A DNA stretch of 64,000 nucleotides from an uncultured Candidatus Binatia bacterium (GCA_965214605.1 OZ243961.1:3264001-3328000), one strand, 5' to 3'; shown: positions 1 through 64,000, counted from the stretch's first letter. Notes: generated by a model from the sequence alone, not told the origin. A program made the numbers and translations.

Positions 1-688
1 GCAGTTCTTGACTGTCCACTCGGATGAACGGGTTGATCGACTTTTCCTCCGCAACCGTTGACGGAATAGTTGGCTGATTCTTGGCTCGGGTCTCCGCGGC
101 CCAGCGGAGCTTGGCCTGGACGTCGGCGTTGTTCGGCTCTAGGGTCAGAGCGAACTCAAGATTTTTGATCGTGTACTCATGACCGGGGTAGATCTGGGTA
201 TCCTCGGGCAAAGAACTCAGCTTGACCATATTGTTATACATGTCTGCGGCCGTGCCCTCGAACAGCCGTCCGCAGCCGGCAACAAACAGCGTATCCCCGG
301 TAAAGGCCACTTTTTCAGCCGGGAAATAGGCGGCCACATGTCCGCTGGTGTGGCAGGGAATGAACAGAAAGCGACCCTCAAGATTCCCGATTGTGACCGT
401 GTCGCCCTCGTCAACCATGTGGCTGATACACGGCGTGCGGGTCTCGTCGCGTTTGTGGCCGTACACTTTTAGGTCGGGATATTCCTGGACCAATTCCTTG
501 TTGCCGCCAACATGGTCCCAGTGGTGGTGGGTGTTGATAATGGTGGTGAAATTCACCCCCTCACGCTTGACCGCATCGGCCACCGGCCTGGCTTCCGAGG
601 GATCGACCACGCCGGCCTCATTCGTGGTTTCGTCAATAACGAGATAGGCATAATTGTCGGACAAAACGGGGATGGTAATAATTTTCAT
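1..688 (-). CDS. gloB: Hydroxyacylglutathione hydrolase (glyoxalase II), 3' end runs off the window
   Basis: Not in the ORF track; manual translation gives MKIITIPVLSDNYAYL...THHHWDHVGGN...PCHTSGH...FTGDTLFVAGCGRLFEG...PGHEYT...EEKSINPF, all GloB motifs. RBS AAGGAG precedes the ATG at 688. Confidence 0.93.
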   Translation of the reverse strand, partial: MKIITIPVLSDNYAYLVIDETTNEAGVVDPSEARPVADAVKREGVNFTTIINTHHHWDHVGGNKELVQEYPDLKVYGHKRDETRTPCISHMVDEGDTVTIGNLEGRFLFIPCHTSGHVAAYFPAEKVAFTGDTLFVAGCGRLFEGTAADMYNNMVKLSSLPEDTQIYPGHEYTIKNLEFALTLEPNNADVQAKLRWAAETRAKNQPTIPSTVAEEKSINPFIRVDSQEL

Positions 689-815
689 CGGAGTCTCCTT
701 TGAGTTGAGAACAGGGCCAATCTATCGGACGTCTCTGAGCGGGGTCAAGTCAGTGTTGCGCGCCTGGCCCATCCTCGGCTAAGACGGAAAGGAAACCAGC
801 TCTTGGAGGCAAACC

Positions 816-1220
816 ATGCAAGGCGTTCTGGATCATATTGTGCTGAATGCGGAAGATGTTGAAGCCCTGGTGCGGTTTTATACCGAGGTGGTCGAGCTAG
901 CGCCCGAGCGCTTAGACGCCTTTCGCCAGGGCGAGGTACCGTTTCCCTCGGTCCGGTTGAACGCCGGCACGATCATTGATCTCGCTCCCAAGGCGATGTG
1001 GCAGGGGATGCAGCCACAGGAGCGCGGCCGGCCGAATCTGGGCCATTTCTGTTTGACCTTGGACAAGACCGACTGGGAACGTCTGCGCGGTCGGGTGGCG
1101 GCTAGCAACATTCCGATTGAAGGTCCGCTGCCCCGCTGGGGAGCACGGGGGAATGCCACGTCGATCTATTTCCACGATCCCGAGGGCAATGAGATTGAGG
1201 CGCGCTACTATGCGGACTGA
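816..1220 (+). CDS. VOC (glyoxalase/bleomycin resistance) family protein
   Basis: LDHIVL, GHFCL and IYFHDPEGNEIE metal-binding motifs; GGAGG RBS; divergent from gloB. Confidence 0.88.
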   Translation: MQGVLDHIVLNAEDVEALVRFYTEVVELAPERLDAFRQGEVPFPSVRLNAGTIIDLAPKAMWQGMQPQERGRPNLGHFCLTLDKTDWERLRGRVAASNIPIEGPLPRWGARGNATSIYFHDPEGNEIEARYYAD

Positions 1221-1815
1221 GTCTCTTCTTAGACCGCCCTAAGCTCCTGCAAGACCGACCGCAAGGGCTAGCCCGGCTTCTTTGCGCCGTACATATCACC
1301 TCTGAGCGATAGATTCCAGCCGTGTCTCCGACGTTCATAGCGCCCGTTGGCCGCGAGAAATCCGTCTGCCAGCGGCCCAGGAGCAAGGGTCCGGTACGCC
1401 CGAACGCCGCCCGCCTCAGGCAAGCTTCTCTTCCCGCTCCCGTAAGTGACTTTTGGTGGAAACGATTTCTCTGGCGAGAGCGGCAGGGCCCGAGAGAGAC
1501 GGCCTAGTGCCGGTCGAGGTTCTCCCGAGCGAGAAAAGCAGGTCGGGTTCTCTGCCGGGAAGCGTAGGGCTGGTCTACATCTGAAAAGGGGCCCTGCGGT
1601 CCACCTCGCTTCGCTCATGTTGCTTAGATATTCAGGAGCTTAAACACAAAGCTGGCCGGGACTTGAGGACTGTTTGAGGCTGTGGAGGCTATAACGACCT
1701 CCCTGGCCACGGGTATCTTTATCGGACCACTCCAGGGACTCCTCAGAGCTCATCTTTTGCGAGACCCGAGTGTGAGCTACCGGCAGAGGTGCGGTCCGTT
1801 CTCGACGCAGCCTCT

Positions 1816-2598
1816 CTAGCCTCGCCCGTGCTCGCGTAGAAAATCGTCTACGATCCGGTTGAATTCATCGGCTCGTTCAAAATAGACAGAGTGGCCGCAG
1901 CCGGGGACTGTGATGCATTGGGCGTGGGGAAATTGGGCCGCCACGCTTTCCATGGCTAGCGGTGGGGTCAAGACGTCTTCCTCACCAACAATCAACAGGG
2001 TCGGGATCTGATGCGCGACAATGGGCCGGGGATCGGACTTGAGGCTGAACAGGGCGACGCCTAGATTGGGGGCAACGTGTATGTTGAGAGCCACAATCTG
2101 CTGATACAGGAAAGTCAGAGCCGGCTCGCGTTGGGGAAACGTTGGCGAATAGGCGTTCTTTAGCAGCTCGGGCAAGCTGCCGCGTGAGCGTTGTTGAATA
2201 TCGGCCTGGGCCCGGATGGTCTGGCTGGTTTCGATCCCGCCCAAAGTGTCGCACAGGACCAGGCCGCTGGTTCGTTGGGGATAGGCTGAGGCAAACCCGC
2301 ACACCGTCCAGCCGCCCATTGACTGCCCGGCCAAAACGGCTTTTTCTACCGCAAGGTGATCAAGCAGGGCGACGAGGTCTTGCACGAACGCTTTGGGGCC
2401 AGGACCGTCTAGAACGTCCCGCGATAGCCCGAAACTCCGATGATCAAAGGTAATGACCTTGAATGATTGGGAGAAGGTGGGCACCTGCTGCCACCAGCTC
2501 AGATGGTTCCCACCGCCACCGTGGGCAAAAACTAGGGCCGGACCCTGGCCGTGCACTTCGTAGTACAGCTCAATATCGTTAATGTTTGCAAAAGGCAT
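1816..2598 (-). CDS. Alpha/beta hydrolase
   Basis: HGGGG oxyanion region, GQSMGG nucleophile elbow, GEED acid, GCGH catalytic His. Confidence 0.9.
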   Translation of the reverse strand: MPFANINDIELYYEVHGQGPALVFAHGGGGNHLSWWQQVPTFSQSFKVITFDHRSFGLSRDVLDGPGPKAFVQDLVALLDHLAVEKAVLAGQSMGGWTVCGFASAYPQRTSGLVLCDTLGGIETSQTIRAQADIQQRSRGSLPELLKNAYSPTFPQREPALTFLYQQIVALNIHVAPNLGVALFSLKSDPRPIVAHQIPTLLIVGEEDVLTPPLAMESVAAQFPHAQCITVPGCGHSVYFERADEFNRIVDDFLREHGRG

Positions 2599-2899
2599 AC
2601 GCCGCTCCTTCCCTTGGCTCCGTGCGGTCTCTGCGAGGCCACAGCCAAATCTTCATCTGAGCAGCCCGGTTCGCTTCACGCCAGCCCCGATTCGTCCATC
2701 TTCCGCCTGCCCCGGTCAGCTCTCGCCATCAGGTCGGTAGTCCCACAAGTGGTCCTTGAGGCCGTCTCGGGTTTTGCTACAAGCAGGGGAGTTTTGCAGA
2801 TAGCCAAGGCGCCGTCTTCTTTGTCGTCTGCCTTGGCACCGCCCTCCTTCTTGTCTCCTCCTCTGGACTGGAGAGGCTGTCTGTCAACCCAGGCTAGCC

Positions 2900-4132
2900 T
2901 CACGGGGTACGCTCGGTCATGATCTCGGCCTGCGAAGCCACCACTCGGGCCTCTTTGAGCCGTGCGATATGCTCCTCCGAGTAGCCTAACAAGCGCCCCA
3001 AGACCGCATCGGTGTGCTCCCCCAACAGCGGTCCCGGAGCCATCACACCGCCGGGCGTGGCCGACAGTTTGATGGGCGTACCGTCTAGCACCGCCTGACC
3101 CTCTTCCGGGCTGTTCACCCGCGCCCAATAGCCCCGGGCTTGAAGCTGTGGGTCACGGTCAAGATCTTCGCCGTTGGCCACGACCCCGGCCGGCACCCCG
3201 GCCTCTTGGAGCAGACGCATGACGTCGTGGGGCGTGTGGTGAGCGGTCCAGGCCTCAATAGAGCGGTCTAATTCGTCGTGGTTGTTCAGACGGGCGTCGA
3301 GGCTGGCAAAGCGATCCTGGCGGGTCCAAGCTGGATTGCCCAACACCCGACACAGGGCTTGCCACTCGTCTTCAGTAAACACGGTGATGGCACACCAGCG
3401 GTCGTCTCCTAGGCAGCGATAGATGCCGTGCGGCGCGGCCGGGGCTTCCTGAGAGCGGTTGCCCAGCGGCCCAAGGCTCGCCCCGTTGGCCGAGATGTCG
3501 AGTAGGGTCGGGCCGACGATGCTCGATATCGTCTCAAACTGTGACAGATCAACAAACTGCCCCTCCCCGGTGCGCCGGCGGTGCCATAGGGCCATGAGCA
3601 CGGCCAGCGCGCCGCTATAGCCGCCCGACATATCGGCGTAGGAGTAACCCCAGCCGGCCGGCTCCTTGCCGGCATGGCGCATCAACAAGGTATAGCCGGA
3701 CAGGGCCTGGAGGGTCGGGCCGTAGCTGACATAGTCTTTGTGCGGCCCGCTGTGGCCAAAGCCCGACATGCTGACAGCGATGATGTCCGGCTTGATCTGC
3801 TTGATGCTGTCGTAGTCCATACCCCAGTTGCGCATGACCCGTGCGCTGAAGTTGTCGATCACCACGTCTGACACCGCCACCAGCTTACGGGCAATCTCCA
3901 CCCCGCGTGGGTCGGCCATATTGACCACAGTGCTGTGCTTGCCGCGGAAGAGGTTTCCGGTAAAGCCGCCTCGGCGGGTGCCGAGGTCGAGCGAGTCGCG
4001 CCGCTCGATTTTTATCACCTCCGCGCCCTGGTCAGCCAGAATCCGGGTCGCTACCGGCCCGGCCACCACCCAGGTAAAATCAAGGATGCGGACGCCGCTC
4101 AGGGCACGTCGCCGGGCTTGCTGCTCACTCAT
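2900..4132 (-). CDS. Family III (CaiB/BaiF) CoA-transferase, catalytic Asp present
   Basis: LSGVRILDFTWVVAGP, GAEVIKIE, DNFS, YSYADMSGG, PGPLLGEHT. Confidence 0.93.
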   Translation of the reverse strand: MSEQQARRRALSGVRILDFTWVVAGPVATRILADQGAEVIKIERRDSLDLGTRRGGFTGNLFRGKHSTVVNMADPRGVEIARKLVAVSDVVIDNFSARVMRNWGMDYDSIKQIKPDIIAVSMSGFGHSGPHKDYVSYGPTLQALSGYTLLMRHAGKEPAGWGYSYADMSGGYSGALAVLMALWHRRRTGEGQFVDLSQFETISSIVGPTLLDISANGASLGPLGNRSQEAPAAPHGIYRCLGDDRWCAITVFTEDEWQALCRVLGNPAWTRQDRFASLDARLNNHDELDRSIEAWTAHHTPHDVMRLLQEAGVPAGVVANGEDLDRDPQLQARGYWARVNSPEEGQAVLDGTPIKLSATPGGVMAPGPLLGEHTDAVLGRLLGYSEEHIARLKEARVVASQAEIMTERTP

Positions 4133-4153
4133 AGCTGTCGTGCTCTCTGTCTG

Positions 4154-5167
4154 TCAGCAGCCGGTTACCACAATCTTGCCGAAGTGGGCCGCGCTTTCCA
4201 TACACCGCAGGGCGTCCTGAGCATGTTCAAAGGGAAAGACTTGATCGATAACGGGCTGGGTGTGGTTGATTGCCATGGCCGCATTCATGTCCTCAAACAT
4301 ATCGCGCGAGCCAACATAGATGCCCTGTAGCCGGATGCTCTTTTGGAGCACTGGCATGGGGTCTGTTTTGCTGCCAAAGCCCGACAGCACGCCGATCAGG
4401 CCGATAAAACCGCCAACCCGGATAGCGTGAAACGACTGACTCAGGGTTCCGGCTCCACCGACCTCGACCACATGATCGACCCCCACTCCGTCGGTGAGTT
4501 CCAGGGCGGCTTTGCCCCACTCGGGAGTGGTGTTGTAGTTGATCAGATGGTCGGCGCCTAGCTGCTTGGCACGCTCTAATTTTTCGTCGCTGCTGGAGGT
4601 GATAATCACCCGCGCGCCGGCCGCTTTTGCAAACTGGAGGGCAAAGATTGACACGCCGCCGGTTCCCATTACGAGGATCGTATCACCGGCCTTGATGTGG
4701 CCGACCGAAACGAGGTCCTGCCAGGCGGTGAGCGCCGCGCAGGGCAGGGTGGCCGCGTCTTCATACGACATATAGTCCGGGATATGGACAACACCGTCCT
4801 GGTCTAACACCACATACTCGGCCCACATGCCGTCGAGCGCCCCGCCGAGAGCGGACTGGGCATGGCCGGCCTTTGGACCGCCCGACAGCCAGGATTGAAA
4901 GAAGAGGCCGGCCACCCGGTCGCCGGTTTTGACCCGGCTGACCGCCTCGCCAGTCGCCACCACTTCCCCGGCCCCGTCGGACAGCGGAATGAGGGGCTGC
5001 TTGAGGCCGCGCAGGCCACCGTGTTTGACCGTCATCAAATCCCGGTAGTTGAGCGAGGTGGCTTTAACCCGAATGCAGATCTGCTCGGGACCCGGCTGTG
5101 GATCGGGCAGCTCAACGCATTTTAACTGTTCGATGCCAAACTCTTGGTTGATTTCCCAGGCGCGCAT
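4154..5167 (-). CDS. NAD(P)-dependent medium-chain (MDR) oxidoreductase
   Basis: SLNYRD, PLSDGAG, TLPCAALTAW, GTGGVS, HFGKIV. Confidence 0.9.
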   Translation of the reverse strand: MRAWEINQEFGIEQLKCVELPDPQPGPEQICIRVKATSLNYRDLMTVKHGGLRGLKQPLIPLSDGAGEVVATGEAVSRVKTGDRVAGLFFQSWLSGGPKAGHAQSALGGALDGMWAEYVVLDQDGVVHIPDYMSYEDAATLPCAALTAWQDLVSVGHIKAGDTILVMGTGGVSIFALQFAKAAGARVIITSSSDEKLERAKQLGADHLINYNTTPEWGKAALELTDGVGVDHVVEVGGAGTLSQSFHAIRVGGFIGLIGVLSGFGSKTDPMPVLQKSIRLQGIYVGSRDMFEDMNAAMAINHTQPVIDQVFPFEHAQDALRCMESAAHFGKIVVTGC

Positions 5168-5233
5168 GTGAGACTCCTTCCTGGTGTATCTATGGAGAAT
5201 ATCTTCGATTCCGGCCCGTGCCCTTTTCGCTCC

Positions 5234-6250
5234 TCACCCGGCAAAGGCTTCGACAATTTTCCGCCAGCGTTTGTCATTCATCCCCGGCCGATCGGGATGA
5301 TAGAAGGCCACTCGGTCGAGCAGGCCGTGGTAGCGTTCTTTGAGCAGCGCCGGAATTTCCTCCGGAGAGCCGCTCACCGCGTACACGTCGAGCATTTCAT
5401 CGGTAATCTCTCTGGCCATTGTCCGCCACTCGCCCTGTGCCGCTTTTTTGTTAAGCGCTATACACACCTCGCCCCAGCCGTGCACGTCCAACACCGGCTT
5501 ATAGGTCCGGGTTGAGGCGTAGAAGGAGATCTGGCTGCGGACCTTTTCACGCATGGTGTCGATTTCCTTTTGACTGTCGCCCATGATGACAAAGGCCGAA
5601 CTGGAGAGACACACCTCTTTGCGGCTGCGGCCGGCCTTGGCCGCGCCCTCGGCAATCCGCGGAAGAACGCACTCGCGCAGAAATTGGGCCGAATGAAACG
5701 GGTGGGCGTGAAAGCCGTCACACAGCTCGCCGGCGAGGCGACACATGTAAGGGTTGACCCCGGCGATATAGATAGGCACCTGGGGGTGAGTGATCTTGCC
5801 TGGATGAAAGGCCGGTGTCATGAGCGTGTGGCGGAAAAACTGTCCCTCGAATCGCAGTGGGCTATCGTTCTGCCAACAGTCCCAAATCGCCCGCAGGGCT
5901 TGGATGATTTCGCGCAGTTTCGGCCCTGGGGATTCCCACGGCACGCTGTAGCGCCGTTGATTGTGCCCCTTGACCTGGGTGCCTAGACCCAACACAAAGC
6001 GGCCGTTTGACGACTTCTGAAGATCCCAGGCGGTATAGGCCAGCGACATTGGGCTACGGGGGAACGACAGGGCAATCGCCGTCCCCAGCCTGAGCCGACT
6101 CGTGTTCGTGGCGGCCACGGCCAGGGGCAGAAACGGGTCGTGGGTGTTTTCCATGCTCCAGGCCGCATCAAAGCCGACCTCTTCGGCGTAGCGGGCAATG
6201 GCGATGGCCTCCTGCAGCGAGTGAGCGGTCATCAGGGTGTCAAGTTTCAT
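5234..6250 (-). CDS. LLM-class oxidoreductase, probable F420-dependent (TIGR03617-like)
   Basis: HDPFLPL, AIALSFPRSPM, LGLGTQVKGH, FYASTRTY. Start moved to the ATG at 6250 (MKLDTL) behind a GGAG RBS. Confidence 0.85.
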   Translation of the reverse strand: MKLDTLMTAHSLQEAIAIARYAEEVGFDAAWSMENTHDPFLPLAVAATNTSRLRLGTAIALSFPRSPMSLAYTAWDLQKSSNGRFVLGLGTQVKGHNQRRYSVPWESPGPKLREIIQALRAIWDCWQNDSPLRFEGQFFRHTLMTPAFHPGKITHPQVPIYIAGVNPYMCRLAGELCDGFHAHPFHSAQFLRECVLPRIAEGAAKAGRSRKEVCLSSSAFVIMGDSQKEIDTMREKVRSQISFYASTRTYKPVLDVHGWGEVCIALNKKAAQGEWRTMAREITDEMLDVYAVSGSPEEIPALLKERYHGLLDRVAFYHPDRPGMNDKRWRKIVEAFAG

Positions 6251-6462
6251 CTCCGTGCTCTCCTGTCTCGGGGCGACTTGGCGCCGAAGCCTGTTGTGCC
6301 CACAGCCTGAGACAACCATGTGCCCGACCGGAAATCAACGCCGGACTTTCCTTGCCCCGGTCTGCCGGTCGGTATAAGACAGGGTCAGGACACAAATGGG
6401 GAGCATCCCGTCTGTCACTCAGGCAAGAAGAGCGATGATCTCCATTGCAAAGGAGGGCAGGT

Positions 6463-7386
6463 ATGGCAGCTGGTAACACCCCGTGCGGATTCGCAATTCC
6501 CCAAGTTTTTCCCGATTCCGGTGTTGATATGGGCTTTGTGCGCGATTTCGTGCGGCGGGCCGAAACGCTGGGCTATGACAGTCTGTGGGTCCAAGAAACC
6601 ATTTTGAGCGATTTTCCTATTCTTGAGCCAGTGACGCTGCTGACCTATGTGGCGGCGCTGACTACCAAGCTCAAGCTCGGCACCTCGGTCATGATCACCA
6701 CTCTGCGCAATCCCTTGCAGCTGGCCAAGGCCCTGTCGAGCCTGGACTGCATGAGCGAAGGACGGCTGATCGTTGGCGTTGGTGGCGGCGGGCATGTGCC
6801 TGAAACAGTCTTTGGCTACTCCAAAGAGCATCGGATGCGGCGTTTTGTTGAGGGGCTCGATATTATGAAAGCGCTGTGGACAGAGTCCAAGGCCAGCTAT
6901 AGCGGGATGTTCTGGCAGCTCAAAGACGCGGCCATGGAGCCCAAACCGGTCCAACAGCCGCATCCGCCGATTTGGTTTGGGGCTCGTTCAGAGTCGGCCC
7001 TGCGCCGGGCGGTCCGCCACGGCGATGGTTGGATGGGGGCTGGATCGTCGTCGAGTGCCGACTTTGTCAGCCAGTATGGTCATCTACAGCGCTTTCTCGA
7101 CCAAGCTCAGCGCGATCCGGCCCGCTTTGCAATCTCAAAGCGGGTATATGTGGCGGTCGATAACGACCGCGACCGGGCCGAACGACGGCTGCGGGAGTGG
7201 TTTGGGGTGCGCTATAAGAGTGTCGACATGGCCTCGCAGGTCTCGATCTGGGGGAGCCGCCAGGAGTGTATCGATAAGCTTGGGGAGCTGATCCAGGCCG
7301 GAGCGCGGCATCTGATGGTCAACCCCGCTTTTGACGATATGGAGCATTTGGAGGTCTTTGCCCAGGATATTATGCCGCGGCTCTGA
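6463..7386 (+). CDS. LLM-class flavin/F420-dependent oxidoreductase
   Basis: AETLGYDSLWV, PKPVQQPHPPIWFG, RAVRHGDGWM; RBS AAGGAGG before the ATG at 6463. Confidence 0.88.
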   Translation: MAAGNTPCGFAIPQVFPDSGVDMGFVRDFVRRAETLGYDSLWVQETILSDFPILEPVTLLTYVAALTTKLKLGTSVMITTLRNPLQLAKALSSLDCMSEGRLIVGVGGGGHVPETVFGYSKEHRMRRFVEGLDIMKALWTESKASYSGMFWQLKDAAMEPKPVQQPHPPIWFGARSESALRRAVRHGDGWMGAGSSSSADFVSQYGHLQRFLDQAQRDPARFAISKRVYVAVDNDRDRAERRLREWFGVRYKSVDMASQVSIWGSRQECIDKLGELIQAGARHLMVNPAFDDMEHLEVFAQDIMPRL

Positions 7387-7494
7387 TAAGCTAGCCCGAT
7401 AGGCTCTGGCCCGTGACACAGGTCATGAGCCTACTCGCTCGCCCTGACATCGGGACGGGGACTTCGGGGGTGAGCAGTCAGCATGAGGGCGACA

Positions 7495-7745
7495 TGGAGC
7501 AGGACGCGCGGTGGTGCGTCGCTCCGGTGGGGAAAAGTCGAGACGAGTCATTGCAGAGTACCGGGGACGCTTGATGCCCGAAGAGACGGCGACGGCCTCT
7601 TGATGCTCTGGTTGGACCCTGACAACGCCTCCCTCCTCCGGCTGGCCACGACACACGGATTGACCACGTATGACGCGAGGTCCCGAGAATCCCACGAGCA
7701 GCCACTTGCTCCCCTTGACCCCAAACTCCGCGCGGCGACACAGAC
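7495..7745 (+). pseudogene. Frameshifted remnant of a VapC-like PIN-domain toxin
   Basis: Collinear fragments in different frames: GRAVV / ASLRW / VIAEYRGRLMPEE / LLRLATTHGLTTYDA / PLAPLDPKLRAA. These match the PIN pattern AVVPxLW..AERRGR..LAxxHGLTxYDA..PLATLDxxLRxAA. Boundaries approximate. Confidence 0.6.
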
Positions 7746-7845
7746 TGATAGCGCTCATAGCATAAGAGCAGCTGTGTAAAGCCCCGGCTGACCGCACCCG
7801 ATGGGGCGGCCGGTTACCGTCGACAGTCACGGCGGTGTGTCGCCC

Positions 7846-8781
7846 TTACTGTTCGACCACTTGGGGCTGCTGCTTGGGGGGGAAGAGAAAGGAGGCCGCG
7901 ATTGAGATGCCTAAAATCCCAGCGATGATACCGAGGGAGGCACCGATCGGAATCTTATAGATATCGGCCAGTAGCATCTTGACCCCCACAAAGCTCAACA
8001 CACAGCCTAGGCCGTAGCGCAGATAGACGAACAGCTCTAGGACGCCGACGACCAGGAAGAACTGGGCGCGTAAGCCCAGGACAGCAAAGACATTTGAGGT
8101 GTAAACAATAAACGGCTCGTTGGTGACGGCAAAAATGGCCGGGATCGAGTCAATGGCAAAGACCAGGTCGGTGGTCTCGACCGTGATCAGCACGACCAGC
8201 AGGGGGGTGGCAAACCGGCGACCGTCACGCCAGACTATAAAACGTTGGCCTTCATAGCCTTGGGTGATTGGCATAAAGCGCCGCAGTAGCTTGAGGGCCG
8301 GATTATTGCCCGGGTCGGTGTGCCCGTCTTCCCTGGCCAGCATGCGTATGCCGGTAAAGACCAGAAAGGCCCCAAATATATAGATGACCCAGTGGAAGTG
8401 GTGGAGCAGGGCGGCGCCGATTCCGATGAAGAAGCCGCGCATAACGAGCACGCCCAGAATGCCCCAAAACAGCACCCGGTGGCGGTATATCTCCGGCACC
8501 GAAAAGTATGAAAACAGCAGGAGGAAGACGAAGATATTGTCGACGCTCAACGACTTTTCTATGAGATAGCCGGCAAAAAATTCGAGCGCCCGCTCTTTGC
8601 CGTAGAAGAAGTAGATGGTGATATTGAACAGCATGGCCAGGCCAACCCAGAGGATACTCCACAGGGCGGCCTCTTTTTTCGACACCACATGGGCGTGGCG
8701 GTGGAAGACGGTCAGGTCAAGGAGCAATAGCCCCAGCACCACGACCGTAAATACGAGCCACATCCACAGATCAATATACAT
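7846..8781 (-). CDS. terC: TerC/Alx family integral membrane protein
   Basis: YLIEKSLSVDNIFVF, ETTDLVFAIDSIPA, YTSNVFAVLGLR. Confidence 0.93.
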   Translation of the reverse strand: MYIDLWMWLVFTVVVLGLLLLDLTVFHRHAHVVSKKEAALWSILWVGLAMLFNITIYFFYGKERALEFFAGYLIEKSLSVDNIFVFLLLFSYFSVPEIYRHRVLFWGILGVLVMRGFFIGIGAALLHHFHWVIYIFGAFLVFTGIRMLAREDGHTDPGNNPALKLLRRFMPITQGYEGQRFIVWRDGRRFATPLLVVLITVETTDLVFAIDSIPAIFAVTNEPFIVYTSNVFAVLGLRAQFFLVVGVLELFVYLRYGLGCVLSFVGVKMLLADIYKIPIGASLGIIAGILGISIAASFLFPPKQQPQVVEQ

Positions 8782-8793
8782 GACGTACTCTGC

Positions 8794-9678
8794 TCATTCC
8801 CCCATCAGACGGACGCTGATTTCCTGATACCGGGCGGCCGCCCGGTCGATAATTTCGGGCGGCAGGTGGGGGGCCGGCGGTTTTTTGTCCCAGTTGATCG
8901 ACAGCAAATAGTCGCGAATGATCTGCTTGTCGTAGCTGTCTTGGGCTGTCCCGGGTTTATAGATGTCGGTTCGCCAGAAGCGGGACGAATCCGGGGTAAA
9001 GACCTCGTCGATGAGGAGGAGCTGACCGTCTTTGAGACCAAACTCAAACTTGGTATCAGCCACCAGGAAGCCTTTGGTCTTGACCACGGCCAGGGCATGG
9101 CGATACAGGGCCAGGCTGATTTCACGCACCTGTTCGGCCAGTTGGCGGCCGATCAAGCGCTCGACTTCTTCAAACGAAATGTTCTCGTCGTGCTCGCCTT
9201 CGGGCGCCTTGGTCGATGGGGTAAAGAGGGGTTCGGGCAACTCCTCGCTCTCACGCAGTCCGGCTGGCAGCCGAATATTACACACACTCTGGGTCCGGCC
9301 GTACTCCTTCCAGCCCGAGCCGGCTAGGTAGCCGCGCACGATACACTCGACCGGGAGCGGCTTGGCCCTTTTGACCAGCATGGTGCGGCCCGCTAGCTGC
9401 TCGCGGTACGGCTGACACTCGGACGGAAAGTCCGCCACCTCTCGCGAGATCAGATGATGCGGAATAAACTCGGCCAGCTGCTGAAACCAGAACCCCGAGA
9501 CTTGGGTGAGGACTCGACCTTTTCCCGGAATCCCGTCGGGCAAGACCACGTCAAAGGCCGACACTCGGTCGGTGGCAACGATCAGCAGATAGTCCTCCGT
9601 TTCATAAATATCCCGCACTTTCCCCCGGCGGGGGGCGGGGAGGCCCTCAATCGTCGTTTCTAAGACAAGCTCACTCAT
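8794..9678 (-). CDS. purC: SAICAR synthase
   Basis: RGKVRDIY, TDRVSAFD, ECIVRGYLAGSG, DTKFEFG, DEVFTPDSSRFW. Start set at MSELVLE (9678). Confidence 0.96.
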   Translation of the reverse strand: MSELVLETTIEGLPAPRRGKVRDIYETEDYLLIVATDRVSAFDVVLPDGIPGKGRVLTQVSGFWFQQLAEFIPHHLISREVADFPSECQPYREQLAGRTMLVKRAKPLPVECIVRGYLAGSGWKEYGRTQSVCNIRLPAGLRESEELPEPLFTPSTKAPEGEHDENISFEEVERLIGRQLAEQVREISLALYRHALAVVKTKGFLVADTKFEFGLKDGQLLLIDEVFTPDSSRFWRTDIYKPGTAQDSYDKQIIRDYLLSINWDKKPPAPHLPPEIIDRAAARYQEISVRLMGE

Positions 9679-9700
9679 GGCGCTCTTCTCACCGTTCTTC

Positions 9701-10183
9701 TCAGAGTTGCTGCTCAAGGACCCTAGAGGCTTGCCGGGCGCGATGGGCTGTGAGCCGCTCGGCCAGGGCCGGGTCTGACAGCGACAGAATTTGAGCGGCC
9801 AGCAGACCCGCGTTGGCCGCCCCGGCATCGCCAATAGCCAGGCTGGCGACCGGGATGCCTTTGGGCATTTGGACGATGGACAGCAGCGAGTCCAGACCGT
9901 TGAGGGCTTTTGACTGCATGGGCACGCCAAGGACCGGCAGCAGCGTTTGGGAGGCAATTACGCCGCCTAAATGGGCCGCCCCGCCCGCCCCTGCAATAAA
10001 AACACGCACGCCCCGCGCCTCGGCCTCTTTGACATAGGCGGCTAGGGCATCCGGAGTGCGGTGAGCCGATAGGATGCGGTTTTCGTGCACAACCTCAAGT
10101 TCGGTGAGCGTCTCGCTCGCCCCCCGCATGCTTTCCCAATCGCTCTTACTCCCCATGATAATTGCTACACGTGCCATCCCCAC
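9701..10183 (-). CDS. purE: N5-CAIR mutase
   Basis: [38 protein letters not shown]. Start may be 10177. Confidence 0.96.
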
Positions 10184-10222
10184 TCCCTTAATTCCAGCTG
10201 GGTGTCGGACCGCTCTGTTCTT

Positions 10223-11467
10223 TCAAATTACGCCGTCTTGCACAAGCCCGGTCAGCTGTTCTTGGCTGAGTCCTAGCTCTCCGGCGAATATCTCGGCGTT
10301 GTGTTCACCGAGCAGCGGTGGTCGCCGCGAGATCCGCCACGGCGTCTTCGTGAAAAAGAACGGGCCGCCAGGGTAGCGGATCGAACGGCCGAGTTCGGGA
10401 TGCTCGCACTCGGAAAAGAAGCCGCGGGCGGTAAGCTGAGGGTCGCGAAGCAGGGCTTCGGGCGGACGAACCATGGCGTACGGAATGCGCCGCAGTTGGG
10501 CGCCTTCCATCAGCTCAGCCACGCTATAGTCCTTGGCCCAGTCATCGAGTTGGTCGAACAAGTGCTCGGCGTGATCCCGGCGGTACTCCAAATCTTCCCA
10601 CTCAGGCGCGTCTAAGCCCTGGCCCTGGCCGTCCCCCCTGACCCATTCGACCAGGGAAGTCCAATCACCCAAGGTACAGTGCATCACATAGCCGTCTTTA
10701 CACCGTGCGACCCGAAAATAGCGGCTCCAGTGTAGGCTGCCGCGCCGTGTCTCAACGCCTAAGCCCTGGTGATAAAACGGTGATACGTGCTCGACCGCGG
10801 CGGCCACGGCTTCGTGGAGACTGATATCGACCCGCTGCCCCCGGCCGATTGAGTCGCGCGCCCACAGCGCGGACATCGTCCCGATCGCGCCAAAAAAAGC
10901 GGCGCTATGGTAAGCCTGCAGGCCAAGGCCGCGCAGCGGTGGTTCGTCCGGAAAGCCGTTGATGTACATCATGCCGCCCAGGGCTTCAGCCACCGTGTCC
11001 GAGCTTTTGTAGTCGGCATACGGCCCGCTTTGCCCAAACGGGGTGATTGAGGTCAGCACCAGCCGGGGGTTGAGGCGGGCCAGGACCTCGTAGCCCAGCC
11101 CGAGCTTGTCCAAGCTGCCGGGAGGGAAGGATTCGATGACCACATCGACGTTTGTCACGAGGCGTTGAAAGAGGGCGTGGCCGGCCGGCTTATGGACATC
11201 GAGCGTGATGCCCCGTTTGCTGGTGTTGTAGAAGCAGTACAGCAGGCTGCGCCGGTTGGCTTGGTTGGCATCGAGAAACGGCCCGATATCCCGCGTGGGA
11301 TCTCCGTCGGGCGGCTCGACCTTGATCACATCGGCGCCCATATCACCCATCAGCTTGGCGCACAAAGCGCCCTTGAGATCGGTCAGGTCAAGGACCCGGA
11401 GGTCAGACAGGGCAGAGGCGGGAGTATCCATCGTAACAATGCTCTCGCTTACAAAGGTCTTAGGCAT
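10223..11467 (-). CDS. Family III CoA-transferase subunit apparently lacking the catalytic Asp
   Basis: LRVLDLT, GADVIKVEPP, NTSKRGITLD, PPLLGEHN; GLQAYHSAA lies where the active-site Asp is expected. Overlaps the upstream gene by 8 nt. Confidence 0.9.
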   Translation of the reverse strand: MPKTFVSESIVTMDTPASALSDLRVLDLTDLKGALCAKLMGDMGADVIKVEPPDGDPTRDIGPFLDANQANRRSLLYCFYNTSKRGITLDVHKPAGHALFQRLVTNVDVVIESFPPGSLDKLGLGYEVLARLNPRLVLTSITPFGQSGPYADYKSSDTVAEALGGMMYINGFPDEPPLRGLGLQAYHSAAFFGAIGTMSALWARDSIGRGQRVDISLHEAVAAAVEHVSPFYHQGLGVETRRGSLHWSRYFRVARCKDGYVMHCTLGDWTSLVEWVRGDGQGQGLDAPEWEDLEYRRDHAEHLFDQLDDWAKDYSVAELMEGAQLRRIPYAMVRPPEALLRDPQLTARGFFSECEHPELGRSIRYPGGPFFFTKTPWRISRRPPLLGEHNAEIFAGELGLSQEQLTGLVQDGVI

Positions 11468-12317
11468 CCGGCTCTTCGGGGTGGAGGGGATGGGCCTGTT
11501 TCCACTCGACCGCTACCTGACCCATGGTCTTGAACGCCACCCCGTCATGGCTGTGCAGATAGTCGATGATTCGTTCAAGCATCAAGATCCGGTGGCCACG
11601 ACCGATGACTTGGGGGTGCATGGTCAGAGTATAGACGCCCCGGCCGATCCGCTCGTACAGAAAGTCGAAATCGGCCGTCCAAATTGTATACACCTCATCG
11701 GGCGTACGTAAACCGACGTGATTGGCCGGCCAGTGGAGGTTGAAGTACGGCCAGTCGTCCAGACTCCAGTCGAGCGGCAGTTCGAGCAGGTCAATCTCTT
11801 TGCCAAAGACGTAGGGGGCGTCGGTTTGCATCTCGTCCCCAACCCGGCAGTAGTAAGGGGTGAAATCGTCAGCCATCATACTGGAGTCGTACACAAAGCC
11901 GTACTCTAAGAGCAGGCTGTGGGTGAGAGGGCTGACATCCGCGGCGGGCGAGCGATAGCCGACCGGTGCTTTGCCGGTCACCCGCTGCAAACAGGCAATA
12001 CCCCGTTCCAGGATGGTGCGCTCCTGGTCGGCCGACAGCGAGCGCGGGTTTTCATGGCAATAGCCGTGATGGCCGATCTCGTGGCCAGCGTCGGCAATAC
12101 GCTGCACGCTGGCCGGAAAGGTCTCGGCCGTATGGCCGGGAATAAACCACGAGGCCGGCAGCTGATAGCGGTCGAGCATGTCGAGTATGCGCCCTGTGCC
12201 AACCTTCCCGAACTCGCCGCGCGACAACGTGCTCGGTGACCGGGTCCGAAAGGAGCCGGTCCAGACGGACATCCCGTCAAAATCAAAGGACAAACACACC
12301 GAGATATTTTTGGACAT
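11460..12317 (-). CDS. Polysaccharide deacetylase family (CE4, PuuE/HpPgdA-like)
   Basis: SFDFDG, HEIGHHGYCHE, GYRSP, YDSS, LTMHP. Confidence 0.88.
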   Translation of the reverse strand: MSKNISVCLSFDFDGMSVWTGSFRTRSPSTLSRGEFGKVGTGRILDMLDRYQLPASWFIPGHTAETFPASVQRIADAGHEIGHHGYCHENPRSLSADQERTILERGIACLQRVTGKAPVGYRSPAADVSPLTHSLLLEYGFVYDSSMMADDFTPYYCRVGDEMQTDAPYVFGKEIDLLELPLDWSLDDWPYFNLHWPANHVGLRTPDEVYTIWTADFDFLYERIGRGVYTLTMHPQVIGRGHRILMLERIIDYLHSHDGVAFKTMGQVAVEWKQAHPLHPEEPDA

Positions 12318-12336
12318 GGATTCCTCCGTTTCCTCA

Positions 12337-13935
12337 TCACAGCTTCACAAACACGTCTTTCACCCCTTCGCTGGTCAGGTGTGAGACGGTGGTGATCTTG
12401 TCGCTAAATGCTTTGAGGGTGCCGAATGAGCTGGAGCCCACGTCGATCAGGATGGAGAACAGGGAGAAGCCCAGCGTGTCTTTCTCTTGGCGAAACTGCT
12501 CGGCCCAGTCAGGACTGACCTGACACTCGCCATCGGTGATAAAAACAATATCGCCCCGCTTAAAGCGGGCCTGTCGCAAACCTTCGAGCGCGGCGTTCAG
12601 CGGTGTCTCAAAGTCGGTGCCGCCGCCGGGGAAGTACTCGGCCAATTCCATGACTTTTGACATATCGACCTCGTAGCGCTCGCGCGGGTTGAGGTCGAGG
12701 ACGTGCAGGGGGCTGGCGGCCGAAGCAAAGCAGATGGACCGAAACAGGCGACGTTGACGGCGGGCGATTTCCAGCAGGGTCAGGGTCAGCGCCTTGGCCC
12801 ACACCTCTTTGTCGCCCGTCATGGACGAACTGCCGTCCAGACACACGATAACCGGACCTTTGCCCTTTTCTTCAATGCCCCGCAGCGCGTATAAGAGCAA
12901 CTGATGGTCTAGCAAACGCCGGGTAAAATCTTTACGCAGGATGGGGTGGTGTAAGGATATCAGCTCGTGCGGCAGCAGGCGGCTGATTTCACTCCCGAGG
13001 CTGGCTTCAAACAGTTCTTCTGAGGTGCGTTCAAAAATCTTACGCCGCAGGGCCAGGGCATGGTACTTCATGCGGCCGACCATCCGGGACAGTTTCTTGA
13101 GTTTCTCGTTTCCGGCCAGATGTTTGCCGAGCTCAATCTGTTGGCCGGCCGAGGATTGACCGCCCCTCCCGATCGTCGTCCCCCACGACTCGGCTTCTTG
13201 CAGCGCGTCGTCCAGGTTTTGGGCGACCCCAATAGCTTCTTTGCGAAAGCGGTTCTGGATCTCGGCCTGCATATCAGACAGTTCAGCGCCGAGCTGTTTG
13301 GACTGTTGACGCAGCCGAGCATCCTCGGCCCGAGCCTCACTGGCCAACTTGTTGGCGGCTTGTTCTAAGAGGTCTGTGGTTTTTGGAGACAGCCCGCCGT
13401 CCTCGGCCAGCTCTTTGGCGACCTGTTTGGCCTCCTGGGCGGTCTCTATCTTTTCCTGAGCCGTCGCCTCCTGCCGATGGATGCGCTGCATGTCGAGCAT
13501 ATGGCGGCGGGTCAGAGGTTTTTCGGACTTGAGCAGCTTGAGGGCGCCCTCGCCCAGCAACACCGTGGCCAAGCCCGCCCGGCTCTCATCGAGGACGGTC
13601 GCCTGACGTAAGAAATGGGCGAGCTCACCGTGGTGTAAAGCGTCGAGCAGGGTCTTATTCAGCTTGGCGCTAGGCAGTACCGCGTCCTCTGTGAGAAAGA
13701 GGACATTATACTTAAACAGGGCGCAGAACAGGTCTTGCAGCAACGCCTCAAACTGGGGGACTAAGGTGGTGCCACTGTCTTCCAAGGCTTGGAGAGCCGG
13801 TGACGCTTCACGCAGAGTGCGGTACACCGTGCGGTCGTAGGAATCGCTCTCGATCCAACACGCGTTTTGCGGGATGGGGGGAGGAGGAGAGAGGATAAAG
13901 CGAGATTTTTTCTTGGTCGCTCTACGTCTGGCCAT
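12337..13935 (-). CDS. vWA-domain protein, ViaA-like
   Basis: C-terminal MIDAS DGSSS...GGTDF...ITDG; upstream EISRLLPHEL segment; helical middle region; directly downstream of a RavA-like ATPase. Confidence 0.85.
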   Translation of the reverse strand: MARRRATKKKSRFILSPPPPIPQNACWIESDSYDRTVYRTLREASPALQALEDSGTTLVPQFEALLQDLFCALFKYNVLFLTEDAVLPSAKLNKTLLDALHHGELAHFLRQATVLDESRAGLATVLLGEGALKLLKSEKPLTRRHMLDMQRIHRQEATAQEKIETAQEAKQVAKELAEDGGLSPKTTDLLEQAANKLASEARAEDARLRQQSKQLGAELSDMQAEIQNRFRKEAIGVAQNLDDALQEAESWGTTIGRGGQSSAGQQIELGKHLAGNEKLKKLSRMVGRMKYHALALRRKIFERTSEELFEASLGSEISRLLPHELISLHHPILRKDFTRRLLDHQLLLYALRGIEEKGKGPVIVCLDGSSSMTGDKEVWAKALTLTLLEIARRQRRLFRSICFASAASPLHVLDLNPRERYEVDMSKVMELAEYFPGGGTDFETPLNAALEGLRQARFKRGDIVFITDGECQVSPDWAEQFRQEKDTLGFSLFSILIDVGSSSFGTLKAFSDKITTVSHLTSEGVKDVFVKL

Positions 13936-13971
13936 AGGCTCGCTCTTGGTTTTGGGCGGTCGCGTTCGTGT

Positions 13972-15090
13972 TTATATTTTCTCGAGCAGTTGTTGCTGGA
14001 TGGCCTCAATCTCTTGGCGGGTGGCGACGACTTTGTCGAGCGGCCGCCCGCCCTGCTCGGCCTGTCGGCCGATCTCTTCGACCTGGGCTAGGATGCGGCG
14101 AATCTTGGTATGGGCTTCAATGACGGCTCGGGCGTGCTGTTCTTCGGTGTCCCACTCCCGTTCGGCATAATCGCGCAGCTCTCGGGTTTGAAACAACAGC
14201 TCTTGCACGGTGTCCTCATAGCCGTGGATCAGGCTTTGGATGACGGCGTGCACTTCGTCCTGCTCTGAGGGCTCTTTCCACAGCACATGCTCTAGAAAAA
14301 ACAGATCCGCTTCGCGCACCGCGGGATGACCGTTCAGGTAGGCTAGGGCTTGGAGGAGGGACAGACTCTGGCGGTAGCGCCGATCAGAGGCAATGATGTT
14401 TTTCTTGTTCAGCTCGCCGCGAATATCGGCCAAGGTGCTCAGCACGGCGTCGGGGATACGAATGGCTTGGACCTCCTCCTGCATTTGGTGCAGTTCGTCT
14501 AAGCGTATCGTGGTGGACTGGACCGGGGGGGGAGTCTGCAGCATCTTGAGGAAACGGAAATCTTCGCTGATGTAGTTGACCACAAAGCGGAGCAGGAAAC
14601 GGTCGTACAGGGCCAACAGCTCATCATCTTCGGGCAACTCGTTGCTGGCGCCAAACAGGCTCAGGAGGGGAACGGACGCGATCTGTCGCCCGTTGTGAAA
14701 GAGGCGCTCGTTGATAATGGTCAGAATGGCGTTCAGGATTGATGAGCTGGCCTTAAAGACCTCGTCTAGAAAGGCAATTTGTGCGTCAGGCAGCTTATGG
14801 GCGGTCACCCGCCGGTAATCGTCGGCTTCCAAGGCTTTGAGACTGACCGCACCAAATAGCTCTTCGGGGGTGGTGAATTTGGTCAGGAGCCACTGAAAAT
14901 AGGTCCCGCCGGTAATGCGCCGACACAGCGCGTCGGCCAGCATTGATTTGGCCGTGCCCGGCGGGCCGATGATCAGGACATGTTGGGACGAGAGCAGGGC
15001 GGCTAGAGCACCGTCAATCAACTCGGCTCGCTCCAAGAAGGTGTCTTGGAGTTCTTGACGAATCGCGCCTAGTTTGTCTTGCGGGCTCAC
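13972..15090 (-). CDS. MoxR-family AAA+ ATPase, RavA-like
   Basis: Walker A GPPGTAKS, Walker B FLDEVFK, LLTKFTTPEELFG, GASNELP, ALYDRF, SDRR. Confidence 0.9.
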   Translation of the reverse strand: MSPQDKLGAIRQELQDTFLERAELIDGALAALLSSQHVLIIGPPGTAKSMLADALCRRITGGTYFQWLLTKFTTPEELFGAVSLKALEADDYRRVTAHKLPDAQIAFLDEVFKASSSILNAILTIINERLFHNGRQIASVPLLSLFGASNELPEDDELLALYDRFLLRFVVNYISEDFRFLKMLQTPPPVQSTTIRLDELHQMQEEVQAIRIPDAVLSTLADIRGELNKKNIIASDRRYRQSLSLLQALAYLNGHPAVREADLFFLEHVLWKEPSEQDEVHAVIQSLIHGYEDTVQELLFQTRELRDYAEREWDTEEQHARAVIEAHTKIRRILAQVEEIGRQAEQGGRPLDKVVATRQEIEAIQQQLLEKI

Positions 15091-15164
15091 CCCTCAGGCT
15101 TAGCAGATCAAACCGGGAGGGACAATGCGGGTGGAGAAAAGTCGTGAGAGAACACGCCGGCGCT

Positions 15165-15440
15165 CTAGTGGTGGGTCTGCTGGGTCTCTTCGATGACGTC
15201 GAGGCCGGCCGCAATGAGAGTCATCAGTTCTACGTTGTCGGCCTCTCTCGCCAGCAGGCGGTCGATGCTCTGTTGTAAAATTTCCACCAGCGGCTTGTCT
15301 TGAGCAACTTCTCTGAGGGCGGCCCGGACCGGCTCAATTTTATCGTCGTACTGAGCGCCTAACTCGCGTTTCAGGGTGGTCCGGATGGCGACCAACTGGC
15401 CGGTCAGTGAGGAGACGCTCTTGCGCTTTGGCTGTGACAT
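15165..15440 (-). CDS. Small helical hypothetical protein (91 aa)
   Basis: Fills the gap co-directionally; amphipathic helical composition; TTGACA upstream on the minus strand. Confidence 0.7.
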   Translation of the reverse strand: MSQPKRKSVSSLTGQLVAIRTTLKRELGAQYDDKIEPVRAALREVAQDKPLVEILQQSIDRLLAREADNVELMTLIAAGLDVIEETQQTHH

Positions 15441-15536
15441 GGGGCCTTAGCAGAGCAAAGGATTTAGGGGGATGTCAAGGCTCTCAGGAAGTTTAACAAG
15501 AGGTGGTTGGAGAGGATGAGGGAGCGATTTCTGCCT

Positions 15537-16994
15537 TCAGTAGCGCTCAAGCCAAGCCTCGACCAGCGCGCGCTCAAACCTTCTGGCCCGTCTAGCCCAG
15601 GCTGCGGCTTCGGGTGGGCTCGTCGCAATTCGGCGGTCAGACTCAGCGTCAAGGGCGGCGCGCCGGGCGAAATCCGTCAACAGAATAACAAAGCTCAGCC
15701 GTCGGCCGCCGCGAGTGACCATGTAGCCGGCCAGGCCAGCGGCGTAGTGCATTGTGCCAGATTTTGCTCTGACGCTCTGCCGACTCACCTGAGTCCAGTC
15801 GCTTGCCGGGAGCAGCTCCACAAAATTCGCTCCAGGCGTTCGGTCTGTTGCGATCGGCCGCCAGCCGTAGCCGAGAATAGCGGCGAGTTGACGGGGGGTG
15901 TGGCGTGAGCGGCTGCTCAGGCCGGAGTGATTACGACTGATAAAAGTCTGCCAATCGGTATCCGGCAACCGCTGACGATACCAGGCGGCTAGAGCCGTGG
16001 CCGATTCGTGGAGTGCTGCGGGTCGGCCGAGCAGGTGGCGGCTGGCCACCTGGCCGATCAGTTCTGCCGATAGATTGTTGCTGTGGCGCAGGGTGCCGGC
16101 AACGATGTGGGACAGGGCTGGGCTGGCGTGGGTATACACCGGGCGGGCGCGCTGGGGGGTAAGGCCCGATTGCGGAAGGGGCAGTTCAATGCCGTTGTTT
16201 TGACACAAAGTGCGGAAGATGAGGGCGGTGACACGGCCCGGGGCTGTCCGGACCGGCAGGGTCTCCCAGCCGTCGGTTGGCAGATGACGGGAGAGCAGCC
16301 AGCGGTCAAGCGGTGCGGCGGTATGAAGAAACTGTATGCGGGGGTCGAGTCCCGGGGCTTGGGGCCCGGTTTGGATAGCGTGTACCCGCAGGCTGCCGCT
16401 GTCGGCCGGCGACCAGACGCTAGTCCGAAAGTCTGGACTGCCCGCCCTATGCTGCCAGCGGAGCTGCACACGGTTGTAATTCAAGGACAGTGCGCTGAGA
16501 CCGGGATTATAGGACGCCGCGGTCGGCTGTTGGTCGTTGATGGCGGAGGTGGACGGCAAAAAACTGTCGTCAAAAACAAAACGCCCGGCCACACGCTGAA
16601 TACCGGCATTCTTGAGCGCTTCTACAAAGTGGTGCAGATCATCGCTCGACAGCGACGGGTCCCCGCCGCCCCGCAGATACAGGTCTCCGCGCAGACTGCC
16701 GCCCCGCACAGAACCGTCTTGCAGCAGCACGGTGGTAAACCGATACTCGGAGCCCAGCAGGTGGAGGGCTGCTAGGGCGACGACGATTTTTGTTGTTGAG
16801 GCTGGGATGCGGGGGATGTCGGCGAGGTGGGCTTCCAGGACGGTTCCCCGAGCAGGATCAAAGACGATAGAGCCAATAGCGGTGGAACTGAAGCGGTAGC
16901 GACGGGCCAGGGTCTCGGTCAGCGCCGCCTCGGCGCTAGGGCCAAGCAGCACCAGGCTTGTCAGGGTCAAGGCCAACAGGTACCGGACAGGCAT
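15537..16994 (-). CDS. dacB: D-Ala-D-Ala carboxypeptidase/endopeptidase (PBP4, peptidase S13)
   Basis: Signal peptide, PASTTK (SxxK), GGGDP, SNN (SxN), NHSGLS, AKSGT (KTG-type). Confidence 0.92.
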   Translation of the reverse strand: MPVRYLLALTLTSLVLLGPSAEAALTETLARRYRFSSTAIGSIVFDPARGTVLEAHLADIPRIPASTTKIVVALAALHLLGSEYRFTTVLLQDGSVRGGSLRGDLYLRGGGDPSLSSDDLHHFVEALKNAGIQRVAGRFVFDDSFLPSTSAINDQQPTAASYNPGLSALSLNYNRVQLRWQHRAGSPDFRTSVWSPADSGSLRVHAIQTGPQAPGLDPRIQFLHTAAPLDRWLLSRHLPTDGWETLPVRTAPGRVTALIFRTLCQNNGIELPLPQSGLTPQRARPVYTHASPALSHIVAGTLRHSNNLSAELIGQVASRHLLGRPAALHESATALAAWYRQRLPDTDWQTFISRNHSGLSSRSRHTPRQLAAILGYGWRPIATDRTPGANFVELLPASDWTQVSRQSVRAKSGTMHYAAGLAGYMVTRGGRRLSFVILLTDFARRAALDAESDRRIATSPPEAAAWARRARRFERALVEAWLERY

Positions 16995-17016
16995 GGCTTA
17001 CGGTGTGGTGACTGGC

Positions 17017-17793
17017 TCAGCCGAGCCGACGGGCGATAATATTGAGGCGCACATAGTCGATCAGGGCTCTCCCGGTTCGCCTCACGACCGCTTGGGCGAC
17101 TGCCTTGGCAAACCGTCTCTTGTCTTCCGGCGCTAGCCGCAGTAGATGCGCTCCCAGCACGATCGTTTCCAAATAGTCCGCCAGGTGAGTCTGAGATTCA
17201 AGCTCAACCGGCTCTGCATTCAACCAGATATCTAGCGGCTCAAAACCGGCCTGGCGGAGGCGTTGGTCGGTCACCTTGGGCTGGGCAAATTCCCACGGCT
17301 CCTGCCAGCCGGCAAAGGCCGCCCGGAAAGGGACGGCGTTCATAACCGCAGCGCTAGCCGCCCGGACGCCGGCGATGTTGCCCGCGCCGCCACACTGGGC
17401 AACTAGCTGTCCGCCGGGTTTGAGAACGCGGGCCAGTCGGGCAAAGAGGGCGTCATGATCGAGAATCCAGTGGAAGGTGGCGGTTGACAAGATTGCGTCA
17501 ACCCGCTGCGGTAGGTCAAGGCTTAGCAGATCGGCCACGCGGAGGCTGACCCGTCGGTCGGTGTAAAACCGCTCAGCCGCCTGTTCAATCATCGCCGCAG
17601 AGCCGTCAACCCCAATGACCCGGCCGTGTGGTACACGAGCCAGCAGTTGCTCAGTCACCCGGCCCGTCCCGCAGCCGGCGTCCAGCACGGTTTCACGGCC
17701 GGTTAGTTTTAAGCGCTCAAGGACATGTCCTCCCCACCGAGTCATAGGATCGGCAAGCCGCTCATACTCGTCTGCATTCCACTCTCGTGCCAT
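17017..17793 (-). CDS. Class I SAM-dependent methyltransferase (trans-aconitate methyltransferase-like)
   Basis: VLDAGCGTG, STATFHWI, LKPGG, DYVRLNI. Confidence 0.87.
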   Translation of the reverse strand: MAREWNADEYERLADPMTRWGGHVLERLKLTGRETVLDAGCGTGRVTEQLLARVPHGRVIGVDGSAAMIEQAAERFYTDRRVSLRVADLLSLDLPQRVDAILSTATFHWILDHDALFARLARVLKPGGQLVAQCGGAGNIAGVRAASAAVMNAVPFRAAFAGWQEPWEFAQPKVTDQRLRQAGFEPLDIWLNAEPVELESQTHLADYLETIVLGAHLLRLAPEDKRRFAKAVAQAVVRRTGRALIDYVRLNIIARRLG

Positions 17794-17928
17794 ACTGCTC
17801 CTTAATCATCAAGGCGAAAACATTGTTCCCTGTTCAGCGTGCATTGTCCATGCAGTCTGGCTCTCGCGTCCGTGTTCCATTCGTGTCAGAATAGCCGGCT
17901 ACAGGAACACAGGGGGCGTGGACGAAAA

Positions 17929-18645
17929 ATGGTGCGAGGTGTAATGGCGATTGTCTTTTGCTGTTTGGTGTGCAGCGGCGCGCAACGTGCGGCAGCACAC
18001 CAACCGGTGCTGGAGGAGACCTTTGAACAGTATGCGGTTGGTGTATTCCCGAGCCGCTGGCAAACGCGGGGGGATGAGGTTGAGGCGCAGACAATATACA
18101 AGGTGATGGAAGAGGAGGCCGGCAACCGTTTCCTGCGTGCCTCGGCTGAGAGACAGGACACCCAGATTGGCCTCACCAAAAAGTTTGGGCCCGAGAAATA
18201 TCCCCTGCTCCGCTGGCGCTGGCGGGTCACTCGACTGCCGACCGGTGGAGACGAGCGCGTCGACCGGACCAATGATTCGGCCGCGGCGGTGTACGTGGTG
18301 TTTGACAGCCGCATTATTCCCCGAGCCATTAAATACGTCTGGAGCACGACCTTACCGGTTGGCAGCACGTTCACGAGCCCAACGTATTGGCGGGCCAAGG
18401 TCGTCGTGCTCCAGAGCGGACCGCCGGACGACTCGGCCTGGCATCAGGAAACGGTGAACTTTTATGAGGACTATAAACGGCTGTTTGGCTTTGCCCCGGG
18501 CCAGGTCCAGGGAGTGGCGATTTTGACCGATTCGGATGTCACCAAAAGCAGCGCCCAAGCCGACTATGACGATCTGACCATCCTGCCGGCCGCAGCCTTG
18601 GATTCGCTAGCCGTGCACGACTCGCCGTCACTGCCACGGCCTTGA
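17929..18645 (+). CDS. DUF3047-like exported protein
   Basis: Signal-peptide-like N-terminus; PLLRWRWRV, DSAAAVYVVF, IKYVWS, ILTDSD recalled as the DUF3047 pattern. Confidence 0.75.
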   Translation: MVRGVMAIVFCCLVCSGAQRAAAHQPVLEETFEQYAVGVFPSRWQTRGDEVEAQTIYKVMEEEAGNRFLRASAERQDTQIGLTKKFGPEKYPLLRWRWRVTRLPTGGDERVDRTNDSAAAVYVVFDSRIIPRAIKYVWSTTLPVGSTFTSPTYWRAKVVVLQSGPPDDSAWHQETVNFYEDYKRLFGFAPGQVQGVAILTDSDVTKSSAQADYDDLTILPAAALDSLAVHDSPSLPRP

Positions 18646-18776
18646 CTCATTGAGCAAGACTCTCAGTTGGAGTTGGAAGCCGCTCGGCTTCTTTGCTATG
18701 GTTTGTTGCCGGGCGGCCCCCGTGGCTGCCCATTCCCCGGCGCCCTTTGGGCTGCCCGGTGGTTTAAGGAGGACGA

Positions 18777-19520
18777 GTGATGGCTGGAAGACTTGAGGGA
18801 AAAGTTGGTCTGATTTCTGGGGCAGCACGCGGACAGGGAGAGGCCGAGGCGCGAATGTTCGTGGCTGAAGGGGCAAAAGTCGTGCTCGGCGATATTTTGC
18901 TCGAAGAGCAGGGCCGGGTGGTGGACACACTGGGCGGACAGGCGACCGGCGTAAAACTTGATGTCACCCGAGAGGAGGACTGGCAGGCCGCGATTGAGAC
19001 GGCGCTTGCCACCTATGGCAAGCTCGATATTTTGGTCAATAATGCCGGGATCTTTCCGGTCGAAAAACTGGAAGAAACCGATCTGGAACTGTGGAATCGG
19101 GTCATTGCTATCAATCAGACCGGGGTGTTTCTGGGCATGAAATACGCCGTTCCGGCCATGCGGCAGTCCGGGGGTGGCTCGATTATCAACATTTCCTCGA
19201 TCGCCGGTCTGATTGGATCCGGTCTGGCAACCGCCTACCACGGGACAAAGGGGGCGGTCCGTTTGCTGACAAAATCGATCGCACTTGAGTATGCCAAGGA
19301 TAATATTCGGGTCAATTCGGTCCATCCGGGCGGGGTCGATACCGCCATGCTCGACGTGCTCGACCCTGAAGCGCGCCAGGCGGCGCGTCAGAGTCATCCG
19401 CTGGGCCGGCTGGCAACCGCCACCGATATTGCCTATGGTGTGCTGTACTTGGCCAGCGATGAATCCTCGTTTGTGACGGGCACCGAGCTGGTGATTGATG
19501 GTGGGTATACCGCCCAATAA
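18777..19520 (+). CDS. Short-chain dehydrogenase/reductase
   Basis: GAARGQG, LVNNAG, NISS, YHGTK (YxxxK), IRVNSVHPG, IDGGY; RBS AAGGAGG. Confidence 0.93.
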   Translation: MMAGRLEGKVGLISGAARGQGEAEARMFVAEGAKVVLGDILLEEQGRVVDTLGGQATGVKLDVTREEDWQAAIETALATYGKLDILVNNAGIFPVEKLEETDLELWNRVIAINQTGVFLGMKYAVPAMRQSGGGSIINISSIAGLIGSGLATAYHGTKGAVRLLTKSIALEYAKDNIRVNSVHPGGVDTAMLDVLDPEARQAARQSHPLGRLATATDIAYGVLYLASDESSFVTGTELVIDGGYTAQ

Positions 19521-19609
19521 TAGGGCTCTTTTTCTGGTGCGGCGGCCAGGACGATCCACAGGAGACGTCAAAGCATCCGGCAGGCTGGAGTCCGGGGGAG
19601 GAAGCGCAC

Positions 19610-20416
19610 ATGGCATACGAAACCTTTACGCTCGAACGCTCAGGGCCGATTGTGACGGTCGGTTTCAACCGCCCGGAGAAGCTGAATCCGATCAATGAGA
19701 AAGTCCTGCGCGAGTTCCTGGCGATTGCCTACGAACTTCAGGAGGACGAAGACTCACGAGTCGTGGTTCTGACCGGTCACGGCCGGTCGTTCAGCGTTGG
19801 GGCCGATATGGCCGCCCTGTCGGCCGGGTCCAAGGTCGAGGCCCAGGTCCAACAGACCGACACCGCCAAGCTGCGCCTAGCCAAACTCGGCTGGCGAGTC
19901 ATGGACGAGTGGGAACGTCTGGACCAGATCAGCATTGCGGCCGTTAACGGCTTTGCCGTGGGCGGTGGGGTGTCGCTGGCCATGGCCTGTGACTTTCGGA
20001 TTGCGGCCAGCGGGGCCCGGATGTGGCTGCCCGAAGTACGGCTCGGCGTGCCCTATATGTGGGGCTCGATTACCCGCATGATCAATCTCATTGGCATGGC
20101 CAAGGCCAAAGAGCTCATCATGACCTGTGACGAACTCACGGCTGAGGAAGCCCTGGAAGTCGGCCTCGTCAATCAGGTCGTGCCGCTTGAGCAGTTAAAC
20201 GAAGCAGTCCGGGCTTTTGCCGACAAACTCCTCAACAAGCCGCCCATGGCCCTGCGCCGGACCAAGGAGTTTTTTAAGGCCCTGACGACCAATAAGGCCG
20301 GCGATATCACCTATGCCGACGCCCATCTGGGCTTGGCCTGCATGATGGGAGACGACATGCGTGAGGCGGTGGCCGCTTTTCGTGACAAACGCGAGCCGGT
20401 GTTCTTGAACCGCTAA
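19610..20416 (+). CDS. Enoyl-CoA hydratase/isomerase (crotonase) family protein
   Basis: NRPEKLN, FSVGAD, AVNGFAVGGG, PEVRLG, AFRDKREP. Confidence 0.92.
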   Translation: MAYETFTLERSGPIVTVGFNRPEKLNPINEKVLREFLAIAYELQEDEDSRVVVLTGHGRSFSVGADMAALSAGSKVEAQVQQTDTAKLRLAKLGWRVMDEWERLDQISIAAVNGFAVGGGVSLAMACDFRIAASGARMWLPEVRLGVPYMWGSITRMINLIGMAKAKELIMTCDELTAEEALEVGLVNQVVPLEQLNEAVRAFADKLLNKPPMALRRTKEFFKALTTNKAGDITYADAHLGLACMMGDDMREAVAAFRDKREPVFLNR

Positions 20417-20516
20417 GTGCTATGTTTTGCGCTAGCGCAAAACATAGCCGCACGTTGCTGAACTGCCAGGGTTTGGCGGAATCGTGAATGCCAGAACAAA
20501 AGGAGTATGAAACCAT

Positions 20517-21386
20517 ATGGTCCAGGCTCAATCGCTACGGGCTCTCTTAGCCCAAGATCGACTCTTTATGGCGGCCGGTGCCTATGACGTGATCTCGGCG
20601 CGGCTGGTTGAAGAGGCCGGTTTTCCGCTGGTGTATTATTCCGGTGGGATATCGGCCGGGGCGCTTGGCTATCCCGATTTTGGGATGCGGACCCTGACCG
20701 AGATGGTCATGCAGCTAGAAGGGGTGTGTCGGGCGGTGAGTGTCCCGGTGATTGCCGATGCTGAGGCCGGCTTTGGCACGCTGCTCAACGTTGTACGCAT
20801 GGTCCAGGAGTACGAGCGGATCGGCGTTGCCGGGCTGCATCTCGAGGACCAGGACCTGCCCCGCCGGTGTGGTCACTTGGGCGGCAAGCTGTTGGTGTCG
20901 GCCCAGGATCACGCGACGAAAATTCGGGTTGCGGTCGAGAACCGCAGCCATGACAACACGCTGATTATCGCTCGCATCGATGCCATTGCGGTCAGCGGCT
21001 TTGACGACGCCCTAGCCCGGGCCGACGCCTATCTCGAAGCCGGGGCTGATTGCCTGTTTTTTGAGGCGTTTGAGTCGGTCAAGCAGATGGAGACGGCGTG
21101 CCGTCGCTTCTCTGACATTCCGCTCCTGATCAACATGGTTGAGGGCGGGAAAACGCCTTTCTTGCCGGCGCCGGATCTGGCTGATATGGGCTTTCGGATT
21201 GCAATCTATCCGGTGGCCGGGGTGTTGGCCGCCGCCTACCAGATGAAAAAAGTGTACGCGACGCTCAAAGAGACCGGGACAACCCAGGGACTCTGGCACG
21301 AAATGCTACCGTTTACCGAGGTGGTCAACGGGCTGCTGGGTTGGGATCAGGCACTTGAGTTTATCGATCGATATACCCAGAAGTAG
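20517..21386 (+). CDS. Isocitrate lyase/PEP mutase superfamily C-C lyase (methylisocitrate/dimethylmalate lyase-like)
   Basis: GAYDVISA, IADAEAGFG, LEDQDLPRRCGH, NMVEGGKTP. Confidence 0.87.
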   Translation: MVQAQSLRALLAQDRLFMAAGAYDVISARLVEEAGFPLVYYSGGISAGALGYPDFGMRTLTEMVMQLEGVCRAVSVPVIADAEAGFGTLLNVVRMVQEYERIGVAGLHLEDQDLPRRCGHLGGKLLVSAQDHATKIRVAVENRSHDNTLIIARIDAIAVSGFDDALARADAYLEAGADCLFFEAFESVKQMETACRRFSDIPLLINMVEGGKTPFLPAPDLADMGFRIAIYPVAGVLAAAYQMKKVYATLKETGTTQGLWHEMLPFTEVVNGLLGWDQALEFIDRYTQK

Positions 21387-21430
21387 AGGCGGCCCGCGTA
21401 TCGCCGTCGTTTTGATTGCACTCTTCCCCC

Positions 21431-23074
21431 ATGGCCGTTCCTGCCAAACCCCACCCGGCGCTCCATGACCAGCTTCGCCAACTCAGCGGCCTGTCGGCTA
21501 AACATCGCCAAGAACGTATCCTGGCCTCACCCCACAGCCTGGACCTGGCCCGCGGTCTGTCGTCGGAGAGCCTGTTTTATACCCTCAAAGAGATTGGCCT
21601 GACCGACGCGGTTGGGCTGCTGGGGCTGGCCTCGCCCGAGCAGGTACGGGATATGGTGGACCTCGATTGCTGGCGCCGGGACCGTTTGGACGCGAGGCGG
21701 ATTTTGAGTTGGTTGATGTTTCTGAATGAGGCCGGCAGCGGCAAGGTGGCCGAGTGGGCCTTGCACGCCGATGTCGAGCTGCTGGTCTGGTTGGTCAAGC
21801 GCCACTGCGAGGTGGTGCGCAAGGCGGATATTGAGGACGAGCCCGATTTTAATCCCAGCCGTTATTTTAGCTTTGACGACCAGTATTTGCTCCGTTTTGT
21901 CGGAGATGAAGAGCCGATTTTAGCCCTGCTGCTGGAACGGCTGCGGGTTCTTGATTACCGGTTTTATACCCATATCCTGGAGCAGAGTTTGTTTGAGCTT
22001 GAGACACAGCTCGAAGAAGAAGCCTTGCGCTGGCGAACAGCGCGCCTGGCCGATCGGGGTTATCCCGACTTTGAGCAGGCCCAGGAGATCTTTCGGCCCG
22101 TGCTGCCCCACACTGTACGGCCCGAGCAATATCGGCGGACAGGACTCCGGCCGTTGCGCTTTGCTGACGCAGAAGAGGTGATCGCGCCCGATCACGCCGT
22201 GCTCTTAGTGTCTGAACCCCACTCCTTTTTTGGCACTGCCCTGTCGGCTGCCGATCCAAGCATCCGGGAGCAAGTGAGCACCGAGCTGGCCTATTTGACC
22301 AACCATGTGGTCATGGCCGAGGCGTGTGATACCGGAGAGCTGAGTGAGGTCCGCCGGTGTGCCGAACTCGTGCACGATGTGGTCAATATTGGACTTGAAT
22401 ACGCGGCCGAGGGCAACGCGGCCCAAGCCGCCCACCTCGTGCAAGACACCCAACTCCGCGCATTTTTCCAGATCGGCTGGAGCTTGGTGCTTGGCCTCCA
22501 TCAGCAGGCGAAACACCTGGAGACGGTTCTCCAACAGGAGCTTGAGACGGACTGGCAGCGCTCTGTGGACACGCCTTTCCGTGAAACCTACGCTGGCGTG
22601 CGACGCCCCATGCCGGTCTTTTTTCAGGGCCTGGAAACACCGGGTGAGGTCTTGTACCGCCGCTTTCGGAATCTTGCCGATGTCCGGTGGGTAGAAACCG
22701 TCCTGGTCCATATCCCACTCTGGTTTGCCGCGCTGCGGCCCTGGGTCGATGTGGCCAACGGCCAGCAGGCCACCCTCAGCCTGGAAGCCGTGTGGAACAC
22801 GGCTTTTATCAATTGGGTGGCGGCCCACGAGTTTGCCGTTCAGCCGCTGCGACGGATGGATGTGGAGGATTTTCAGCGGGCGTTTGAGGACACGCCTTTT
22901 GATGAACGCTATGCTGAGTTTCTGGGCCTGGCGGCAAGACACTTGGCCTGGAGTGCGGACGAGGAGACGGCCATGCAGGTCTTGGCTGAGGCTGCCCGCC
23001 CCAAGCTGCAAGAAGTTGTCGAGGTGCCTGAGGTGGATTTCAGATTCATGGCCGGACTTTTCCTCCAAGGGTGA
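21431..23074 (+). CDS. DUF6178-like hypothetical protein
   Basis: About 548 aa; ASPEQVRDMVDLDCW and EEEALRWRTARLADRGYP segments recalled from this family. Family call from memory. Confidence 0.65.
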   Translation: MAVPAKPHPALHDQLRQLSGLSAKHRQERILASPHSLDLARGLSSESLFYTLKEIGLTDAVGLLGLASPEQVRDMVDLDCWRRDRLDARRILSWLMFLNEAGSGKVAEWALHADVELLVWLVKRHCEVVRKADIEDEPDFNPSRYFSFDDQYLLRFVGDEEPILALLLERLRVLDYRFYTHILEQSLFELETQLEEEALRWRTARLADRGYPDFEQAQEIFRPVLPHTVRPEQYRRTGLRPLRFADAEEVIAPDHAVLLVSEPHSFFGTALSAADPSIREQVSTELAYLTNHVVMAEACDTGELSEVRRCAELVHDVVNIGLEYAAEGNAAQAAHLVQDTQLRAFFQIGWSLVLGLHQQAKHLETVLQQELETDWQRSVDTPFRETYAGVRRPMPVFFQGLETPGEVLYRRFRNLADVRWVETVLVHIPLWFAALRPWVDVANGQQATLSLEAVWNTAFINWVAAHEFAVQPLRRMDVEDFQRAFEDTPFDERYAEFLGLAARHLAWSADEETAMQVLAEAARPKLQEVVEVPEVDFRFMAGLFLQG

Positions 23075-23103
23075 GTGTCCCCCTCTCTTCCTCCCGGGGT
23101 CGG

Positions 23104-23925
23104 TCAGGTTGCGCTGTCGTCCGCGTTTGGTGGGTGCAGCCTCCTGAGAGCGGCGGTCGCCGCTCGGGCCAAACTGGGGTCTTGTCCGTCCACCGCTTGG
23201 CCGAGGGCGTGGACGACTGCTGGCGAGCGGACGCCGCGCTGACCTAGGGTGGCCGCGCTGGCGCGGCGCACGCCGCTATCCGGGTCGGTTGCCAAAATCC
23301 GGAGTACGGCTGACTCAATGTTGCTCCCACCGGGTGGGCATTTGCCGAGGCACGACAGTCCGGCTAGTCGAACGCCGGGCTGCTGATCGCTGAGACTTGA
23401 CAGGTAGATCTGCTGGGCCGCCGGAGCGGTCTGATTGGCATCCCGCAGACAATAGAGCGCCATGCGGCGTTGAACCGGATTGCCGCTGCGGGCGACGTCG
23501 AGCAGTCTGGTCAGCACCAATGCATGGCGCTCTATGAGCCGCAGCAGGGCGGTGGCGGCCGCCCAGCGTAGGTCGCTCTCTTGGTGACCCAGATTCTCAA
23601 TCAGGGCTGGCAGGGGTCGGGGGTCGGAGAGTGGAATCTGGGATAGGGTGTAGGCGGCCGTCCAGCGGATACGTGGCTGAGGATCGGTCAGTTTGTCGTA
23701 CAGCGCCTCGACAATGGTGGGCTGGGGGGCAGAGAAACGGACGAGCTGCCGGGCCGCCTCGCGTTGGACGGCTTTGGTGTGATCGCCTAGGCAGCCGAGC
23801 AGGGCGTCTATGAGCTGTGACGGGAGGACGAGGGTGTCGCTGGCCCGTTGCAACTCGGCCAGGCCGGCTAGGCGGGTGCGGAAATTGTCTAGGCTGAGCT
23901 GGGCGGAGAGGCGGTTAACGTCCAT
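23104..23925 (-). CDS. HEAT-repeat protein
   Basis: Repeated LxDxxxxVRxxAAxxL units; overlaps the upstream gene by 11 nt. Confidence 0.85.
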   Translation of the reverse strand: MDVNRLSAQLSLDNFRTRLAGLAELQRASDTLVLPSQLIDALLGCLGDHTKAVQREAARQLVRFSAPQPTIVEALYDKLTDPQPRIRWTAAYTLSQIPLSDPRPLPALIENLGHQESDLRWAAATALLRLIERHALVLTRLLDVARSGNPVQRRMALYCLRDANQTAPAAQQIYLSSLSDQQPGVRLAGLSCLGKCPPGGSNIESAVLRILATDPDSGVRRASAATLGQRGVRSPAVVHALGQAVDGQDPSLARAATAALRRLHPPNADDSAT

Positions 23926-24958
23926 AGGCGTGTACGATTGTTTCTGGAATGACCCGAAGATGTTTAGGGCCTAAAAGATAATGCTCGGGGTGCAGGAAGA
24001 GTTGGTCTAGTGCCTGCTCGAGTGCAGGATAGGTCACGGGTTGTCCGCTGAGACGGGACTGGAGGAGCCTGACGGTGTGGGCCGGGGCAATAAAATCTCC
24101 GCTCAGACACAGCTCGGATAGGGTCCGCTGGGGACTCACGCCAAAACCGAGAGTGAGGCTGCCGAGGGGTGTAGGGACACTGGGCCGAAAGGGGAGATCG
24201 TGGCGGGTCGGCCAGTTGTAGAGCCAGGGGTCGGCCGCGGCTGTGTGGGCTAGGCGGGCGATGTGCTCCTGCTCGGTCTGATTCAGATCTTGGGTGATAC
24301 AGGGCGTAGCCAGCTGAGAAAAGCCGTGCTGCAAGAAACGGGCTACCTGGGCCAGCGAGGGCGGCCTCCCGGCCACCCGCTCCAGACTGGTGACCTGGGT
24401 GGGGGCAAAAAATTGGCTGACGATCGTTCCGTGCGGATCAACCCTGTCCAGCAGAGTGGGCAGGAGGCTGAAATCGCGCTCCACGGCCAGGAGCCCCTCG
24501 ATCAGCACAGCGCCGTTCTCTTCGCTGCTAAACGAGACCCAGCCCACCGTCCGGCGGTCGACGGTGAGAAAATCTCGGCCCGGATAGAAGACATTGACCC
24601 CGACCGCCTTAAAGCCGTGCAGGACGCCGCGGACGTAGCGATTGAGAACTTGAAACGGCGCCAGGTAAAACGGGTCATTCGAGAAAAAAGCCGAGCGGTG
24701 GGGGAGGATCAGGGAGAAGTTCACGAACCCCTGTCCACTCGGCGTGACTCGGCTTCCACTCACGCGGCGACTGACGGTCACCCGCCCGGTCTCGGTCAGG
24801 GGTTCGACGGCGTGGTAGCGACCGAGTACGACGACGTCGCCCGGATGGGTGTAGACTCGCAAGACTGCGGTGTTGTCCACCGTTTGGAGAAAGAACCGAT
24901 CGCTGGCCAGACTCAGCCTGGGCGACACGTGTTCTTGACACACCACGCGCAGCTTCAT
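23915..24958 (-). CDS. Lipoate-protein ligase A-like protein, divergent
   Basis: LRVY...VVLGRYH, RRVSG, VTSL and C-terminal LSGDF follow the LplA two-domain layout; key motifs are altered. Confidence 0.7.
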   Translation of the reverse strand: MKLRVVCQEHVSPRLSLASDRFFLQTVDNTAVLRVYTHPGDVVVLGRYHAVEPLTETGRVTVSRRVSGSRVTPSGQGFVNFSLILPHRSAFFSNDPFYLAPFQVLNRYVRGVLHGFKAVGVNVFYPGRDFLTVDRRTVGWVSFSSEENGAVLIEGLLAVERDFSLLPTLLDRVDPHGTIVSQFFAPTQVTSLERVAGRPPSLAQVARFLQHGFSQLATPCITQDLNQTEQEHIARLAHTAAADPWLYNWPTRHDLPFRPSVPTPLGSLTLGFGVSPQRTLSELCLSGDFIAPAHTVRLLQSRLSGQPVTYPALEQALDQLFLHPEHYLLGPKHLRVIPETIVHAYGR

Positions 24959-25081
24959 ACGCTCAGCATACGGCAGGTGGAGGGGGCCGGCAATGTGTCC
25001 GCTCAGCTCCGTTCTTTTTTCTTCCCTGGACTTATGCTAACCCTAGCTCCATCCCTAGTCTGTGATGAGGATTGAGACCCT

Positions 25082-26236
25082 ATGGATGATTTATGGGATC
25101 GTGCCGAGGCACTACTGGCCGACGGCAAGTCGTTTGTCTTAGCGACCATTATCCGCACGCGTGGCTCTGTCCCGCGCGAGGTCGGGGCCAAGATGGTCGT
25201 TCCGCCCGAAGGACGGCCGTTTGGCACGATCGGTGGTGGGTGTGGAGAGGGCGAGGTGTTGCGCCGGGCCTATCCGGTTTTGCAGCAAAATTTACCGCCA
25301 CGGATTGTCGAGGTCGATCTGACTGGCGATTTTGATCAAGACACAATTCAGGTCTGTGGTGGACTGATGGATGTGGCACTCGACGTATGGCGGCCCGAAG
25401 AGCACCGTGCATTGGCCCATACTCTGGCCGAGGCGACCCGGGCGCGGCGGCCAACAGCTCTGGTCACGGCTTTAGATCCGGTCAACGGCAGCCTCAGTCC
25501 GGGTGCCAAGGGATGTCTGTCGGTGGGACGCGGCGGCCCTGCCCTGAGCTCGGATCTGTCGCTTGACCAACCCCTCGTGAACACCTTCACTTCTTCCGTC
25601 GTCGGCGGGAGGTCTCAGTTGTTTATGGTCTCGCCCCAGGGTGAAGCCGTAGAAGAGGCGGTCGCCCGCCGCCACAACTGGCCCAAGGTCTTTGTTGACG
25701 TCCAGTCGGGTCAGCAAACCCTGATTATTGCCGGTGCTGGCCATATTGCCCAGCCGCTGTGTGAGATCGCTTCCCTCATGGGGTTTCGGACTACTGTGGT
25801 CGATGATCGCTGGGCGTTTGCCAATACCGAGCGGTTTCCCCGCGCGGCCGATATCCGGGTCGGCCCCTTTGGGCAAGTGCTGCAAAGCCTCGACATCAAC
25901 GCACAGACCTTTGTCGTTGTGGTGACCCGCGGGCATGTTCATGACGAGGAGTCGGTGCGGGCTGCGCTGAACAAGACCCCGGCCTATATCGGCATGATCG
26001 GAAGCAAGCGCCGGGCAAAAGCCACCCTTGAACGGCTGGCCGAGCAGGGCTTCAGCCCGGAACAGTTAAGCCGCGTTCATACCCCTATGGGCTTAGATAT
26101 TGCGGCTGAGACGCCAGCCGAAATTGCCGTTGCGATTGCGGCCGAGATCGTCCGGGCACGTCGGAACGGACCACTGGAGACGCTGTCCCTGGCCGCCAAG
26201 GCACGTCCGAGCGGCCCGTTCAAATTTGGCGGCTGA
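25082..26236 (+). CDS. xdhC: XdhC/CoxF family Moco chaperone
   Basis: GSVPREVGAKM, GTIGGGCGE, VCGG, GAGHIA, VTRGH, YIGMIGSKRR, AETPAEIA. Confidence 0.92.
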   Translation: MDDLWDRAEALLADGKSFVLATIIRTRGSVPREVGAKMVVPPEGRPFGTIGGGCGEGEVLRRAYPVLQQNLPPRIVEVDLTGDFDQDTIQVCGGLMDVALDVWRPEEHRALAHTLAEATRARRPTALVTALDPVNGSLSPGAKGCLSVGRGGPALSSDLSLDQPLVNTFTSSVVGGRSQLFMVSPQGEAVEEAVARRHNWPKVFVDVQSGQQTLIIAGAGHIAQPLCEIASLMGFRTTVVDDRWAFANTERFPRAADIRVGPFGQVLQSLDINAQTFVVVVTRGHVHDEESVRAALNKTPAYIGMIGSKRRAKATLERLAEQGFSPEQLSRVHTPMGLDIAAETPAEIAVAIAAEIVRARRNGPLETLSLAAKARPSGPFKFGG

Positions 26237-26250
26237 GCTCTGGCCAGTCT

Positions 26251-26850
26251 ATGATCTCGGGTATTCTTCTCGCCGCCGGCGAGTCCCGCCGTATGGGCTC
26301 GCCAAAGGCGCTCCTACCTTACCAGGGCCAGACTTTTATTGAGCGAATTTGCACGGCTTTTCTCAGCGCCAAGGTGGAGGAATTGATCGTCGTGCTTGGC
26401 GCCTACACGGAGAAGCTGCAGCCCGCGCTGCCCCGGCATCCGGCCCTGCGTACAGTTGTCAATCCGCACTATAAGAGGGGTCAGCTGTCTTCTCTGACCT
26501 GCGGGCTCAAGGCGCTGTCGCCCGACAGTGAGGCTGCGGTGGTGAACCTCGTTGACCATCCGCTGGTGAGGGCTGAGACTATTGCCGCGCTCATCGCTGC
26601 ATTTCGGACCGATCCCGTCCCGATCATTATTGCCGCCCACCAGGGCCAGCGCGGCCACCCGGTACTGTTCTCCCGCCAGGTCTATGGAGAGTTGCTGGCC
26701 GCTCCGCTGGATAAGGGCGCCAAAGTGGTCGTGCGCAAAGATCCCGCCCGCGTTCGTCAAGTGTTGCTCAACGACCCCGGCATTGTGGCTGATATTGATA
26801 CCCCGCAAGAGTATCGACGCTGGACGGGGCTGACCAAACCTGGTTTGTGA
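26251..26850 (+). CDS. mocA: Molybdenum cofactor cytidylyltransferase-like nucleotidyltransferase
   Basis: LAAGESRRMGSPKALL, GQLSSL, LVDHP, GHPVLF, DIDTP; directly downstream of xdhC. Confidence 0.85.
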   Translation: MISGILLAAGESRRMGSPKALLPYQGQTFIERICTAFLSAKVEELIVVLGAYTEKLQPALPRHPALRTVVNPHYKRGQLSSLTCGLKALSPDSEAAVVNLVDHPLVRAETIAALIAAFRTDPVPIIIAAHQGQRGHPVLFSRQVYGELLAAPLDKGAKVVVRKDPARVRQVLLNDPGIVADIDTPQEYRRWTGLTKPGL

Positions 26851-26851
26851 T

Positions 26852-28291
26852 ATGGACCACCCGCGCCGCTTGCCCCGCTCAGTAAAGATCGCCTATGGCT
26901 TTGGACTCTCGGCCGAAGGCATTAAGACCAACGCCTTTACCCTTTTTTTGCTGTTTTATTATCAGCAGATTGTCGGACTTGATCCCAGTCTGTGCGGCGT
27001 GGCCCTGTTCGTCGCCCTGCTCATTGATGCAGTGACCGATCCGACGATTGGCGTCTGGTCTGACGGGCTGCGATCTCGACTCGGCCGCCGTCACCCTTTT
27101 ATGTATGCCGCCGGTCTGCCGCTAGCGGCATGCTTTGTGGCGGTCTTTATGCCGCCCCGCGGGTTGAGCCAAGCCGGGCTGTTTCTGTGGCTGCTGAGCT
27201 TTGCATCCGCAACGCGTTTTGCCATGACGCTCTTTGCCATTCCACACCAAGCCTTGGTGCCTGAGCTGACCCAGGACTATGACGAACGCACGTCGCTGCA
27301 AACTCTCCGCCTCGTCTTTGCCTGGCTGTTTGGGCTGGTCTATGCGCTGCTGGCCTATACCGTTTTTCTACGCGCGACCCCCGACTATCCCCAGGGATTG
27401 CTCAATCCTGACGGCTATGTCGATTTCGCCGTCTGGGGCGCGGTCATCATGGTCGTGACGACCCTGGTGTCTTCACTCGGCACCCAGCAAGCCGCGCTCC
27501 GCGCCCAGGTGGATGACAGCCGTATCCAGCAGCTCCGCCTCAGCACTTTGCCCCAAGAGATGAGGACGGCGCTGCAGAGCCCGTCGTACCGGGCGGCCGT
27601 TGTCGGCGGCCTGTGTTTGTGGGTCTCTTTTGGGGTGAACCAAAACCTGAACAATTACCTCAACACCTTCCTCTGGGGCTTTAGCTCAGAGCAGCTCTCG
27701 CTTTTCATGGTTGTCCTCATCGCCAGCTCAATACTGGCTTTGGCTATTACTCGGCCGCTGGCCGGACGGCTGGGAAAAAAGCGCTTGATCCTCACGACCT
27801 CGGTGGCTGCACCACTGATCATGGCCACGCTCATCTTTGTGCGCCTCGCCGACCTGTTACCCGGCAACGGGGAGCCCATCCTGATGAGGATCGTGGGCGG
27901 AACGATATTTGTGAGTTTGAGTTATACCGCCCTTATCATTTCTATGACGATGGTCGGGGCGATGATTGCCGACGTGACCGACGAACATGAGCTACGCACG
28001 GGCTCGCGCCGGGAGGGGCTGTTGTTCTCGGCCAACGCGTTTATCACCAAAGCGTCGTCGGGCCTCGGAGTGTTGGTCTCCGGGTTTGTGATCAAGCTGT
28101 CCGCGTTTCCGGCTGGCGCCACGCTCAGCAGCGTTGATCCGCGGGTGGTTGACCGGCTAGGGTTGTTTAGCGCCCTGGTGACGCTGCTGTTCGGAGTCGG
28201 GATGGTGTTGGGCTTTCTCCCCTACCGACTCAGCCGTGAACGCCACGCAGCGATTGTCCACGAGCTGCGCCAGCTGCGGGAATCGGCCTGA
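26852..28291 (+). CDS. MFS transporter, glycoside-pentoside-hexuronide (MelB-like) family
   Basis: DAVTDP, SDGLRSRLGRRHPF, ELTQDYDERT, MIADVTD, RREG; about 12 hydrophobic segments. Confidence 0.9.
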   Translation: MDHPRRLPRSVKIAYGFGLSAEGIKTNAFTLFLLFYYQQIVGLDPSLCGVALFVALLIDAVTDPTIGVWSDGLRSRLGRRHPFMYAAGLPLAACFVAVFMPPRGLSQAGLFLWLLSFASATRFAMTLFAIPHQALVPELTQDYDERTSLQTLRLVFAWLFGLVYALLAYTVFLRATPDYPQGLLNPDGYVDFAVWGAVIMVVTTLVSSLGTQQAALRAQVDDSRIQQLRLSTLPQEMRTALQSPSYRAAVVGGLCLWVSFGVNQNLNNYLNTFLWGFSSEQLSLFMVVLIASSILALAITRPLAGRLGKKRLILTTSVAAPLIMATLIFVRLADLLPGNGEPILMRIVGGTIFVSLSYTALIISMTMVGAMIADVTDEHELRTGSRREGLLFSANAFITKASSGLGVLVSGFVIKLSAFPAGATLSSVDPRVVDRLGLFSALVTLLFGVGMVLGFLPYRLSRERHAAIVHELRQLRESA

Positions 28292-28346
28292 GGGACTACC
28301 CGTGCTCGAAGCCACGACAACGGGCGTGGAGGGGGGCTCTGTCCGT

Positions 28347-29327
28347 TCAGCCGCCGTGCAGCAAGGCTTTGACATCGCCGTGTAGGCGCGGACCTAGCTG
28401 CGAGACGACTTTGCTCGACAGCAGGCAGGCCAGTCGGGCGGCGTCTTCGGCCGTGTAGTTATGGGTTATGGCGTACAGGAAGGCACCGGCAAACATGTCG
28501 CCCGCGCCGGTTACGTCAAGCGCATGAACGGGAAAGGCATCGACCTGAAACGCCGTTCCGCCAACATTACCCCACGCGCCGTGTTTGTCGCGGGTCATGA
28601 CGACATGGGGGGCGCTGTCTTGAAAGAGCGCAAAGATGTCTTCGGCCCGTTCTTTGCCGACATACGCACCAGCCTCCTGTTCGTTGGCAAAGACGAGGTC
28701 ACACTCGGCCACCGCAGCGCGCAGCGCGGCACCAAAAGTCTCGATAATGAAACGGTCCGAGAAGGTCAGAGAAATCTTGACCCGATGTTTCTTGGCCAGC
28801 TCAATCGCCCGCCGGACTGCCGCCCGCCCGCCGGGTGTAGAAAACAAATACCCCTCCAGATACAGCCAGGTGGCCTGTTTGAGCGCGTCTTCGGTCACGT
28901 GCTCGACCGCAAAAACGCCGTTGGCGCCGAGCGAGGTGTTCATGGTGCGTTCGGCGTCCGGGGTGATGAGAATGATGCACGTCCCGGTTGGCTGTCCACT
29001 GATGGGCGGGGTATGCAGGCGGACGCTGAGTGACTGCATTTCGTCAAAATAAAAGCGCCCCTGTTCGTCGTCGCCAACGAGGCAGCCGTAGGCCGCCCGC
29101 CCGCCAAGCTGGGCAAGAGCAATCATGGAATTGGCAGCCGAGCCGCCGCTGGCGCGGTGTGGGGGCAGGTGTTTGCAGGAGTCGAGCAGGCGGTGTTGCT
29201 CGGGTGTATCGACTAGCCGCACGCTCCCCTTGTTAAGACCTAGATCCTGCAGGGCCTGCTCGCTGACCTGGAACTGCACGTCGACTAGGGCGTTTCCTAT
29301 GCCGTATACATCAAATTTTTTGTTCAT
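28347..29327 (-). CDS. PfkB-family kinase (adenosine kinase-like)
   Basis: GIGNALVD, GGSAAN, DAERTM, FANEQE, DVTGAGDMFAG. Confidence 0.9.
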   Translation of the reverse strand: MNKKFDVYGIGNALVDVQFQVSEQALQDLGLNKGSVRLVDTPEQHRLLDSCKHLPPHRASGGSAANSMIALAQLGGRAAYGCLVGDDEQGRFYFDEMQSLSVRLHTPPISGQPTGTCIILITPDAERTMNTSLGANGVFAVEHVTEDALKQATWLYLEGYLFSTPGGRAAVRRAIELAKKHRVKISLTFSDRFIIETFGAALRAAVAECDLVFANEQEAGAYVGKERAEDIFALFQDSAPHVVMTRDKHGAWGNVGGTAFQVDAFPVHALDVTGAGDMFAGAFLYAITHNYTAEDAARLACLLSSKVVSQLGPRLHGDVKALLHGG

Positions 29328-29484
29328 GGTGTTGGTGTAGTAACGGAAAGCTGCAAGCTTGGAAACAACGAATAGGCGTTGGCCAAGACCGGAATGTCGG
29401 CCCCGGCTCCCTCATCATGGCACCGTCCCCCATCCCCAAAGCGATACTGCAACGACAACGAAGCTGCTCTTCATGGCGAGGCGC

Positions 29485-31218
29485 TCAGCGTTCGCCCACT
29501 AGGGGCGAGGTGACTTTGCGGAAGGTCTCGCTCAGGGAGGTCTGGACGTCGACCACAGTCGGTTTGTCGCCGGCCAGGGCGGTCTGAAGGGCTAGCGCAA
29601 GCTGACTTGGGTCTTCCACCCGTATGCCCTCGCAGCCCATGGCTTGAACAATTTTGGCATGGTCAAAGTTGGCAAAGTCGGACGCGATGTTACGCTCTCC
29701 CTGACCGTGTTTGACCCAACCGAGAGCTTGGTTGTTGAAGACTAGGGCGACAATCGGGATATGTTCCTCAACCGCGGTCATAAAGCCGTTGAGGCTAATT
29801 GCAAAGCCGCCGTCGCCGCACACCGCAACAACCCGCTGTCCAGGATAGAGCAGCTTGGCGGCCAGTGCGGCCGGGATGGCGTATCCCATGCCGCCCACCC
29901 CGGCCGGTTGTAGAAATGTGCCGGGCGCTTTGGTCTGAAAGTAGTGCATCATGAACAGCCGGTTTTCGCCCGCGTCACAGGTCACAATCGTGTCGGGCGT
30001 AATGGCCCGTTGAAGCTCGGCGATGACCCGTTGGGGAAGAATCGGCGCGGACTGAGATCGAAACTCTAGGGCGTCAAAAAAACCGTGCTGACGGCGGGCC
30101 AATTGCAGCCGGGCTGTGCGTGCGGTAACGGTCTGAGGGGAAAGAGTTTCGTTGGCGCCCAGAGCGTCGCTCAACTGGGCGAGGACCGTTTTGGCGTCTC
30201 CAATCAGCGCAATCTCAGCCGGATAGGTCCACGAGGCATTTTTGGCCTCAACGTCGATCTGGATCAGGCGTTGCCGCTGGGGGTTGAGGAGGGTGGTGGT
30301 TTCAAAAGCGGTATCGGTGGCCGCCAGCTTGGAGCCGACGACGAGTACCACGTCGGCCGCTCCGATTTCGGCATTGGCCACAGGGGTCCCGAAATTGCCG
30401 TACACGCCCAGAGCCAGCTCGTGGGTTTCGGCAAAGCAGCCTTTACCGGACGCGCTAGTTGCGACGGGTGCTCCGATTTCTTCGGCCAGGGCGGCCAGCT
30501 CTCCAGAGGCCTGACTGATCCGAACCCCGTTGCCGGCGATAATCACCGGCCGCTCGGCCTGGGCTAAGGTCCGGGCGGCCTGTTCTACCTGACGCGGGTC
30601 GGCCGGGGGGGAGGGGACCGCCAGAAAAGGTTCGGTTGTGTACAGAGGCGGAACAGACTCAGGGCCCACCCGACCACGGAGCGCCTGGCTGTGCAGCAGG
30701 ACGGCCACCGGTCCCCTCTCTCCGGATAGAGCGTGTTTAAGCGCAATTTGCACACTGTGCACACCCTGAACCGGATCGCCGGCGACGAAAGTGCGCTTGG
30801 TCATTGCCGAAAACGCCTGTTTGGCGTCCCAGGTGCCATAATCGCCGGTGCCGGCTTGATAGGGGCCGTGCTGCGAGTACGGAGCATTATCACTCAGGTC
30901 GGTCAGCAGCAACATCGGGGAACTCGACAGATGAGCCTCGATGGCGCCTAGGCTGGCGTGCAGCAGAAAGGCGGCTTGACCGATGGCCACGCCCGGTTTG
31001 CCGGTCAGGCGACCGTAGGTCTCGGCCATTACCCCGGCGCGTGCCTCTTCACGGACGAGCACCGTGCGAATCGTGGATTGGTGGTCGTACAGGGCGTTGA
31101 ACAGGGCTCCGGTATAGCCGCCCGGAATACCGAAGACCATGTCGATACCGGCCTGTTCAAGGACGCGGATAATGGCCTCACGCGGCGGGACTGGTTCTTG
31201 AAGAAGCGGCGGTGTCAT
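29485..31218 (-). CDS. Thiamine pyrophosphate-dependent enzyme (acetolactate synthase-like superfamily)
   Basis: FGIPGG, VREEARAG, GGMGYAIPAA, GDGGF...FNN TPP motif. Start set at MTPPLL (31218). Confidence 0.9.
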   Translation of the reverse strand: MTPPLLQEPVPPREAIIRVLEQAGIDMVFGIPGGYTGALFNALYDHQSTIRTVLVREEARAGVMAETYGRLTGKPGVAIGQAAFLLHASLGAIEAHLSSSPMLLLTDLSDNAPYSQHGPYQAGTGDYGTWDAKQAFSAMTKRTFVAGDPVQGVHSVQIALKHALSGERGPVAVLLHSQALRGRVGPESVPPLYTTEPFLAVPSPPADPRQVEQAARTLAQAERPVIIAGNGVRISQASGELAALAEEIGAPVATSASGKGCFAETHELALGVYGNFGTPVANAEIGAADVVLVVGSKLAATDTAFETTTLLNPQRQRLIQIDVEAKNASWTYPAEIALIGDAKTVLAQLSDALGANETLSPQTVTARTARLQLARRQHGFFDALEFRSQSAPILPQRVIAELQRAITPDTIVTCDAGENRLFMMHYFQTKAPGTFLQPAGVGGMGYAIPAALAAKLLYPGQRVVAVCGDGGFAISLNGFMTAVEEHIPIVALVFNNQALGWVKHGQGERNIASDFANFDHAKIVQAMGCEGIRVEDPSQLALALQTALAGDKPTVVDVQTSLSETFRKVTSPLVGER

Positions 31219-31356
31219 ACGGCTTTCCTCATCGCTGATACGGGCTTTCCTCTCAGACTGTCTGTTGCAGAAACTCGGACCGTCCCCCCGCTGTCCATAC
31301 CACACGACGGGCAAAAACCCCAAGTGGCTTCGTCTGCCCGCGCACGGGTCTTTTGC

Positions 31357-31385
31357 TTGCGTGGAAAATCTGCGGATGGTATAAG
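31357..31385 (+). promoter_or_regulatory. Putative sigma70 promoter of the Mo-hydroxylase operon
   Basis: TTGCGT-N17-TATAAG with an extended -10 TG, about 135 nt upstream of the FAD-subunit start. Confidence 0.45.
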
Positions 31386-31520
31386 AGCTTGCTGTTCGGT
31401 ACGGTGAGGCAGCCAGAATAATGTAACGAATCGGGCCTTGCTTCCCCGTGCAGAACATATTAGTGAAATTTGCATTTCAGCTGGGCCCGGCACATGCACG
31501 GGCTCGAACAGGAGGGAACT

Positions 31521-32393
31521 TTGCAAGCATTTACATACGACGCGCCGACATCGCTCAGTCAAGCGCTCAACCAGCTGGCTGAGGCCGGCGACAATGGGCG
31601 GCTGTTGGCTGGGGGTACGGATCTCATTATTCAGATGCGTGCAGGTGTCAAACAGCCTGGGGTCATTATTGATGCCAAGACGATTCCTGAACTCCAGACC
31701 TGCACCTTCAGCGTTCAGGATGGACTGCGGCTTGGTGCCTCGTATCCCTGTTGCAAGTTTATCGAAGACGCGATCCTACAGCAGCACTATCCCGGCCTAG
31801 TCGAAGCGGCTGGCCTGATCGGCTCGGACCAGATTCTGAGCCGGGCTTCGATCGGTGGCAACCTGTGTAATGGCTCGCCGGCAGCGGATACGCCGCCCGC
31901 TCTTATCGCGCTCAACGCCAGCTGTCATATCGCCGGCCCAAACGGAGAACGGGACGTTGCGGTTGAGGATTTTGTGACCGGTCCGGGCGAGACCGTGCTT
32001 GAGGCGAATGAAATCTTGGTTGAAATTCGCGTGTCGGCTCCTCAGGGCCAAACGGCCGACTGTTACCAACGCTTTATTCCGCGCAATGAGATGGATATTG
32101 CGGTGGTCGGCGTTGGCTCGTGTGTGACGCTTGAGGGCGATACCTGTACGGCGGCCCGGATTGGTCTCGGTGCGGTTGCCCCCATCCAGCTGTTTGCCAA
32201 GGAGGCCAGCGACTCCCTGGTCGGCAAGCCGTTTACCGATGAGAACATTGCCCGGGCCGCCGAGTTGGCCCAGAGCATTGCGAGGCCCATCTCCGATATG
32301 CGCGGCACGGCCGAGTTCCGGACCCATTTGGTCGGCGTCTTAACGCGCCGGACGCTGCAACAGGCGGGCGAGCGAGCTCGGGCAAAAGCGTAA
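31521..32393 (+). CDS. Xanthine dehydrogenase family FAD-binding (medium) subunit
   Basis: LAGGTDL, ASIGGNLCNGSPAAD, PISDMRGT; TTG start behind an AGGAGG RBS. Confidence 0.93.
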   Translation: MQAFTYDAPTSLSQALNQLAEAGDNGRLLAGGTDLIIQMRAGVKQPGVIIDAKTIPELQTCTFSVQDGLRLGASYPCCKFIEDAILQQHYPGLVEAAGLIGSDQILSRASIGGNLCNGSPAADTPPALIALNASCHIAGPNGERDVAVEDFVTGPGETVLEANEILVEIRVSAPQGQTADCYQRFIPRNEMDIAVVGVGSCVTLEGDTCTAARIGLGAVAPIQLFAKEASDSLVGKPFTDENIARAAELAQSIARPISDMRGTAEFRTHLVGVLTRRTLQQAGERARAKA

Positions 32394-32495
32394 TCCGTCA
32401 TGCCCGACGTGGGAGGAGGCGAAGCCGGGGGAAAAGCCCGCTTTCGCTCAGCCCGTGACACGCATGGCTCTCTTACTGAGGAAGGCAGGAAAAGT

Positions 32496-32975
32496 ATGGC
32501 AAGAAAGGTCCACGTTCAAACGACACTCAATGGCGAAGTTACCGAGTTCTTGTGTGAGCCACGCCAGAGCTTACTCGAAGTGCTGCGCGATGAACTCGGC
32601 TTTACCGGCTCAAAAGAGGGCTGTCTAACCGGCGACTGCGGGGCCTGTAGTGTAATTCTCGACGGTCGCCCCTCATGTTCGTGTCTGGTGCTCGGAGTCG
32701 AGGCCGAGGGCCAAGAGATTACGACCGTTGAAGGGCTGGCCGATGGTGATACGCTCCATCCACTGCAGCAGAAGTTTCTCGAACACGCTGCCCTGCAGTG
32801 CGGGATCTGCACGCCTGGGTTTCTCGTGACCGCCAAGGCGCTGCTGGACCGCAACCCCAAGCCCACCGAACATGATGTTCGCTATGCCCTAGCCGGGAAT
32901 CTGTGTCGCTGCACGGGTTATGATAAAATTGTAAGAGCGGTGTTAGACGCTGCTTCTGTCATGCAAGGGAGGTAA
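32496..32975 (+). CDS. Xanthine dehydrogenase family 2x[2Fe-2S] (small) subunit
   Basis: GCLTGDCGAC...SC, QCGICTPG, GNLCRCTGY. Confidence 0.95.
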   Translation: MARKVHVQTTLNGEVTEFLCEPRQSLLEVLRDELGFTGSKEGCLTGDCGACSVILDGRPSCSCLVLGVEAEGQEITTVEGLADGDTLHPLQQKFLEHAALQCGICTPGFLVTAKALLDRNPKPTEHDVRYALAGNLCRCTGYDKIVRAVLDAASVMQGR

Positions 32976-32978
32976 GCA

Positions 32979-35255
32979 ATGGCGCAACAAGAGGCGAAAT
33001 TCAAGGTTATCGGAACCCGTCCGATTCGGCATGACGGGGTGGATAAAGTCACCGGCCGGGCCAAATATGGGGCGGATATTGACCTGCCCGGGATGCTGCA
33101 TGGCAAGGTGCTGCGCAGCCCGCATGCCCACGCTAGGATCAAGTCCATTGATGCGTCAGCCGCATTGGCTCTCCCTGGGGTGAAAGCTGTCATAACCAGT
33201 GAGGATTTACCGAAGCTGCCCAACGGCGTAGTGCCCATGGGCGAGCTGCCGATGAATCCCCTCCATCTGTCGCTGAACGTCATGGCCCGAGACAAGGTGC
33301 TGTACGACGGACACGCCGTTGCTGCGGTGGCGGCGACCAACCCGCATATTGCCGAAGAGGCGCTCAAACTCATCAAGGTCGACTACGAAGCCTTGCCCCA
33401 CGTCCAGAATGTGATGGACGCGATGCAGGACGACGCACCTATTCTCCTGCCCGATCTGCGGACGAGCGGAGCTGAGGAGAAGAGCGATAAAGAGACCAAC
33501 GTCGCCAGCCAGCTGCGCTTTGCCCGGGGTGATCTTGAGGCCGGTTTTGCGGCGGCCGATGAGATCGTTGAACACGAGTTCGATACCTCGATGGTCCACC
33601 AGGGGTATATTGAGCCCCATAACGCGGTCGCCCAGCACAATCCCGACGGTCACTCCACAATTTGGGTAAGCACCCAGGGCGCATTTACCGCCCGCGACCA
33701 AACCGCGATGATTCTGGATATCCCGGCCAGTTCGATGAAGGTCATCCCGGCTGAAATCGGCGGTGGTTTTGGCGGAAAGATCTCGGTGTATCTGGAGCCG
33801 CTCGCGCTAGTCCTGTCAAAGAAGACGGGCAAGCCGGTCAAGATGGTGATGAGCCGCGGGGAGGTCCTGCGCGCAACCGGACCGACCTCGGGCTCACACA
33901 TCAAGGTGAAGATGGGCGCCAATAAAGACGGCAAGATTACCGCAGCCCATATCTGGATGGCGTATGAGGCCGGTGCCTTCCCCGGTGCGCCGGTAGGAGC
34001 GGGCTGTATGACCGTATTGGCCCCGTACGATTTGGAGAACCTCCAGATCGACGGCTTTGACGTCTTGGTCAATAAGCCAAAGACGGCTGCCTATCGCGCT
34101 CCGGGTTCGAGCAATTCGTCTTTTGCCGGAGAGACGGTGATTGACGAGCTGGCCGAAAAGCTCGGTTTTGACCCCCTTGAATTCCGACGCATCAACGGGG
34201 CCAAAGAAGGCACAGCCCAGCCGGCCGGACCCCAGTTTGGCAAGATCGGCTACCTAGAAACCCTTGATGCGGCTCAGAACAGTGCGCACTACAAGTCTCC
34301 CAAGCCGCAGTCGGGCAACGGCAAGAAGCGTGGCCGCGGGGTTGCCTCGGGCTTCTGGTTTAACGCCGGATTCCAGTCGAGCGCAACCGTCAATGTCAAT
34401 AGCGATGGCACGGCCAACGTAGTGACCGGCTCGACCGATATCGGCGGAACTCGAGCCTCGTGTGCGATGATCGCCGCCGAAGTGCTGGGTCTGAAAGCCG
34501 AAGATGTCCATCCGGTTGTGGCCGATACCGAGTCAATCGGTCATACCGATATGACCGGGGGGAGCCGGGTGACCTTTGCCACCGGTACCGCGGTATACGA
34601 AGCCGCCCAGGATGTGGTCAACCAGCTCAAGGAACGCGCGGCAAAGCTGTGGAAGGTTGACCTCAAAGACGTCGTGTTCCAAGACGGCATGGTGTCCTGC
34701 CCCAGCGACGATAAAAATGAGCCAATGGGTCTCAAGGAGCTGGCCACCAAACTGCCCCGGACCGGTGGGCCGGTGTCTGGTCGGGCCCAGGTGAACCCCC
34801 GCGGAGTCGGGCCGGCGTTTGCGACCCACGTGGTAGACGTTGAGGTGGATCCCGAAACCGGCAAGGTCGAGGTTTTGCGTTACACGGCCACTCAGGATGT
34901 CGGCACGGCTATCCATCCGAGCTATGTCGAGGGTCAGATCCAGGGCGCGGTTGCCCAAGGGGTGGGGTGGGGGCTCAACGAAGAATATTTCTACGATGAG
35001 AACGGCACGCTACGCAACGCCGGTTTTCTGGACTACCGGATGCCGACCTGCCTTGATCTCCCGCTGATTGAGACAATTCTGGTCGAGGTGCCCAATCCGG
35101 GTCATCCGGTCGGTGTACGGGGCGTCGGTGAGGTCCCTATCATCCCACCGCCGGCTGCCTTGGCCAATGCTATCCACAACGCCCTTGGGGTACGCATGCA
35201 AGAGCTGCCGATGTCGCCGGGCAAAATCGCCAAGGCGGTCGTTGAGCAGGGATAG
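32979..35255 (+). CDS. Xanthine dehydrogenase family molybdopterin-binding (large) subunit, copy 1
   Basis: DKVTGRAKY, LRSPHAHARI, STQG, IGGGFGGK, AYRAPG, EGQIQG, GVGE. Confidence 0.95.
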   Translation: MAQQEAKFKVIGTRPIRHDGVDKVTGRAKYGADIDLPGMLHGKVLRSPHAHARIKSIDASAALALPGVKAVITSEDLPKLPNGVVPMGELPMNPLHLSLNVMARDKVLYDGHAVAAVAATNPHIAEEALKLIKVDYEALPHVQNVMDAMQDDAPILLPDLRTSGAEEKSDKETNVASQLRFARGDLEAGFAAADEIVEHEFDTSMVHQGYIEPHNAVAQHNPDGHSTIWVSTQGAFTARDQTAMILDIPASSMKVIPAEIGGGFGGKISVYLEPLALVLSKKTGKPVKMVMSRGEVLRATGPTSGSHIKVKMGANKDGKITAAHIWMAYEAGAFPGAPVGAGCMTVLAPYDLENLQIDGFDVLVNKPKTAAYRAPGSSNSSFAGETVIDELAEKLGFDPLEFRRINGAKEGTAQPAGPQFGKIGYLETLDAAQNSAHYKSPKPQSGNGKKRGRGVASGFWFNAGFQSSATVNVNSDGTANVVTGSTDIGGTRASCAMIAAEVLGLKAEDVHPVVADTESIGHTDMTGGSRVTFATGTAVYEAAQDVVNQLKERAAKLWKVDLKDVVFQDGMVSCPSDDKNEPMGLKELATKLPRTGGPVSGRAQVNPRGVGPAFATHVVDVEVDPETGKVEVLRYTATQDVGTAIHPSYVEGQIQGAVAQGVGWGLNEEYFYDENGTLRNAGFLDYRMPTCLDLPLIETILVEVPNPGHPVGVRGVGEVPIIPPPAALANAIHNALGVRMQELPMSPGKIAKAVVEQG

Positions 35256-35292
35256 GAGCATCCCTCCGCTGTGGGTTGCCCGCTGACACAAA

Positions 35293-35314
35293 CCCCTCTC
35301 CCCCTGGGAGAGGG
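35293..35314. repeat. Short REP-like palindrome
   Basis: CCCCTCTCCCCCTGGGAGAGGG forms a CCCTCTCCC/GGGAGAGGG stem; single copy in the window. Confidence 0.5.
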
Positions 35315-35326
35315 AAAAGAGTAGGT

Positions 35327-35593
35327 ATGGCATCAACTGTCTTCATTCCTGCCCTGATGCGAAAGCTGTCAGCCGGAAAGGACCGGACAACGGCGACGGG
35401 CGCAACTCTGCGTGCCGTTGTTGACGATCTAGATCGTCAGTTCCCCGGCTTTCGGGATCGGGTTGTTGAGGATAATGATCTGTCCGGTTCGGTGGCGGTC
35501 TCGGTCAACGGCGAGATCATCACCGGTGGTCTGTCAGAGGCTATCCCGGCCGATAGCGAGATCCATTTTCTCCCGGCTATCGGGGGCGGGTGA
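35327..35593 (+). CDS. MoaD/ThiS ubiquitin-like sulfur carrier
   Basis: 88 aa; VFIPALMR, AVSVNG, and a C-terminal PAIGGG di-glycine. Confidence 0.9.
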   Translation: MASTVFIPALMRKLSAGKDRTTATGATLRAVVDDLDRQFPGFRDRVVEDNDLSGSVAVSVNGEIITGGLSEAIPADSEIHFLPAIGGG

Positions 35594-35616
35594 GAAGGGT
35601 CTTCTGTCCGGTTTTC

Positions 35617-35653
35617 ATAGGGAGGGGCATGACGTGCTCTTCCCTATTTTTTT
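35617..35653 (+). terminator. Rho-independent terminator between the MoaD-like gene and the second large subunit
   Basis: ATAGGGAGGGGC-atgacgt-GCTCTTCCCTAT stem (two G-U pairs) running into a T tract. Confidence 0.75.
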
Positions 35654-35695
35654 GAATGGCGTCAAAACGGCTGAGGTTTGGCCAAGGAGGAAGAT

Positions 35696-37981
35696 ATGGC
35701 GGGGCAACAAGAGCATCAATTCAAGGTCATTGGCACGCGTCCGATTCGTCATGACGGGGCCGATAAGGTCACCGGCCGAGCCAAGTTCGGGGCTGATATC
35801 CAGCTGCCGGGCATGTTACACGGCAAAATTCTGCGCAGTCCACACGCCCACGCCCGCATTAAATCGCTCGATACGTCTGCCGCTCTGGCGGTCCCCGGGG
35901 TCAAGGCGGTTGTGACGGGTAGAGATTTTCCCGAGATTGAGGATGGCCTGCTGCAGATCGGGGAGAATATGGTCAATCCACGTCATCTCTCGCGCAACCT
36001 GATGGCGCGCGACAAAGTCCTGTACGACGGACACGCAGTGGCCGCAGTGGCTGCGAGCAGCCCACATATTGCCGAAGAGGCCACTAAGCGTATTCGGGTC
36101 GAGTACGAAACGCTCCCCCACGTGCAACATGTGCTCGACGCGATGAAAGACGACGCGCCGATCTTGCACCCTGAGCTGCGGACGGCCGGGACGCCGGACG
36201 CGTCTGATACCCCGACGAATATTGCCAACCAAGTCCGCTTTGCGCGGGGGGATCTCGACGAGGGCTTTGCCGCCGCCGACCTAATTGTGGAAAAAGAGTT
36301 CTCGACCTCAATGGTTCACCAGGGCTATATCGAACCGCATAATGTAGTGGCCCAGTATAATGGCGACGGGCAGTCAACCGTGTGGGTGAGCACCCAGGGA
36401 CCGTTTGCGGTCCGCGAGCTGTGCGGGGGACTACTCAAAATGCCGCCCAGTAAGATCAAGGTCATTCCGGCGGAAATTGGTGGCGGCTTTGGGGGGAAAA
36501 CCACCGTTTACCTGGAACACGTGGCCCTGCTGCTGTCGAGACTATCGGGCCGACCGGTCAAGATGGTCATGACCCGCAGCGAGGTTTTACGGGCGACTGG
36601 TCCGACGCCGGGTTCCCATATCTCCGTCAAGATTGGGGCTAATAAAGCCGGCAAGATTACGGCCGCTGCGCTGCGTTTATCGTTTGAGGCCGGTGCCTTT
36701 CCGGGCTCTCCGGTCGCCGCCGGCAGCATGACTGTTTTAGCGCCATACGATTTGGAAAACTTCCAGATTGATGGCTTTGACGTTGTCCTCAACAAGCCCA
36801 AGACGTGCGCCTACCGGGCGCCGGGAGCGACGAATCCGGCCATGGCCGCGGAAACGGTGATTGATGAGCTGGCCGAAAAGCTGGGTATTGATCCGCTGGA
36901 GTTTCGGCACCTCAACGCTGCCCGAGAGGGGACCGCTCAGCCGGCCGGACCGCAGTTCAGAAAGATCGGCTTTGTGGAGACGATTGAGGCGATCAAGAAC
37001 AGCGAGCACTATCGGTCTGCGATCCCGCAGTCCGGGGACGGTAAGCTGCGTGGCCGGGGTGTGGCGTCGGGATTTTGGTTCAACGCTGCCTTTCAGTCCT
37101 CAGCCACGGTCAGCATTAATACCGATGGCACGGCCAATGTGGTCACCGGTTCCCCGGACATTGGGGGCAGTCGGGCGTCGTGTGCCATGATTGCCGCCGA
37201 GGTGCTGGGCCTGGCTGCCGAAGACGTCCATCCGGTTGTGGCCGATACCGAGTCGATCGGTCATACTGATACGACTGGCGGGAGCCGGGTGACGTTTGCG
37301 ACCGGGATGGCCGTGTATGAGGCGGCGACCAACGCGGTCAACATCCTCAAACAACGGGCCGCAACTCTGTGGAAAGTCAAGCCCGAAGACGTGATCTTTC
37401 AGGACGGCGTGGTGTCGTGTACGACCAACGGTCAGGAGGCGCTGAGCCTCAAAGAGATGGCGCCCAAGCTCCCGCGTTCTGGCGGCCCGGTGATGGGCAG
37501 CGCCTCGGTCCGACCCCGTGGGGTCGGACCGACCTTTGCCACCCATGTGGTTGATATTGAGGTTGATCCGGAGACGGGCAAGGTCGATATTCTGCGCTAC
37601 ACGGCTTCACAAGATGTCGGGAAAGCCGTCCATCCGAGCTACGTCGAAGGCCAAATCCAGGGTGGGGTCGCCCAGGGGATCGGCTGGGCCCTCAACGAGG
37701 AGTATTTTTACGACGAAACGGGCACGATGCGAAATGCCGGGTTTTTGGACTATCGGATGCCGACCTGTCTCGACCTGCCGATGATTGAGACGGTCTTGGT
37801 CGAGGTTGCCAATCCCGGCCATCCGATCGGGATTCGGGGCGTCGGAGAAGTGCCTATTGTCCCACCGCCAGCGGCGATCGCCAATGCTCTCTACCGGGCG
37901 GCCGGCGTCCGCCTCCAAGAGCTGCCCATGTCGCCGGCCAGAGTCATTGAGGCAATACTCAAAAAAGATGCACGGATCTGA
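35696..37981 (+). CDS. Xanthine dehydrogenase family molybdopterin-binding (large) subunit, copy 2
   Basis: Same motifs as copy 1 and collinear over the full length; RBS AAGGAGG before the ATG at 35696. Confidence 0.95.
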   Translation: MAGQQEHQFKVIGTRPIRHDGADKVTGRAKFGADIQLPGMLHGKILRSPHAHARIKSLDTSAALAVPGVKAVVTGRDFPEIEDGLLQIGENMVNPRHLSRNLMARDKVLYDGHAVAAVAASSPHIAEEATKRIRVEYETLPHVQHVLDAMKDDAPILHPELRTAGTPDASDTPTNIANQVRFARGDLDEGFAAADLIVEKEFSTSMVHQGYIEPHNVVAQYNGDGQSTVWVSTQGPFAVRELCGGLLKMPPSKIKVIPAEIGGGFGGKTTVYLEHVALLLSRLSGRPVKMVMTRSEVLRATGPTPGSHISVKIGANKAGKITAAALRLSFEAGAFPGSPVAAGSMTVLAPYDLENFQIDGFDVVLNKPKTCAYRAPGATNPAMAAETVIDELAEKLGIDPLEFRHLNAAREGTAQPAGPQFRKIGFVETIEAIKNSEHYRSAIPQSGDGKLRGRGVASGFWFNAAFQSSATVSINTDGTANVVTGSPDIGGSRASCAMIAAEVLGLAAEDVHPVVADTESIGHTDTTGGSRVTFATGMAVYEAATNAVNILKQRAATLWKVKPEDVIFQDGVVSCTTNGQEALSLKEMAPKLPRSGGPVMGSASVRPRGVGPTFATHVVDIEVDPETGKVDILRYTASQDVGKAVHPSYVEGQIQGGVAQGIGWALNEEYFYDETGTMRNAGFLDYRMPTCLDLPMIETVLVEVANPGHPIGIRGVGEVPIVPPPAAIANALYRAAGVRLQELPMSPARVIEAILKKDARI

Positions 37982-37990
37982 CGAGGCCCT

Positions 37991-38827
37991 ATGGCACGCG
38001 CACAAGATCATTTTGAAACCATTAACGGTCTCCGGCTCCACTATCTGGACTGGGGCAGCCATGGCAAACCGGCCCTCGTTCTTTTGCACGGCGGTTCAGC
38101 CTACGCTCAATGGTGGGATTTCTTTGCCCCGGCCTTTACCGACGATTTCCACGTCATCGCTCCAGACTGGCGGGGCCACGGAGACAGCCAGCACGCCAAA
38201 CCTCCGGCCTATAGCACCAAGCACTACATCGAGGATCTACACAAATTTTTGGCCAAGATCGGTGTTGAGAGGCCGGTGATTGTCGGCCACTCTATGGGTG
38301 GGCATAACGCGGTCATCTACGCGACCGAGCACGCCACGGAGATCGCCGCTCTGGTGATGGTCGATACCACTGTAAGCTATCCCGCCTCAGCAGTCCAGTT
38401 TTTGCGTAGACTCGGCCAAAGACCGGCCAAGGTGTTTGATTCGCAGGCAGAAGCCATCAGCCGTTTTCAGGTCCTGCCGCGCGAATCGCTCTTCTCAAAG
38501 GAACGGCTGGAGTATATTGCCGGGTTTGCCTTTACCAAGCGGGGAGACGGGAAATGGGTGGCCAAGCTCGACCGGCAAGCCCTGTTTCGTGAGCCGGTTG
38601 ACGGTCGCCAGCGCTTGGCACACATCATCTGTCCAACACTGATTGTGAAAGCGGAAAACAGTCCGGTGTTGGACCACGACAAGCTGACAACCCTATGCGC
38701 CGCTCTGCCCAACGCCCGCTGGGCCGAGGTTAAAGACTGCTACCACCACATCATGCTGGACAACCCCGAGGGCCTGATTGCGGTCGTGCGGGAGTTTTTA
38801 GCGCAAATAGGTCCGGCTAGTGGCTAG
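37991..38827 (+). CDS. Alpha/beta hydrolase
   Basis: LHGGS, DWRGHGDS, GHSMGG, CYHHIMLDNP. Confidence 0.9.
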   Translation: MARAQDHFETINGLRLHYLDWGSHGKPALVLLHGGSAYAQWWDFFAPAFTDDFHVIAPDWRGHGDSQHAKPPAYSTKHYIEDLHKFLAKIGVERPVIVGHSMGGHNAVIYATEHATEIAALVMVDTTVSYPASAVQFLRRLGQRPAKVFDSQAEAISRFQVLPRESLFSKERLEYIAGFAFTKRGDGKWVAKLDRQALFREPVDGRQRLAHIICPTLIVKAENSPVLDHDKLTTLCAALPNARWAEVKDCYHHIMLDNPEGLIAVVREFLAQIGPASG

Positions 38828-40076
38828 GAGCGGGTGGGTCCTCGCCCGTGGCCTTACCGTCAATACGGATACGGACCTGGATCGCCCGTCCGCCCTGTTC
38901 CTCCACTACCTCGGCCACCGCGTCCCGGAACCGAACGGTATCGCCAGCCCTGACTAACCGGTTCAGGCGGCTGACGAGCAGCCCTGATAGCGTGTCCACG
39001 CCGGGTGCGTATAGGTCAAGGCTGAGTTCCCGGTTGACCTGTTCGATGGGGAGCTGACCGCGCACCTGGAAGATGCCGGTCCCTTCGGGCACGATGTCCG
39101 GCGACTCGCTATCAAACTCATCCTGTACTGCGCCAACGATCTGCTCAACAACATTCTCCATCGTAATCACGCCAACGACCGAGCCGTATTCATCGTCAAC
39201 GAGGGCCATGTGCTGGTGGCTGCTCTGCATCTCTCGCAAGAGCCGGCTGAGCGGGAGGGTCTCGGGGATGTGGTGCAGGGGGCGGGCGATTGAGCTAAGA
39301 TCGATATCGGCATCATCGGCGATGCCGAGCAGGTCTTTGACGTGGATTAGCCCAATCACTTTATCCAAGGAGTCGACGCACAGGGGAAAGCGTGTGTGGC
39401 GGGTTCTTCTGGCGACCTCTAGGCACTTGTCCAGCGGCCAGTGGGCATCAAGGAAGGCGACATCTTGGCGAGCGACCATGACCTGGCGCGTCAGCATATC
39501 GTCAAAATGAAAGACGGCGTTGAGCAGTTGCAGTTCTGAGGCTGAGAGCTCGCCTGCCTGGCGGCCTAGCTGGATGTTGGCCTGAATCTCGCCCTCAGTG
39601 ATGGTCGGGCCGTCTCGGCGGCCGGTAAAGAAATCGGCAAACGCCCCAGTGACTCGGATGAGAGGGGACAACCCTGCCTGCATGAGCGTCAGCGGCCAGA
39701 CAATGAACTGCCAGAGGGTCCGCCAGTGGATGGCACCGTAGGTCTTGGGCAGAATCTCGCCGATGAACAGAATGGCAACGGTCAGCCCGACGGAGAAAAG
39801 CGGCACCCAGCCGGCGCCGAGAACCTGTGCAGCATACATCCCGCAGACGGTTGCGCCAGCCGTGTTAGCGATCGTGTTGAGGATCAGGATGGCCGAGGTC
39901 GGCCGGGCGATATTCGACTTCATGGCCATAAAGCGCTCGGCCAGGCGGGCGTATTTACCGTCTGCTCTCTGTGCCTCGAGCACCCCCACGCGGGTGGAAT
40001 ACAGGATGGTCTCGAACAGTGAGCAGACGCTTGAGATCAACACGGTCCCGCCAGCAATAACAAGCAGCATTGTCAT
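38817..40076 (-). CDS. CNNM/CorB (hemolysin family) protein with DUF21, CBS pair and CorC_HlyC domains
   Basis: GEILPK, HTRFP, GLIHVKDL, VDDEYG...EQIVGAVQDEFD, DTLSG. Confidence 0.9.
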   Translation of the reverse strand: MTMLLVIAGGTVLISSVCSLFETILYSTRVGVLEAQRADGKYARLAERFMAMKSNIARPTSAILILNTIANTAGATVCGMYAAQVLGAGWVPLFSVGLTVAILFIGEILPKTYGAIHWRTLWQFIVWPLTLMQAGLSPLIRVTGAFADFFTGRRDGPTITEGEIQANIQLGRQAGELSASELQLLNAVFHFDDMLTRQVMVARQDVAFLDAHWPLDKCLEVARRTRHTRFPLCVDSLDKVIGLIHVKDLLGIADDADIDLSSIARPLHHIPETLPLSRLLREMQSSHQHMALVDDEYGSVVGVITMENVVEQIVGAVQDEFDSESPDIVPEGTGIFQVRGQLPIEQVNRELSLDLYAPGVDTLSGLLVSRLNRLVRAGDTVRFRDAVAEVVEEQGGRAIQVRIRIDGKATGEDPPAPSH

Positions 40077-40105
40077 CTGTCCCGCTCCGTTCGGTGGAGG
40101 CTAAT

Positions 40106-41416
40106 TCACAACAAGGATGCAAACGCGGTCGCCAGCCCGAGAAAACTGAAGAAGCCAAAGACGTCGGTGACTGTGGTGAGCACGATTGACGAGGACTGGG
40201 CCGGGTCTTGCCCCATAGCGGCCAGGAGCACCGGGATGAGCGCCCCAGCAATCCCGGCGATGGCCATTGAGAGCACCATAGCGAGACCAATGACCAGCAC
40301 CAGCCCGGGCGAGCCGCTCCACAGGTAGACGCTGGCGCAGGTGACCAGGGCGACGCCCAGGCCGTTTACCAAACCGGCGGAGAACTCTTTGGCGACGACC
40401 TTAGGCCAGTGGCGCAGGGTGATCTCACGCAGGGCCAGCCCGCGTAGCACGACGGCCAGTGCCTGTGCTCCGGTATTGCCCGATTGTCCGGCAACGACTG
40501 GCAACAGGACGGCGAGCGCGGTGAAGCGCGCGATCGTATCCTCAAATATGCTGACCACAGAGGCTGCCAGGAAAGCGGTAACAAGATTGATCTGCAGCCA
40601 GGGGAGACGCTTGCGCACGGCGAAGCCGACTTTTGACAGGGCGCGTTCTTCTTTGCTGGCGCCGGTAATGCTGACGAGGTCGGCGGATGACTCTGTTTGC
40701 ACTGCTGACACCAGTTCGTTGAGCCGGATGACGCCAAGCGGCCTGTTGTCATAGTCCACCACAGGAATGCTGCTCAGCTTGTGACGCTCCATTGTCTCGA
40801 CGATCTCCTGACGGGCGGCGAATGCCGACACGGCCACTGGTGGGCCGGAGACGAGTACCGACAGCGGGCTTTGCGGCTCGGCGAGAATCACTTCGTGGAG
40901 CGGAACGGTTCCGACGAGACGTCCGGTGCTGTCCACGAGAAGCAGGGTGAACGGGCGTTGCCTGTGCCACGTGGCACGCAGCCGCGTCAGCGTGTCCTCG
41001 GCTGTCAGACCAAGTAGAAAAACGCCGATGCGGGGATCCATAAGGCGGCCAGCGCTGTCCGTGGGATAGTGCATGACGGAGCGTAGCTCGCGGGCCTCTC
41101 CTGGCGGAAAACCGGCTAGGAGGGCGTTGCATTGCGCTTCATCTAGTCCGCCCAACAGCGCTCCGACCTGAGGGGGATCGAGGTGGCGCAGAAGCGGCGG
41201 GGCGGCGGTAGGTTCGAGCTCTGCCAGGACATCGAGAGCTTTGGCTGGCGTTAGCCGGCGGAAGACCTCACGCGTTGTTTCTGGGGTCACTTGGCCGAGC
41301 ACCTCAGCCACCTCTGCGGCCGACCAGGTTTCGAGCTGGTCGGCGGTCTCCTCTGGATGGCGCTCAAAGAGGGTCTCAGCGAGCAGGCGTTCAATTGTTG
41401 GGCTAGGGGTTGACAC
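40106..41416 (-). CDS. mgtE: MgtE-family magnesium transporter
   Basis: YPTDSAGRLM, CBS pair, KRLPWL, GQSGNTGAQA, DPA...TTVTDVFG. GTG start at 41416 overlaps the upstream stop. Confidence 0.92.
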   Translation of the reverse strand: MSTPSPTIERLLAETLFERHPEETADQLETWSAAEVAEVLGQVTPETTREVFRRLTPAKALDVLAELEPTAAPPLLRHLDPPQVGALLGGLDEAQCNALLAGFPPGEARELRSVMHYPTDSAGRLMDPRIGVFLLGLTAEDTLTRLRATWHRQRPFTLLLVDSTGRLVGTVPLHEVILAEPQSPLSVLVSGPPVAVSAFAARQEIVETMERHKLSSIPVVDYDNRPLGVIRLNELVSAVQTESSADLVSITGASKEERALSKVGFAVRKRLPWLQINLVTAFLAASVVSIFEDTIARFTALAVLLPVVAGQSGNTGAQALAVVLRGLALREITLRHWPKVVAKEFSAGLVNGLGVALVTCASVYLWSGSPGLVLVIGLAMVLSMAIAGIAGALIPVLLAAMGQDPAQSSSIVLTTVTDVFGFFSFLGLATAFASLL

Positions 41417-42245
41417 GCTTTGTCGATCCCGGTTGCTGGCTCGCACGGGAGGCCGAGCGTGGTCCGCTCCAGATCTCACTGAGTCCGAGCGAATAGAACT
41501 CAGCCATAGCGGCAAGCAGGTGGAGTGAGGGGGAACGGGACTGAGGCGTGTCTAAACCTCGGAGGGTATCAGCGCTAATAGCACCCAGGAAGATTCCCTC
41601 GGAGTCTACGACGGCAAGCGGTTCCGCCGACACTGCCGCGCTGCTCAGGGTCGTCGCGCTGGCGTGGGAGGCCAGGGACCGGGCCGTGCTCAGCGCCAGA
41701 GAGGTGAGGGGCAGGTTACGGTTGCTGCCGAGCAGCTGGCCTGGGGTCACCGCGCCGAGGAGGCGCTGAGAGCGGTCGAGCACAAAGAGACGGGAAGGGA
41801 TCGGGCCGTGGCTTCCACTAAGTCGGTCTAGGGCCTGGGCGACGGTAAGGTCGGAGTGGAGGGTGAGGGCCACCGGGTCGGCGAGCGCACCGGCGGACTG
41901 GGCCGCATAGCTCAGGGCGCGGTCGAGCGGCGTGCGGACGGTAGTTGGGAGCCGGCCGAGTACCTCTTCCCGAACGGCTGGTTTGAACTGACGCAGGAGG
42001 GCGGCAGCGATTGATGGGGGGAGCTGGGAGAGGAGCAGCGAACGCTGTGTCTCGGGCCAGTGGATGAGGCAGGAGGCGGCCAGGGGAGACGCGAAGCAGG
42101 CGAGTACGCTGGCGGCGCACTTCACGGACGCCGGCTGCAGGAACGCAGCGATTTCGGCTGGAGCGTGTCGTTCCAGCACCCGCGCCGCCTCCTCTGGATA
42201 GTGCTGCAGATGGAAGTGGGCTATTGCCTGGATAGCGGTTCCCAT
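41403..42245 (-). CDS. Soluble MgtE N-terminal/CBS domain protein with no transmembrane part
   Basis: HYPEEAARVLE...LSYAAQSAGALADP...LFVLD parallels the N-terminal half of the adjacent MgtE; TGATG coupling at 42245. Confidence 0.8.
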   Translation of the reverse strand: MGTAIQAIAHFHLQHYPEEAARVLERHAPAEIAAFLQPASVKCAASVLACFASPLAASCLIHWPETQRSLLLSQLPPSIAAALLRQFKPAVREEVLGRLPTTVRTPLDRALSYAAQSAGALADPVALTLHSDLTVAQALDRLSGSHGPIPSRLFVLDRSQRLLGAVTPGQLLGSNRNLPLTSLALSTARSLASHASATTLSSAAVSAEPLAVVDSEGIFLGAISADTLRGLDTPQSRSPSLHLLAAMAEFYSLGLSEIWSGPRSASRASQQPGSTKRVNP

Positions 42246-43060
42246 CAGTCGCTCCCTACCACTACCGATATGTCGTCGCAATACTTACGGGCGGGAAGAT
42301 GGATCTGACCGTCAGCGGCGTCTAGCACGATGGTCGTCGGGGTGATTTCTCGCACAATGCCCTTAATGCCGGCGACCTGTACGGTGTCGCCGATCCGGTA
42401 GGCTTTTGCCGCGTAGTAGGAGGCCAGGATATTGGTGACGATCGGTCCTGAGCCCAGACCAAAGGCCAGGGCCATGCCGCCCAAGATCGTGGCCAACGCG
42501 ATGAAAATCGTGTTGGTGAAAAAACCGCTCTCCAGGCCGATTTCCTGCGCGCCGACAATCAGGGCAGCAACGAGGATGGCTGCCTGGGCTGCCCGGCCAA
42601 GAACTAGCGCATACTCCAGACCGGCAGCGGAGGCGGCTGTGGTAATCCACCGGTTGGCGACAATTCCGGCACCTAGTCCAATGAAGGCGAGCACGACCGC
42701 TAGGAGGACTCTCGGCAGATAGTGGGCGAGGCTTTGCAGCAAACCGGTGACGACCGGCAGGGGCAGCTTGTCGATCGCCGCGACCGCAAAGAACAACAGC
42801 ACAACCCAATACACGCCAGCCCCAATGACCCGGGGGGCGTTCTCGGCAAGCCTCGCGCCGCTGAGTCCGTCGGCGAGGCGAAACTGTCTGTTGATGCGAG
42901 CCACAAGGGCCGCAACAATTTTTCTACTCAGGAAGCGCAGGACGCCGGCTACGATCCAACCTGCCAGAAGCAGGCCTGCTGCCCCTAACGCGCCGGGCAA
43001 CAACGCGGTCAACCGCTCGGCTATCTGCTCCAGCATGGTCGTCCAACCCGGAAAGCTCAT
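42245..43060 (-). CDS. Small-conductance mechanosensitive channel-like protein (TM-helix/CmpX type)
   Basis: LPGALGA, YLPRVLLA, ALAFGLG...NILA, IGDTVQV...GIVREI beta domain; RBS AGGAG. Confidence 0.82.
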   Translation of the reverse strand: MSFPGWTTMLEQIAERLTALLPGALGAAGLLLAGWIVAGVLRFLSRKIVAALVARINRQFRLADGLSGARLAENAPRVIGAGVYWVVLLFFAVAAIDKLPLPVVTGLLQSLAHYLPRVLLAVVLAFIGLGAGIVANRWITTAASAAGLEYALVLGRAAQAAILVAALIVGAQEIGLESGFFTNTIFIALATILGGMALAFGLGSGPIVTNILASYYAAKAYRIGDTVQVAGIKGIVREITPTTIVLDAADGQIHLPARKYCDDISVVVGSD

Positions 43061-43084
43061 TCCTACTCCTGCACAAGCGCAGAA

Positions 43085-43111
43085 GGCGGGCTGCACGAGG
43101 TGCAGCCCGCC
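43085..43111 (-). terminator. Terminator-like hairpin downstream of the amidohydrolase gene
   Basis: Perfect 12-bp stem GGCGGGCTGCAC-gag-GTGCAGCCCGCC; only a short TTCT tail on the minus strand. Confidence 0.5.
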
Positions 43112-43159
43112 CAGGAACTGCGGTTAAAGCTGATAGTGAGCTTCGACCCAGAGTCGGGA

Positions 43160-44266
43160 CTAGTCCAGATCCATCCGATAGACTTTGACCGCATTATCAA
43201 ACACGATCTTTTTGGTGACCTCTTCCGGAACGCCGTCGAAGTCCTTTGCGATCCACTGCCGGGATTCCGGCCAAGTCGAATCGGTGTGCGGGAAGTCGGA
43301 CGCCCACATATAGTTGTCTTCTCCAAAGATCTTGTAGGTGGCCGGACCGACCGCGTCGTCCTGGAAGGTCCCCCACATCTGACGCCGGACATAATCGCTC
43401 GGCTTCATCGGCAGCGGGTTCTTCTCCATGATATTGAATTTCTCGTAGGCATGGTCCATGCGGTACATGAAGTGGGGGAACCAGCCAATGTCGTTCTCGG
43501 CCGAAACGATTTTCAGCTGGGGAAAACGCTCCAGCACCCCGCCAAAGATCAGCGTCGTCAGTGAACGTTGAATCTCATGAATCAGGTTCATGTAGAAGGA
43601 GCTGATCTGCTCAAAATTGACCTTGCTCTCCTTGCTCTTGCCGGTGATCACGTGTAGGGAGAGGGGCATGTCGAGGTCGGAGGCGGCCTGCCAGAACTTG
43701 TCATAGACGGGGCTGTTGTAAGGCTTGTCTTCCGGCGGTGAGCCCCAGATCATGGCTCCGCGCATGCCGAGCTTATGGGTGCGCTCCAGCTCCTTGACTG
43801 CGGCATCAATGTCGTACAGCGAGATCAGGCTGATCCCGTACAGGCGTTTGGGATTATGGGAGCAGAACTCGGCCACCCAGTCGTTATACACCCGGAAGCA
43901 GGCCCGTTGCAGATCGGCGTTTTCGAGACCGAACAGCGACATGCCAAGCGTGGTGTACAGCACCTCGGCCTCAACCCCGTCGATCTCCTGATCTTTAATC
44001 CGTTCTGCCGGGTCCCAACCGCTCGGCCGAGCCGCTTCATAACCCTTGTCAAGGTGGTCCTTGAGTTCCTGGCCCGAGCGGCCAGCCCCAAAACCACCGG
44101 CCACCGGAAATGGATCAATGCCCTCGGCTACAAAAATCAGCCCCGGTTTGTTGGGATTGTCAATGACTTTGGGGGCACGATCTTTATACTTGGCGTCAAG
44201 ACGCTCTACCCACAGTTCGGCCGGCTCCATCATATGGGAATCTGCCGAGACAACACGCATGCCCAT
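43160..44266 (-). CDS. Amidohydrolase_2 family protein
   Basis: SADSH, PLSLH, GGVLERFP, AENDIGW, WASDFPH; RBS AAGGAGG before the ATG at 44266. Confidence 0.92.
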   Translation of the reverse strand: MGMRVVSADSHMMEPAELWVERLDAKYKDRAPKVIDNPNKPGLIFVAEGIDPFPVAGGFGAGRSGQELKDHLDKGYEAARPSGWDPAERIKDQEIDGVEAEVLYTTLGMSLFGLENADLQRACFRVYNDWVAEFCSHNPKRLYGISLISLYDIDAAVKELERTHKLGMRGAMIWGSPPEDKPYNSPVYDKFWQAASDLDMPLSLHVITGKSKESKVNFEQISSFYMNLIHEIQRSLTTLIFGGVLERFPQLKIVSAENDIGWFPHFMYRMDHAYEKFNIMEKNPLPMKPSDYVRRQMWGTFQDDAVGPATYKIFGEDNYMWASDFPHTDSTWPESRQWIAKDFDGVPEEVTKKIVFDNAVKVYRMDLD

Positions 44267-44525
44267 ACTAGATCCTCCTTCAATAAAGTTTGAGTATCGG
44301 TCCACTCCAGTCGGATATCAGCCTCAGACAGAAGAATACCGCTGGTGTTGGATCTCTAGGGGAGTGTTTCGCATACGGGAGATATACTGTCAAGTTATGG
44401 TGAATGAGCATTCAGCTCCGTGGTGCTCAGCCGAGGCCGGTCGCGCCCGACAATCTGGCAGTGGACTAAAGTGGGACGGAGTGGGGGGGGGAGGGAGCGG
44501 CAGACGTTCTGTGCGCCTCCTGTGT

Positions 44526-45119
44526 TCAGGTTTTCGCAATAAGTTCTAAAAATCCGCGGAGCATACGGTACGTCAGGCCCCAAATCGTCTTTCCGCCGTA
44601 GAGCAGGGCGGGCACCTGAATTGATGTCCCGTCGTGTAGGTCACGCCGCACCTGCCGCTCGACGTCGTCTTTTTGCATAAAGGCCAGCGGCACCCAAATC
44701 GTATCCTGGACCTCAATCGGATCGGGGTCCGGACGCGCCTGTGTGGACACCAGGTAGACATACGGGGCGACGGTCATAGGGAGGGCTCGTCCACGCGCCG
44801 TAGCCTGAACCGCTGGGAGATGTCCCAGATACTCGCCGTGCTGCCCGAGGTCGATGCCGACTTCTTCTTTGGTCTCGCGTTGGGTTGTGACCAGCAAACT
44901 GGGGTCCTCCGGCTCTTGGCGACCGCCGGGGAAGGCCATATGTCCGGACCAGGGGTCCCGGGGATGATGGGCGCGATGGATAAACAGCATATGGAGGTCG
45001 TCCCGCTGTGGCTGCAAGAGGAGGGCGACGCCGGCCCGCATTTCGGCTTCCAGTGACGGAGGGGCAAATTGATGGCTGGCCAGGCTCCGACGAATCTGCG
45101 CAATTTTTCCTTCTAGCAT
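44526..45119 (-). CDS. Nudix hydrolase, CoA pyrophosphatase subfamily
   Basis: SGHMAFPGG, Nudix box ...RETKEEVG, IWGLT. Confidence 0.9.
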   Translation of the reverse strand: MLEGKIAQIRRSLASHQFAPPSLEAEMRAGVALLLQPQRDDLHMLFIHRAHHPRDPWSGHMAFPGGRQEPEDPSLLVTTQRETKEEVGIDLGQHGEYLGHLPAVQATARGRALPMTVAPYVYLVSTQARPDPDPIEVQDTIWVPLAFMQKDDVERQVRRDLHDGTSIQVPALLYGGKTIWGLTYRMLRGFLELIAKT

Positions 45120-45178
45120 ACCATCTCCTGAATCATGGCCGCATGTGTGACAGCACGGAGCAGGAAGATCACGGTTGG

Positions 45179-45415
45179 TTACTGTTGGGAGCTTTCTTCC
45201 TGATTTGCGTCTTTGAGCGCGTCGAGGACCGCGTTGGCACGCTGGACGTGAACTTGGACCTCAAGGATTTGGTTGAGCAGCCGGCTGATGTAGGTCCGAG
45301 CTTCTTCGGTTTGGGGGCCAAGACCTTTGACGAGCTGGGTCGCAGTGCCGATCCCCTGCGTCGCTTGATTCACCGCGCTTTTGATCTCCGCAAAGGTCTC
45401 TGTATCGATAATCAT
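45179..45415 (-). CDS. Small helical-hairpin hypothetical protein (78 aa)
   Basis: Strong RBS GAGGAGAGG; two amphipathic helices around a GLGP turn. Confidence 0.72.
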   Translation of the reverse strand: MIIDTETFAEIKSAVNQATQGIGTATQLVKGLGPQTEEARTYISRLLNQILEVQVHVQRANAVLDALKDANQEESSQQ

Positions 45416-45622
45416 AGCCTCTCCTCTCTAGAGATCAGGGCTCAGCCAGGCTGTCTCTACCCATACCGGCAGAGTATTAGCGAGAATCAAGCGAACGTCA
45501 ATCCAGCTCTTGGAAGTCAAAGACTGCCACATCTCCCGACCCTTGACTTCGCTGGCCGAGATGGCTGATACTTGCCCCTTCATGTCTGCTGGACAAGTTG
45601 AAGCGTAACGAAAGACCGAGCA

Positions 45623-46828
45623 ATGAGACAAGCCCTGAGTGGAATTCGTGTTGTTGACCTCAGCCATTATATCGCGGGTCCGTACTGTACGAAGCTGCTA
45701 GCCGACTACGGGGCTGAGGTGGTGAAGATCGAAAAACCTCAGGAGGGCGACGGGGGGCGAGGACTGGCGCCTTTTTTTGCCGACCGAGCGGGTCTGGAAC
45801 GGAGCGCCCTGTTCTTCTTTTTGAATACCAGCAAAAAGGGCGTCACGCTTGATCTCAAAACCGACCGTGGGTGTGAGATTGTCTGTCAGCTTCTTGGCCA
45901 GGCCGATGTGTTGGTCGAAAATTTCCGGCCCGGTGTGTTGGAACGTTTGGGTTTGACCGAGGAAGTACTCGAGCGGGCCAATCCCCGCCTCGTCCATACG
46001 TCTATCTCTAACTTCGGCTCTTCCGGGCCGTATCGGGACTACAGCCTGACCGACGGCGTGGCGTATGCCCTGGGCGGCTGGACCTATCCCATGGGAGAGC
46101 TAGACCGCCCACCTGTCCAGCCAGGCGGCGCGTTTGGCCAGTATGTTGCCGGTCTGTATGCCGCCATTGGGACGCTGCAAGCGGTTCGCAATCGGGCCAC
46201 CCTAGATGCAGTCCAACATCTTGAGGTTTCGATTCAGGAAGCCCTAATCGCCACCACCCTGTACGATTTTGTGGCCTTCTCGTACTCTGGGTTTGTGCGT
46301 CAGCGCTCGGGCCGCCAGTTCCACCTCGGATTTCCAAACCTGGCTACCCTGCCGTGTGCCGATGGCTATGTCGGGATTCATGCCGGTTTGCCGCACCAGA
46401 TCCATGCCTTGTTGGAGATGGTGGGCAGATCTGATCTGGCCAATGACCCCCGCTTCCAGACGCTGGCCACCCTGGGCGCGCATGCCAAGGAGCTACACGA
46501 CGCCCTCCTGCCGTGGCTGCACGACCAAAAAAAGGAAGACGTCTACCATACCGCCCAGGCCCGCGGTATTCCGGTATGCCCGATTCCGTCTCCCAAAGAA
46601 GTGGTGGAATGGGCGCAACTGAAAGAACGCGGGCATTTTCTTGAAATTGAGCACCCCGAGGGCGGTCGGGTTAAGATTCCGGGACCTCCGTTTCGGGAGT
46701 ATGGGGAACCGCTGTGGCCGTTGACCCGCGCGCCGTTGTTGGGCGAGCACACCGCAGAGGTGTTGCAGACGCGTTTGGGGTATTCGGCAGCTACAATACA
46801 GGGCTTGCGGGATGAGGGGATAGTCTAA
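45623..46828 (+). CDS. Family III CoA-transferase subunit apparently lacking the catalytic Asp
   Basis: LSGIRVVDLSHYIAGP, NTSKKGVTLD, ENFRPG, APLLGEHT; GAFGQYVAG at the expected Asp position. Confidence 0.9.
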   Translation: MRQALSGIRVVDLSHYIAGPYCTKLLADYGAEVVKIEKPQEGDGGRGLAPFFADRAGLERSALFFFLNTSKKGVTLDLKTDRGCEIVCQLLGQADVLVENFRPGVLERLGLTEEVLERANPRLVHTSISNFGSSGPYRDYSLTDGVAYALGGWTYPMGELDRPPVQPGGAFGQYVAGLYAAIGTLQAVRNRATLDAVQHLEVSIQEALIATTLYDFVAFSYSGFVRQRSGRQFHLGFPNLATLPCADGYVGIHAGLPHQIHALLEMVGRSDLANDPRFQTLATLGAHAKELHDALLPWLHDQKKEDVYHTAQARGIPVCPIPSPKEVVEWAQLKERGHFLEIEHPEGGRVKIPGPPFREYGEPLWPLTRAPLLGEHTAEVLQTRLGYSAATIQGLRDEGIV

Positions 46829-46882
46829 CGGATGACCTCTTTCGGAAGATCGGTCGTCGTTCATCGTAACAAGGAGACAGTC

Positions 46883-48109
46883 ATGAGCAAACCACTCCGT
46901 ATCGTCGATCTGACCAATGGCTGGGCAGGGCCGATGGGCACCTGTTTGCTGGGCGATTTTGGTGCTGAGGTGATCAAAGTTGAGTCCCCGTCACATATGG
47001 ACTGGTGGCGTGGGGCGGGTCTTCAAGGCTCGGACGACGGCCCCAAGCTGTACGAACAGTCGCCAACCTTCAATACGGTTAATCGCAATAAGATCGGTAT
47101 TGCTCTGGAACTGACCCATCCGCGCGGCCGCGAGCTGTTCAAGGCCCTGATTCGGGTCAGCGATGTGCTGGTTGCCAACTATCCGCCGCGTATTCTGCGG
47201 AAACTGGACATTGACTTTGGGGTGCTGTCCGCGGTCAACCCTCGTCTGGTGATGGTGACCTTGCCAGCGTTTGGCAACACCGGCCCGGAAAGTGAGTATG
47301 TCGGCTTTGGCTGTACGACCGAAGCGATGGCCGGCATTACCGGTGTGACGGGCTACGAAGGCGGACCGCCGCAGATGCTGAGCAACGCCATTGGTGATCC
47401 GGTTTCAGCGCTCAACGCCTGTTTTGCTTCCCTGGTCGGGGTATTTGAACAAGAGCGGCGTGGTCAGGGGGTGTCGATAGATCTTTCGCACGTGGAGGGC
47501 TTGCTGCCGCTCAACGCCGAAGCCCTGCTTGACTACACGGTCAATGAACGGGTGCAGGAACCGATTGGCAACCGCCATCGGACTTTGGCGCCGCACGGCT
47601 GTTATCCGTGTGCGGGTGATGATGGCTGGGTGATGATCACGATCGCCTCTGATGCCGAGTGGCAGAATTTCTGCCGCGTCCTCGGCAATCCCTCCTGGAG
47701 TCAAAACGAAGGCTTTGCCACTGTCGCAGGGAGAAAGGCGGCTGAGGATGAACTGGACGCCCACATTGCCGCCTGGACCAAACACCACGAACATACTGCC
47801 GTGATGGAGCAGTTACAGCGGGCTGGCGTAACGGCTGGAGCCGTTCTGTCGGGACCGGAGGTGATGAGCGATGCGCAACTGGCCGCTCGCGAATTTCTGC
47901 TGGCTATTGATCGGGAAGAGGCCGGGATGCATCTATATCCGGGATTTGTTCCCGCCTTCCACACCACACCCTCCGAGGTGAGAACGCCGGCGCCGTGTTT
48001 TGGCCAACACAACGCCGATGTGTTTGGTCGTATCCTAGGTCTGTCGGCCAAAGAAATTCAACAGCTTGAAAACGAGCGGATTATCAGTCACGAGCCGATT
48101 CTGCCCTAA
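46883..48109 (+). CDS. Family III CoA-transferase, catalytic Asp present
   Basis: VDLTNGWAGP, NRNK, NAIGDPVSA, APCFGQHN; RBS AAGGAG before the ATG at 46883. Confidence 0.92.
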   Translation: MSKPLRIVDLTNGWAGPMGTCLLGDFGAEVIKVESPSHMDWWRGAGLQGSDDGPKLYEQSPTFNTVNRNKIGIALELTHPRGRELFKALIRVSDVLVANYPPRILRKLDIDFGVLSAVNPRLVMVTLPAFGNTGPESEYVGFGCTTEAMAGITGVTGYEGGPPQMLSNAIGDPVSALNACFASLVGVFEQERRGQGVSIDLSHVEGLLPLNAEALLDYTVNERVQEPIGNRHRTLAPHGCYPCAGDDGWVMITIASDAEWQNFCRVLGNPSWSQNEGFATVAGRKAAEDELDAHIAAWTKHHEHTAVMEQLQRAGVTAGAVLSGPEVMSDAQLAAREFLLAIDREEAGMHLYPGFVPAFHTTPSEVRTPAPCFGQHNADVFGRILGLSAKEIQQLENERIISHEPILP

Positions 48110-48121
48110 GTCTGGGCACGT

Positions 48122-48799
48122 TCAGCCCCAGCTGCCCCGTTGACTGGGCAGGCTGAGGGCTTGGCTCAGGCGGGTGAGGAACTCCGTGCGGGGGATTTCA
48201 TACGCCCCCAGCCTGTACAGGTGGGGGGTGCCGATCTGGCAGTCGATCAGGCTAAACTCCCATTCCTTGAGCCGCCGCGCGAGGCTGAAAAACGCGACTT
48301 TCGAGGCGTTGGAGACACGGGTGAACATGGACTCGCCAAAGAAGGCTCTCCCAAGACTCACCCCATATATCCCGCCGGCCAAGCACTGTCCGTCCCAAGC
48401 CTCAACCGAGTGAGTAAATCCGGCGTGATGCAGGTTGCAATAGGCCTCAATCATCTCTGGGATGAGCCAGGTGTCCTTGCCGTTGGCTAGACGTGTCTCG
48501 GCACACGCCCGAATCACCGAGCTGAACGCCTGGTCGAAGGTAATAGTGAAGCGTTGTTGTTTGATCAGCCGCTTGAGGCTGCGCGAGGCGTGAAATTCTT
48601 CGGGTTTTAAAACACAGCGTCTCGCCGGACTCCACCACAAAATTTCTTCGCCTTCCCCGTACCACGGAAAAATGCCCAGCTGGTAGGCGAACAGCAAGCG
48701 CTCAACTCCGAGGTCTCCGCCAACGGCCAAAAGGCCTTTTGGATCAGCCAGTTCAGGGTCGGGAAAGACTAGCTCTTGGCTCAACTGGTAGACTGGCAT
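48122..48799 (-). CDS. aat: Leucyl/phenylalanyl-tRNA--protein transferase
   Basis: GLLAVGGDL, GIFPW, WWSP, HSVEAW, FFGESMF, NASKVA, IDCQ. Confidence 0.96.
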   Translation of the reverse strand: MPVYQLSQELVFPDPELADPKGLLAVGGDLGVERLLFAYQLGIFPWYGEGEEILWWSPARRCVLKPEEFHASRSLKRLIKQQRFTITFDQAFSSVIRACAETRLANGKDTWLIPEMIEAYCNLHHAGFTHSVEAWDGQCLAGGIYGVSLGRAFFGESMFTRVSNASKVAFFSLARRLKEWEFSLIDCQIGTPHLYRLGAYEIPRTEFLTRLSQALSLPSQRGSWG

Positions 48800-48807
48800 A
48801 AGCGTGA

Positions 48808-49035
48808 TTAGGCACGGTCAAGAAACGTGTTGAAACGGTTCAGGATTTCCTGGGGAGAATCGACGCCTTGGTGAGCCGAGGTGGCGGTCGACGGCACGGG
48901 CTCGACCGTCCTTGGAGGAAGGGGCTTGGCCAGGCACTGGGACAAAAAAAAGCTCAGGCTGACCATGACAAGCGACCAGCCAATCGGAGAGCCTGTTGCG
49001 CGTGTCCGGCATTTTGTCGCTGGCAGGTTTGACAT
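48808..49035 (-). CDS. Possible small membrane-anchored or exported hypothetical protein (75 aa)
   Basis: One hydrophobic stretch then a Pro-rich linker; stop lies 8 nt before the aat start; no clear RBS. Confidence 0.35.
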   Translation of the reverse strand: MSNLPATKCRTRATGSPIGWSLVMVSLSFFLSQCLAKPLPPRTVEPVPSTATSAHQGVDSPQEILNRFNTFLDRA

Positions 49036-49093
49036 GGGGGAGCACCCTGACCGCTTTTCTCTGTTCTTGTGTCCGATCTGCTTTTCCTCATAC

Positions 49094-49135
49094 TGAGGGC
49101 GGTCTTTTCGTGCAAGAGCGAAAAGACCGCCCTCA
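49094..49135. repeat. Perfect 17-bp inverted repeat just downstream of crcB
   Basis: TGAGGGCGGTCTTTTCG-tgcaagag-CGAAAAGACCGCCCTCA. Confidence 0.85.
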
Positions 49136-49140
49136 CAGGT

Positions 49141-49524
49141 TTATGAGGGCCCGAGTATGCCTCTGACCAGGACGATGCCCAAACTTACGCCGAGCAGCCC
49201 GAGTGCGACACTGCCAATGAGTTTGAAGCTGGCCAACACAAAATTCCCAGCTTGTAAAAGCCCGAGGACCTCATAGGTGTAGGTGGAGAAGGTCGTATAC
49301 GCTCCCAGAAAGCCAACCGCAAAAAAGAGGCGATACGGAGACTGCAGCAGATCGTGATGGCTCAGGACAACCATGAGGCCGCCGAGTAAAAAACTGCCGC
49401 TTATATTGGCAATAAAGGTGCCGTAGGGAAAAGTCGGACCAAAACGCTCAATCGCCCAGTCGGCGAGCAGCGCTCGGGCATTTGCCCCTAGAAATCCGCC
49501 CAAGCCTATCCACATATATTTCAT
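49141..49524 (-). CDS. crcB: Fluoride efflux channel Fluc
   Basis: GGFLGANAR, FPYGTFIANISG, GFLGAYTTFST; start set at MKYMW (49524). Confidence 0.95.
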   Translation of the reverse strand: MKYMWIGLGGFLGANARALLADWAIERFGPTFPYGTFIANISGSFLLGGLMVVLSHHDLLQSPYRLFFAVGFLGAYTTFSTYTYEVLGLLQAGNFVLASFKLIGSVALGLLGVSLGIVLVRGILGPS

Positions 49525-49528
49525 TGAT

Positions 49529-50305
49529 TTAGCTGCTGTGACGAAAAGAAAAACTAATCTCGTGCTTTTTCTGTGGCCCCAACTCGATCCGCTTCTGTTG
49601 CACCCCCAAGCGCTCATGCCAGGCTTCTATCACGTAGACACCCGGCGGCACGTTGACCAAGGAGAAGTTTCCCTCGGCGTCGGTCAGCGCAAAATAGGGA
49701 TGATCAAAAACGGCCACAAAGGCCCGCATCCAGCCGTGAATATCACAGGTGATAGGAATCCTGTTTTCCGGAGTGTGGATGCGAATCGTTCGTGAGGCTC
49801 CTTTGACGCCGAGGCTCAAGTTCCACGGTTGCGCCCGCTGTGGCGAGCTCCGGACGTTATGAGCCATGGGATCGCTATTCAGAAACCGTAGTGGCTGGCC
49901 GACTCGGACGGTGAGAATCCGAGGGATGAACACACAGCCTCTCTGGTCACTATCGACCGGCTCCTCGGGCACGGCAAAGACGCGCTCGCCCAAGCCGTCG
50001 GTGATGGACACCACTGCGTTCTGTAGTTTCCCGTTGTGGACAAGGAGGTCGGCGGCGAGCGGTAGGCCGTCTGGATGTTGGGCGCGGCAGGCCGACCAGC
50101 CGCCGAGCTGTAGCGGGGTTTGGGCCGGGACAGGGCCTTCAAAGCGGACTTGGCCGGAGACGGTTCCCACCCGTGACAGGTCCAGCGGAGTTGGGGTCCG
50201 AGCGGGCGAGGGTGGCGGGTGGTTCTGGCAGGCGCAGAGCGTTACGAGCAGCACCCAGATGCCTGTCCTCAGCGTCCGGAAAGCGGGCTCCATGGCGTCC
50301 TTCAT
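49529..50305 (-). CDS. Lipoprotein with a cupredoxin-like domain inside a carboxypeptidase-regulatory-like beta sandwich
   Basis: Lipobox-like LVTLCAC, DQRGCVFIP, NSDPMAHNV, CDIHGWM, TDAEGNFSL...PPGVY...WHE. Confidence 0.8.
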   Translation of the reverse strand: MKDAMEPAFRTLRTGIWVLLVTLCACQNHPPPSPARTPTPLDLSRVGTVSGQVRFEGPVPAQTPLQLGGWSACRAQHPDGLPLAADLLVHNGKLQNAVVSITDGLGERVFAVPEEPVDSDQRGCVFIPRILTVRVGQPLRFLNSDPMAHNVRSSPQRAQPWNLSLGVKGASRTIRIHTPENRIPITCDIHGWMRAFVAVFDHPYFALTDAEGNFSLVNVPPGVYVIEAWHERLGVQQKRIELGPQKKHEISFSFRHSS

Positions 50306-50326
50306 CGCCCGAGTGTGTGACCGGGC

Positions 50327-51298
50327 TCAGCGCCGTCCGATCTGTACCGCTTCGAGATTGGCGCAGTTAATCGGCGGCTGGCCAGCCCGGATACGGTTCA
50401 CGTTTGCGGCTAGACCGCGCGCGATGTCGTTATACGAGAGGTCTGTCACACCCGCGGTGTGAGGGGTGGCGATAACATTGTACTGAAACAGCGGATCGTC
50501 GGGATCGGTTGGTTCGTCCCAAAACACGTCGAGTCCAGCTCCGGCAATTTGGCCCTGGGCTAAGGCCTCGACGAGGGCATCATGGTCAATGACCGGACCA
50601 CGCGCAACATTGATCACAAAGGCCGTGTCTTTCATCCCGGCAAAGGCTGCCGCATTGAGCATTGCCCGCGTTGCTGGAGTCACCGGTAATGAGAGTATTA
50701 CAAAATCGGCCTGTCCCAAGACCCAGGCGACATCTTTCTGAGCACCAAGAAAATCAAGACCCAGTTCGTTTTTGAGGGCTGCGGACGGGTGTTGTTTAAT
50801 GCCCAGCAGGCGGACCTCAAAGGGCTTGAGGCGCAGGACGAGTTGCCGACCGATACTCCCCATGCCAACAATGGCGACCGTTTTGCCCATCAGCGCCGTG
50901 CCGAGCGGAGCGCCCAAGACACGGTTGTGGAGGCTCTTTTGCGCTTGCGGATAGTGGCGGGCGAGGCTGAGCATCAGAAAGATGGCGTGTTCGGATACCG
51001 ACGCGGCGTTGCCCGCGCCTTCATGGCCCGGAACATTGGCGACGTAGATGCCGCGTCGGGTCGCGGCAGGAATATCCACCCCCTCAATACCGACGCCAAA
51101 TTGGTTGATCAGCCTCGCTGAGGTGTTGTCAATCACCCTGGCATCCACCCGATACATAGCCGGGACCAACACGTCTGCCTCGGCCGCCCTTTCCACAACC
51201 TGCTCGGCCGGACAGGCGATGATCGTGTCGTCGGGCAGATGTTTGCGCAACACTTCGGCACAGTGCGGAAAATGGGTGGTGCAGATCATCACCTTCAT
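50327..51298 (-). CDS. D-isomer-specific 2-hydroxyacid dehydrogenase
   Basis: GVGIEGVD, GMGSIG, INVARG, LDVFWDEP, TPHTAG. Confidence 0.92.
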   Translation of the reverse strand: MKVMICTTHFPHCAEVLRKHLPDDTIIACPAEQVVERAAEADVLVPAMYRVDARVIDNTSARLINQFGVGIEGVDIPAATRRGIYVANVPGHEGAGNAASVSEHAIFLMLSLARHYPQAQKSLHNRVLGAPLGTALMGKTVAIVGMGSIGRQLVLRLKPFEVRLLGIKQHPSAALKNELGLDFLGAQKDVAWVLGQADFVILSLPVTPATRAMLNAAAFAGMKDTAFVINVARGPVIDHDALVEALAQGQIAGAGLDVFWDEPTDPDDPLFQYNVIATPHTAGVTDLSYNDIARGLAANVNRIRAGQPPINCANLEAVQIGRR

Positions 51299-51308
51299 GC
51301 GCTGAGGT

Positions 51309-52280
51309 TCACTCCTCCCGGACCGCATTCATGACCTTGGCAATATCAAGCACGCGTGGGCCGTCCCAGGTCAGTTCGACTTCCCAGGCGTCGTCGGCGG
51401 TGACCGGAATCTCACGCTCTCCGTCCAGAGCGAGGATGGACGGCTTGAAGATGACCGGAGCGCGGTCGCCAATCTGCATACGGGTGTGGTGTTGAACGCC
51501 GACCGAGGTGACGAGCCCTGGTGCGATAGCTGCCGTGACCGCCCTTCCGCCGTCTCCGAGTTGCAGACGCAGCCCTGCGGCTTCATCGGGCCGGACGGGG
51601 TCGAGCATACCGCCAATTGAAGCCATGCCAATGTTGGTCGGCTGACCCTGAGTCAGAAAGAGTTCTTTGAGGCGGGCGACTTCCCATAGCGCCCGTGCAC
51701 CAACAAACTGATAGTCACAGACCGCGACATCGATCAGGGCGACATCGTCAAAGGCGCCGTTGCGGTAGAGATTGAGGCGTTTTGTCGGAAATGAGAATTC
51801 GTGGTGAGAGAGTCCCCGAGCCGCATAATAGCCGGCCGCCATACCAGCTAGGGTGGACTCAACAAAACGCGGAAACGCGTTATTGGTCCCTGTAGACAGA
51901 GGAATGAGGGGCATGGAGTCACATCCCTTGGTAACCACCCGGTTCGTGCCGTCTCCGCCCAGGACGATCGCACAGGCCACTCCCTGGTCTCGCATGAGGG
52001 CGGCCGCCCGCGTTGAGTCGGCCGCCTCGTCGTAGACCGACATGTCTAGCATACGGACGCGGGATTTTCTGGTGCCCTCAATGCCGGCCAAGGCTTTTGG
52101 ACCGATTGAGGCCGGGTCGGGGAAAAAAACGATCTCGTCCACCCCGGCCCCCTCTAGGCCGAGAACGGCCCGGCGGACAATGTAGACCTTTTCCTGGGTG
52201 TCGAGGACCGAGCCATGGGCGACCAGGCGACGGATGTCTTTTCCTGCCCGCGGATTTGCAATGATGCCAACAGCACTCAT
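51309..52280 (-). CDS. acoX: AcoX-like ATP-NAD kinase family protein
   Basis: GIIANPRAGKDIRRLV, LGGDGTNR, STGTNNAFP, ALDGERE; adjacent to acoAB. Confidence 0.88.
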   Translation of the reverse strand: MSAVGIIANPRAGKDIRRLVAHGSVLDTQEKVYIVRRAVLGLEGAGVDEIVFFPDPASIGPKALAGIEGTRKSRVRMLDMSVYDEAADSTRAAALMRDQGVACAIVLGGDGTNRVVTKGCDSMPLIPLSTGTNNAFPRFVESTLAGMAAGYYAARGLSHHEFSFPTKRLNLYRNGAFDDVALIDVAVCDYQFVGARALWEVARLKELFLTQGQPTNIGMASIGGMLDPVRPDEAAGLRLQLGDGGRAVTAAIAPGLVTSVGVQHHTRMQIGDRAPVIFKPSILALDGEREIPVTADDAWEVELTWDGPRVLDIAKVMNAVREE

Positions 52281-52308
52281 AAACGGTGGAGGCTGAGCCC
52301 CTGAGTCC

Positions 52309-53322
52309 TCAGAACAGCGTCAGAGCGGCTTCGGTGACCTTGGCCGCGTTCGGCAAATAGTGGTCTTCCAAAGTCGGGCTAAATGGCACCGGCGTATGCG
52401 GCGCGCTGACGGTTTTAATCGGCGCGTTGAGGAAATCAAAGCCCTTATCGGCGACAACGGCTGCAATATCCCTGGCGATGTTACACCGTGGGTGTGACTC
52501 GTCGACGACGACGAGGCGACCGGTCTTTTCGACCGAGTCCAACACCGTCTGCTCGTCAAAGGGTGACAAGGTATGGGGATCGATGACCTCGGCACTCCTA
52601 CCCTGCTTTTGCAGCTCTTCGGCCGCTTGGAGTGCGTGGTGAACCATTTTTCCGATCGCGACGATGGTCACGGCGTCGCCTTCCCGTTTAATGTCGGCCT
52701 TGCCCAAAGGAATCGTGTACGGCTCTTCAGGCACTGGCCCTTTGAAGCCACCCAGCGTGATATCTTCAAAAAAGATCACAAGATCGTTGTCCCGAATCGA
52801 TGAAATGAGCAGCCCTTTGGCGTCGTACGGAGTGGCTGGCACCACAGTTTTTACGCCCGGAATATGGGTGAAGAGCGAATAGAGGACCTGGGAGTGTTGG
52901 GCGGCAGCCCGAAAGCCTCCGCCACAGATGGTACGGATGACGAGGGGGACCTCGGCCTTGCCGCCAAACATATAACGCAGCTTGGCACCCTGATTCAGAA
53001 TCTGGTCAAAGCACACACCCATAAACCCGACAAACATCATCTCAGCGATTGGCCGCAACCCGGTGGCGGCGGCCCCCACCGCGGCTCCAATAAAGCCCGA
53101 CTCACTGATCGGGGTATCGAGAATACGGTCGCGGCCAAACTCTTGGACGAGACCCTTGGTGACGCCGAGCACCCCTCCCCACGCGTCCTCCCCCTGCAAG
53201 TGCTCCACGTCCGCCCCGCCAGCGACGTCTTCGCCGAGCAAGATGACTTTGGGGTCGCGTTGCATCTCCTGTCGCATTGCCTCGTTGAGTGCCTGATTAA
53301 AATTGAGCTGTCTTTCGGCCAT
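52309..53322 (-). CDS. acoB: Acetoin dehydrogenase-like E1 beta subunit
   Basis: DAWGGVLGVTKGL, DTPISES, KLRYMFGGKA, RAAAQHSQ, HTPVPFSP. Confidence 0.9.
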   Translation of the reverse strand: MAERQLNFNQALNEAMRQEMQRDPKVILLGEDVAGGADVEHLQGEDAWGGVLGVTKGLVQEFGRDRILDTPISESGFIGAAVGAAATGLRPIAEMMFVGFMGVCFDQILNQGAKLRYMFGGKAEVPLVIRTICGGGFRAAAQHSQVLYSLFTHIPGVKTVVPATPYDAKGLLISSIRDNDLVIFFEDITLGGFKGPVPEEPYTIPLGKADIKREGDAVTIVAIGKMVHHALQAAEELQKQGRSAEVIDPHTLSPFDEQTVLDSVEKTGRLVVVDESHPRCNIARDIAAVVADKGFDFLNAPIKTVSAPHTPVPFSPTLEDHYLPNAAKVTEAALTLF

Positions 53323-53391
53323 GATGGTCCCCTCCGGCAAGAAAGCGTGCAGCGGTCGGCAGTGAGCAGCCCAGACCGCTGGGCACACTTT

Positions 53392-54360
53392 TTAGTAAGT
53401 GACATACACGTCGGTAAAGGTTTCCGCGACATCCGGAAACGGACTGTCTTCGGCAAACCGGACGGCGCCTTCGATTTGGGCTTCGACCCGCTCGTCAATA
53501 GCTTTGAGCTCGTCTTCGGTAACAAGCTGGCGGGACAGGACGCTTTCCTTGAAGAGGGCGATCGGATCCTTCTCGGATTGATATTTTTCGTTTTCCTCGG
53601 CAATTTTGTAAGTCTGCTGATCGCCCTCGTAATGACCGTAGAAACGATAGGTTTTACACTCAAGAAGCGTTGGGCCCTGCCCTGAGCGGGCCCGCGCCAC
53701 CGCTTGAGAAGTCGCTTCGTGGACGGCGAAGATGTCGTTGCCGTCGAGGCTGACGCCGGGCATGTTATAGGCCGCCGCGCGGTCGGCGATGTTTTCGACA
53801 CTGCAGTGGTAATGGGCAGGCGTGGACTCGGCGTAGCCGTTATTTTCGGCAACAAAGATGACCGGCAGTTTCCAGATGGCGGCGAGGTTCAGGCTCTCGT
53901 GCAGCGTGCCTTGCTCGGAGGCGCCGTCGCCAAAAAAGCAAATCGTGACCTGATCGGTCTTGTTGGTCTTGGCGGTTAGACCCGAGCCGCAGGCCAGTGG
54001 TGGGCCGCCGCCAACAATACCGTTGGCGCCTAGCATGCCCTTGTCCATATCCGCGATATGCATGGAGCCACCCTTGCCTTTACACGTGCCGGTGGCTTTA
54101 CCAAACAATTCTGCCATCATGCCGCGTGGATCAACGCCCTTGGCTAGGCAGTGGCCGTGTCCGCGGTGGGTTGAGGTCATGTAATCTCTCTCGGTGAGAT
54201 TGGCACAAATGCCAACCGCGACGGCTTCTTCGCCGGCGTACAGGTGGACGAAGCCAGGAATCTTGCCTTTGCCAAACTCAAGCTTTACCCGGTTTTCAAA
54301 CCCCCGGATGAGCTGCATGCGCTCGTACATCCACACCAATTGCTCTTTGCTGAGTTCCAT
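53392..54360 (-). CDS. acoA: Acetoin dehydrogenase-like E1 alpha subunit
   Basis: IPGFVHLYAGEEA, STHRGHGH, GKGGSMH, FGDGA...ENN, YGHYEGD; RBS AAGGAGG. Confidence 0.92.
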   Translation of the reverse strand: MELSKEQLVWMYERMQLIRGFENRVKLEFGKGKIPGFVHLYAGEEAVAVGICANLTERDYMTSTHRGHGHCLAKGVDPRGMMAELFGKATGTCKGKGGSMHIADMDKGMLGANGIVGGGPPLACGSGLTAKTNKTDQVTICFFGDGASEQGTLHESLNLAAIWKLPVIFVAENNGYAESTPAHYHCSVENIADRAAAYNMPGVSLDGNDIFAVHEATSQAVARARSGQGPTLLECKTYRFYGHYEGDQQTYKIAEENEKYQSEKDPIALFKESVLSRQLVTEDELKAIDERVEAQIEGAVRFAEDSPFPDVAETFTDVYVTY

Positions 54361-54625
54361 GCTGCCTCCTTATTGGCGCCCCTCAGTCGTCATGATAGAG
54401 GGCTGCCTGGCTTCATAGCACGAAATACGAAGGGGGGGAACACAAGAGGCTGGCGTCGCTCCCAAAGTTGGTAGCCTGGCATCAAGAGTTGGCAGGGCGG
54501 CGTTTGGCCCCGACTTGGGGCGCTCAACAGCCAGGGGGGAGCAGCACTTAGAACGCAACGGGGGAAGAGCTGCGCAGAGGCGACGCGGATCGCGGCGGTC
54601 GGCCTCGACACAACATCATCCCACA

Positions 54626-56008
54626 TCACTCTTCTTGCGACAGCCGATAGGCGGTGCCCTCAGTCATCTGATGGACGTTATAGTTCCACTCGCCCATCCA
54701 CTTCTCGACCACCGTATAGGCCGGACACTGGCCGCGGGCGATTTCTTCCCGCAGGCGTTCGAGGTACAGCGTCTCGTTTTCTCCGTCTTCATTGACGTCG
54801 TTTTGGCGTTCTAGGCCTTCCCAGGCAATTGAGACCAGCTCACTGGCATACTCGTGCAACCGGATACCTTGGACCCGGACGCCGAGGGCTTCTCGGTGGG
54901 CGGCTTTATAGGCGGCGAGCCGTTCTTCCCAGCTCCACTTTTTGACCAGATCCCAGGCCGCCCACAGCGGGTCATTGTCGTAGAAAATGCCTTTACACAA
55001 CGCAGGTACGGCCAACATCAGCTCATAGGGTTGGCTATCAAAACAGCGCAGCTCAAGGTAGCGCTTGATGCGTACCTCGGGGAAGAGCGTGGTGAGGTGT
55101 TGGTGCCAATCTTCGAGGGTGGCCCGGTGTCCGTCGTGACCGTGCTCAAGATAGTGCCGAAATGGAATACCGGTCATGTCGATCCATTGACCCTGCCGGA
55201 CAATAAAATACATTGGGACGTTCAGGGCATACTCAGTATAGTCTTCAAAACCGGCCTGATCGGAAAAGGCAAAGGGCAGCAGACCGCACCGGCGTGGGTC
55301 GGTTTTGGTCCACACATGGCTGCGCATGCTCATATAGCCGTTCAGTTTGCCGTCCGAGAAGGGCGAGTTGGCAAACATGGCGCTCAGAATTGGGACTAGG
55401 CCCATGCCGACCTTAAACTTGGTCATCGCGTCGGTCTCATCGCTGAAATCGAAGTTGACCTGCACGGAGGCCGTTTGTTTCATCATCCGATGGCCCAGCG
55501 TACCAACCTGATCCATATAGGGAGCCATGAAATGATAGCGCGTCTTGGGAATCCACTGAATATCGCTGAGGGGACTGAGCGGCTGCATGCCGAGATTCAA
55601 AAAGTCGAGTTCGAGGGCGTCCCCAGCCGCTAAGAGATGTTCGAAGTAGTTTTGTAACTCGGCAGACGTCCCGTGAATGGTTTTACACTGCTCGCCCGAC
55701 AGTTCGACCTGAGCCCCGGGCTCAAGGGTGATATTGGCCCGTTCGCCGCGCAGGGCAATCACATGGCCCTCTTCCTCCTGTGGCTCCCAACCCAGCGAGT
55801 CGGATAGCCGGAACAGGAGGCGTTCAATGCCTCGGTTTGTTGAGTAGCGGGCAGCTCTGCCGCTGCGGCGCGATACGCCGACCATTTCGTATTCCGTGCC
55901 GATGCGCCAGTCTTGGCGCAGTTTTCCGGCTTGGTAGAAGTAATCAGTGAGTTGGGATTGGTGCTCGACGACCTGTTCGGCGTCAGGTCCCTCGACGTAT
56001 TGCGACAT
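54626..56008 (-). CDS. gshA: Glutamate--cysteine ligase (GCS2, plant/alphaproteobacterial type)
   Basis: IGTEYE, TLEPGAQVELSG, PKTRY, QVNFD, FANSPF, VPMYF, HLTTLFPEVR...ELR. Confidence 0.9.
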   Translation of the reverse strand: MSQYVEGPDAEQVVEHQSQLTDYFYQAGKLRQDWRIGTEYEMVGVSRRSGRAARYSTNRGIERLLFRLSDSLGWEPQEEEGHVIALRGERANITLEPGAQVELSGEQCKTIHGTSAELQNYFEHLLAAGDALELDFLNLGMQPLSPLSDIQWIPKTRYHFMAPYMDQVGTLGHRMMKQTASVQVNFDFSDETDAMTKFKVGMGLVPILSAMFANSPFSDGKLNGYMSMRSHVWTKTDPRRCGLLPFAFSDQAGFEDYTEYALNVPMYFIVRQGQWIDMTGIPFRHYLEHGHDGHRATLEDWHQHLTTLFPEVRIKRYLELRCFDSQPYELMLAVPALCKGIFYDNDPLWAAWDLVKKWSWEERLAAYKAAHREALGVRVQGIRLHEYASELVSIAWEGLERQNDVNEDGENETLYLERLREEIARGQCPAYTVVEKWMGEWNYNVHQMTEGTAYRLSQEE

Positions 56009-56137
56009 GCGTCCCCCTTAACACGGCTCTCTGCCCGCCCCCAAAGCGGCCTTAGAGTAGCAAACACACTTGCTAAGGCAAGGGGTTTTTGCCGGGGAGG
56101 GGCTGCTTACAGAGGAGGGGAAAGGTAGTATCGGTGG

Positions 56138-56953
56138 ATGCCGAGGGATTCTATGCCCGAGAGAGCGTTGGCCCTAGACCGGTGGGAAGAGCTGGTGTCC
56201 CGCCTGCGCCAGAAACGCCCGGCCGTTTTCCTGGATTATGACGGCACCTTAACGCCTATTGTTGCGCGGCCAGAGCTGGCGGTGTTGGCTGAGGAGATGC
56301 GCCGGACGGTTCGGACGCTTGCTGCTCGTTGTCCGGTTGCCATTGTCAGTGGTCGGGACCGGATCGATGTCCAACGTCTCGTCGGTATTGAGGGGCTGAT
56401 TTACGCTGGGAGCCACGGTTTTGATATTGCCGGCCCGCCGAGTATGGGCCTGACCTATGAACAGGGCCACGGTTTTTTGGCCAGTCTAGATCGGGTTGAG
56501 CACGATCTCCGCCGGTTCTTGTCGGGGATTGATGGGGTACGCGTGGAGCGTAAGAAGTTCTCTCTTGCGCTCCACTTTCGTGAGGCTGCGCGTCAACACG
56601 CGGCGCGCGTAGAGCCGATTGTTGACGCGGTGTTAGGCCGTTACCCAGAGTTGCGCAAGGGCCTGGGAAAAAAGGTCTTTGAGCTGCGGCCAGCCATTGA
56701 TTGGCATAAGGGCAAGGCTGTGTTGTGGCTGTTGGACGCGTTGGGATTTACCGGGACGGAGGCTTTGCCGGTGTGCATTGGTGATGATGTGACGGATGAG
56801 GACGCGTTTAGCGCTGTGGCTGGACGTGGCCTTGGGATTCTGGTGGCAGAGGCGCCACGGGTGAGTGCGGCTGACTACCGGCTCAAGAGTCCGGCTGAGG
56901 TCCAGATTTTTCTCCAAAAATTCGCCACCGTGCTTGATCTGAAGGATGATTGA
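56138..56953 (+). CDS. otsB: Trehalose-6-phosphate phosphatase
   Basis: [42 protein letters not shown]. Confidence 0.93.
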
Positions 56954-57231
56954 CCACGACCGCTCCCTCGGGCAAGGGCTCAGTGACCTGTTCTCCTCTG
57001 TTGCAGATTGCGTGGGAGTCGGCGGCGGGTGAGGAAAAGAGGGACCATAAGGACCCTCCCGCTCCGAGGTCTTGGGACCGGGAGAACGCTAGTGGCAAAC
57101 GGGAGGTGTTGTGGGGGGAGAGTGGGGGACGTAGGGAGAGCGTAGCCTTGTAGGCGGCACTACCGCCGCTGACACCTAAGACGAGAGGGGGGGACATAGG
57201 GAGAGGTAGGGATTGCTCCTCCTGCGGCGGC

Positions 57232-57963
57232 CTAGGCTGACAGGGCGTTAATTTCTTCTTCAGCCAACTGGTGAATGTCCGAAAAATTGGGCAGGCGCTC
57301 TTTGCTGACAAGGAAAACGGCTCGAGTGCCAAGTGGGACAATCATGAACCCATCCCGCTGACTGATGCCTGGTAAGGAGCGTTTCCAGCGCCGTGAGACA
57401 AAAATTGAGACCTCCTCAGCCCGCCGCCGATAAACGAGTTGGACAAAGACTTGCCGGAGCGGATGGCTGACCCGTGCCCGGACAAAGTGGAATCCGACCG
57501 GGCTGAGGTTGGGGGAATCAAGCAACCCTTCTTGGCGCAACACATCTTTGAGGCTGTCGGGGTCAAGCCAGGGCAGGGAAAAGGTACTGTTGTCGTTCAG
57601 CCAGGTTTCGTGCACGAGCGCGCGGCTAAACGCTCGGGCTTCTGGATCGTACGGGGCTGAGAAAAGCTGTTGACCAACGACGAGGAAAAGTATGGCGGCG
57701 GCGGCCACCCCAACGCCGCGCCAGCGTCGGAGCCAGGTCCACGGCGCACCCAGAGCAATCACGGAGTCCCGCAGCTTGTCACTCACCTCGACCGGGCTCT
57801 GTCCGGCCTCCTTGAGACGCATGTCGAGCTGCTGCATGTCTTGCAGCTCCTGCTGACAGGCCGGGCAGGCGTCGAGATGGTCGGCCACAGGAAAGGTGTC
57901 GCGAGCGCTGAGTTCGTTATCAAGGAACGGGCTTAGGAGTTTGTGAATTTCTCTACAGTCCAT
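57232..57963 (-). CDS. Zinc-finger (zf-HC2) transmembrane anti-sigma factor
   Basis: MDC...LDNEL...HLDACPAC followed by one TM helix; overlaps the sigma gene. Confidence 0.88.
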   Translation of the reverse strand: MDCREIHKLLSPFLDNELSARDTFPVADHLDACPACQQELQDMQQLDMRLKEAGQSPVEVSDKLRDSVIALGAPWTWLRRWRGVGVAAAAILFLVVGQQLFSAPYDPEARAFSRALVHETWLNDNSTFSLPWLDPDSLKDVLRQEGLLDSPNLSPVGFHFVRARVSHPLRQVFVQLVYRRRAEEVSIFVSRRWKRSLPGISQRDGFMIVPLGTRAVFLVSKERLPNFSDIHQLAEEEINALSA

Positions 57964-58504
57964 GGCCAGATGTTCCCCTTTTATTCGGTATGGTGGGGTC
58001 GGTTAAAAGACGACGCAGTTCGCGTCTGGCCCGGTACAGCCGCGACATAACGGTTCCGATTGGAATATCAAGCATCTGAGCGATCTCTTTATAAGCAAAT
58101 CCTTCAACCACGACCAGCCATAACACCTGTCGAAATTGAGGAGCCAAGTGGCTGACGGCGGTAAGAATATCCTGGCTCTCGCCCCCGCTCCTGTCTTCTC
58201 TGCCTGAGGGGAACAGAGCGACGACTTTTGAGGAAGAGTCAATGTCTTCGGCGCCGAGTAAGGGGTCACGACGTTTTTTCCTGGCCGTTTTCTTTAAGAC
58301 GTTCAGAAGAATCTTAAACAACCAGGCCCGACAGTTTGTGTCCGGTGTATAGGTTTGAAAGGAACGCCAAGCGCGCAAATACGTCTCCTGGACCGCGTCT
58401 TCTGCGCGCGCGCGGTCCCCGCTCAGCCGCAGGGCGGTGCGCATGAGGGTATCAAAATGCGGAATGGCTTCCTTCTCAAAGGAGGCTTTTCTGAGCACGC
58501 GCAC
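57953..58504 (-). CDS. ECF sigma-70 family factor
   Basis: AEDAVQETYLRAW, RAWLFKIL, YKEIAQMLDIPIGTVMSRLYRAR. Confidence 0.95.
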   Translation of the reverse strand: MRVLRKASFEKEAIPHFDTLMRTALRLSGDRARAEDAVQETYLRAWRSFQTYTPDTNCRAWLFKILLNVLKKTARKKRRDPLLGAEDIDSSSKVVALFPSGREDRSGGESQDILTAVSHLAPQFRQVLWLVVVEGFAYKEIAQMLDIPIGTVMSRLYRARRELRRLLTDPTIPNKRGTSGHGL

Positions 58505-58592
58505 TTTCTCCTAGAAAAAACCTGCTACCTTAGTACAATGAGAACACGCCAGACTTTATTCCCCTGTCCCCTCCCTGTTGGCTAAGACGGGG

Positions 58593-58910
58593 CTAGAGCC
58601 GCAGGTAGAGAGTGCCGTTTTCAATTTTTACCGGATATACCGTTGCCCGAGCTGGGCGTGGGCTGGTGCCGTCGCGCAGCTCAAATCGCCAGCCGTGCAT
58701 TGGGCATTTGATGCCGCCTCTGTCGTCGATAAAGCCTCGGATAAGCGGCCCTCTGCGGTGAGGACACCGGTTTTTGATGGCGTACACCGTGCCGTTGATA
58801 TTGAACAGGGCGATCTCCACGCTCTTGACCTTCACCAGCTTGCGTTCTCCAGGGGGGAGGGCGGCTGTGGGGCAGGCTTCGAGCCATTCGGCGGCAGACT
58901 CTAGGGGCAT
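58593..58910 (-). CDS. Rieske [2Fe-2S] ferredoxin
   Basis: CPH...CPMHGW ligand motifs; 105 aa. Confidence 0.92.
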   Translation of the reverse strand: MPLESAAEWLEACPTAALPPGERKLVKVKSVEIALFNINGTVYAIKNRCPHRRGPLIRGFIDDRGGIKCPMHGWRFELRDGTSPRPARATVYPVKIENGTLYLRL

Positions 58911-58955
58911 GGACTGAACTGTCAGACGTCAAACCATAGTGATGTTTGCCGTTTG

Positions 58956-59939
58956 CTAGGGAATGTAGCCCCAGAGCCGAACGACAGCCCGGGGATCTGG
59001 ACTGCGGTAGGCTTTGTATTTCAACAGGGTATCAATACCGTCACAGGTCCGCTCCAGATTGGTCTCTAGATCCGGGAAGTCGCCCCAACCGCTGGGATTC
59101 TTATTGCTGAGAATCCAGTCCAGACCGCGCCCAATGGCCCCGTGGCCGTAGGCGTCCCCCAGCAAACGGGTCACGACCATCAAAGATCGGGTACAATCCA
59201 TAGAGTGGTCGACATTTTCCCCATCCCAAGAGCCGTCGGCAGCCTGCCACTCATAGAGCTTGTGGGTCCCTTTGGTGCACGCCTCACGCACCCCGCTGAG
59301 TTGGCTGTCCATGGCCAGGTCGGCAATCAGGGCGTCTTGAATAAGGTGGGCGGTGATCTCAACTCCCGAAGGATGAAACTCTTCGTCGTACCAGCCCCCG
59401 TCCTCGTCTTGATTATCAAGAATAAACCGTGCTCCCTTTTGCCAAGCCGGGACGACTTCGGACCGTCGATAGGGCTCTCCCAAAGCCATGACGACATTGA
59501 AGAAGCTGACCGGATGGCTAGTGGTGTCGAGATCCGCCCAGCTTGGATCGACCCATCGACCGTCGCCGTGTTGGGTATCAAGAAAATAATCAATCGCTCT
59601 GTGCACGGCTCGGCTGAGACGATCCTGCTGTAAAAAACGGTTGCCTCGAATCAGCATCAGGCCGCAAAAGGCCGAGACCCACACCGTGCTCTCTCGGTCG
59701 GCCGAAAACGGACTCCAACCCCCATCCCGCGTCTGGCAGTCAACCAGGGCGAGGTAGTCGTCCAAAAAATCTGGGGGAGTGCGGGCGTGTAGGACAACCC
59801 GCAACGCGTGCGCCACAAGCTCCAGATCTTGGGGACCAGCCGTCAAACTCCAGCCCGGTTTTTCGCGGACAAAAAACCTGTATTCGTCCTGCACGAGTTG
59901 GTCGATCTTTTCAAGAGCAAGCTCCATATCGTCCGTCAT
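58956..59939 (-). CDS. Prenyltransferase/squalene-cyclase repeat (QW-motif) protein
   Basis: QTRDGGW, QHGDGRW, QDEDGGW, QAADGSW, KNPSGW repeats; 327 aa, about one (alpha/alpha)6 barrel. Confidence 0.8.
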   Translation of the reverse strand: MTDDMELALEKIDQLVQDEYRFFVREKPGWSLTAGPQDLELVAHALRVVLHARTPPDFLDDYLALVDCQTRDGGWSPFSADRESTVWVSAFCGLMLIRGNRFLQQDRLSRAVHRAIDYFLDTQHGDGRWVDPSWADLDTTSHPVSFFNVVMALGEPYRRSEVVPAWQKGARFILDNQDEDGGWYDEEFHPSGVEITAHLIQDALIADLAMDSQLSGVREACTKGTHKLYEWQAADGSWDGENVDHSMDCTRSLMVVTRLLGDAYGHGAIGRGLDWILSNKNPSGWGDFPDLETNLERTCDGIDTLLKYKAYRSPDPRAVVRLWGYIP

Positions 59940-60012
59940 CCTTCATCTGTGACACTCCACCCATCACAGTGTACACGCCCGAACCGGTTTAGGGCGTATA
60001 AGGGGCGCGTTG

Positions 60013-61683
60013 TTATTTCATTTTCGCCCACGCCCGGCGATAATCCTCAAATGTATCAATTTCCAACCAGCCTTTGTAAATATCCACACACGCGATCTGA
60101 TGGTCGTGGTTTATCAGTTCTTGTAACATATCGGTAAAAGCGGCCTGCCGGAGCGAGGCGGCTTCGTGAAAGCGGCTGGTGGGCGACCGTTCGCAGATCG
60201 TGTGATAGGTCCGGCGTAAGAGCCGGGCACCCGCCTCAGAAAACATAGCGAGGCCAATAAACTCGCCATCCGCCTCAGACAGGTCTCGGCCAATGCGGGC
60301 CAGCGTCGTACCTTCTGTTGTGGGCAGAAAGCGATAGCCGGTCTGGGGCGGCTGGTGGGTGACGACTAAGTCCGGCTTATTGGCCTGGATTGCTTCGGCT
60401 GAGCGGGGCTGGTCGTTCCACGCCCGATCAACCACAATGCTGATATCGGCCTGTGATTTCAGCAGTTTCTCGACGATGGTCGGGTCGAAGATAATATCGG
60501 AGTACAGAAACAAAAACTGCCCCGACATTTCCGCCTCGGCCAGAAACAGCGAGGATAACTCTCCGGTGTCGAGAAACGCGTCGTTGTCGTAGTAGCGGAT
60601 ATTGGACAGGTTAATCTGCTCCTTTTGGTAGCCGCGCACCACAACGATATCTTTGACCCCACAGTCGTTGAGGGCGCTGATCTGGCGCTCAAGAATCGTC
60701 TGGCCTTTGATTTCCAGCATTGCCTTGGGACGATCTTCAATGAGCGGCAGCAAGTTTTCTTCAAAGCCGGCGGCGATAATAATAGCGGTCAGCCGGTGGC
60801 CACCCGGGACCAAGAATTTTTGCTCATTGGCCTGCAGAGCTGGCACGCCGACCAATTCGTATATATCGGGCAGGCTGGCAATCTGGTCATCGACCGCGCC
60901 TGGCCGGCTCTCGGCCTTCATCGTGGCTAGGGCGTGGCGCATGGCGCTGACGGCTGCCCGGAGAACTTGGTTGGCAAAGATCACCAGCTTAAATCCGGCA
61001 CTCGCCAGCTCGGCGACGGTGGTGTCGGCGTACGTCGTTGGGACACACACCAGCGGGCAAGGGTTGTTCCAGTCTGCTGTAAATTCCTGGAGTTCCTCAA
61101 AGTTCGTCGCCTTGGAATGGACCAAAATGGCATCGGCGCCGGCTTCAGCATAGGCCTCGGCACGCTTGAGTGCTTCGTGTTTACCCCAACCGGCAATCAA
61201 CGCCTCCGTGCGGGCGATGACCACAAAATTCGGATTGTTTTGAGCCGTTTTCGCGGCCTGAATTTTGCGGGCGTGTTCATCAACGGGAACCAACTCGCGT
61301 CGGACCCCGGCGTAAAAGCTGCACCGTTTCGGAAAGATATTGTCCTCAATACACAGCCCCGCAACGCCCGCCCGCTCGTATTCGGCAACCGTGCGTATGA
61401 CGTTGATGGCGTTGCCAAAGCCATTATCGCAGTCGGCAATGACGGGGACGTTGACCGCGTCGCACATGCGGCGGACGGCGTCGAGCGTCTCGCTCATAGT
61501 GAGAATATTCGCGTCGGGGAGCGCGCTCACTGCAGAAATGCCAAAGCCGCTCGCCCAGATCGCATCAAAGCCGGCCTCTTCGGCCAACTTAGCAGACAGC
61601 GCATCGTGGGCTCCAAGGACTAAGCCTGGCTGTGCACGGCCCAGCAAAACCCGCAGTTTTTCTGTCATGGAAAGGGCAGGCAT
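60013..61683 (-). CDS. PEP mutase/phosphonopyruvate hydrolase-like domain fused to a LicC/PntC-like nucleotidyltransferase
   Basis: N-terminal GAHDALSA, IWASGF, PDAN, DCDNGFGN, EDNIFPKRCSF, ARTEALIAG, VHSK, VPTTY; C-terminal IIAAG...PK, VRGY, YSDI, EFIGL, WLEIDT. Confidence 0.88.
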   Translation of the reverse strand: MPALSMTEKLRVLLGRAQPGLVLGAHDALSAKLAEEAGFDAIWASGFGISAVSALPDANILTMSETLDAVRRMCDAVNVPVIADCDNGFGNAINVIRTVAEYERAGVAGLCIEDNIFPKRCSFYAGVRRELVPVDEHARKIQAAKTAQNNPNFVVIARTEALIAGWGKHEALKRAEAYAEAGADAILVHSKATNFEELQEFTADWNNPCPLVCVPTTYADTTVAELASAGFKLVIFANQVLRAAVSAMRHALATMKAESRPGAVDDQIASLPDIYELVGVPALQANEQKFLVPGGHRLTAIIIAAGFEENLLPLIEDRPKAMLEIKGQTILERQISALNDCGVKDIVVVRGYQKEQINLSNIRYYDNDAFLDTGELSSLFLAEAEMSGQFLFLYSDIIFDPTIVEKLLKSQADISIVVDRAWNDQPRSAEAIQANKPDLVVTHQPPQTGYRFLPTTEGTTLARIGRDLSEADGEFIGLAMFSEAGARLLRRTYHTICERSPTSRFHEAASLRQAAFTDMLQELINHDHQIACVDIYKGWLEIDTFEDYRRAWAKMK

Positions 61684-61786
61684 GACCAAAACTATACGAT
61701 CTCGGGTCAGGAACAACAAGTGCCCGAGCACTCCGTCGCCAGTCCCTCATAGGGCGTCGATTTGCCTATGGTTTTCTGGCTAGACG

Positions 61787-63688
61787 TCAGGGAGCTAGGT
61801 CAATACGCTGGAGGTCGTGGAGAGCGTGCCTGATTTCGTCTAGGCGGTCGTCTAGGGTGGTTGGTGAATCCACCGGAAAAACGGCCCCCTGCCAGCGGTC
61901 CGGGTCTCGAAGCCAGGCGGCAAGGATCACACTGGCATCGATTTCCTCTGGGCGCAGCGGCACGTCACGATCCTGATCAAAGCGTTCCCGGGCCAGGGTG
62001 GCAAAGGGCGTGATATCGGTCTCTGACCGGACAAGACCGCTATGGATGAGCCGCCCGTTGAGCACGAGATAGACTTGGGCAGCCCCGGGGTGGCGGCTGG
62101 GTAGGAGCAGAAAAGCGTGCGTGCGGGTAATGATCCAGTCGAACAGGAGATGAATATGCAGGATGTGATCGAGCAGCTCGATGTCCTTTTGCAGGCGGGC
62201 GGCGCTCTCGAACCGTAGGCAGGCGGCTAGTTCGTCGCGTTTGGCAAGCAGGGCGTCCCGTACCCCTGTTTCATTGCCCTGAAGAAACCGCTGGAATGTC
62301 TCGACCTGCTCATGATACGCATCGTGTGACACCTGCAGATTACACGGGGCGGTACAGGCCCCGATCTGACCACTGACACACGGGGAAAAGTTTGGGTCTG
62401 GAGCTAGATTACCCTGACAGGTACGCAGACCAAACAGGCGAGCTAGTAGCCGCTGGGCTTTTTCGGCAAAGTCCCGGCTGCGAAAGGGGCCGATGTAAAG
62501 GGCCCGGTTAGCGGCCGGTTTTGTGGCCAGTGACAGGCGTGGAAACCGGTTTGTGACGCTCAGCTTAAGGAAGGCTACCCGTGGGAGGTGTTTTGAGCGG
62601 GTGTTATAAGGCGGCTTGAGGGTCCGGATGAGCGCTGCCTCGCGGAGCGCTGCTTCAAGCTCTGAGCCCGTCTGTTCGTAGCTGACGCTATGGACATGAC
62701 GCACGAGGTCGAGCACTTTATTACTGTGGCTGGAAGAGTTGGTGAAATACGAGCTGACCCGCCGTTTGAGGTTTTTTGCCTTTCCGATATACAACAATCG
62801 TCCCTCGCCGTTGAGCATGCGATACACGCCGGGTCCGTCCGGGATATGAGCCAGGGCGGGGCGGGGCAGCTGATATGCAAAACGGCGACCGTCACGGGCG
62901 GTATGCTGAAAGTCGAGCAGCTGGCCAAGGGTCATGATGCCGCGCGCTGGGAGTTGTTCCAGAAAGATGAGAAACACCTCTGCGGTGATGCGCGCATCAC
63001 CGCGGGCCCGGTGGCGGTCGGGACCTGAGACGCCGCACTGAGCGGCAAGCGCGTCAAGGGTGTGGGAACGGTGGCTGGGCAAAAGGCGCTTGGCCAAACG
63101 GACGGTACACAGGGTAGGGTTGAGTAGCGGGCTAGCTCTGAGACGTTTGGCGTCAAAGTTGAGGAAAGCCAGGTCAAAATCGGCGTTATGAGCGACAAGT
63201 GGGGTGGATCCGATAAAGGTTTGAAAGAGCGGAAAGACCGCGTCAATAGGTGGCTGATCGTGCAGCATCTGGTCGGTAATACCGGTTAGTCGGGTGACAG
63301 CCGGCGGCACCCGTCGACCGGGATTGACCAAGGCGTGAAACTCCTCTGTCAGTCGTCCGTGTTTGACCCGAACTGCCGCAATTTCGGTAATGGCGGCCGG
63401 GCCCGGTTTGAAGCCGGTCGTTTCAAGATCAAGAACGACAAACTCGGCATCGGGAATCGGCCTTTGGAGAGAAGCATGGACTGTGGCAGACCAACGATCG
63501 GTAGTCGCATCGTACGAAAAATGTGAATCTGAACCGATTGCCGCATGCAGAAAACGGGCCTCAAACTCAACCCTCCGATTGGGTTTGAGACCCGAACCCG
63601 CCCCGGGCGTGAAGAGCAGGTTGAGGAGTTCAGCTGAGCTGGCTCCTCCGGGCCGGGCGAGCACGTAATCGTATAATTTTTTGCGCAT
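61787..63688 (-). CDS. DEDDh exonuclease (PolIII epsilon-like) fused to a GIY-YIG/UvrC N-terminal (Cho-like) endonuclease
   Basis: LDLETTG, AHNADFD, HRARGDA; PGVY...YIGKAKNLKRRVSSYF, ELEAALRE...PPYN, Cys cluster, UVR motif LRFESAA. Confidence 0.9.
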   Translation of the reverse strand: MRKKLYDYVLARPGGASSAELLNLLFTPGAGSGLKPNRRVEFEARFLHAAIGSDSHFSYDATTDRWSATVHASLQRPIPDAEFVVLDLETTGFKPGPAAITEIAAVRVKHGRLTEEFHALVNPGRRVPPAVTRLTGITDQMLHDQPPIDAVFPLFQTFIGSTPLVAHNADFDLAFLNFDAKRLRASPLLNPTLCTVRLAKRLLPSHRSHTLDALAAQCGVSGPDRHRARGDARITAEVFLIFLEQLPARGIMTLGQLLDFQHTARDGRRFAYQLPRPALAHIPDGPGVYRMLNGEGRLLYIGKAKNLKRRVSSYFTNSSSHSNKVLDLVRHVHSVSYEQTGSELEAALREAALIRTLKPPYNTRSKHLPRVAFLKLSVTNRFPRLSLATKPAANRALYIGPFRSRDFAEKAQRLLARLFGLRTCQGNLAPDPNFSPCVSGQIGACTAPCNLQVSHDAYHEQVETFQRFLQGNETGVRDALLAKRDELAACLRFESAARLQKDIELLDHILHIHLLFDWIITRTHAFLLLPSRHPGAAQVYLVLNGRLIHSGLVRSETDITPFATLARERFDQDRDVPLRPEEIDASVILAAWLRDPDRWQGAVFPVDSPTTLDDRLDEIRHALHDLQRIDLAP

Positions 63689-63793
63689 GGCAGAGAACAC
63701 CCGGCAATCGAAGACTTGTGTCGCCACCGGACTCACTGTAGAATCTGGCCGCTAGCATAGCGCTAACAGTGGGACTTTCCAAGGATTTGCCGC

Positions 63794-64000
63794 GTGAGTG
63801 ATCTCCTTGAAGATATCGCCCAATTGACTGCCCTGCGTGAGGGGGCGGCTGGCGTTGCGATGGTCCTGAGGACGATTTATAGCGCTGAGCGGATCAGGTT
63901 GAGAGACCTGGCGCGACAGACTCATCTCCCCCTACCGGTGCTTGCCGCGATACGGCGGGAACTTGAGCGCACCCGGATCGTGGAACGGCAGGCGGGCATA
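63794..64000 (+). CDS. N-terminal fragment of a CDS (winged-helix-like), possibly bis-aminopropyl spermidine synthase (BpsA/DUF43) family
   Basis: Manual translation from GTG is open to the window edge: MSDLLEDIAQLTALREGAAGVAMVLRTIYSAERIRLRDLARQTHLPLPVLAAIRRELERTRIVERQAGI. Family call from memory; catalytic domain not visible. Confidence 0.45.
   Translation, partial: MSDLLEDIAQLTALREGAAGVAMVLRTIYSAERIRLRDLARQTHLPLPVLAAIRRELERTRIVERQAGI

Follow-up and report, generated by a model that had tools for sequence, protein, structure and literature searches.

Three co-directional genes on the minus strand

The window, a stretch of 64,000 nucleotides from an uncultured Candidatus Binatia bacterium, contains three co-directional genes on the minus strand. 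They encode a fusion of a PEP-mutase-like domain with an NTP-transferase-like domain, a protein with squalene-cyclase-type repeats (referred to below as the toroid protein) and a Rieske-type [2Fe-2S] ferredoxin (Table 1). The open reading frames fall exactly on the tabulated coordinates, and the gaps of 73 and 45 nt given in an earlier note on this DNA were reproduced, as were its domain assignments for all three genes, each by a Pfam match. An alternative GTG start at 61731 would extend the fusion to 572 aa. A scan for terminator-like sites, limited to consensus matches, found none in the two short gaps. Domain matches were also found for the ECF sigma/anti-sigma pair that the note had placed after the three genes. 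Since just four of the 21 close loci (L015, L018, L019 and L029) have this pair after the module, it lies outside the conserved unit. No gene resembling phosphonopyruvate decarboxylase (Ppd) is found beside the three genes in the window, in agreement with the note's remark that no decarboxylase adjoins them.

Table 1. Features of the three-gene unit and the genes that follow it, with coordinates counted from the first letter of the window.
Feature	Coordinates	Strand or location	Basis
PEP-mutase-like/NTP-transferase fusion, 556 aa from ATG	60013-61683	minus	ORF and Pfam
PEP-mutase-like domain, fusion residues 1-294	60802-61683	minus	End-to-end alignment with solved PEP mutases
Deviant signature EDNIFPKRCS at the EDKxxxxxNS position	61318-61347	minus	Alignment with solved enzymes
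NTase-like (LicC/PntC-like) domain, fusion residues 295-556	60013-60801	minus	PF12804 and LicC match
Degenerate nucleotide-binding signature AAGFEENLLPL	60742-60774	minus	LicC has AAGLGTRLRPL at this position
Toroid protein ('SHC-like'), 327 aa	58956-59939	minus	PF13243 SQHop_cyclase_C, E 1.8e-9
WADLDTTSHP at an inner-helix start of the toroid protein	59511-59540	minus	Conservation and model helix 136-152
Rieske-type [2Fe-2S] ferredoxin, 105 aa	58593-58910	minus	PF00355, E 1.1e-18
Cluster ligands C49-P-H51 and C69-P-M-H72 of the Rieske protein	58695-58766	minus	Invariant in all 15 orthologues aligned
ECF sigma factor	57953-58504	downstream of the Rieske gene	Domain match
zf-HC2 anti-sigma factor	57232-57963	after the ECF sigma gene	Domain match

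The fusion resembles PEP mutases and deviates at the signature motif

The N-terminal part of the fusion matched PF13714 (PEP_mutase) over residues 14-255 with an E value of 2.2e-62. TIGR02320 (PEP mutase) was its top-scoring model at 286.6 bits (289 in the genome search), a value below the equivalog cut-off of 319.55 bits, while the phosphonopyruvate hydrolase (PPH) and PrpB models scored 256.2 and 195.2 bits, respectively. Its nearest solved relatives were PEP mutase 5UNC (the best, E 3.1e-82), PPH 2DUA (second best, E 2.3e-70) and mussel PEP mutase 1M1B (E 1.3e-66). At the position of EDKxxxxxNS, which the available portions of PMC6697681 and PMC8942020 describe as the Ppm-specific motif, the fusion has EDN for EDK and CS for NS; the aligned segments are IEDKRFPKVNSF in 5UNC, LEDKLFPKTNSL in 1M1B, MEDKTFPKDTSL in PPH and IEDNIFPKRCSF here. 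The form EDNxxPKRCSFY was present in 120/120 homologues among the matches listed, and ED(N/S)xxPKRCSF in all 80 related genome loci, one of them with EDS. It follows that surveys filtering on the motif leave this form out. Fusions carrying the canonical EDK...NS, at 37-38% identity, also occur in Binatia (genomes G206 and G271).

Apart from this motif, the active site of solved PepM includes WxSG, a D-x-D metal site, a Glu that precedes the motif, a loop Lys, an Arg and a His-Ser-Lys. The fusion keeps these as WASG, DCDNG, E113, K119, R158 and H189-S-K, like both PepM and PPH, and all are identical to 5UNC and 1M1B in the alignment. HSK recurs in 79 of the 80 related loci, with HSR in one. Four other ICL/PEPM-superfamily paralogues are encoded in the genome, with loops of lyase or other types and E or D at the position of H189; neither a second candidate mutase nor EDKxxxxxNS in any open reading frame was found in this genome, which is 99.99% complete. 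The fusion quite probably has PEP mutase activity. Against such activity stand its failure to reach the TIGR02320 cut-off or to carry EDKxxxxxNS, the alignment of its loop Cys with the catalytic Cys of the methylisocitrate lyase KRCGH loop, and the behavior of PPH, the sole solved enzyme that deviates at the motif Asn: its Thr goes with a different chemistry, and Cys could therefore alter the reaction too.

The C-terminal domain matched PF12804 (NTP_transf_3) over residues 317-418 with E 3.4e-12 and 47.3 bits (cut-off 27), and had LicC 1JYK as its best solved relative (E 1.7e-14). The nucleotide-binding signature of LicC/PntC-type cytidylyltransferases is an N-terminal G-x-G-(T/S/K)-R. This signature is lost from the fused domain, and a full G-x-G-x-R was found in none of the fused domains at the 80 related loci. 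It is kept as AAGIGKRF in a stand-alone NTP transferase encoded at another place in the genome, for which PntC 6PD1 was the best match (E 5.5e-14). Given the lost signature, the fused domain is probably not catalytic and more likely has a structural or regulatory role. The earlier note had overlooked both the degenerate state of this domain and the missing EDKxxxxxNS of the mutase.

The toroid protein and the Rieske ferredoxin

The toroid protein is not a squalene cyclase. It scored 47.9 bits against TIGR01787 (cut-off 322.7) and 32.1 bits against TIGR01507 (cut-off 431.1), whereas a true shc lies elsewhere in the genome (655.5 bits, cut-off 431.1). Its AlphaFold model (pLDDT 93.3, pTM 0.91) consists of one (alpha/alpha)6 toroid. 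It shares with class II terpene cyclases the QW-type repeats, this fold and a DxD string, and is close in size to MstE. In contrast to squalene-hopene cyclase (SHC), with its two-domain beta-gamma architecture of ~600 aa, it is single-domain and has no DxDD acid, only D136-L-D138. The family is small: of 1.84 billion representatives, it takes in 240 clusters at E<=1e-3.

Across 22 sequences W134, A135, D136, L137, D138, S141, H142 and P143 are invariant, and T139 and T140 nearly so. D138 alone of this motif is widely kept in relatives of 25-57% identity; D136 is not. The invariant residues found where each of the six inner helices begins, a placement read from the secondary-structure string of the model alone, are polar (His, Asp, Glu, Arg, Cys), unlike those of SHC, and would line the cavity. 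Foldseek returned class II cyclase domains (drimenyl-PP synthase, SHC) as best matches, at TM about 0.6. A fold search gave Z 25-26 for terpene cyclases and Z 27 for AGE-type sugar epimerases, values that do not separate the two classes; monodomain MstE reached Z 23.5, with an insignificant profile match (E 0.09). The string DLDTT is also aligned at a non-catalytic repeat of SHC, and the motif may therefore be structural.

The Rieske protein matched PF00355 at 67.4 bits (cut-off 20.3) and PF13806 at E 4.6e-17. It resembles ferredoxins of the HcaC, NirD and AndAb types in size, fold family and complete CxH...CxxH ligands, but it falls under every equivalog cut-off, the nearest NCBIfam models being those of the HcaC and NirD types. 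Neither a dioxygenase nor a nitrite reductase partner was found near the Rieske gene, whose constant neighbor is the toroid gene, and no oxygenase-type partner for the pair was evident.

The remaining genes of the proposed pathway lie elsewhere in the genome

We searched the genome for ppd, aepZ and shc, and all three were found. PpdA/PpdB, AepZ and the PntC-like NTP transferase are encoded at C1:2.121-2.124 Mb, about 1.2 Mb from the three genes. The earlier note had named a conventional ppd/aepZ locus elsewhere that fully explains the PepM-like gene as grounds for refutation, and for that gene this locus supplies them. A pathway working without Ppd is not supported, given these genes, the operons of relatives in which they follow the fusion and the joint presence of fusion and PpdB in 66 of 201 Binatia genomes. 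AepZ scored 359 bits against TIGR03301 (cut-off 360.8). Ppd is split into two subunits, which score about equally against TIGR03297 and the sulfopyruvate decarboxylase models TIGR03845/TIGR03846, all under the cut-offs. The same locus holds ArnT-like, LmtA-like, HpnK, HpnI and HpnM/HpnN-like genes; the Ppd and AepZ genes sit between HpnM/HpnN-like and HpnK/HpnI genes, in a hopanoid-tailoring locus, which makes a link to isoprenoid (hopanoid) lipids plausible. Two more genes were placed, an LPG-synthase-TM-like one at 2.131 Mb and a CDP-OH transferase-like one at 4.006 Mb, so that the proposed pathway occupies no fewer than three loci: the window, 2.117-2.132 Mb and 4.006 Mb. The TauD (four matches) and PhyH (one match) genes of the genome lie at least about 110 kb from these loci, and no 2OG/Fe(II) oxygenase was found among the annotated neighbors in related loci, where the open reading frames are partly annotated.

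The toroid/Rieske pair travels with phosphonate genes

Of the 21 genome loci closest to this one, where the fusion has 72% identity or more, 19 keep the fusion, toroid and Rieske genes side by side, the exceptions being one locus without the pair (L017) and one that ends inside the fusion (L028). In a sample of 201 Binatia genomes, 33 have the toroid gene; all 33 also hold the fusion, and in 30 the two are directly adjacent. Taken together, these frequencies indicate that the arrangement is not due to chance. The Rieske gene follows the toroid gene in 21 of 22 related loci that hold the latter. The functional linkage guessed at in the earlier note is upheld by this synteny, which is kept across Binatia and extends to two Nitrospirales loci (L040 and L064). 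There the toroid and Rieske genes are found between PntC and the CDP-OH transferase, inside a Ppd-AepZ-PntC-transferase operon. In 7 of 12 metagenome loci, a toroid relative of 30-38% identity immediately precedes PntC, with the CDP-OH transferase next in 6 and LPG-synthase-TM in 4, the remaining contigs ending earlier; on the short contigs of the other five (L100-L104) no phosphonate gene was found. No Rieske neighbor was detected beside the distant toroid relatives, indicating that the toroid protein is not strictly dependent on the Rieske protein.

The fusion itself is associated with Ppd. Fusion and PpdB are each present in 71 of the 201 genomes, and the ten mismatches are mostly incomplete genomes or weak, partial PpdB matches. 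Of the 59 more distant loci (L036-L094), 37 have PpdA or PpdB at no more than about 3 kb from the fusion. Locus L096 (G200) carries fusion, toroid, Rieske, PpdA, PpdB, AepZ, PntC and CDP-OH transferase genes on one strand, and L095 (G218) has the same order with a 4.9 kb insert. HpnI adjoins both operons, and in genome G330 the toroid gene itself lies inside the hopanoid/Ppd locus (L098). L099 (G254) has the fusion, PpdA, PpdB, AepZ, PntC and the CDP-OH transferase; the toroid/Rieske pair is missing, as the toroid is from 38 of the 71 genomes with the fusion. The pair is best explained as an optional accessory of a 2-aminoethylphosphonate (AEP) lipid-head-group pathway.

Relation to known phosphonate systems

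Predicted phosphonolipid clusters of the Group 1 or 'Burkholderiales_CDP-OH' type have been catalogued (Yu et al. 2013; Li & Horsman 2022, PMC8942020). As far as the available text of the latter goes, their core comprises a Ppm-PntC fusion, Ppd, AEPT, a second PntC and two phospholipid-type genes, the seven-gene core of the CDP-OH clusters includes a 2OG/Fe(II) oxygenase, and no product is characterized. The genes described here agree with this type in the Ppm-PF12804 fusion, Ppd, AEP transaminase, stand-alone second PntC and two phospholipid-type genes, which in relatives encode a CDP-alcohol phosphatidyltransferase and an LPG_synthase_TM protein; the full set occurs as a single operon or locus in L096, L099 and many Nitrospirota loci. 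They differ from it in that the mutase lacks EDKxxxxxNS, Ppd has two subunits, no 2OG/Fe(II) oxygenase is found at the loci, the toroid/Rieske pair is extra, and in this genome the cluster is split among three or more loci, with the Ppd part embedded in hopanoid genes. The idea of an undescribed pathway in the earlier note holds only in part: the core cluster type is already catalogued in the portion of PMC8942020 at hand, and the toroid/Rieske pair is unexplained by it. We did not find the module described in the literature searched.

In domain order and fusion partner the protein conforms to the Ppm-PF12804 fusion, the commonest Ppm form according to the available part of Rice et al. 2019 (PMC6697681), although the fused domain here lacks GxGxR. 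As that part also states, all PF13714 proteins without the motif were dropped, just 22 of those dropped being fusions. The closest solved homologues of the fusion are PEP mutases (Ppm/PepM/AepX), whose aligned metal- and substrate-binding residues it keeps; it departs from them in EDN, CS and its TIGR02320 score. Phosphonopyruvate hydrolase (PalA; 2DUA) likewise deviates from PepM at the motif Asn, but it retains EDK and has Thr where the clade described here has Cys. The genomic context of PalA is catabolic, with phosphonoalanine transaminase, and is not known to include Ppd, AepZ or PntC.

A probable detached front end of an AEP lipid-head-group pathway

In the known Group 1/CDP-OH type of phosphonolipid cluster, the fusion most likely takes the place of the PEP mutase, and the three genes are likely a detached front end of this conserved pathway, a grading that applies to membership in the AEP pathway. 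Domain content, motif states, synteny and co-occurrence are observations, whereas each catalytic step, the product and the function of the pair are inferred. The N-terminal domain of the fusion, of a clade with Asn and Cys for the Lys and Asn of EDKxxxxxNS, would convert PEP to phosphonopyruvate; the two-subunit decarboxylase encoded 1.2 Mb away would pull this unfavorable reaction; AepZ would form AEP and the stand-alone PntC-like enzyme CMP-AEP; and a CDP-alcohol-type transferase would pass the phosphonate to a membrane lipid. The acceptor may be a hopanoid-related lipid, given that Ppd and AepZ sit in the hopanoid locus. The ambiguous model scores of the Ppd subunits and the dispersal of the genes, which may or may not be co-regulated, count against this pathway. 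More tentatively, the toroid/Rieske pair may bring about or assist a redox-linked step in which the phosphonate head group or its acceptor is tailored or handled.

The toroid could instead be a small terpenoid-handling enzyme or binder, either an MstE-like monodomain class II cyclase or a binder of hopanoids or polyprenols, that makes or presents an isoprenoid acceptor for a phosphono-terpenoid or phosphono-hopanoid, which corresponds to the modified isoprenoid of the earlier note. Its squalene-cyclase-type repeats, its Foldseek matches to class II cyclase domains and its Z score with MstE are in line with this role, as is the invariant D136-L-D138, MstE using DxD and not DxDD in the available text of PMC12324236. 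The hopanoid surroundings of Ppd and AepZ, of the toroid gene in G330 and of the two operons beside HpnI point the same way, and a phosphonoterpene is speculated for Nitrosococcus clusters in the accessible portion of PMC8942020. However, the invariant residues are polar or charged where an aromatic lining would be expected in a cyclase cavity, D136 is lost in the wider family, DLDTT also marks a non-catalytic SHC repeat, the profile match to MstE is insignificant, AGE-type epimerases fit the fold at least equally well, and acid-catalyzed cyclization has no part for a Rieske partner. We consider a terpenoid role for the toroid unlikely.

It is less likely still that the fusion belongs to the PEP-mutase/isocitrate-lyase superfamily as a repurposed enzyme, for example one that acts as a hydrolase or lyase through its loop Cys, in which case the cluster would make no C-P bond or the toroid instead of Ppd would consume its product. 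Such a reading draws on the missed motif and cut-off, the nearness of the PKRCSF loop to PKRCGH/PKRCGF of the lyase-type paralogues in the same genome, the ambiguity of the Ppd-like subunits between phosphono- and sulfopyruvate decarboxylase models, and the position of the toroid gene between fusion and Ppd in Binatia. It is countered by the linkage and co-occurrence of the fusion with Ppd, with AepZ at about the TIGR03301 cut-off and with a PntC-like enzyme that has the AEP-specific PntC as its nearest solved relative, a gene set with no known function absent phosphonopyruvate; by the lack of an alternative mutase candidate in this complete genome; by His189 and the other PepM/PPH-type residues in place of a lyase-type Glu; and by the many genomes that have fusion and Ppd without the toroid. 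Finally, the toroid and Rieske genes might be unrelated passengers, such as a module for redox or stress functions linked with the ECF sigma factor, as the sigma/anti-sigma pair next in the window and the absence of known biochemistry shared with phosphonate synthesis would allow; the five metagenome loci without a phosphonate gene, all on short contigs, might point that way. This we regard as very improbable, since the sigma pair is rarely next to the module, the toroid occurs only in fusion-bearing genomes (33/33), and it accompanies phosphonate genes in three arrangements that span Binatia, Nitrospirales and metagenome contigs: behind the fusion, ahead of PntC, or flanked by PntC and the transferase.

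Within the AEP lipid-head-group pathway, a further and rather doubtful possibility is that toroid and Rieske proteins together form a new two-component Fe-S enzyme on a terpene-cyclase scaffold and that, at the same time, the Asn/Cys loop identifies an overlooked PEP mutase clade. If so, the two-component enzyme would act on the phosphonate head group, either tailoring it, say by an oxidation in place of the 2OG oxygenase of the catalogued clusters, or joining it to a hopanoid. The Asn/Cys loop would then mark a large clade of PEP mutases that, lacking EDKxxxxxNS, has been discarded by all motif-filtered surveys of phosphonate synthesis.

The fusion belongs to a clade with a deviant mutase motif

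Domain searches agreed with the earlier note on three minus-strand open reading frames, which lie where that note had placed them and are separated by gaps of 73 and 45 nt. They encode a PEP-mutase-like/NTP-transferase fusion, a single-domain protein resembling squalene-hopene cyclase (SHC; hereafter the toroid) and a Rieske ferredoxin. The genome (G000; window at C1:3264001-3328000) measures 4.37 Mb and is an estimated 99.99% complete; the public sequences closest to it carry the label Candidatus Binatia. The ECF sigma/anti-sigma pair was ruled out as part of the system, since among the 21 closest loci just four (L015, L018, L019 and L029) have it downstream of these genes. Past it, genes for a glutamate-cysteine ligase and a trehalose-phosphatase lie on opposite strands. 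The DEDD-exonuclease/GIY-YIG gene has a homologue in 18 of these 21 loci, mostly directly upstream of the fusion gene, and is probably an unrelated housekeeping gene.

The top NCBIfam model for the fusion was TIGR02320, with a score below its cut-off (286.6 versus 319.55 bits). According to PMC6697681 and PMC8942020, phosphonate-gene inventories define PEP mutase (Ppm) by the motif EDKxxxxxNS. Residue-level alignment with solved enzymes gave the corresponding loop as IEDKRFPKVNSF in PEP mutase 5UNC, LEDKLFPKTNSL in mussel PEP mutase 1M1B, MEDKTFPKDTSL in phosphonopyruvate hydrolase 2DUA and IEDNIFPKRCSF in the fusion, which thus carries Asn for Lys and Cys for Asn relative to the PEP mutase motif. 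Because EDNxxPKRCSFY is common to 120/120 homologues among the matches listed (58-93% identical) and ED(N/S)xxPKRCSF to 80/80 fetched genome loci, the aligned sequences identify the deviant motif as a trait of the whole clade rather than a sequence error. Database labels place records of this clade in Binatia, Nitrospirota, Polyangiaceae, Planctomycetota, Acidobacteriota and further groups. The fusion retains the other residues at PepM active-site positions, including His189-Ser-Lys, whose functions we take to be those described for the mussel enzyme; the genome's four lyase-type paralogues have other residues at the position of His189. A search of all open reading frames in the genome found none with EDKxxxxxNS, and the other four ICL/PEPM-superfamily genes possess the loops KRCGH, KRCGF, RRCGH or unrelated ones, leaving the fusion as the sole candidate source of phosphonopyruvate.

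Canonical fusions with IEDKLFPKKNSF do occur in the same class, in genomes G206 and G271, and are 37-39% identical to the window's fusion; neither phosphonopyruvate decarboxylase (Ppd) nor 2-aminoethylphosphonate (AEP) transaminase (AepZ) was found on the stretches fetched around them.

The top solved relative of the fused nucleotidyltransferase domain was LicC (1JYK, E 1.7e-14), whose AAGLGTRLRPL aligns with AAGFEENLLPL in the fusion. A complete G-x-G-x-R was present in this domain in 0/80 loci, and by its sequence the domain looks inactive. At another site, the genome encodes a stand-alone NTP transferase that has AAGIGKRF and aligns over its full length with 6PD1, the structure of an AEP-specific cytidylyltransferase (PntC; E 5.5e-14).

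Coordinates of features in the window, its genome and related loci
Feature	Location	Strand	Details
Fusion	window 60013-61683	-	556 aa; PF13714 residues 14-255, E 2.2e-62; PF12804 residues 317-418, E 3.4e-12
Toroid	window 58956-59939	-	327 aa; weak squalene-cyclase repeats, PF13243 E 1.8e-9
Rieske ferredoxin	window 58593-58910	-	105 aa; PF00355 E 1.1e-18
ECF sigma + zf-HC2 anti-sigma	window 57232-58504	-	183 and 243 aa; 11-nt overlap; just downstream of Rieske gene
DEDD exonuclease fused to GIY-YIG/UvrC-like region	window 61787-63736	-	NF005906 448.7 bits, below cut-off; upstream of fusion
Plant-type glutamate-cysteine ligase; trehalose-phosphatase	window 54626-56953		TIGR01436 444.5 bits, just under cut-off; TIGR00685, above cut-off
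Second ICL/PEPM-superfamily gene (L005)	window 20535-21326 = G000:C1:3284535-3285326	+	lyase-type loop EDQDLPRRCGH
Two-subunit Ppd	C1:2121.2-2122.3 kb
LPG_synthase_TM-like gene	own genome, 2.131 Mb
CDP-alcohol transferase-like gene	own genome, 4.006 Mb
True SHC	own genome, 3.815 Mb		655.5 bits
Canonical PepM-NTase fusion (G206)	L113 6496-8118
Canonical PepM-NTase fusion (G271)	L114 4070-5680
B12-binding radical-SAM + HATPase_c_3 genes (G218)	L095 5262-6935	-	between PpdB and AepZ
Fusion 5' remnant (G330)	L098 5782-5972		residues 5-67, 71-75% identical; just upstream of toroid gene
Fe-alcohol dehydrogenase, 71-aa ORF, APH-type kinase, inositol-monophosphatase-family gene	L108 4570-7991	+	between AepZ and distant toroid homologue
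'unk190' family	L039 9276-9890, L057 198-758, L075 8851-9927, others		170-200 aa

The other pathway genes are dispersed in this genome and joined in relatives

The earlier note had seen no decarboxylase gene next to the three genes. A search of the organism's own genome showed that a two-subunit Ppd (PpdA/PpdB) is encoded at a separate site, and AepZ and a true SHC were found as well. One locus of this genome (L014) encodes MlaA-like, HpnM-like and HpnN-like proteins, PpdA, PpdB and AepZ (TIGR03301, 359 bits versus a cut-off of 360.8), followed by an NTP transferase, an ArnT-like transferase, an LmtA-like methyltransferase, HpnK and HpnI, the last two both above cut-off.

The Binatia genome G200 (L096) has the genes for the fusion, the toroid, the Rieske protein, PpdA, PpdB, AepZ, PntC and the CDP-OH transferase in consecutive order on a single strand; LPG_synthase_TM and HpnI genes are close by. 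The same order recurs in G218 (L095) apart from a 4.9 kb insert with radical-SAM and HATPase_c_3 genes, which may provide a methylating tailoring step; its operon is otherwise complete. G254 (L099) has an operon of the G200 type without the toroid and Rieske genes. In Nitrospirota and other phyla, the fusion gene adjoins PpdA-PpdB-AepZ-PntC-CDP-OH transferase-LPG_synthase_TM; of the 59 loci L036-L094, 37 have a Ppd gene no more than about 3 kb from the fusion. The single operon seen in these relatives is probably the ancestral arrangement. In G330 (L098), the toroid gene lies within a hopanoid/Ppd locus and an intact fusion is on a separate contig; the fusion remnant beside this toroid gene looks like the trace of a rearrangement that split the operon.

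A family of short proteins ('unk190'), for which a Pfam search at E<=1 gave no match, is encoded immediately ahead of the fusion gene in 25 of the 80 loci, chiefly in Nitrospiraceae, and never together with the toroid gene in one locus. We discarded this exclusion as a functional signal and concluded nothing from it, because it tracks phylogeny.

Co-occurrence was counted in 201 Binatia genomes, including that of the window, using cut-offs of E<=1e-100 for the fusion and E<=1e-30 for PpdB; since related genomes are not independent, these counts are descriptive and no test of the pattern. The fusion was found in 71 genomes, PpdB in 71 and both in 66, with the fusion alone in G272, G296, G197, G306 and G335 and PpdB alone in G312, G159, G292, G317 and G344. 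Most of these ten mismatches come from genomes that are incomplete or from PpdB matches that are weak and partial. Without the canonical G206 and G271, 69/201 genomes carry the deviant-motif fusion. The toroid gene occurs in 33/201, all 33 of which possess the fusion. Synteny also held, with the two genes directly adjacent in 30 of the 33, 2.7 kb apart in G223 and on different contigs in G330 and G338. Among 201 genomes of a Nitrospirota class, sampled around that of L040, 2 carried the toroid, 32 the close fusion type (at least 61% identical) and 45 a fusion type 36-38% identical, counted by identity alone.

The toroid and Rieske genes as a probable optional accessory

The toroid belongs to a small family: a word-indexed search gave 316 matches, and 1.84 billion representatives contained 240 clusters at E<=1e-3, of which 21 reach E<=1e-30. 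Its predicted model (pLDDT 93.3) is one (alpha/alpha)6 toroid. Foldseek placed class II cyclase domains on top (TM about 0.6), while VIA-align ranked AGE-type epimerases highest (Z 27, 311 aligned residues), on a par with drimenyl-diphosphate synthase, SHC and small myxobacterial cyclases (Z 25-26), followed by MstE (Z 23.5). With generic (alpha/alpha)6 matches as their only yield, neither search could tell cyclases and sugar epimerases apart, and a protein atlas search retrieved same-family clusters only. Because cyclases and epimerases match the model about equally, the function of the toroid is not assignable from its fold alone.

Residues invariant in 22 toroid sequences are polar and grouped where the six inner helices begin: E40, H44, R47; S84; D136, D138, H142; E194, H198; D244, H245, D248, C249, R251; and E296, R297, C299, D300. 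Of these, H44, R47, D244, D248, R251 and D300 recur in 90% or more of the sequences of the wider family (25-57% identical); D138, H198 and H245 are conserved in the majority. Judging from helix boundaries in the model, these invariant residues would face the cavity. The Rieske protein retains CPH...CPMH in 15/15 orthologues.

In the Nitrospirales loci L040 and L064, the pair has PntC on one side and the CDP-OH transferase on the other. A metagenome scan with a toroid alignment yielded only 12 loci. In 7 of them, a toroid relative (30-38% identical) is encoded directly upstream of PntC. A CDP-OH transferase gene follows in 6 of the seven and an LPG_synthase_TM gene in 4, the other contigs stopping earlier; no Rieske gene was detected in these loci. 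The remaining five (L100-L104) are short contigs with no phosphonate gene on them. Besides a toroid homologue, the L108 contig encodes the fusion, PpdAB, AepZ, an Fe-alcohol dehydrogenase, an APH-type kinase and an IMPase-type protein, and the product of this variant may be hydroxyethylphosphonate-type or polyol-linked. In our reading, the pair is an optional add-on of the pathway.

Discussion

From the observed sequence features, gene order and co-occurrence, we infer the following catalytic steps. The N-terminal domain of the fusion would convert PEP to phosphonopyruvate, PpdAB would decarboxylate this to phosphonoacetaldehyde, AepZ would form AEP, and the stand-alone PntC would activate AEP as CMP-AEP. 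A CDP-OH-type transferase would then transfer it to a lipid alcohol, with the LPG_synthase_TM protein acting in a flippase-like manner. Since PntC-type enzymes require a phosph(on)ate nucleophile, a sulfopyruvate decarboxylase/taurine (sulfonate) route was rejected as the main reading; no sulfolactate-pathway gene was met in passing.

The logic of the proposed route is that of the catalogued 'Group 1 / CDP-OH' clusters. PMC8942020 counts a 2OG/Fe(II) oxygenase as a further part of the core of those clusters and states that their product was never characterised. No such oxygenase was found at the pathway loci of this genome. Because of this missing oxygenase, the Rieske cluster and the polar conserved residues of the toroid, our tentative first guess is that the pair might perform a redox-linked tailoring step. 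The main rival, that the pair handles a hopanoid or terpenoid, appears rather unlikely, even with the hopanoid gene neighbours and the speculation on Nitrosococcus clusters in PMC8942020 in its favour.

Both the cluster type and the Ppm-NTase fusion have been described before. The searched literature, which lacked most subscription journals and all supplementary tables, held no description of the motif-less mutase clade, of the degenerate fused domain, of the toroid/Rieske pair or of a pathway divided among several loci and linked to hopanoid genes. Literature searches combining phosphoenolpyruvate mutase, Nitrospira and phosphonate, or pepM, Rieske and terpene cyclase, found no paper, and the listings returned for phosphonate, hopanoid and phosphoenolpyruvate mutase, or for Binatia and phosphonate, held nothing relevant.

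As described in PMC6697681 and PMC8942020, estimates of phosphonate producers count PF13714 proteins filtered for EDKxxxxxNS. The clade described here is conserved, does not contain this motif and is genomically tied to Ppd, AepZ and PntC. If its motif-less mutases are active, C-P lipid synthesis would be undercounted in soil and water bacteria. The Asn-to-Cys change would inform which residues the mutase reaction truly needs. As a compact and conserved module specific to the pathway, the toroid/Rieske pair offers an entry to new biochemistry, and the link to hopanoid genes hints at a possible undescribed lipid class.
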